A stretch of 24,000 nucleotides of DNA from an uncultured Clostridia bacterium. GTDB taxonomy: Bacteria; Bacillota; Clostridia; Oscillospirales; Ruminococcaceae. This document shows positions 1 through 24,000 of the stretch, piece after piece. The position numbers and the translations under genes are program-made. The stretch is from the NCBI GenBank assembly GCA_947586185.1, contig CANPXN010000011.1:1-24000 (forward strand). The letters are read 5' to 3'. The stretch's first letter is position 1, and every line of letters begins with the position of its first letter. The notes beneath the pieces were generated by a model. It did not search any database. It was not told where the DNA came from and saw nothing but the letters and a program-made list of their open reading frames with translations.

Positions 1-180
1 CACCAGCTTCGCCACACATTCACGAGCAATCTGCTCAGGGGCGGGGCAGCGCCGAAGGATGTGCAGGAGCTTCTCGGGCACGCCGATGTCAGTACCACAA
101 TGAACATTTACGCTCACGCTACAAGGGAAGCGAAGCGCACTTCCGCAAGGCTGCTGGATAAGGTAGTCGGCGGAGATTAA
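1..180 (+). CDS. Tyrosine recombinase (phage-integrase family), C-terminal end; 5' part lies outside the window
   Basis: Frame 1 is open from base 1: [59 protein letters not shown], stop TAA 178-180. H-x-x-R (HQLR), LLGH and the Tyr in NIYAH form the C-terminal catalytic signature of tyrosine recombinases. Absent from the ORF track because it is edge-truncated. Visibly GC-richer than the rest of the window. Confidence 0.85.
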
Positions 181-185
181 AAAAC

Positions 186-225
186 TTTCCCTTGTTTCGG
201 CTCGTAAGGGCAAAAACAAGGGAAA
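186..225. terminator. Perfect 12-bp hairpin between the convergent integrase and replication-relaxation genes
   Basis: TTTCCCTTGTTT (186-197) and AAACAAGGGAAA (214-225) are exact reverse complements. An A-run precedes it on the + strand, which gives a T-run after it on the - strand. Confidence 0.55.
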
Positions 226-287
226 ATACATAAGGCTGGAACACAAAACAGGCGAAACGCCTTGAAAATACAGCATTTTTAGAGGGT

Positions 288-803
288 TTAACAGATAAAT
301 TCAAATTTGTCGTTATACCAATCAGCTTTGCTTTTTTGCTTCATCAGGTGGACGAAGCCGACCTTATGGCACTTATGGAGGACGGGCAGACACAGGAGCC
401 GCCCGCCGTCTGCATTTAACAAGCGGTTATTTGCTTTTTTAGTAAGTTCGACTTCCACACAATTGGTAAGTTCGTCTTTTGTAAAAATAAAATCGGCTCT
501 GTGCTTGCGTATTCCAAACCCGTCTGACTGGTGCAATTGCTTTTCCGTCGTGATGTCCTGCAAGGACAAGTTTTCTTTGTGCATGAAATAAATTGCCGTG
601 TCTAAAACTGTTCTGTCATGTACGATTTGCTCAATCTTGACTTTTTCTATCCTCGTTCCGACCTGTATTAACGATTTGCCTTTTGCTGTCAGAAAATAAA
701 TACTTGGTACGCCGTATAAATATTTTTTGCGTTCCATATATCCTGCGTCTATTAAAATTTTTAGTCTTCTGTCTGTGGCTCTTTGTCCAGAAAAGCCTGC
801 TAA
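288..803 (-). pseudogene. Replication-relaxation family protein, apparently decayed
   Basis: ORF 288-737 (GVPSIYFLTAKG, VHDRTVLDTAIYF, HRADFIF, VEVELTKK) resembles replication-relaxation proteins of Firmicutes ICEs and plasmids. The same frame continues upstream of the annotated Met as LAGFSGQRATDRRLKILIDAGY but is closed by a stop at 804-806. Further N-terminal-like sequence (LFFNCRRERAEVSTFDD) sits in another frame. Confidence 0.45.
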
Positions 804-1271
804 TCATCGAATGTGCTTACTTCCGCACGCTCTCTTCGACAATTGAAAAACAGCGTATTTGCAGGGCTTTTTCCGTTTTCCTGTCTATTTTTATTTTTAT
901 TCAGTGTCTTTTATGATTAGTACACTTTTGTCATGGGTTGGTGGAACAGGTGAAAATAAGTATGAATTGACTTTTTTATAAAAAATTTGAATAAAAGACA
1001 AGCGGTATTACATAACAATACAACAGAGAATGGGGGAGTTGTATTGTCAAGAAAACAAATTATAAATGGGAAAAATATATTTCAAAGTAAAAATGAAAAG
1101 GAACGTTCTAAAAATTACACAAATAAATGGATAAATATTATTAACAAAAATGAAGCTGATAAAATTAACAAAAGTTTAAATAGCTCTCTTTACAAATCGG
1201 CTCAAATGTAGTATTATTAGTGCATACGAACCGATTTGTTTTTATCAAATCTGAAAAGAGGAGATGAAACA

Positions 1272-2825
1272 ATGAAGGTAGCAATTTATTGCCGTCTGTC
1301 TGAGGAAGATAAAAATAAGCTTTCAAAAGAAGACGACAGCGAAAGCATTCAAAATCAAAAATCTATGTTAATCGAATTTGCTGTACAAAAGGAGTGGGAA
1401 ATTTACAATATTTACAGTGATGATGATTATACGGGTGCTGACAGAAACCGCCCCGCATTTAATCAGCTTTTAAAAGATGCCGAAAATCACAAGTTTGATA
1501 TTGTGCTGTGTAAAACACAATCAAGATTTACAAGGGAACTGGAGATTGTCGAAAAGTACATACATGGATTATTTCCCATATGGAATATCCGTTTTGTTAG
1601 CATTGTAGACAATGCAGATACAGAAAATAAGGGAAACAAAAAAGCTCGTCAGATAAACGGACTTATAAACGAATGGTACTTGGAAGATATGTCGGACAAC
1701 ATTAAAAGCGTTCTGACAAATAAAAGACGAAATGGCGTACATATCGGAGCATTTGCATTATATGGCTATCAGAAAGACCCTAATAAAAAAGGTCATCTGA
1801 TAATTGATGAAGAGGCGGCACAAGTAGTTCGTGAAGTTTTTACTCTGTTTTCACAGGGAATGGGGAAAAGTGCAATTGCAAGGCACTTAAATGAAAAGGG
1901 AATACCTAACCCCACGGAGTACAAGCGTTTACACGGACTGCGATATAAACCTCCTGTTACAAAGCAAAGCACACTTTGGAGATATTTTGCTGTTGCAGAT
2001 ATGCTTGTTAATGAAATTTATATCGGAAACATGATTCAAGGTAAATACGGAAGTATTTCTTACAAGAGCAAGAAGAACAAGCCTATCCCAAAGGAACAAT
2101 GGATTAGAGTAGAGGGAACGCATGAACCGATTATTGATATGGATTTATGGAATACGGTTCAAGAAATGATTAAGCAAAAAGCAAAACCCTTTTCTAATGG
2201 TGAAATTGGAATTTTTGCAAAAAAAGTAAGGTGTATGCATTGCGGTTATGTTATGCGTTCAACGAAATCTCACGAAAGACGTTATCTGAAATGTGCAACA
2301 AAAAATGCCTGCAAAAACGCTTGCATTGGTTCTTTTATTTCCGTTTCTGTTTTGGAAGAATACGTTTTGTCGGAATTGAAAAAGCTTTCTGCAAAGTATC
2401 TTAACATGGATGAACTTGAAAAAAATGTTGTTTTCAATCAAAAGCTTGACGAGAAAAAACAACAGCTTGAAGTTCAGCTTAAAGAATATCAAACAAAATT
2501 GATTAATTGTTCAACAGGTATAAAAACGCTGTATCTCGACAAAGTTAAGGGTATCATAACAGAAGATGATTTTATTCAGTTGTCTGCCGATTTGCATAAG
2601 GATAAAAACACTTTTGAAAAAATGATAAGTGAATTGTCCGCACAAATTACAGAAATTGAAATGAAACAAACAAATACGGCAAGCAACAAAGAACAGCTTG
2701 AACAATATTTGTCTTTGGAACATCTGACACATGATATTGTCAATCAGTTAATTGATTATATCAACGTTGGAAAGCGTGACCCCGAAACAAAGGAAATACC
2801 TATTGAAATCAACTGGAAATTTTAA
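1272..2825 (+). CDS. Large serine recombinase (integrase of phage/ICE/skin-element type)
   Basis: MKVAIYCRLSEED carries the catalytic Ser. Also present: the resolvase N-domain (DRNRPAFNQLL, DIVLCKTQSRFTRE), a recombinase domain (LYGYQKD, IIDEEAAQVVREVF), a Cys cluster CMHCGY...CATKNACKNAC and a long C-terminal coiled coil. I moved the start to ATG 1272, 8 nt after GAGGAG (1258-1263). Confidence 0.95.
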   Translation: MKVAIYCRLSEEDKNKLSKEDDSESIQNQKSMLIEFAVQKEWEIYNIYSDDDYTGADRNRPAFNQLLKDAENHKFDIVLCKTQSRFTRELEIVEKYIHGLFPIWNIRFVSIVDNADTENKGNKKARQINGLINEWYLEDMSDNIKSVLTNKRRNGVHIGAFALYGYQKDPNKKGHLIIDEEAAQVVREVFTLFSQGMGKSAIARHLNEKGIPNPTEYKRLHGLRYKPPVTKQSTLWRYFAVADMLVNEIYIGNMIQGKYGSISYKSKKNKPIPKEQWIRVEGTHEPIIDMDLWNTVQEMIKQKAKPFSNGEIGIFAKKVRCMHCGYVMRSTKSHERRYLKCATKNACKNACIGSFISVSVLEEYVLSELKKLSAKYLNMDELEKNVVFNQKLDEKKQQLEVQLKEYQTKLINCSTGIKTLYLDKVKGIITEDDFIQLSADLHKDKNTFEKMISELSAQITEIEMKQTNTASNKEQLEQYLSLEHLTHDIVNQLIDYINVGKRDPETKEIPIEINWKF

Positions 2826-2842
2826 TTTTTAATTGCTTATGG

Positions 2843-2992
2843 CGGATTGCCGCAGAACAAAAAGCAAGAACAACTTATGACAATATTCTCAGAATGGCTG
2901 ATGATCCGGATGTGAGGGACGCCATAAAGTTCTTGCGTGCAAGAGAGATCGTGCATTTTCAGAGGTTCGGCGAAGCAAAACAAACAAAGTGA
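2843..2992 (+). pseudogene. 3' fragment (49 codons) of a manganese catalase / CotJC-family gene
   Basis: Translates as RIAAEQKARTTYDNILRMADDPDVRDAIKFLRAREIVHFQRFGEAKQTK*. The string IAAEQKAR...DDPDV...FLR.REIVHFQRFGEA matches the conserved C-terminus of Mn-catalase/CotJC proteins as I remember it. There is no upstream coding continuation or start, and the fragment is GC-richer than its flanks. Confidence 0.7.
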
Positions 2993-3412
2993 AGTAATAT
3001 GGGATTGACAGTGCAATTTGTTTTCTGAATTAATTTTTGTATATGTATAAAGATTAACTGAGGAAATATGTTTATTAATTTTCAAGCAACACAGTCATTT
3101 CATTTAATACCGAACTTATGTTCTAAATCCTCAAACATTAAGAAAACGCAGAAAAAACCTAGACTTTCTAGCAATTATTACATTGTTAAATATTTATCAA
3201 ACTTTCATAAACAACACCAACTAACACCAGTAAATTCAATGCTTTTCTCCGAATTTGATAATGCCTATCAAATTAGTAGGTATTATCTGCATAAAAAGCA
3301 CTATAAAATATTAAAGAAACGGCTATTTTACGTGGTTTACGGTATATTATCCGAATAAATCCACGCTATATAGCCGTTTTTGTTCACTTTAGATTGATAA
3401 AATATAATGTTT

Positions 3413-3434
3413 GCCTTGATTTTTCAAGGCTTTT
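3413..3434 (+). terminator. Rho-independent terminator-like hairpin
   Basis: GCCTTGA (3413-3419) / TCAAGGC (3424-3430), 4-nt loop, followed by TTTT. Confidence 0.45.
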
Positions 3435-3495
3435 CAGCGTTTTCATTTTTGCAATCGCTCCATATATCTCGAAACACTGTCCGAATGCCTGATAT

Positions 3496-4059
3496 TTACT
3501 TATTTTTATTCTCCTGCTCCTTAATTAGCTTATCAAGAGTGGGACGTGATATGCCTAACAACTTTGAAAACTCAGTCTTATTAATTTCTCTGTGAATGTA
3601 CTGTTGATACAGTCCGTCAAACCTATCAGATGAAAATGGCTTGCGTCCTTTGTACTTGCCGTTACGCTTTGCTATCGCTATGCCCTCTCTCTGACGTTCA
3701 AGTAAATTAGTACGCTCAAACTCATTAATAGCTGCTATCATTGTAAGCATAAGTTTCCCCGTAGGTGTGGAACTGTCAATGCTCTCTTTGTTGCTTACAA
3801 GGTGTATTCCTTTTGTCTGGAGCATTTCAACAATATTAAGTAAATCCTTTGTACTTCTTGCAAGCCTTGAAAAGTCATGTATATATATTGTATCACCTTC
3901 ACGTGCAAAGTCAAGCATTTGTCTGAGCTGTGGTCGGTTAGTATCTTTGCCGGAAACTTTCTCAGTAAACCACTTTTCAATATCATATTTTTCAAGGTTG
4001 CCAATTTGTCTTGCTTCATTCTGTTCTATGGTCGATACTCTTACATAAGCAATTTTCAT
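3496..4059 (-). CDS. Small serine recombinase (resolvase/invertase family)
   Basis: MKIAYVRVSTIEQNEARQ carries the catalytic Ser. DTIYIHDFSRLARS is present, with a C-terminal HTH (KTEFSKLLGISRPTLDKLIKE). GGAGG lies upstream of the ATG. Confidence 0.95.
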   Translation of the reverse strand: MKIAYVRVSTIEQNEARQIGNLEKYDIEKWFTEKVSGKDTNRPQLRQMLDFAREGDTIYIHDFSRLARSTKDLLNIVEMLQTKGIHLVSNKESIDSSTPTGKLMLTMIAAINEFERTNLLERQREGIAIAKRNGKYKGRKPFSSDRFDGLYQQYIHREINKTEFSKLLGISRPTLDKLIKEQENKNK

Positions 4060-4076
4060 TTGCGTGACCTCCTATA

Positions 4077-4196
4077 TTGTAAATTTAGGGTACACCCTAT
4101 TTTAATAGATTATATTTGCCGTTAAAATGTAAAAATAGAATTGCATTTTATATTCTTTTACAACTTGTAAATCACGTTATGAATCTATTTTTACAA
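4077..4196. promoter_or_regulatory. res/operator-like repeats upstream of the resolvase gene
   Basis: 14-bp palindrome TAGGGTACACCCTA (4086-4099). Four copies of TTGTAAA/TTTACAA (4077-4083, 4157-4163, 4165-4171, 4190-4196), including the dyad TTTACAA-C-TTGTAAA. Confidence 0.35.
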
Positions 4197-4276
4197 TTAG
4201 CTATATAGCATAACCGCCCCACTATTGCAGAGCGGTTACACTGCCTTATACATTAACATTCAAGTAAGTTATGTTG

Positions 4277-4474
4277 TTAATCATATTTCCCGAACAGTAC
4301 AGCCAGACCTATAGAAACAAGGAACAATGCAACAGTAGCATCATAACAGCCATTGTTTTTACTGACTATAGCAGACAGAACGCCTAAAGCAATAAGTACA
4401 ATTCCGGCAACTCTGACTTTTACCGATTCAGGAATTAAAGGCTTTTTGGTTTTATTGATTTTGTATGTAACCAT
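4277..4474 (-). CDS. Small membrane protein (two hydrophobic helices)
   Basis: MVTYKINKTKKPLIPESVKVRVAGIVLIALGVLSAIV...VALFLVSIGLAVLFGKYD. I moved the start to ATG 4474, which follows GGAGA. Confidence 0.55.
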   Translation of the reverse strand: MVTYKINKTKKPLIPESVKVRVAGIVLIALGVLSAIVSKNNGCYDATVALFLVSIGLAVLFGKYD

Positions 4475-4580
4475 TTTTGTTGTCTCCATTTTAATATTCC
4501 GCTGTAATGGAGTTATGAATCGTTACCCCATTCAATAATATCTATGTTAAACGCAGTCTTTATGTAAACTGCGGGGATTG

Positions 4581-4859
4581 TTATATTTCTGATTTATGGA
4601 TATTGTTTTGAAGCATTAAGTTAAATACAAATTTTACCCCTGTTTCAAAGCCTATTTGTTGAACGGCTTCCAATCCGTCACAGTATGCCCGACAAAGTTC
4701 ATTGTCAATTTGTCTTATAGTATCTTCTGAAACAAATGGTTTGAGAGTTGATATTAATTTTTCTGTTGTTATATCAAACTGAAAATTTGCTTTGTTGCAT
4801 TCATCAGAACCAATACAATTAAAATTCATTGACTTAAAAATTTCCTTATAAGTGTTCAT
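4581..4859 (-). CDS. Hypothetical protein
   Basis: 92-aa ORF with GGAGG 9 nt upstream of the ATG. Same strand as its neighbours. Confidence 0.6.
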   Translation of the reverse strand: MNTYKEIFKSMNFNCIGSDECNKANFQFDITTEKLISTLKPFVSEDTIRQIDNELCRAYCDGLEAVQQIGFETGVKFVFNLMLQNNIHKSEI

Positions 4860-4884
4860 TTGCTTTATACCTCCATAGATTCAT

Positions 4885-5313
4885 TTAATAATTTTCATTG
4901 CTCACACCGAAAAGAACTATCCTATTTTCCGCTTGTACAAGACTACTGAATAACTCTGTATCAATGCTGTCATTCACAAGCAAATTACTGTCTGTAACAA
5001 GATTACACTTTCCGTTGTAATCATTAACCGGATAATAAGAGATAAGGAGTTTATTATTAAGCCCGACTCTTTCCAATGTCAGATAATAATGTCCTTCTTC
5101 TTTCAGTGGATTGCTGTTTGCCAAAACATGAGCCTTTTTAAGCTTTACAAAAGCATCAATAAAGCTATATGCCATTTCCCTTGGGACAACAAGCGTAATC
5201 TTTTTGTGAAGAATAACGCCGGTATCTACAATAAAGAAGATTGTTTCCGGTGTTGCATCTATGAAATAGAATATGTCATAGTTGCCCTCTAATGTGACTT
5301 TTTCAATATTCAT
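4885..5313 (-). CDS. Hypothetical protein
   Basis: 142-aa ORF with GGAGG (complement of 5325-5329) upstream. No motif recognised. Confidence 0.7.
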   Translation of the reverse strand: MNIEKVTLEGNYDIFYFIDATPETIFFIVDTGVILHKKITLVVPREMAYSFIDAFVKLKKAHVLANSNPLKEEGHYYLTLERVGLNNKLLISYYPVNDYNGKCNLVTDSNLLVNDSIDTELFSSLVQAENRIVLFGVSNENY

Positions 5314-5347
5314 TTTCTTATGACCTCCTAAATACTTTTAAATCACC

Positions 5348-5377
5348 TTGACAATAAAAGGCGGTCAGTGATATAAT
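5348..5377 (+). promoter_or_regulatory. Consensus sigma-A promoter pointing against the leftward operon
   Basis: TTGACA (5348-5353), 18-nt spacer, TGaTATAAT (5369-5377). Confidence 0.55.
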
Positions 5378-5383
5378 ATATAT

Positions 5384-5453
5384 GTAACCGCCCTTGATGG
5401 TTGGGTGTTGCGTTGCCCTTATGCTTGTTGGTAGCTTGCACAAGGGCTTTTTC
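5384..5453 (+). ncRNA. Candidate ~70-nt antisense sRNA (oop-like)
   Basis: Bounded by the promoter at 5348-5377 and a + strand terminator: GCCCTTATGC (5415-5424) / GCACAAGGGC (5438-5447), one mismatch, then TTTTT (5448-5452). No SD-preceded ORF inside. Confidence 0.45.
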
Positions 5454-5729
5454 TTATGCGATTGAAAAACGCTTGCTTGTGGTTTGTTTGATGTACTGCT
5501 CGTAAAGATCGGAGTGTGTTTTCTTGAATGCAGTGCTATCAAAGCGATTAGTGGTAACGGTTTTGTAACGCACCTTGAAGCAGGATACGATCATTTCTTC
5601 AACGCCTTGTGCTGTCATTTCTGCTTTGACCTCATCTTTAACGGATTCCATTTCGGCTGTAAGTTCTTCAATCATAGCCTGTAACGTTTTGATGTGTTCA
5701 ACTTTTGCTGTGATTTCCTGTGTACTCAT
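5454..5729 (-). CDS. Conserved small coiled-coil protein of Firmicutes mobile elements (function unknown)
   Basis: MSTQEITAKVEHIKTLQAMIEELTAEMESVKDEVKAEM...FKVRYKTVTTNRFDSTAFKK. I moved the start to ATG 5729, which follows GAGG. Confidence 0.75.
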   Translation of the reverse strand: MSTQEITAKVEHIKTLQAMIEELTAEMESVKDEVKAEMTAQGVEEMIVSCFKVRYKTVTTNRFDSTAFKKTHSDLYEQYIKQTTSKRFSIA

Positions 5730-5833
5730 AATAAAGTACCTCACTTTCTTAATATTAATGTATAAGGCTTTTGCCTTTGGAATAGGGCTGATTGGCTCAA
5801 CCCTTTAGAAGCCTTTAGCACTAAATATCACTT

Positions 5834-6010
5834 TTATGTATTATGGTAGCCTTTAGGCTCCTCGCCTCTTTTCCTTAATTCCTCACGCATAGCCTCAACA
5901 GATACGCTTGCAGGTGTACCCATATTACAGCTAACTTGCATCCATATATAATTCTTTAATTGCTCAGTTGTCCATTTTGCTGCTTTGTCTAATTCCCATT
6001 GATGAATCAT
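5834..6010 (-). CDS. 58-aa hypothetical protein, first gene of the leftward operon (below the ORF-track cutoff)
   Basis: My own translation: MIHQWELDKAAKWTTEQLKNYIWMQVSCNMGTPASVSVEAMREELRKRGEEPKGYHNT*. GGAGG (complement of 6021-6025) lies upstream, and the gene sits directly downstream of the leftward consensus promoter. Confidence 0.55.
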   Translation of the reverse strand: MIHQWELDKAAKWTTEQLKNYIWMQVSCNMGTPASVSVEAMREELRKRGEEPKGYHNT

Positions 6011-6061
6011 AATAAAATTACCTCCGTTTTGGTTTTGTGGTTTTCGTTTGTTTCTGTTTAT

Positions 6062-6090
6062 ATTATAGCACTAGAATCTAGTGCAGTCAA
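6062..6090 (-). promoter_or_regulatory. Leftward consensus promoter with an operator filling its spacer
   Basis: On the - strand: TTGACT (6090-6085), 17-nt spacer, TATAAT (6067-6062). The spacer is exactly operator site 1 (6068-6084). Confidence 0.7.
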
Positions 6091-6152
6091 TATGTAATAA
6101 TACACAAGATTATAGTGCCATATTTGTGCAAATTCACACTTTATTCTAGTGT
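6068..6152. promoter_or_regulatory. Operator array 1: three 17-bp dyads
   Basis: GCACTAGAATCTAGTGC (6068-6084), ACACAAGATTATAGTGC (6102-6118), ACACTTTATTCTAGTGT (6136-6152). Start-to-start spacing is 34 and 34 bp. A rightward extended -10, TGaTATAAT (6161-6169), follows site 3. Confidence 0.7.
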
Positions 6153-6200
6153 AAATAATATGATATAATATGTATAAATAAAGACTATGGAGGTATTATC

Positions 6201-6416
6201 ATGTCAATAGAATATAAAATAGACATTCTCAAAGCGTTAAAAGAAGCTGGGTACTCGTCTACCAGACTACGAAAAGAAAAGATTATCGGAGAAGCAACAA
6301 TCCAGAGATTAAGACATAAACAAAGTGTGTCATTCGACGTATTATCTAAAATATGTGATTTATTAAAGTGTCAAATTGAAGATATACTAGTATATAAAAG
6401 CAATAACACACTATAA
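6201..6416 (+). CDS. Cro/XRE-like small HTH regulator
   Basis: 71 aa. The region GYSSTRLRKEKIIGEATIQRLRHKQSVSFDVLSKICDLLKCQIEDIL resembles the short Cro/C1-type HTH proteins. GGAGG lies upstream. Divergent from the leftward operon. Confidence 0.85.
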   Translation: MSIEYKIDILKALKEAGYSSTRLRKEKIIGEATIQRLRHKQSVSFDVLSKICDLLKCQIEDILVYKSNNTL

Positions 6417-6491
6417 CCTAGTGTTAAAATTAACAAATAGTACACTTGGATATTGTGTAATATGTCAATTGACTACACTGGAAGATAGTGT
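6408..6491. promoter_or_regulatory. Operator array 2: three 17-bp dyads
   Basis: ACACTATAACCTAGTGT (6408-6424, overlaps the HTH gene stop), ACACTTGGATATTGTGT (6442-6458), ACACTGGAAGATAGTGT (6475-6491). Spacing is 34 and 33 bp. Confidence 0.7.
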
Positions 6492-6497
6492 TATAAT
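6469..6497 (+). promoter_or_regulatory. Rightward consensus promoter with an operator filling its spacer
   Basis: TTGACT (6469-6474), 17-nt spacer equal to operator site 6 (6475-6491), TATAAT (6492-6497). Confidence 0.7.
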
Positions 6498-6553
6498 ATA
6501 ATCAAGATAAAACAAAAAAACAAGCAACAGCTTGAAAGAAAGGTCTTGATTAT

Positions 6554-7051
6554 ATGTTAAAATGGTTTAAGGAATGCGCAAATGTTGAGGAAGCCAAAGA
6601 GTTATATAAAAAGCTTTGTAGAAAGCATCATCCTGATATCTCAGGCTATGACAGCACAAGCACAATGCAGGAAATAAACGCAGAGTTTAAAGAAGCGTTC
6701 AACACTTTAAAGAACAAGCACAGAGCCAACAGCAAGGAGCAGGAAAATAACAACACAGCAGCAGAAACGCCGGAAGAATTTATGGATATTATTAACGCTC
6801 TGATTAACTGTGAAGGTCTTGAGATTCAGCTTGTAGGCTGCTGGATATGGCTGCAAGGCAATACTTACCCGTATAAAGATATAATCAAATCTTTGGGGTT
6901 TAAGTGGGCATCAAGGAAAAAGGCATGGTATTTCAGACGTGAAGAAGATGCTTGCAGAAACAGAAAGAACATGAGCCTTGACGAAATCAAGAGCAAGTAT
7001 GGCTGTAAAACATTCGGCACTGCTTCAATGCCAAAGTTGGTAACAGTATGA
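6554..7051 (+). CDS. J-domain (DnaJ-like co-chaperone) protein
   Basis: The N-terminus EEAKELYKKLCRKHHPDISG...EINAEFKEAFNTLKN contains the HPD tripeptide in a J-domain helix II/III context. The C-terminal half (GCWIWLQGNTYPYKDIIKSLGFKWASRKKAWYF) is not recognised. Confidence 0.8.
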   Translation: MLKWFKECANVEEAKELYKKLCRKHHPDISGYDSTSTMQEINAEFKEAFNTLKNKHRANSKEQENNNTAAETPEEFMDIINALINCEGLEIQLVGCWIWLQGNTYPYKDIIKSLGFKWASRKKAWYFRREEDACRNRKNMSLDEIKSKYGCKTFGTASMPKLVTV

Positions 7052-7070
7052 ACATAACGATAATATAAAA

Positions 7071-7107
7071 AGGGATTGCAAAAAAGAAATTGCAGTCCCT
7101 TGTTTTT
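7071..7107. terminator. Bidirectional rho-independent terminator
   Basis: AGGGATTGCA (7071-7080) / TGCAGTCCCT (7091-7100), one G-U pair. T-run at 7101-7107, A-run before the stem. Confidence 0.7.
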
Positions 7108-7506
7108 CACCTATATTATAGCTTTTAAACGCTCTGCAGTGCGCTGTAAGCCGTTCTAACGCTTTAATGGTAAAACTATACTATTAAAATTACAGTGGCT
7201 TATATAGCTTGCTAGTGCCTTTAAATCGCATTGCCGTTAAATTAAAGATAACATATAGTATATTATTCAATAATCATAATGCGATATAACGCTATCAGGA
7301 TGTATTGTAAGCCGTCTTGTAACAGTTGTGATATAAATTTACCCTGTTCACCTTGCCACCCTCAGAATGCCTATATGTTTGTATCAGGAGCAGGAGAGCA
7401 TGACGGGGGGTAGTTTACATTTTAAAAACCTGCTAATACTGTCTATATGGCTATAGTTGTTCCATTCTACTCTCGGCTGATTTTTTCACCACCGAAGCGA
7501 AAAATC

Positions 7507-7535
7507 TTGACAAAGGATATTCACAATGATACAAT
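7507..7535 (+). promoter_or_regulatory. Consensus promoter of the nuclease gene
   Basis: TTGACA (7507-7512), 17-nt spacer, TGaTACAAT (7527-7535). Confidence 0.65.
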
Positions 7536-7561
7536 AAATAAAAAAGTATTTGGGTGAAAGC

Positions 7562-7927
7562 ATGGATGAAAATTTTTTCGAGATAGGAACATTTAAACAA
7601 GAATATAATCAAAAATTAAATACAAATTTGCCGTGCTTAAAAATTGTTCAGTCTAAAGGTTTAGAAAAACATATTTTAAAAAGACATTCTAATCAAGTAC
7701 ATTATTTAAATCGTGTTAAAGAGATTTTAGAAACCCCTGATTATATTGGTTCTAATCCTAAAGAGCCTGATAGCATAGAACTAATTAAAATATATGAAGA
7801 TAATATCTTGATTGCAATTAAGTTAGATTATAGTAATGGATATTATTATTTAGCTTCTTTGTATGATATAAGTGAAGGGAAAATAAACAACAGATTAAAT
7901 TCAGGAAGATTGAAGAAATATACTTGA
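7562..7927 (+). CDS. Stand-alone PBECR-type (phage Barnase/EndoU/colicin E5-D/RelE-like) putative RNase
   Basis: KGLEKHILKRHSNQVHYLNRVKEILETPDYIGSNPKEPDSIELIKIYEDNILIAIKLDYSNGYYYLASLYDISEGKINNRLNSGRLKK fits the remembered pattern H...RH, PDY(I/V)G, SIE(L/F)(I/V)K, (A/V)(I/V)K(L/V), Y..S.Y, sGrL. I moved the start to ATG 7562. Confidence 0.7.
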   Translation: MDENFFEIGTFKQEYNQKLNTNLPCLKIVQSKGLEKHILKRHSNQVHYLNRVKEILETPDYIGSNPKEPDSIELIKIYEDNILIAIKLDYSNGYYYLASLYDISEGKINNRLNSGRLKKYT

Positions 7928-7952
7928 CTTTTAGTAGTGATTGATGTATAAT
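7924..7952 (+). promoter_or_regulatory. Perfect consensus promoter overlapping the nuclease stop codon
   Basis: TTGACT (7924-7929; the TGA stop 7925-7927 lies inside it), 17-nt spacer, TATAAT (7947-7952). Confidence 0.7.
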
Positions 7953-7957
7953 GAAAG

Positions 7958-8102
7958 TAACATAATAATATAATATTATTGGTTGTTTGAGGTCAGAAAG
8001 GCTCCTGACACTCTCTTCGGAGAACCTGAGATGATGGGTACGCCGTCCATCCAAATAACCACAAGCAAGAAGGAAAGTGATTATTTTGCTTTCCTTCTTT
8101 TT
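7958..8102 (+). ncRNA. Candidate ~145-nt structured RNA with an 80-nt cloverleaf-like core
   Basis: Lies between the promoter (7924-7952) and the terminator (8067-8102). Hand fold of 7981-8060: closing helix GGUUGUUU/AAAUAACC; arms GUCAG/CUGAC, UCUC-UUCG-GAGA and GAUGGG/UCCAUC. No Rfam family recognised. Confidence 0.5.
8067..8102 (+). terminator. Rho-independent terminator of the candidate RNA
   Basis: AAGAAGGAAAG (8067-8077) / CTTTCCTTCTT (8089-8099) is a perfect 11-bp stem running into a T-run that ends at 8102. Confidence 0.8.
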
Positions 8103-8202
8103 ATACTAAGATTATAAATCAATACTAGATTAAATTAAACCATTAGCAGACAGAAATAGTATAATCGCTTTCCATTTTTGGAAGGCGATTTGTCGCTGAG
8201 TA

Positions 8203-8231
8203 TTGACAGCCAGAATAAAATCTGATATACT
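8203..8231 (+). promoter_or_regulatory. Promoter of the RHH gene
   Basis: TTGACA (8203-8208), 17-nt spacer, TGaTATACT (8223-8231). The -10 is itself part of the first repeat. Confidence 0.6.
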
Positions 8232-8377
8232 GATATCATAAGGTGTATCAGTATATAGAAGTAGTGGTGATTGCAGTTATGATATCAGTATATTGAAATA
8301 ATAGTGATATCAGTTGAGATATTAGTATATACACAATTTCTGATAGCTATACTGATATTAAGTGTGATAGCAGTATA
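8222..8377. repeat. Array of about nine CTGATAT/ATATCAG heptads in mixed orientation (iteron/operator array)
   Basis: CTGATAT at 8222, 8230 and 8352; CTGATAG at 8340; ATATCAG at 8282 and 8307; ATATTAG at 8319; GTATCAG at 8245; ATAGCAG at 8367. The longer unit TGATATCAGTATA (8280-8292) recurs forward (8305, 8365; partial 8246) and inverted as TATACTGATATCA (8226-8238, 8348-8360). Confidence 0.75.
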
Positions 8378-8389
8378 GGAGATGTTATT

Positions 8390-9037
8390 ATGGCTAAATC
8401 TTCAACTAAGGCAAAGTCTGAGTATAATAAGAAAAACTATGTACAGGCTTCGTTGCGATTTAAAAAGGGCGAGAAAGAAAAGTGGCAAGAAGAAGCTGCG
8501 AAACAGGGCGAAACCTTTAACGAGTATATCATCAAGGCTTTGGAGATGAGGCGAGAGCAGGACAACACAAATCAAGACGGCTCAGATACACAAAAGGCAT
8601 TGGAGAATACTTTCCATATTGATAACATGGATTTGCTTAGTAAATTACCGATATCAGAACTGATAGCATACATTAACGAGGCTGTTTCTGAGAAGAGAGA
8701 AGCAGATAAGAAAAAACAGGAATATGCTTTATTAAAAGAATCGGGATTTTTTGATAGGGATATTGAGGAACTTAAGGAATCTAAATGTATGACTTCTGAT
8801 TATTCTTTTAATTACATAGTATCAAGCATACGTTATTTAAATTATGTAGCTGCTGATAAGTATGGTAAACTATATCATATGATAGAAGCCTATCCTTCTG
8901 TCGATGATTTTTTGAAAAGATGTGGGTATACGTCCGATTCTGAAGAATCAAAGAATTATAAAAAAAGAGCAATTAATGAGTTATTCAAAGTGTTCAATCT
9001 TGAGAGAGAGAAAGCATTAAGGGAATTATCTGAATAG
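8390..9037 (+). CDS. Ribbon-helix-helix (CopG/Arc/omega-like) DNA-binding protein with an unknown C-terminal domain
   Basis: The N-terminus KKNYVQASLRFKKGEKEKWQEEAAKQGETFNEYIIKALEMRRE has a beta-strand/helix/helix RHH pattern. The remaining ~150 aa are not recognised. Confidence 0.7.
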   Translation: MAKSSTKAKSEYNKKNYVQASLRFKKGEKEKWQEEAAKQGETFNEYIIKALEMRREQDNTNQDGSDTQKALENTFHIDNMDLLSKLPISELIAYINEAVSEKREADKKKQEYALLKESGFFDRDIEELKESKCMTSDYSFNYIVSSIRYLNYVAADKYGKLYHMIEAYPSVDDFLKRCGYTSDSEESKNYKKRAINELFKVFNLEREKALRELSE

Positions 9038-9057
9038 TTACACAAGTATATATTTAG

Positions 9058-9094
9058 CCGTTACTCCATTACAAGGGGTAACGGTTATTTTTTT
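9058..9094 (+). terminator. Rho-independent terminator
   Basis: CCGTTAC (9058-9064) / GTAACGG (9078-9084), followed by ATTTTTTT. Confidence 0.7.
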
Positions 9095-9415
9095 CGATCT
9101 CACAATAATATATCAAGGGGAGGGGGTATGTTTTCGTTTGAAAAAGTTAAAGTACCTATATATTAGAGTATAGGGGGAGATTTTCGCCCAAAAGTTTTTT
9201 GTCTTGCAAACAGCACTAACGCACATATGTGGGTATAAAAATTTTGGCTGTTAAAGGGGGATAATACAAGTAATTACTATTCCTCCCTTTAATGGACAAA
9301 AAAATTGAACGTGTATAACTGCAATAGTAATTAAGATAGTATATACGTCTTTTCAAGGTGGACGAAATGGCAACCTTGAAAACTTCAAACTATGCGGTAA
9401 AACACAGACCCTTTG

Positions 9416-9736
9416 TTATTTTTGCAAGGTCCCTCTGAAATTTCGGAAAAAGCGTGTCATTTGTGCGGATTTTTGAGCAAGTGTCCGAATTTCGGACGGC
9501 TGGTTTAAGACAACATCAAAAATTGAACGTCCGCCAAGTGGACTATCAATACATTCGTCATAACGCACCCTAAAAAAATCTATTCCTTCAGTAAACCTAT
9601 CTTTGTTATCATTAAATCTCTTTCTTGCAGTCCCATCAGGTCTGTTATGCACCATATCAATATCCTTAAAAGTTACTACACGGCGATTGTTGTGCTCTGC
9701 TATGTCAGAGGAAGATTGCCGCAGAGTATGTGGCAT
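9416..9736 (-). CDS. ORF6N-domain protein, possibly a fragment
   Basis: RRVVTFKDIDMVHNRPDGTARKRFNDNKDRFTEGIDFF matches the ORF6N (antirepressor-associated) motif. The C-terminal half looks atypical. No good SD. The longest ORF form (to 9772) uses TTG and overlaps the ParB fragment. Confidence 0.45.
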   Translation of the reverse strand: MPHTLRQSSSDIAEHNNRRVVTFKDIDMVHNRPDGTARKRFNDNKDRFTEGIDFFRVRYDECIDSPLGGRSIFDVVLNQPSEIRTLAQKSAQMTRFFRNFRGTLQK

Positions 9737-9972
9737 TGTGTGGTAACTCTCACGGGGGCGATAGAAAATCAAATTCCAAGAATCGGAACTTGAAATCGCT
9801 GGAAGAAATTTCTTTCCAACTTGGTATTTCTCTCACAAATCTAACTGATATGCTTGCCATAGAGCGCAAGCTTACCCCTGAAGTCAAGGAAATGCTTGAC
9901 AACGGCGTGTTCACTAAAACAACAGCAAGCAAGATACTCACCAAACTCTATTACAATACTATGCCAGAATAA
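9730..9972 (+). pseudogene. Internal fragment of a ParB/KorB-like protein (HTH portion only)
   Basis: NSHGGDRKSNSKNRNLKSLEEISFQLGISLTNLTDMLAIERKLTPEVKEMLDNGVFTKTTASKI is the GGDRKS plus HTH segment that normally follows a ParB N-terminal domain. No ParB N-domain precedes it. It has a GTG pseudo-start and overlaps the ORF6N gene. Confidence 0.5.
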
Positions 9973-10170
9973 TGCTATTGCTCTTTTCTACTTTGGCTGA
10001 AATACATACTATTAGAAATTTACGCAAAATAAATGCAAATAAAGACACTTACCATTTTAGGGGTAACTTTACCCTTAAAACAGTAAATGCCTTTAAATTC
10101 TATTTAGATTTGAGTATTTCTAATAGGATATGGGAGCAGGTCTATATACACGATAATTAATATAAACTTA

Positions 10171-10199
10171 TTGACAAATTGGTTGCTTAATATTATAAT
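10171..10199 (+). promoter_or_regulatory. Consensus promoter of the ParB-like gene
   Basis: TTGACA (10171-10176), 17-nt spacer, TATAAT (10194-10199). An inverted repeat GTTAGCA/TGCTAAC (10203-10209/10225-10231) sits at the predicted transcript 5' end. Confidence 0.65.
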
Positions 10200-10257
10200 T
10201 TGGTTAGCACTTATAATCGCAGACTGCTAACACCACGACAATTAGATTGCAGATTAA

Positions 10258-11871
10258 ATGGAGAGTATGATAATGGAAGAAAAGATTATAAAGGTAAATA
10301 TATCGATTTTAAAGCCTCACCCCGAAAATGAGAAAATCTATGGAGAAAATGAGGATATTTCAGAATTGAAAGAATCCATATTGACGGAGGGATTATCAAC
10401 ACCTTTAAAAATTACCGATAATAAGGTTATTATATCGGGACATCGAAGATGGAAGTCCTGCTGTCAGCTTGTAAATGAGGGGCATTCTGAATTTTCTGTT
10501 GTTGACTGCATTGTTGAACACTATCAAAATTCAGAGGCAGAATTGAAAGACATAGTGCTTGCCAATGCTCATAGACAGAAGAATTATGAACAGATCGCCC
10601 GTGAAGCTTTGACTTTATCCGAAATTCATCGTACAGAAGCTGAAAAGAGAATGAAATTAGGAAAGAAGCTTGACCCTATGATAAATTTATCACAGGGTAG
10701 TACTCGCGAAATGACAGCAAATGATTTGAAAAAATCCGGAGTGAAAATATCGGAAACAAATGTTAGCTGCTTGATAAATGCAATTAAATCTATTGATTCG
10801 TATTCTGCAAACGGGAAATTATTAGAAGCATCATTAATACAGCGAGAGTTACACAAGAATGTACCTAATTATAGCACGATAAGTAATTTAACAAAAAATA
10901 TGGATAAACTCTCAGAAAAGGACAAGCAAGAACTTTTTGATAATAAAATTACTATTAATAAGATACTAAAGAGAGATGATTCTAAACAAGCTATAAAAGC
11001 AGAGGCAACAGAAAACAAGAAACAATTATGCGATAAAATAAATGACGATTATACTGTTGGTATGCTTTTTCAAGATGAATTACATTCAACAGGTATTCAT
11101 GTTGACATAACAAAATCAAAATTAGAGAAATTGTGGAGGATCGTCGGTAATAATCAGGTATTTTCGTTCTACCCGACAGAGCTAATTAATTCATTGAAAA
11201 CAATGATTCGTGATATGAAAGATAACTTTGAATACTTGAAAATTGTTAATTCAATGTGTGATATTGAACTTATCAAAGAAATAGAGCCTATAACAAAACG
11301 TGAATTTTGGAAGAAATTAAATCATTTTAATTACTCAACAGATAAACTGAATATATTACAGGATAAGGTTATATTCACAATTTTAAGAACGTTAGCATTA
11401 TTATGTGATGCTTACGTGTGGCTATATCCTAATGAAGATGAGATATATTGCTATGATTATAACAATAATGCTGAATTGTTGAGCTTTGCAAGGGACTTTA
11501 AAATTGACAGCAACAAGAAAATGATAAATAGCTTAATTAAGCTGTACGAACAATTTGATGACATTCTCAAAAGACTTAAAGACTTGACGGAAAAGGACTT
11601 ACGATTTTTTAATGATTGCAATATTCCTCATTTAATAAAAACATTGGATTATTTTAATTCTTTGGAGGATAACGGAATCCTTTTTGACGATATTCTTATA
11701 GAATTGCTTGACCCTGAACAGCGTAGGGCTTTTAATAATGTTACTGACGATTCGATGGATATTTATGAAACATGGGTATATTCTGATAAAAATGTAGAAA
11801 ATAGGCAGGACTTCTTAAATAATCTTGTTGACGAATATGTTGATAATCTTGACGATAAAGATGAAGAGTAA
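10258..11871 (+). CDS. ParB/sulfiredoxin N-terminal-domain protein with a long unknown C-terminal extension
   Basis: ILKPHPENEKIYGENEDISELKESILTEGLSTPLKITDNKVIISGHRRW contains the ParB box with GHRR. About 350 aa of unrecognised sequence follow, ending in an acidic tail DNLDDKDEE. ATG 10273 is the better-spaced start relative to GGAGAG (10260-10265). Confidence 0.85.
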   Translation: MESMIMEEKIIKVNISILKPHPENEKIYGENEDISELKESILTEGLSTPLKITDNKVIISGHRRWKSCCQLVNEGHSEFSVVDCIVEHYQNSEAELKDIVLANAHRQKNYEQIAREALTLSEIHRTEAEKRMKLGKKLDPMINLSQGSTREMTANDLKKSGVKISETNVSCLINAIKSIDSYSANGKLLEASLIQRELHKNVPNYSTISNLTKNMDKLSEKDKQELFDNKITINKILKRDDSKQAIKAEATENKKQLCDKINDDYTVGMLFQDELHSTGIHVDITKSKLEKLWRIVGNNQVFSFYPTELINSLKTMIRDMKDNFEYLKIVNSMCDIELIKEIEPITKREFWKKLNHFNYSTDKLNILQDKVIFTILRTLALLCDAYVWLYPNEDEIYCYDYNNNAELLSFARDFKIDSNKKMINSLIKLYEQFDDILKRLKDLTEKDLRFFNDCNIPHLIKTLDYFNSLEDNGILFDDILIELLDPEQRRAFNNVTDDSMDIYETWVYSDKNVENRQDFLNNLVDEYVDNLDDKDEE

Positions 11872-11982
11872 TGCAGATATTGTGATATGTCACAATTAAA
11901 CTTCGGCTTATTTGTGCAAAACGTAGAAATAATAAATTTTTCATAAAAAAGCTCAAAAATCAAAAAAACATAAAAAATTGAG

Positions 11983-12011
11983 TTGAAATGAATTTTTAAA
12001 TTAGATATAAT
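11983..12011 (+). promoter_or_regulatory. Promoter of the structured leader
   Basis: TTGAAA (11983-11988), 17-nt spacer, TATAAT (12006-12011). Confidence 0.6.
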
Positions 12012-12017
12012 AAGCTT

Positions 12018-12266
12018 AGAAAATAAAAGAGCCTCACTCACCAAAGTGAAGCCCTTTAATATGAATCTCAACTGACACGCCAATGCCTGTTGAGTAATCT
12101 GAATAGCGCCAACTACTCAGAAAAAATATGTATAAGATTGCTGACACCTTGAAGGTATCAATCAACCCGCATTTTGATTGTATCACAACTGAATTAATTA
12201 GTCAAGGTGTTGATAGGAAGCCATACCCTTTTGGGTATATAGGGCTTACCTGTTGACACCTTTTTT
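12018..12266 (+). promoter_or_regulatory. ~250-nt leader with alternative terminator/antiterminator pairings
   Basis: GACACCUUGA (12143-12152) and the terminator 3' arm (12242-12260) both complement 12202-12211. Upstream there are mutually exclusive helices: 12067-72/12089-94 versus 12091-96/12114-19. Confidence 0.55.
12206..12266 (+). terminator. Strong rho-independent terminator
   Basis: 17-bp lower stem (12206-12222 / 12243-12260, one bulge, three G-U pairs) plus a 6-bp apical stem ATACCC/GGGTAT (12223-12238), then TTTTTT (12261-12266). Confidence 0.8.
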
Positions 12267-12353
12267 ATATTGGAAGGGCGGTGAAACCGATGTAATAATA
12301 AGAGAACAACAGAAGTACTTGAAAAAATCAATTAATGAAAGGAAAGACGAATT

Positions 12354-12566
12354 ATGAACACTAATGTTAAGTACAATAACGATGGAACGGTAACAATCAG
12401 CAAGGAAGCATATGAGGAAATGACAAAATCAATTATTGACACAAATAAAGCACTTGCAGAAAACAGCAAGGAACTAAGCAAGATTATAAATCAGCTTAAT
12501 GAGATTGACACGGATGTGAAGTACATTAACAAAAGGCTCAATTGCTCCGAGGTGCAGACTGCATAA
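12354..12566 (+). CDS. Hypothetical small coiled-coil protein
   Basis: 70-aa ORF with AAAGGAAAG upstream of the ATG. Confidence 0.6.
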   Translation: MNTNVKYNNDGTVTISKEAYEEMTKSIIDTNKALAENSKELSKIINQLNEIDTDVKYINKRLNCSEVQTA

Positions 12567-12744
12567 GGAGATAGTTATGTTTTGAATGTCTGCTATGTGT
12601 CGGAATTTATCCTTTTTGTACATAGTGGACATTCAAAATTAGTAATCAGTTTTAAAAGATACCAAATAAAAAATTTTATCAAAAAAAGGAGTTTGCTCAT
12701 TTTATAAAAGTAAATATCACAAAAGAAAGGAATGATAAAATATT

Positions 12745-12975
12745 TTGAAAACTGCTATTGATACCAACAAGAAACAGACATTTACAGAAAAGAAATTCAA
12801 CTATACACCTGTTTTCAAACTCCATATGGCAGGATGGTTAATGCAAAAAGGATTTATTCTAATTTACTGTAAACAACATGAATACAAGCAAGGGCAGATA
12901 GTTTATTACTTTCTGTCAAGCGACAAGCTGAATAACGCCATTAAAGAATATACAAACAGCGGTCACCACCTTTAA
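12745..12975 (+). CDS. Small phage protein, DUF5659-like
   Basis: FKLHMAGWLMQKGFILIYCKQHEYKQGQIVYYFLSSDKLNNAIKEYTN resembles the DUF5659 pattern (aromatic/Ala-Ala-x-L-x-x-x-G-F...F-x-F...Y). TTG start. Confidence 0.5.
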   Translation: MKTAIDTNKKQTFTEKKFNYTPVFKLHMAGWLMQKGFILIYCKQHEYKQGQIVYYFLSSDKLNNAIKEYTNSGHHL

Positions 12976-12993
12976 TATTGTGAGGTGATGACT

Positions 12994-13269
12994 ATGGAGA
13001 ACAAAAAACGAGTATCCGACATTATTACTGCAACAGATATTAATAGTTGGAATAAGGGCGATGTTGTTACAATTTCCGCAGGCTGCGGAGTTGGCAAAAG
13101 CTACTTTATAAAGAATATTCTTTATGCAAAAGCTAAAGCAGAAAATAAAAAAATACTAATGTTTGTACACAGATCAAAATGCTCCGATCAGTTTGAATTT
13201 GAAATTGAAAGCGCAGGTAAAACAGATATTATTGATATCAAAACATATCGTCTATCGAATATATCATAA
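12994..13269 (+). CDS. SF2 DExH helicase, N-terminal piece (Walker A)
   Basis: SAGCGVGKSY is helicase motif I. The ORF stops at 13267-13269. The start follows GAGGTG; the ORF track begins at GTG 12985. Confidence 0.7.
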   Translation: MENKKRVSDIITATDINSWNKGDVVTISAGCGVGKSYFIKNILYAKAKAENKKILMFVHRSKCSDQFEFEIESAGKTDIIDIKTYRLSNIS

Positions 13270-13289
13270 TCAATGGTCATGGTGTTTCT

Positions 13290-14516
13290 TTGGAAGATTA
13301 CGCATATATAGTATCGGACGAATTTCACTATTTCATAGAGGATTCGGGATTTAACTGCTACACAGATATATCATTTAATGCTATTATCAAATGTCGGTAT
13401 ACAGCAAAAATATTTATGTCTGCGACTGGGGATGCAATGCTGACTATGATAAATAAATATGTCAACAAAAGGAATATACATTCATATAGTATTCGCCCTG
13501 ACTATTCACATTTACGAAGTTTGAAATTCTTTTATCAGAAAGATACCATAAGAACGCTGGCATACAGATTCAAAGCTTCAGGTAAAAAGGCAATTTTTTT
13601 CATTCAGTCTGTAGCAGATGCACACAGTTTGTATAAGGAATTTCAAGACTGTTCCTTATTCCTATGTGGCAAAAGCTCTGAAAACGGCAAAAAATATTAT
13701 AACGATGTTGACGATGACAAAATCACACAAATGCTCACTGAACAGAAATTTGAGGAACAATTCCTGATTACAACTACTTGTTTTGATGCCGGAGCAAATA
13801 TAATTGATACGGAATTACATACTGTTGTAATTGATATAAAAAATATCAGTTCTTTAATTCAGTGCCTCGGCAGAAAAAGAAGTCAGGGAGCAGGTGACAC
13901 ACTTGATATATTTGTTAAGGCTGTATCAAACAGGCAAATCGGAGGTATGCGGTCAAAAAGAGTAGAAGGATTGAAACGGGCAGATTTTCTTTTAAAAAAC
14001 AATACAAGAGCGTATGTGGAGGAATATCCCCGTGACGATAATTTTAGTAAATTTCATCGGGCATTAATATATGATGAGCCTATGTCAAAGTCAAGAAAAA
14101 ACACCTGCACTAAAAAAGTAAATATGATGATATACGAAAAGTACAAGCTTGACATATCGCAATGTGATGAAATATTAAAGCTTGGTTATGCTCAATGTAT
14201 TGCCAATATTCTTCATTTTGGCAACGGCTACGGAAGGTATTATAAATTCTGTAACGAGGGTGATCTAAATGATTATTTGGAAATGCTTGCAGCTAATCAG
14301 ACAGTTATGCTTACAGCAGAAGATAAAAAGCCGTTTATTGAAAAGATGAATGTAAAGCATAATGGCAAACTTTTGAAAAGTAAGAATAGCTTAAACGCTG
14401 CTTTAGAGGAAAAGCATAAGCCATACAGAATAGAGGGATTTATGACAAATAGAGTTGTTGACGGAAAGAAAAAGAAATTTAAATCTGCATGGAAAGTGAT
14501 TAAGGTTAAAAAATAG
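13290..14516 (+). CDS. SF2 DExH helicase, C-terminal piece (motifs II-VI)
   Basis: VSDEFHYF (motif II, DEFH), MSATG (III), TTTCFDAGANI (V), QCLGRKRS (VI). This frame is already open from 13236 (YQNISSIEYIIINGHGVSLEDYAY), overlapping the end of the upstream piece. Confidence 0.8.
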   Translation: MEDYAYIVSDEFHYFIEDSGFNCYTDISFNAIIKCRYTAKIFMSATGDAMLTMINKYVNKRNIHSYSIRPDYSHLRSLKFFYQKDTIRTLAYRFKASGKKAIFFIQSVADAHSLYKEFQDCSLFLCGKSSENGKKYYNDVDDDKITQMLTEQKFEEQFLITTTCFDAGANIIDTELHTVVIDIKNISSLIQCLGRKRSQGAGDTLDIFVKAVSNRQIGGMRSKRVEGLKRADFLLKNNTRAYVEEYPRDDNFSKFHRALIYDEPMSKSRKNTCTKKVNMMIYEKYKLDISQCDEILKLGYAQCIANILHFGNGYGRYYKFCNEGDLNDYLEMLAANQTVMLTAEDKKPFIEKMNVKHNGKLLKSKNSLNAALEEKHKPYRIEGFMTNRVVDGKKKKFKSAWKVIKVKK

Positions 14517-14520
14517 TTTT

Positions 14521-14577
14521 ACCCCCCTAAATGGGTGTGAAGCCTATATATTAAGCATACCACCCAAATAGGGGGGC
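14521..14577. repeat. Three-tier hairpin, copy 1
   Basis: CCCCCC (14522-27) / GGGGGG (14571-76); TGGGTG (14532-37) / CACCCA (14561-66); AT-rich apex. The 41-nt core is 14529-14569. Confidence 0.7.
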
Positions 14578-14611
14578 AAAGAAAAGTGGTTTGGTATTAT
14601 TTGAAAAAAGT

Positions 14612-14672
14612 TGTGGGTACCAAAATGGGTGGGAAGCTTATATATTAAGCATATCACCCAAATCGTTACCCA
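14612..14672. repeat. Three-tier hairpin, copy 2
   Basis: GGGTACC (14615-21) / GTTACCC (14665-71); TGGGTG / CACCCA (14655-60); GCTTA-TATAT-TAAGC apex. The 41-nt core 14623-14663 differs from copy 1 at only a few positions. Confidence 0.7.
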
Positions 14673-14807
14673 TAGAAATGAAATTGTAAATTCTTTTATA
14701 GCACAAATCATAAATAAATTCAAAATTCAACAGTGGCTTTGCTTTAGCAAAGACGCATTCATTTCTCGCAGCGTAGCAAGAGAAATGCCTAAAGAAAGGA
14801 CAAGGAT

Positions 14808-15158
14808 ATGACAAAGAAAGAGTTTAATCAAATATGTGAAGAATACATTTCCAGAAGTGAAATTAATTCAGATATACTTATTCAGTGTTATGCTTTTTTG
14901 GACAAGAAAGTCGGCAAATATGCTTACCTGAAAAAGAAATGGGCTAACGGCGGTATAAGCAATGATTGTTATGCTGTTGAGTTTAAAAAAGCAATCGAAA
15001 AGCGAAACCAAATTGAAAAGGCTTTAATAAAATGCTATGGATATTCAGTACAGGACATTAAGAATAAAATCAATAGCATTGACATTCTTATCTATACAAG
15101 TGTATGTGATAGTGTAGTTGATTTGATAAAGTCAGATTCATTTTATCCTAAGTCTTGA
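14808..15158 (+). CDS. Hypothetical protein
   Basis: 116-aa ORF with AAGGA upstream. No motif recognised. Confidence 0.65.
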   Translation: MTKKEFNQICEEYISRSEINSDILIQCYAFLDKKVGKYAYLKKKWANGGISNDCYAVEFKKAIEKRNQIEKALIKCYGYSVQDIKNKINSIDILIYTSVCDSVVDLIKSDSFYPKS

Positions 15159-15542
15159 TAATTAGACACACACTTGCTTGCTACGCTGCACAAGCGTGTG
15201 AATCTACAGCTTGCGCTGTAGGGAAACACTATTGAAACCCTTGAAAATACTAACTCATTTTTTAATATTACTATGTTTTTATATACTCTTTTATTAAGGG
15301 CAAAGGTCAAAAAATGGCTTAAATACATGGTTTTATGAAAATTTTACTATTTTTGATTTTCTTATGGATTGAAAACAACTCTTAAAAAAGAATTCAAAAA
15401 TTTAAAATAGTAACTTAATCAAATATAGGGATTATCGAAAAAATTTTATTAGCTTATGCTTAGAAAAAAACAAGGTGGTAATTTTTGAGGTTTTTTCACA
15501 AGATTGTAAAAAATATATAGACTGGAGGAATTAATATAGGAT

Positions 15543-16997
15543 ATGCTTTTTAAAATTCTAACAGAATACAGAAACGGAAATGTTAATGCTCTAAACAAAC
15601 TTTTTACAGATATGGGAACGGTAACAGAGAATCCGACCTATGTCAATCAAATCATAATCCATGATATACCGTTGATGAATACAATAAAACGCACTTTTGA
15701 AGAGTATCAAAAGCCATATAAAACCTGTCGCAAGAAATGTATTTCTACATTTTGCGGAGATATTGAGGATATGAAGCAATTGTTTATTACAGAACTATAC
15801 AGATTATTTGATGATGATAGCTTTTTACCTGATAATGAATCTTCTATCTTCAGGGCGTTAAAGTACAATGTGACAAGAAATATTGAAGAATCTCTAAAAA
15901 CTCAGCCATTGACATCTACACTGGTTTTGAATAATAGTGAAGATGATGAAGAATACGAACTATTGCCGGAGTCACTTATATATAATCCCTTTCAGGAAAC
16001 CCCTAAAGGAGGTTATTCAGGTAAAAATAAAGCTCTTTTAAGCGTTATAAAATCCGTGGATATTGAAAGTCTTTGTCGGAAAAATGCTGAAACGCAAATT
16101 AATGTAGCCAATATCATCAAGAAATACTATAAGCCATTAGATGATAGATTCCCCGACACAAAAACTATGCTGAGCTACTATAAAAAAGAGTATGCCAATG
16201 AAATCAGCGACACAGAATATTCAAGAGCGTTAAACAGCCTTTTTAAATTAATTTGTGATAACACAATTCAGTTTAAGGGATTGAATATAAACAGGAAAGA
16301 CTATATTTCTAAGTTTGATAGCGAGGGAAATTACAGGCAGGAGATAAGCCCTATAATACAATATATCTCTTATACATCTGAGGAAACATTATTCCTTATT
16401 GATTTAGTCAATAATCTTAATGGTCATATTCCTAAAGAAATTATTGGAGATAAGTTCTACAAATTAATACAAGTTGGGATTGTAAATGACGTATGCGGAA
16501 AAAACAAAGCTGTCATAAGAGGAATTAATAATCTTGATAGCATGACCATAACAGATTATGCCGATCTGCTTGAAGCTATATATATTATGGTTAATGAATA
16601 TGTTAAAAAGCAGATAGATTTTCAGATAAAGCAATTTATATATAATAATGGAAACATAGTTTTTGATACTGGTATAGAAAATATCTGTCGGTTAGCTTTA
16701 GGAAAATTTACAGATAAAACATTTTGGACACTGAAAAACAAAAAAGATGGGTTACATATTATCACTCTGAAAAAATCGGAATGTGATTTATTTACTGCTT
16801 GCAAAGGGAAGTCATCAAACATTAAGATTAACTGTACAAAAATATATCAGATTGGCTATTGTAAGTTTTTAGTGCATGAGGAGCAGGACGAAAGATACAT
16901 TTACTGTAGGTCTGTAAAAGCAGAATTGATAAACCTATACAGAGTCAAGAACAAATATTCTGGTTGCTTATTAAAGGGTACAAAATCTGTAAAATAA
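15543..16997 (+). CDS. Hypothetical 484-aa protein
   Basis: Long clean ORF with no antisense competitor of similar length. No catalytic motif recognised. Confidence 0.8.
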   Translation: MLFKILTEYRNGNVNALNKLFTDMGTVTENPTYVNQIIIHDIPLMNTIKRTFEEYQKPYKTCRKKCISTFCGDIEDMKQLFITELYRLFDDDSFLPDNESSIFRALKYNVTRNIEESLKTQPLTSTLVLNNSEDDEEYELLPESLIYNPFQETPKGGYSGKNKALLSVIKSVDIESLCRKNAETQINVANIIKKYYKPLDDRFPDTKTMLSYYKKEYANEISDTEYSRALNSLFKLICDNTIQFKGLNINRKDYISKFDSEGNYRQEISPIIQYISYTSEETLFLIDLVNNLNGHIPKEIIGDKFYKLIQVGIVNDVCGKNKAVIRGINNLDSMTITDYADLLEAIYIMVNEYVKKQIDFQIKQFIYNNGNIVFDTGIENICRLALGKFTDKTFWTLKNKKDGLHIITLKKSECDLFTACKGKSSNIKINCTKIYQIGYCKFLVHEEQDERYIYCRSVKAELINLYRVKNKYSGCLLKGTKSVK

Positions 16998-17450
16998 AAA
17001 CATATAGTATTAGAGGAGCAAGAACAGCAGAGTTTCAAAACAGCTTATTACTGTTCGCAATTCTTCTCTCGTCCGCTCTATTGGTGTTTAAGGGGCGGAC
17101 AAACCACCATGACAATTGCAATGATATTGAAGTGGTGACCAATGGGGTATATAGCTTCAAAACGGCTAAAGCTCCTAATATATGGGGGGGTGGTGTTTAA
17201 CCTCCATATACGCCTATGTGTATTGGAACAGCATAGGCGATATCACAGCCGAAAACCGCATGAGGTTGAAGCAGTGTTCAATATGCTCTCTGTCGCAATA
17301 TCAATTATATATGAGCCTTACAATTTAGTATGATTAAAGGGAACGAGTAAAAAACAATAATTGAGTTTGCGACAGGAGGAATTATATTAGCTATGGCTTA
17401 ATGGCTGTAGCTGATATATTAACAATTTCTTGAAAGGAGGGTATGTGCAA

Positions 17451-17669
17451 ATGTCAGTACCAGTTACGTTAAAGGAAGTAATAAAAGAATTTCTCAAACG
17501 GTCAGAGATGAAAAAGACATCATTCTGTAAGCATTGTGACATTAGCATTACTACGTTACATCAGTATTTTATTGGTGAACGTAATATAAGCAGCAATGCG
17601 GAAGCCAGAATAAAAAATTTTATGGCAGACTATGTGCAAAGCCTTGTGGAACTGAGCAAGAGCAATTAA
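17451..17669 (+). CDS. Small HTH (XRE-like) protein
   Basis: KKTSFCKHCDISITTLHQYFIGERNIS has an HTH pattern. ATG 17451 lies 9 nt after GGAGGG; the ORF track starts at TTG 17430. Confidence 0.65.
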   Translation: MSVPVTLKEVIKEFLKRSEMKKTSFCKHCDISITTLHQYFIGERNISSNAEARIKNFMADYVQSLVELSKSN

Positions 17670-17782
17670 GAGTAAAAAGCCAATATGAAATAGTGGTTTT
17701 ATTGGGTGGTGATAATATGCTGTGTGGTTAAATAACAATAAAAACAGTTGTAAAAATATATGACAAAGGAGAGAAAGCAAAA

Positions 17783-18337
17783 ATGTCTAATATGAAGAAA
17801 ATGGACGTCAAATATAATGCTATTGGCGTTATTAAATCGCAAATATGTTCTGCTATCGTTCAATCTGAGGCTGTCAGAAACGCTTTGGATTTTAAAGGAA
17901 CAGACTGTAATGACTACGACCCCGACGACCCATTCACCTTAATACATAATTGTGTTATTCCTTGGCTGCAACATCCAGAAACAATTACTACAACAGAGCC
18001 AATAGTTTTTGTGGGAGTAAAGGCTTCCGAGAATTCCCGTAATCCTTATCTGTTATCAGCAACAGTGACAATAATTTGTTCTGTAGATAAAGATGATATG
18101 AGAACTACTACTGGTTATTTTCGTGAGGATTTGCTTGAAAACGGTTGTATTTGTTATACAAGAGCAGATTGGATTGCTGATGAAATAATTAAGTGTATTT
18201 CCTCTATTCAAGGCACTTGGATTGGAGATATAGAGGTTGTTAATTCGTCTGAATATGCAATTAGCAATACGCGTTACGGGCGTAACCTTGAATTTAGATT
18301 AAGAGATGTAAACATAGGAAAGTTGATGCAGAATTAA
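17783..18337 (+). CDS. Hypothetical protein (virion/tail-associated only by position)
   Basis: 184-aa ORF with AAGGAGAG upstream. Confidence 0.75.
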   Translation: MSNMKKMDVKYNAIGVIKSQICSAIVQSEAVRNALDFKGTDCNDYDPDDPFTLIHNCVIPWLQHPETITTTEPIVFVGVKASENSRNPYLLSATVTIICSVDKDDMRTTTGYFREDLLENGCICYTRADWIADEIIKCISSIQGTWIGDIEVVNSSEYAISNTRYGRNLEFRLRDVNIGKLMQN

Positions 18338-18432
18338 AACACGATTAAAAAAATGAATTATTTATAATGGTTAGTGAAGGAAAATGACATTGAGCAGCTA
18401 CACCAGAACTGCATAAGCGGTCGGTTAAAAAT

Positions 18433-18460
18433 ATAAGGCTGTAGTCATATACAGCCTTAT
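18433..18460 (-). terminator. Terminator of the Zn-ribbon gene
   Basis: ATAAGGCTGTA (18433-43) / TACAGCCTTAT (18450-60) is a perfect 11-bp stem. On the - strand it is followed by ATTTTTAA. Confidence 0.7.
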
Positions 18461-18470
18461 ACAAGATATA

Positions 18471-18830
18471 TTACCACTTATAGCCGCACTGTTTACAGTG
18501 CATAGACTTCCCGAAGTTTGAACTAAATACGCCAACAGCAGCGAAGCCAACTAACTTTTTACCAGTAGAAATTTTTTCAACTTTAGTACTTCCACAAGTT
18601 GGACAAGTAGGGAGATTGATATGTGAGAATGTTTGAGGCTCAAGAGGAATATATTTGTCGGTGTGTTTTCTGCCACAGTTTGAGCAGACCAATTCTACAC
18701 CATCTTTGAGAACACAATATTTTTCGGAGCGACTTTCTAAATCTGAGAATAGAATTGTTTTTATTCTTTTACATTCACATCGAAGCAAAGCTCCCTGTTC
18801 TTCTTCCATATAATCAACTAATTCAAACAT
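18471..18830 (-). CDS. Four-CxxC zinc-ribbon protein (moron-like)
   Basis: Four Cys pairs: CECK, CSNCG, CPTCG, CKQCG. GGAGG lies upstream. Opposite strand to all neighbours. Confidence 0.8.
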   Translation of the reverse strand: MFELVDYMEEEQGALLRCECKRIKTILFSDLESRSEKYCVLKDGVELVCSNCGRKHTDKYIPLEPQTFSHINLPTCPTCGSTKVEKISTGKKLVGFAAVGVFSSNFGKSMHCKQCGYKW

Positions 18831-18867
18831 ATCCTACACCTCCTAAAGCATACTTTTATTTAAACAT

Positions 18868-18896
18868 ATTATACCATATTAGTGATATAAAGTCAA
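18868..18896 (-). promoter_or_regulatory. Consensus promoter of the Zn-ribbon gene
   Basis: On the - strand: TTGACT (18896-18891), 17-nt spacer, TGgTATAAT (-10 at 18873-18868). Confidence 0.7.
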
Positions 18897-19121
18897 GTTA
18901 TTTTAGCAAATTTTACGGTTGTATCATACAGAGTCCCTTTGCCATGTAGATGGTAAGTTGGTGGTCTGTCTGACTTTGACCTGTTGAAGAGGTAAGACAT
19001 TTTTGGGTTACCTTTACAAAACCCGTATTCTTTCATAAGGAGAGTGATTAAATTGCAAGATTAAAGATATCTACAACTAATAATAATCAAAAATATACTG
19101 TACCAGAAAGGAATTAAAAAT

Positions 19122-22100
19122 ATGTCTGATAATAATAACGAATTGAACATTGAAATTAGAGCGGAGCTTGATATTGAAAAAAGCATTGCAAAAATTAACG
19201 CCGACTTGGAGAAAATAGAAGAACAAATTAAAGAGCTGGAGGTAAATGTTTCTTTAAATAAAGGCGATAGCTTGAAAAAAATCAATAATCAGATTGAAGA
19301 ACTGAATAAACAGAAACAGGATTTAACCGCAGAACTTAAATTAAATCAAGACGCTTTAAAAAAGCAGTACAAAGAAATTCAAAATAACAATGAAATATCC
19401 CTTGATATTGAAACCGACAAAGCGTCTAAACAGCTTTCAGGGATTAGCGGTAATATTTCAAGCGTTAATGCTGAAACTATGGGACTTGCTCATTCTTTCA
19501 AAAGTGCTTTTGCTAATATGGGTTTAGCCTTATCTACAGAAAGCATATTAAGAACTATTAAGCAGCTTGAAGAAGAAGCAACAGAGGCGGTAAAACTATA
19601 TGACAAGATGAGTACAAACCTCAAGATCATTACAGGCAAAAGTGATGTATCGGATTTGATAGGTAGCTATGCTGAAAAAGCACTGGATATGAAAGTGGAT
19701 ATCTCAGAGTACGAAAAGGCATCAGAGGTTATTCTCCGTGCCGGAAAGAACCTTGAAGAATCCAACCAATATACAGAAACAGCTATAAAATTAAGCAAAA
19801 CAGGATTTATTAATGCTGATGATTCAGCCGAAAATCTTCTTGTAATAGCTAATGCTTACGACCTCACGGCTGATAAGTTGGAAAGTGTTACCGATGCCCT
19901 ACTAACATTGGACACCTCTACTAACACAGAAGCCGGAGCATTGTCGGAAGCTATGTCAAAATCCGCAAAGAATGCTCAATTAGCTGGCTTATCATATGAA
20001 AAACTTGGAGCAATCATAGCTAAGTTAAAGGATTCAACCGGTAAGAGCGAGTCGGAACTCTCTACCAGCCTTAACCAAATATTTAATAGAACATATAGAG
20101 TCAAGCCAAACGCATATACTTTCGAGAATGAAGCCGGTGAAATTGAAAATCTATCAAAGCCTCTCTCGGATGTAGAGAAGATAATGAATCAGTTAGGAAT
20201 TTCTATTCGAGAGTCAAGTACTCGATTTAAGAGCTTTGAGGACATCATTTCTACTATTGCTCCTATATGGAAAGACCTTGATTCAGTAGATCAGAACGCC
20301 ATATCGAGCGTCTTCGCCGGGCAGCATAAAAATGTTTTCCTTAATTTGGTAAATGATTGGGACGAGATTAACGCTCTCACAAAAGAAGCCGAAAATAGTA
20401 GTGGAGCGACCGCCTCTAAATATAATAGCTACCTTGAATCTATCGAGAGCAAGAGCGCAGCACTTTCAACTGCCACAAAAGAGTTGTGGAATAATCTTGT
20501 CCCTGATAATACTGTTGCTAATTTGACAGATGCGACAACTTCACTTATTCAGTTCGTTGACGAATATGAGGTTTTACAGAATATAGCCAAAACTGGTCTT
20601 GTGTACGGCTTAGCAAAAGGCTTTATATCAGCTAAAAGTGGATTTGCCGGAATGGTGAAAGACGTAAAAAATGTGTCTACAGCATTTTCACAGTTGGAGG
20701 CTGTACAAAAATCTTCGTTTGGTACTAATGAATACGATGCATCTATTCAGAATTTGGGAGACACTATTTCAAATCTATCAGACAAACAGGCAAAATTGGT
20801 ATTAAGTACAAAATCATTAAGTAAAAAACAGAGATTAGCAATTATTGAAGCTTCAGGAGTAGAAAAAGCCGAGGCAAAAGCAAAGTTGGAAACATTAGGA
20901 CTTGCTAAAGCACAGGAAACCGCTGCAAACAGTACTTTCAGCTTAAAGGGCAGTATGAAATCGCTATGGGCAGTAATGAAGGCTAATCCTATCGGGGTGT
21001 TAACGGTTGCGTTTGGACTCATTTCTACTGGCATATCCATTTATAAGCAGAAGCAGGAAGAAGCTATACAGTCTGCTAAACAGTCCGCACAGGAAACAAG
21101 CGATTATATAGATTCATTAAGTGGATTGAAAGATAAGTACCTTGAAATTGTTGACAGTGAAAACTCAGTTTCAGAAAAAACAAAAGAGCTTAACCAGTTC
21201 AAGCAAGAGTTAATAGAAACATACGGATTTGAGAAAGATGTAATTGACGAGTTAAACTTGTCTCGTGAACATGGCGTTGAATTACTCGATAAAGAAGCTC
21301 AGAATAATGCACGATCAAAGCGTAATGAATTTTATGCACAGAATGATAAAGCTATTGACAAGGCTATTGAAAAAGTTGAAACAAATCAGGGTATTGAAGT
21401 GAAGACATCAATAGTCCGTACAAACGAAATATCCGACGATATTAAAAATATTTTTTCTAATATTTCATACAAAGATGCGCTTGGTGGCAATGAATGGTCT
21501 TTTAAAATAGATGCTAACAATGTTTTTGACGAATATGAAAAGATAAATTCTATTATAGCAGACTTGCAAAACAGAAGCTTAAACTCTTCAGAAACAAATT
21601 TGTATAAAGCGTTGGTGTCAAAGTCTAAAGAATTAAAAGAAATTATTGATGATTACGGAAAAACCTATAACACATATTATGATTATAAGGCACAAGATTT
21701 GTTTTATGATTATATTGATAAGTTTGGAGACGCTTCGCAATTATCAGGTAAAAAGCTAAAAGATTGGAAACAGAGCTTAATAGAAACAGCGGACGGCAAT
21801 ACTGTGCTGGAAGAATCGTTGACTAATTTAATTGATAAGATTTATCAGTTTGATAATGCAGAAAATAAAGTAACTTCCATTAGCGGTTTAGATGTAAATA
21901 CAGATGATATTTCAAAGTCCCTTGAGGAATACTCAAACCAAATATCTGACTTCATTTCCGAAAAAGAAAAAATAGATGCTGCTCTAAAGGAGCAAGAAGA
22001 AAATGGCGGTATTTCCATTAAAACTGCTTTTGACCTATCCACAAGCGGTTATCAGTCTGCAATACAGTTTGACAGAGAAACAAACTCTTATAAATTGTTG

Positions 22101-23744
22101 CGTAAAGAAATTGATAAGGTTGCAAAATCAAGACGTGCCGAATTAAAGGTAAAGCTTGAAAGTGAAAAATCCCGTCTTACTAAGAATAATTCAGATGAGC
22201 TTGAAAATTGGCGTAAAAACACTGGTAGAACTAAAGATGATGTGTTGTATCAGGCTAAACTTAAAGAATATAATGCATCTGTACAGGATATAACCTCAAG
22301 CTATGATCTATACATATCAATGTTGGAAAAAGCCGATTTTGCTACATCAAATTTCAGCGATACAGTTTCAAAAACCAATCAGGACATAGAAAAGTATTCC
22401 GAAAACATTTCAAAGATAAGCAATTCAAAGTCGACTGTAAAATCGGCACAGGAAGAACAAGAAAAGTTTGGACGATTATCTATTGACACCATAAAATCAC
22501 TGCATGAAGCAGGATTGAGTGGAGCAATGTCGTACAATGAAATGACTGGCGAAACATATCTGCTTGTAGACGCTATTGACGAATTAACAAGAGCGCAGAT
22601 TGAAAATCAAAAGGTTGATATAAACAAATCCATTACAGAAACCACAAATAAAATAGCTGAGGCTTCCGAAAGATTAAGAAACATAGGAAACCCTTCTGAT
22701 GCTTACACAGCTAATATGGTTTCAGGACTGAATCAGAACATAGCTCAGTGGCAGAGCCAGCTTGACGAGCTTGGTATTCAAAAAATGGAGCTTGGTTCAT
22801 TGTTGTTCTCCTTTGAAACCGATGATGAATCAACAAAACAGTCTGCCGAAGAAGCAGCTGAGAAAGCTCTCGAAGAATACATTAATTCTATCAAGGAAGC
22901 CTTTGATAAAGAGAAATCAGACCTTGACCATTTATTAAACATGGACGTAATTTCTCAAGAAGAATATTACAACAGATTGTTTGGCTTAAATGAGAAGTAT
23001 TTCAAAGGCAAAACAGAACTTCTTGACGAGTACAGACAGTATGAGGAAGAAGTTTACAAGGGGCTAAAGCAAAAGCAGATTGATGCTATTCAGGAACAGA
23101 TAGATGCTCTTAAATCTGTTAATGAGGAAAAGCAGGAAGAAATCGACCTTGAAAAAGCTAAACAAGCTCTTGAAAATGCAAAACGCAATAAGACTATTAG
23201 TGTATATGATTCAGAGCGTGGTTGGATTAATGAAACCGACAGAAAAGCTATTGATACGGCTCAGAAAGAATATGATGATCTTGTTCTGAATGAGAAAATC
23301 GAAGCTCTTGAAAACATGATTGACGCTATTGAAAATGGCACTAATACAAGCCATAGCCTTGATGAGAGTGTTGACGTTATTCAGCAGGTAGGAAATATTA
23401 TGAATGGCAGTCAGGAAGATTTTATAAATAATATTAAGAGCACTCTTATTAATCATGGTGAAAATCCAATTGATTATATAAATCAATTAAACTCATTGCC
23501 TATTGATAATGTGGTATCTGACCAGATGTTAAGAAGCATTCAAACAATGCAGGAAAACATTTATACAACTAATAATAAAAGAATGACCGTTAATATTGAT
23601 AAAGTTGTTGCAGATGATCCTATGAGATTTGCAGAACAGATGGAACAGATAGCTAACAAAAGCTTTGATACAAAATTCATGCCAGCAATGAACGATTTGG
23701 CAGAGGATATTAAAAGGCATAGAGCTAATCATTCCAGTTATTAA
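19122..23744 (+). CDS. Phage tail tape measure protein (TP901-family core)
   Basis: 1540 aa with extensive coiled coil. The core region is LSKTGFINADDSAENLLVIANAYDL...EAGALSEAMSKSAKNAQLAGLSYEKLGAIIA. A hydrophobic segment (PIGVLTVAFGLISTGISIY) is present. Confidence 0.9.
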   Translation: MSDNNNELNIEIRAELDIEKSIAKINADLEKIEEQIKELEVNVSLNKGDSLKKINNQIEELNKQKQDLTAELKLNQDALKKQYKEIQNNNEISLDIETDKASKQLSGISGNISSVNAETMGLAHSFKSAFANMGLALSTESILRTIKQLEEEATEAVKLYDKMSTNLKIITGKSDVSDLIGSYAEKALDMKVDISEYEKASEVILRAGKNLEESNQYTETAIKLSKTGFINADDSAENLLVIANAYDLTADKLESVTDALLTLDTSTNTEAGALSEAMSKSAKNAQLAGLSYEKLGAIIAKLKDSTGKSESELSTSLNQIFNRTYRVKPNAYTFENEAGEIENLSKPLSDVEKIMNQLGISIRESSTRFKSFEDIISTIAPIWKDLDSVDQNAISSVFAGQHKNVFLNLVNDWDEINALTKEAENSSGATASKYNSYLESIESKSAALSTATKELWNNLVPDNTVANLTDATTSLIQFVDEYEVLQNIAKTGLVYGLAKGFISAKSGFAGMVKDVKNVSTAFSQLEAVQKSSFGTNEYDASIQNLGDTISNLSDKQAKLVLSTKSLSKKQRLAIIEASGVEKAEAKAKLETLGLAKAQETAANSTFSLKGSMKSLWAVMKANPIGVLTVAFGLISTGISIYKQKQEEAIQSAKQSAQETSDYIDSLSGLKDKYLEIVDSENSVSEKTKELNQFKQELIETYGFEKDVIDELNLSREHGVELLDKEAQNNARSKRNEFYAQNDKAIDKAIEKVETNQGIEVKTSIVRTNEISDDIKNIFSNISYKDALGGNEWSFKIDANNVFDEYEKINSIIADLQNRSLNSSETNLYKALVSKSKELKEIIDDYGKTYNTYYDYKAQDLFYDYIDKFGDASQLSGKKLKDWKQSLIETADGNTVLEESLTNLIDKIYQFDNAENKVTSISGLDVNTDDISKSLEEYSNQISDFISEKEKIDAALKEQEENGGISIKTAFDLSTSGYQSAIQFDRETNSYKLLRKEIDKVAKSRRAELKVKLESEKSRLTKNNSDELENWRKNTGRTKDDVLYQAKLKEYNASVQDITSSYDLYISMLEKADFATSNFSDTVSKTNQDIEKYSENISKISNSKSTVKSAQEEQEKFGRLSIDTIKSLHEAGLSGAMSYNEMTGETYLLVDAIDELTRAQIENQKVDINKSITETTNKIAEASERLRNIGNPSDAYTANMVSGLNQNIAQWQSQLDELGIQKMELGSLLFSFETDDESTKQSAEEAAEKALEEYINSIKEAFDKEKSDLDHLLNMDVISQEEYYNRLFGLNEKYFKGKTELLDEYRQYEEEVYKGLKQKQIDAIQEQIDALKSVNEEKQEEIDLEKAKQALENAKRNKTISVYDSERGWINETDRKAIDTAQKEYDDLVLNEKIEALENMIDAIENGTNTSHSLDESVDVIQQVGNIMNGSQEDFINNIKSTLINHGENPIDYINQLNSLPIDNVVSDQMLRSIQTMQENIYTTNNKRMTVNIDKVVADDPMRFAEQMEQIANKSFDTKFMPAMNDLAEDIKRHRANHSSY

Positions 23745-23833
23745 AGTATTATTTGCGCCCTGCCGTTGGGTGGGGCGTATAATTTCTAAAAGATGTAAAA
23801 CATAAATAATCAATAGACTGGAGGCAATCAATA

Positions 23834-24000
23834 ATGAAATTCAATAATATAAATTCTCTCCTTGACCATATTAAAAATAATGTCAAGCAAACACTAAAAG
23901 AAGACGTTGCAGACATAGTGAAAGAAAACATGGCAGAAGAAATACAGACTAATGTGTACAATGCTTATCACCCTATGTTTTACGAGCGTAGGGGCACTCA
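23834..24000 (+). CDS. Phage structural-module protein, N-terminal part (runs off the window)
   Basis: ATG 23834 lies 9 nt after GGAGG. It is open to the window end: MKFNNINSLLDHIKNNVKQTLKEDVADIVKENMAEEIQTNVYNAYHPMFYERRGT. Absent from the ORF track because it is edge-truncated. Confidence 0.65.
   Translation, partial: MKFNNINSLLDHIKNNVKQTLKEDVADIVKENMAEEIQTNVYNAYHPMFYERRGT

What the first reader, a model, noticed from the sequence alone, without database searches (positions are those of the whole stretch)
7507..8117. PBECR-type RNase-fold gene followed by a separately promoted, tRNA-sized cloverleaf RNA: candidate nuclease / RNA-decoy module
Seen in the sequence: (1) A consensus promoter (7507-7535) drives a 121-aa ORF whose motifs (H...RH, PDYIG, SIELIK, AIKL, YYLASLY, SGRL) fit the stand-alone PBECR nuclease domains described in polyvalent phage/ICE proteins. 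(2) Its TGA stop lies inside the -35 of a second perfect promoter, TTGACT-17-TATAAT (7924-7952). (3) That promoter can only make a ~145-nt RNA, because an 11-bp stem with a U-tract terminator sits at 8067-8102. (4) The 80-nt core 7981-8060 hand-folds into a four-way junction. The closing helix is GGUUGUUU/AAAUAACC (7981-88/8053-60). Arm A is GUCAG/CUGAC (7992-96/8005-09) with 8-nt loop AAAGGCUC. Arm B is UCUC-UUCG-GAGA (8012-8023), a cUUCGg tetraloop where a tRNA would carry its anticodon loop. Arm C is GAUGGG/UCCAUC (8033-38/8046-51) with 7-nt loop UACGCCG. Loop A GGC and loop C GCC are complementary, like a tRNA elbow. Inference: colicin E5/D-type folds are tRNA anticodon nucleases. A tRNA-shaped RNA without an anticodon loop beside such a gene could therefore be a decoy, an antitoxin or a specificity partner. 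I know of no described PBECR-RNA pairing.
Basis: partly seen in the sequence, partly recalled or inferred. Interest (0 to 1): 0.8.

Follow-up and report, generated by a model that had tools for sequence, protein, structure and literature searches.

The report
RNase gene paired with skipping-rope RNA
A small phage-type RNase gene sits next to a known but unexplained structured RNA (the "skipping-rope" motif). The two travel together so consistently in prophages and small plasmids that they most likely form a toxin–RNA-antidote pair, though this is untested.

Summary

**What is there**
- ORF 7562-7927 is a solo PBECR3 nuclease (Pfam E 5e-22). Its AF2 model (pLDDT 94.8) matches MuF-C and polyvalent-protein nuclease domains and RelE/HigB toxins.
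- The cloverleaf at 7982-8059 is a full-length member of Rfam RF02924, skipping-rope RNA (70.9 bits against a gathering score of 36.7).
- Weinberg et al. 2017 described this family, noted a "compelling association" with a nearby protein gene, and offered no function.

**What I add**
- The partner protein is a BECR-fold RNase, and the link is nearly obligate from the protein side. The RNA lies next to the gene in 114 of 116 evaluable homologous loci, in 6 of 7 loci of a ~25%-identical subfamily, and on two Bacillus plasmids. In two cases it is on the opposite strand.
- 102 of 113 loci have an 11/12 or 12/12 consensus promoter dedicated to the RNA.
- About two thirds of skipping-rope RNAs in viral contigs lack the nuclease and lack that promoter.

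**Interpretation**
My best reading (about 0.4) is a type III-like toxin/RNA-antitoxin or abortive-infection cassette. The tRNA-decoy idea is neither excluded nor shown: no tRNA model matches the RNA.

The parts
7507..7535 (+). Promoter of the nuclease gene (TTGACA-17-TACAAT, TG-extended -10)
   Evidence: 11/12 match. Equivalent gene promoters in other loci are weaker and variable, scoring 7-12 with most at 8-9.
7562..7927 (+). Solo PBECR3 (BECR-fold) nuclease gene, 121 aa
   Evidence: Pfam PF18812 E 5e-22. AF2 pLDDT 94.8. Foldseek BFVD top hits are MuF C-terminal and polyvalent-protein nuclease domains, TM 0.64-0.74, E about 2e-6. PDB top hits are HigB, BrnT and RelE toxins. H37, K76, Y96 and G115 are conserved across close and distant subfamilies.
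7924..7952 (+). Dedicated promoter of the RNA (TTGACT-17-TATAAT), with the -35 overlapping the TGA stop
   Evidence: The equivalent promoter scores 12/12 in 58 and 11/12 in 44 of 113 homologous loci. It is absent upstream of most RNAs that lack the nuclease.
7982..8059 (+). Skipping-rope RNA core (RF02924). P1 is 7982-7989 with 8052-8059, plus an extra G7981-C8060 pair. P2 is 7992-7996 with 8005-8009. P3 is 8011-8015 with 8020-8023 and 8028, with a UUCG loop and an ACCU bulge. P4 is 8033-8037 with 8047-8051. The pseudoknot is 8000-8002 with 8042-8044.
   Evidence: Rfam match at 70.9 bits, model positions 1-80 of 80. Covariation in every helix and in the pseudoknot.
8067..8105 (+). Intrinsic terminator ending the RNA transcript (about 145 nt from the predicted start)
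   Evidence: A hairpin followed by a T-run was found after 51 of 74 homologous RNAs by a crude scan. The family is described as terminator-flanked (PMC5737381).

Best explanation
The region 7507-8105 is a self-contained two-gene cassette carried in the early/regulatory region of a prophage-like element. It encodes a small metal-independent BECR-fold endoRNase (PBECR3) and the skipping-rope RNA.

I propose that it works like a type III toxin-antitoxin or abortive-infection module:
1. The RNA is transcribed from its own near-consensus promoter, and also by read-through from the gene. It therefore greatly outnumbers the protein.
2. The RNA folds into a pseudoknotted four-way junction and binds the RNase, keeping it inactive. 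It may do so by occupying the substrate site as a cloverleaf-shaped, uncleavable mimic.
3. When transcription is shut off (phage attack, or loss of the element) the RNA pool falls. The freed RNase then cuts cellular or phage RNA.
4. Skipping-rope copies without the nuclease, found in other phages, would then act as antidotes to this RNase.

Shown here: the identity of both parts, their near-obligate linkage, the promoter asymmetry, and their presence on phages and small plasmids. Inferred: binding, inhibition, toxicity, the trigger, and the antidote role of the nuclease-free copies.
For: **1. The partnership is real.**
- The RNA lies directly downstream in 74 of 76 evaluable genome loci and 40 of 40 evaluable viral loci. 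The protein homologues in these loci are 30-72% identical to the window protein.
- It is also present in 6 of 7 loci of a ~25%-identical subfamily, in a Streptococcus suis prophage, and on two Bacillus plasmids, one of them only 6,983 bp.

**2. The RNA acts in trans, not as a 3' UTR.**
- In L246 and L253 it is on the opposite strand, with its own TTGAAA-17-TATAAT promoter and terminator.

**3. No conserved protein partner exists.**
- Neighbouring genes vary: HTH regulators, integrases, ImmA-like proteins. The window gene is monocistronic behind a terminator at 7070-7101. The RNA is therefore the only candidate neutraliser.

**4. The design favours RNA excess.**
- The RNA promoter scores 11-12/12 in 102 of 113 loci and often overlaps the end of the coding sequence. 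Gene promoters score mostly 8-9. RNAs without the nuclease lack such a promoter, scoring mostly 6-9.

**5. The protein is likely an active RNase of a toxin fold.**
- His, Lys and Tyr residues are conserved. Structural neighbours are RelE, HigB and BrnT toxins and PBECR domains.

**6. The genomic setting fits toxin-antitoxin and defence cargo.**
- The module sits in prophage lysogeny or att-proximal regions beside other toxin-antitoxin genes: RelB-YoeB in L249, HicAB in L071.

**7. The linkage is asymmetric.**
- The protein almost never occurs without the RNA. Yet only 29 of 90 evaluable RNAs in viral contigs have the protein. A toxin that needs its antidote would show this pattern, while an antidote can spread alone.
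Against: - No experiment shows toxicity, binding or inhibition.
- The architecture differs from every known type III system. Here there is a single structured RNA downstream rather than tandem repeats upstream, and the toxin has a BECR fold rather than a ToxN fold.
- The asymmetry and the RNA excess are explained equally well if the RNA is the enzyme's substrate or cofactor.
- The RNA's single-stranded nucleotides are very highly conserved. Weinberg et al. read this as pointing to a 'sophisticated biochemical function' rather than a simple plug.
- L018 has an apparently intact nuclease gene with no adjacent RNA.
- Some nuclease-free RNAs sit after complete protein toxin-antitoxin pairs (PemK with Panacea in L162). 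Proximity to toxins may therefore partly reflect shared cargo hot spots.
- PADLOC, PHROGs and NCBIfam have no model for the protein.
Confidence: 0.4

Rival explanations
1. Obligate ribonucleoprotein. The skipping-rope RNA is a structural or specificity cofactor of the nuclease. The active species is the protein-RNA complex, for example one that recognises a particular cellular or phage RNA or docks on the ribosome, rather than the free protein.
For: The linkage is near-obligate. RNA loop sequences differ between protein subfamilies: the window-type set has GGAAAUGGYUCC and AUACRCCGCC, while the distant set has GGAACRGGCAGCC and AAYUGUCAMCC. That fits specific recognition. Junction nucleotides are extremely conserved. 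RelE-like relatives act on the ribosomal A site, where a tRNA-shaped RNA could matter (plus my own knowledge).
Against: Two thirds of the RNAs in viral contigs have no nuclease nearby, and their sequences are essentially the same as the linked ones. A stoichiometric cofactor would not need a consensus-strength promoter on top of read-through. The only variable parts, the P3 hairpin and the P1 sequence, do not look like a guide.
Confidence: 0.22
2. Enzyme and substrate. The RNA has a function of its own in phage-host interplay, and PBECR3 is an accessory enzyme that processes, matures or turns it over.
For: The RNA often occurs without the nuclease, in late, lysis, head or integrase regions and without its own promoter. 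In those places it must be cut out of longer transcripts. The window RNA carries a 5' leader of about 22 nt and a 3' terminator tail around the 78-nt core. The asymmetry fits as well, since an enzyme needs its substrate but a substrate does not need this enzyme.
Against: If host enzymes suffice in most phages, a dedicated nuclease is hard to justify on a 7-kb plasmid. No conserved cleavage-site-like element flanks the core, and the nucleotides after P1 are not conserved. Weinberg et al. saw no self-cleavage but did not test protein-dependent cleavage.
Confidence: 0.18
3. tRNA-mimic decoy aimed at other factors. The RNA titrates host or rival tRNA-binding proteins, such as anticodon nucleases or modification enzymes. 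The nuclease attacks real tRNAs while sparing the mimic.
For: The RNA is a four-way junction whose linker lengths (2/1/4/0) and loop-loop contact resemble my recollection of the tRNA cloverleaf and elbow. From my own knowledge, BECR enzymes such as colicins D and E5 are tRNA anticodon nucleases whose immunity proteins mimic tRNA. The P3 arm, in the 'anticodon' position, is variable in length and capped by stable tetraloops, so it offers no cleavable loop.
Against: No tRNA model matches the RNA even at E <= 10. ARAGORN finds nothing. No CCA end is conserved. The P2 and P4 loops (8 nt in the window, 9 in most) show no T-loop motif. The three-dimensional shape could not be tested.
Confidence: 0.12
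4. Incidental neighbours. The RNA gene and the nuclease gene merely share prophage cargo hot spots, or the RNA is a cis element (3' UTR or terminator) of the gene.
For: Nuclease-free RNAs lie in many cargo contexts, often near integrases: 31 of 120 loci have one within 2.5 kb. In L023 a second RNA copy sits at the prophage-host junction.
Against: Adjacency is about 98%, with fixed geometry, across homologues of 25-100% identity, several phyla, phages and plasmids. Opposite-strand cases with their own promoter rule out a cis 3' UTR role.
Confidence: 0.03

Closest known systems
Skipping-rope RNA motif (Rfam RF02924; Weinberg et al. 2017, PMC5737381)
   Same: The window RNA is a full-length member: same four helices, same pseudoknot, same conserved junction nucleotides, followed by a terminator and next to a specific protein gene.
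   Different: Nothing structural. The published description gives no function, and the accessible text does not name the protein. Here the partner is identified as a PBECR3 BECR-fold RNase, and the promoter and terminator architecture is quantified.
PBECR domains of phage polyvalent proteins (Iyer et al. 2017, PMC5512222; Pfam PF18812/PF18810)
   Same: Same fold and family by sequence and by structure. Solo versions in phages and mobile elements were noted by those authors.
   Different: That work predicts injected effectors that cut host or CRISPR RNAs, and the passages I read mention no RNA partner. This subfamily is a solo ~120-aa protein expressed from prophages and plasmids, and it is tied to a structured RNA.
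Type III toxin-antitoxin systems (ToxIN, CptIN, TenpIN)
   Same: An endoRNase together with a non-coding RNA partner. Both are carried on plasmids and prophages among defence cargo, and the design ensures that RNA exceeds protein.
   Different: The toxin fold is BECR, not ToxN or Kid-like. The RNA is one ~80-nt pseudoknotted four-way junction with its own promoter, placed downstream or convergent. It is not an upstream array of 34-40-nt tandem repeats separated from the toxin by a terminator. Inhibition has not been shown.
Colicin D / E5 tRNases and their tRNA-mimicking immunity proteins (my own knowledge, not checked here)
   Same: A BECR-fold RNase held in check by a co-encoded factor shaped like its RNA substrate.
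   Different: There the inhibitor is a protein. Here it would be an RNA. The substrate of PBECR3 is unknown.
DUF3800-associated and drum RNA motifs (Weinberg et al. 2017)
   Same: Highly conserved, terminator-flanked RNAs associated with one protein family, on either strand and either side, with unknown function.
   Different: Different RNAs and different proteins. No DUF3800 gene appeared among the 25 most frequent Pfam families in the neighbourhoods I scanned.

Membership tests
Skipping-rope RNA (RF02924) | Score above the Rfam gathering threshold over the whole model | tested here: met
   70.9 bits against 36.7, model positions 1-80 of 80, E 1.5e-15
Skipping-rope RNA (RF02924) | Four-helix junction supported by covariation, plus a loop-loop pseudoknot | tested here: met
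   97.9% of cells paired and 20 of 26 pairs with double changes. The third pseudoknot pair is U-A in 45, C-G in 25, U-G in 1 and unpaired in none. The pseudoknot is documented in PMC7779021.
Skipping-rope RNA (RF02924) | Followed by a Rho-independent terminator | tested here: met
   Stem at 8067-8099 followed by a T tract
PBECR3 / BECR-fold nuclease | Pfam PF18812 match above the curated cut-off | tested here: met
   78.4 bits against 30, E 5e-22, profile positions 3-115 of 115
PBECR3 / BECR-fold nuclease | BECR-type fold (helices followed by a four- or five-stranded sheet) resembling PBECR/MuF-C and RelE-like RNases | tested here: met
   AF2 pLDDT 94.8. BFVD hits to MuF-C and polyvalent nuclease domains, TM 0.64-0.74. 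PDB hits to HigB, BrnT and RelE are weak (E 7e-3 to 0.1) but uniform in type.
PBECR3 / BECR-fold nuclease | Conserved catalytic histidine in an N-terminal helix, and RNase activity | tested here: inconclusive
   H37 is invariant in both the close and the distant alignments. The C-terminal Ser/Thr is not conserved in the distant subfamily. Activity cannot be tested here.
Type III toxin-antitoxin system | Toxin of the ToxN / AbiQ / CptN / TenpN family | tested here: not met
   The only Pfam hits at E <= 10 are PBECR3 and PBECR2. Structural neighbours are RelE-like, not ToxN or Kid-like.
Type III toxin-antitoxin system | Antitoxin made of short tandem RNA repeats upstream of the toxin gene, with a terminator between them | tested here: not met
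   There is no such array upstream of or within the module. The RNA is a single structured unit downstream with its own promoter.
Type III toxin-antitoxin system | The RNA binds and inhibits the toxin, and the toxin is growth-inhibitory alone | not testable with these tools
   Needs expression, rescue and binding experiments
tRNA or tRNA-like RNA | Recognised by tRNA detectors or covariance models | tested here: not met
   ARAGORN finds 0 genes. No tRNA or tmRNA family hit on 7940-8110 at E <= 10.
tRNA or tRNA-like RNA | 7-nt anticodon loop, T-loop motif, 3' CCA or discriminator | tested here: not met
   P3 ends in a tetraloop. The P2 and P4 loops are 8-9 nt and lack the T-loop consensus. Nothing is conserved after P1.
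tRNA or tRNA-like RNA | L-shaped three-dimensional fold from a cloverleaf with an elbow contact | not testable with these tools
   The junction linkers (2/1/4/0) and the loop-loop pairing are compatible with such a fold, but no 3D model could be made.

The most novel reading that the evidence does not exclude
The PBECR3 nuclease and the skipping-rope RNA form a new class of RNA-antitoxin (type III-like) toxin-antitoxin or abortive-infection system. A BECR-fold RNase would be silenced by a cloverleaf-shaped, pseudoknotted substrate mimic made in large excess. The many nuclease-free skipping-rope copies in phage genomes, for example in Enterocloster phage CB473P3, would be counter-defence antidotes. 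This would give a function to an orphan RNA class that has been unexplained since 2017.
Probability: 0.3. Interest if true: 0.8.

Novelty: new member of a known kind. Interest (0 to 1): 0.55.

Why it matters
Skipping-rope is one of the highly conserved bacterial and phage RNAs singled out in 2017 as likely to have a "sophisticated biochemical function". I found no functional study of it in the library I searched.

Three results turn an orphan motif into a directly testable two-component system:
- its conserved partner is a BECR-fold RNase;
- the RNase almost never occurs without the RNA;
- the RNA gets a consensus-strength promoter only when it is paired with the RNase.

Tractable models exist: a 7-kb Bacillus velezensis plasmid and Streptococcus suis prophages.

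If the antitoxin reading holds, RNA-antitoxin systems would extend beyond the ToxN family. It would also explain why phages of gut Clostridia carry stand-alone copies of the RNA. If it fails, the pair is still a compact protein-RNA system worth structural study.

Tried and rejected
- **tRNA identity.** ARAGORN and Rfam in E-value mode gave nothing.
- **Peptide in the 28- or 44-codon ORF over the RNA.** Rejected. ORF length is not conserved and the stems covary.
- **Near-identical records.** Megablast of 6000-10000 found nothing in GenBank phages or PLSDB plasmids.
- **A second universal protein partner for nuclease-free RNAs.** Clustering and Pfam scans of neighbours gave only heterogeneous cargo. 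No DUF3800 and no other PBECR family appeared among the families listed.
  - PemK-like toxins upstream of the RNA in L162 and L181 looked promising at first. L162, however, has its own Panacea-domain antitoxin.
  - The C-terminus of the MuF protein upstream of the RNA in L237 shows no PBECR similarity.
- **Catalogued defence component.** PADLOC, PHROGs and NCBIfam have no hit for the nuclease.
- **Solved structures by sequence.** None.
- **Supplementary Text of Weinberg 2017,** which names the associated protein. It is not held. I therefore could not confirm that their protein is PBECR3. The 'either orientation' behaviour I see (L246, L253) fits their description.
- **The 2026 BECR classification preprint.** It could not be opened.
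- **'spbA' annotation of the S. suis homologues.** No literature found.
- **Distant-homologue locus searches.** Alignments A7 and A8, and P0173 alone, failed. I replaced them with contig look-ups.
- **A type III-like reading of the 37-nt repeats at 8246-8331.** Considered and set aside. They are palindromic, operator-like sites (see the items noticed in passing).
Full report
**1. Checking the observation**

- **Promoters and terminator.** The scan finds TTGACA-17-TACAAT at 7507-7535 and TTGACT-17-TATAAT at 7924-7952, each 11/12. It also finds a 14-pair terminator stem at 8067-8099.
- **ORF.** The 121-aa ORF runs from ATG 7562 to TGA 7927, and its stop lies inside the second -35 hexamer.
- **Fold.** RNA 7959-8110 gives the four-way junction plus terminator at -46.3 kcal/mol (z = -4.66).
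The only overstatement is calling the second promoter 'perfect'.

**2. Identity of the two parts**

*Protein*
- It matches Pfam PBECR3 (PF18812, E 5e-22) and, more weakly, PBECR2.
- An AlphaFold2 model built on 27 homologues is confident (pLDDT 94.8).
- Its best matches among viral models are 'MuF C-terminal domain' and nuclease domains of polyvalent proteins (TM 0.64-0.74, E about 2e-6).
- Its best solved-structure matches are HigB, BrnT, RelE and YoeB toxins. These are weak (E 7e-3 to 0.1) but uniform in type.
- This is the clade Iyer et al. 2017 defined as phage BECR RNases. They noted solo forms in phages and mobile elements (PMC5512222).

*RNA*
- It is a full-length member of Rfam RF02924, skipping-rope RNA: 70.9 bits against a gathering score of 36.7.
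- Weinberg et al. [quoted passage not shown] They stated that they had no functional hypothesis (PMC5737381). The Supplementary Text that names the protein is not held.
- No later functional paper turned up.

**3. Is the pairing real?**

- **Sample.** I collected 80 genome loci and 43 IMG/VR loci encoding homologues 30-72% identical to the window protein. I built a covariance model from 18 RNAs.
- **Close homologues.** The RNA lies just downstream on the same strand in 74 of 76 evaluable genome loci and 40 of 40 evaluable viral loci. The seven non-evaluable loci end at a contig edge. The two exceptions are L018, an intact gene followed directly by a glycosyltransferase gene, and L027, a C-terminally altered protein.
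- **Distant subfamily.** It is about 25% identical and was reached through the representative search. That search found 598 clusters at E <= 1e-3, nearly all solo proteins of 90-170 aa. Six of seven loci have the RNA adjacent.
- **Other replicons.**
  - The RNA follows the 'spbA' homologue in S. suis prophage phiJH1301-1, near the att site.
  - It accompanies the homologue on B. cereus plasmid pBAslCI14.
  - It also accompanies the homologue on a 6,983-bp MobV plasmid of B. velezensis.
- **Orientation.** In L246 and on the B. velezensis plasmid the RNA is on the opposite strand, convergent with the gene. There it has its own TTGAAA-17-TATAAT promoter and a terminator. The RNA is therefore an independent, trans-acting transcript and not a 3' UTR element.
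- **Covariation.** Over 73 distinct sequences, covariation supports every helix and the pseudoknot.
- **Small ORF.** The ORF over the RNA is not conserved.

**4. Anatomy that bears on mechanism**

- **(a) Promoter asymmetry.**
  - Between the nuclease stop and the RNA, 58 of 113 loci have a perfect 12/12 consensus promoter and 44 more score 11/12. It often overlaps the last codons, as in the window.
  - The nuclease's own promoters are ordinary, with most scoring 8-9.
  - Because the gap between gene and RNA is short (median 45 nt) and mostly filled by the promoter, gene transcripts probably also carry the RNA. The design therefore enforces far more RNA than protein.
- **(b) No protein partner.** No protein-coding neighbour is conserved. 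The flanks hold XRE-type HTH regulators, tyrosine or serine recombinases and ImmA-like peptidases, which is the lysogeny module of temperate phages.
- **(c) Window context.** It looks prophage-like:
  - serine recombinase 1236-2825;
  - Cro/CI-type HTH 6201-6416;
  - ORF6N anti-repressor-like 9416-9772;
  - ParB-like 10258-11871;
  - tape measure 19122-23744.
- **(d) Asymmetric linkage.**
  - A pattern scan of IMG/VR for the RNA alone returned 120 loci.
  - Of 90 evaluable RNAs, only 29 have the nuclease upstream.
  - The other 61 follow heterogeneous genes: integrases, tail-fibre-like proteins, amidases, MuF, portal, TnpB, other toxin-antitoxin pairs and Abi_2.
  - Their core sequences are closely similar to the linked ones.
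  - They mostly lack any strong promoter within 80 nt, scoring 6-9/12.
  - One such copy is in the 107-kb Enterocloster phage CB473P3.
- **(e) Variable arm.** P3 varies from 4 bp with a tetraloop to long insertions (L081, L105, L251, L252). It is therefore peripheral. The junction strands and the P2 and P4 loops are nearly invariant within a protein subfamily and differ between subfamilies.

**5. Most likely mechanism**

- The simplest model that fits all of this is a two-component toxin/RNA-antidote cassette of the type III kind. A potentially harmful RNase is kept silent by an abundant, co-encoded structured RNA. It would be released when transcription stops.
- Supporting points:
  - the protein has a toxin fold;
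  - it lacks any protein antitoxin;
  - the promoters enforce RNA excess;
  - the cassette sits on tiny plasmids and in prophage cargo regions beside other toxin-antitoxin systems;
  - the protein is never found without the RNA, whereas the RNA spreads alone.
- The stand-alone copies could be phage-borne antidotes.
- I rate this at about 0.4 because nothing shows toxicity or inhibition. Two rivals explain the asymmetry and the RNA excess almost as well: the RNA as an obligate cofactor, or the RNA as the enzyme's substrate.
- The incidental-neighbour and cis-UTR readings are effectively excluded.

**6. The tRNA-decoy idea**

- **In favour.** The consensus has P1 of 8 bp, a 2-nt linker, P2, a 1-nt linker, P3, a 4-nt linker (plus a bulge), P4, then no linker. 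From my own knowledge a tRNA cloverleaf has linkers of 2/1/4-5/0, so the order and lengths are similar. The P2-P4 loop pairing would hold an elbow-like contact. From my own knowledge, colicin D and E5 BECR tRNases are inhibited by tRNA-mimicking immunity proteins.
- **Against membership.** The RNA fails every testable tRNA feature:
  - ARAGORN finds nothing;
  - no tRNA-clan model matches at E <= 10;
  - there is no T-loop consensus;
  - there is no 7-nt loop on P3;
  - no 3' end is conserved.
- 'Works like a tRNA mimic' remains possible. 'Is a tRNA-like RNA' is not supported. The 3D shape could not be tested.

**7. Comparison and novelty**

- This locus is a new instance of a known RNA family next to a known protein family. 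An association between the RNA and some nearby protein was already published.
- What appears new, relative to the literature I could read:
  - naming the partner as a PBECR3 BECR-fold RNase;
  - the roughly 98% linkage from the protein side against roughly one third from the RNA side;
  - the consensus promoter specific to the paired state;
  - the opposite-strand and plasmid cases;
  - the resulting toxin/RNA-antitoxin hypothesis.
- It is not a member of the known type III families. The toxin fold and the repeat-array architecture were both tested and not met. That lowers the claim 'is a ToxIN-like system', not the claim 'works like one'.

**8. Verdict**

- Novelty class: new member of a known kind.
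- Interest is moderate (0.55). The RNA is already catalogued, but the analysis makes a long-unexplained RNA class directly testable.

Noticed in passing
window 8203-8395: A third strong promoter (TTGACA-17-TATACT, 8203-8231) is overlaid by a cluster of palindromic ATATACTGATA / TATCAGTATAT motifs and a 37-nt tandem repeat (8246-8331, 2.3 copies). They lie just upstream of the 215-aa ORF 8390-9037. By eye, that ORF's N-terminus looks like a ribbon-helix-helix DNA-binding domain; its only hit is phrog_13890. The motifs are probably autoregulatory operators. I considered and set aside a type III toxin-antitoxin repeat array.
   Followed up: partly
L023 4849-4928: A second, divergent, GC-rich skipping-rope copy (46.6 bits) lies immediately after the prophage tyrosine integrase, at the junction with a host peptidase-like gene. 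In addition, 31 of 120 RNA-containing viral loci have an integrase within 2.5 kb. Host-encoded skipping-rope genes might exist and might even serve as attachment-site neighbourhoods.
   Followed up: partly
L009 3430-4265; L010 3430-3654: A canonical skipping-rope RNA is followed in tandem by a divergent variant whose loops appear able to form a longer pseudoknot (GUAGCA with UGCUAC). L009 also duplicates the canonical copy, giving three RNAs after one nuclease gene.
   Followed up: no
L162 6429-7387; L181 6153-6915; L071 4137-5167; L249 327-1480: Skipping-rope RNAs often sit directly after other toxin-antitoxin cassettes: PemK with a SocA/Panacea antitoxin, PemK with a small ORF, HicA/HicB, and RelB-YoeB. 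This suggests shared cargo hot spots or a broader link with RNase toxins.
   Followed up: partly
L136, L189, L166, L208, L226: Several nuclease-free skipping-rope RNAs lie about 220 nt downstream of large nuclease ORFs on the same strand. In L136, L189 and L166 the upstream ORF is TnpB-like (OrfB_IS605 / Cas12f-like TNB). In L208 it is an RRXRR/HNH protein. The L226 ORF was not scanned. It is unclear whether this reflects insertion-site preference or coincidence.
   Followed up: no
L253 4089-4144: The 7-kb B. velezensis plasmid that carries the nuclease/RNA pair also has a 'Bacillus-plasmid RNA' (RF01691, 61.4 bits) about 100 nt from the skipping-rope gene.
   Followed up: no
window 7102-7506: A ~400-nt stretch without a convincing ORF lies between the terminator of the DnaJ-like gene (7070-7101) and the nuclease promoter. 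It has no Rfam hit and no meaningful similarity in the related loci (one 32-nt match only).
   Followed up: partly
window 12985-14516: Adjacent ORFs of 94 aa and 408 aa give weak hits to helicase and Cas3-like C-terminal domains. They may be one helicase gene split by a frameshift, or two genes.
   Followed up: no
L002 5920-5993; L004 4533-4611: There are borderline Rfam hits to the S10-Clostridia ribosomal leader (40.8 and 35.4 bits against 35.1) within 1.2-2.6 kb of the module in Ruminococcus/Clostridia MAG loci. These may mark the prophage-host boundary or may be chance.
   Followed up: no
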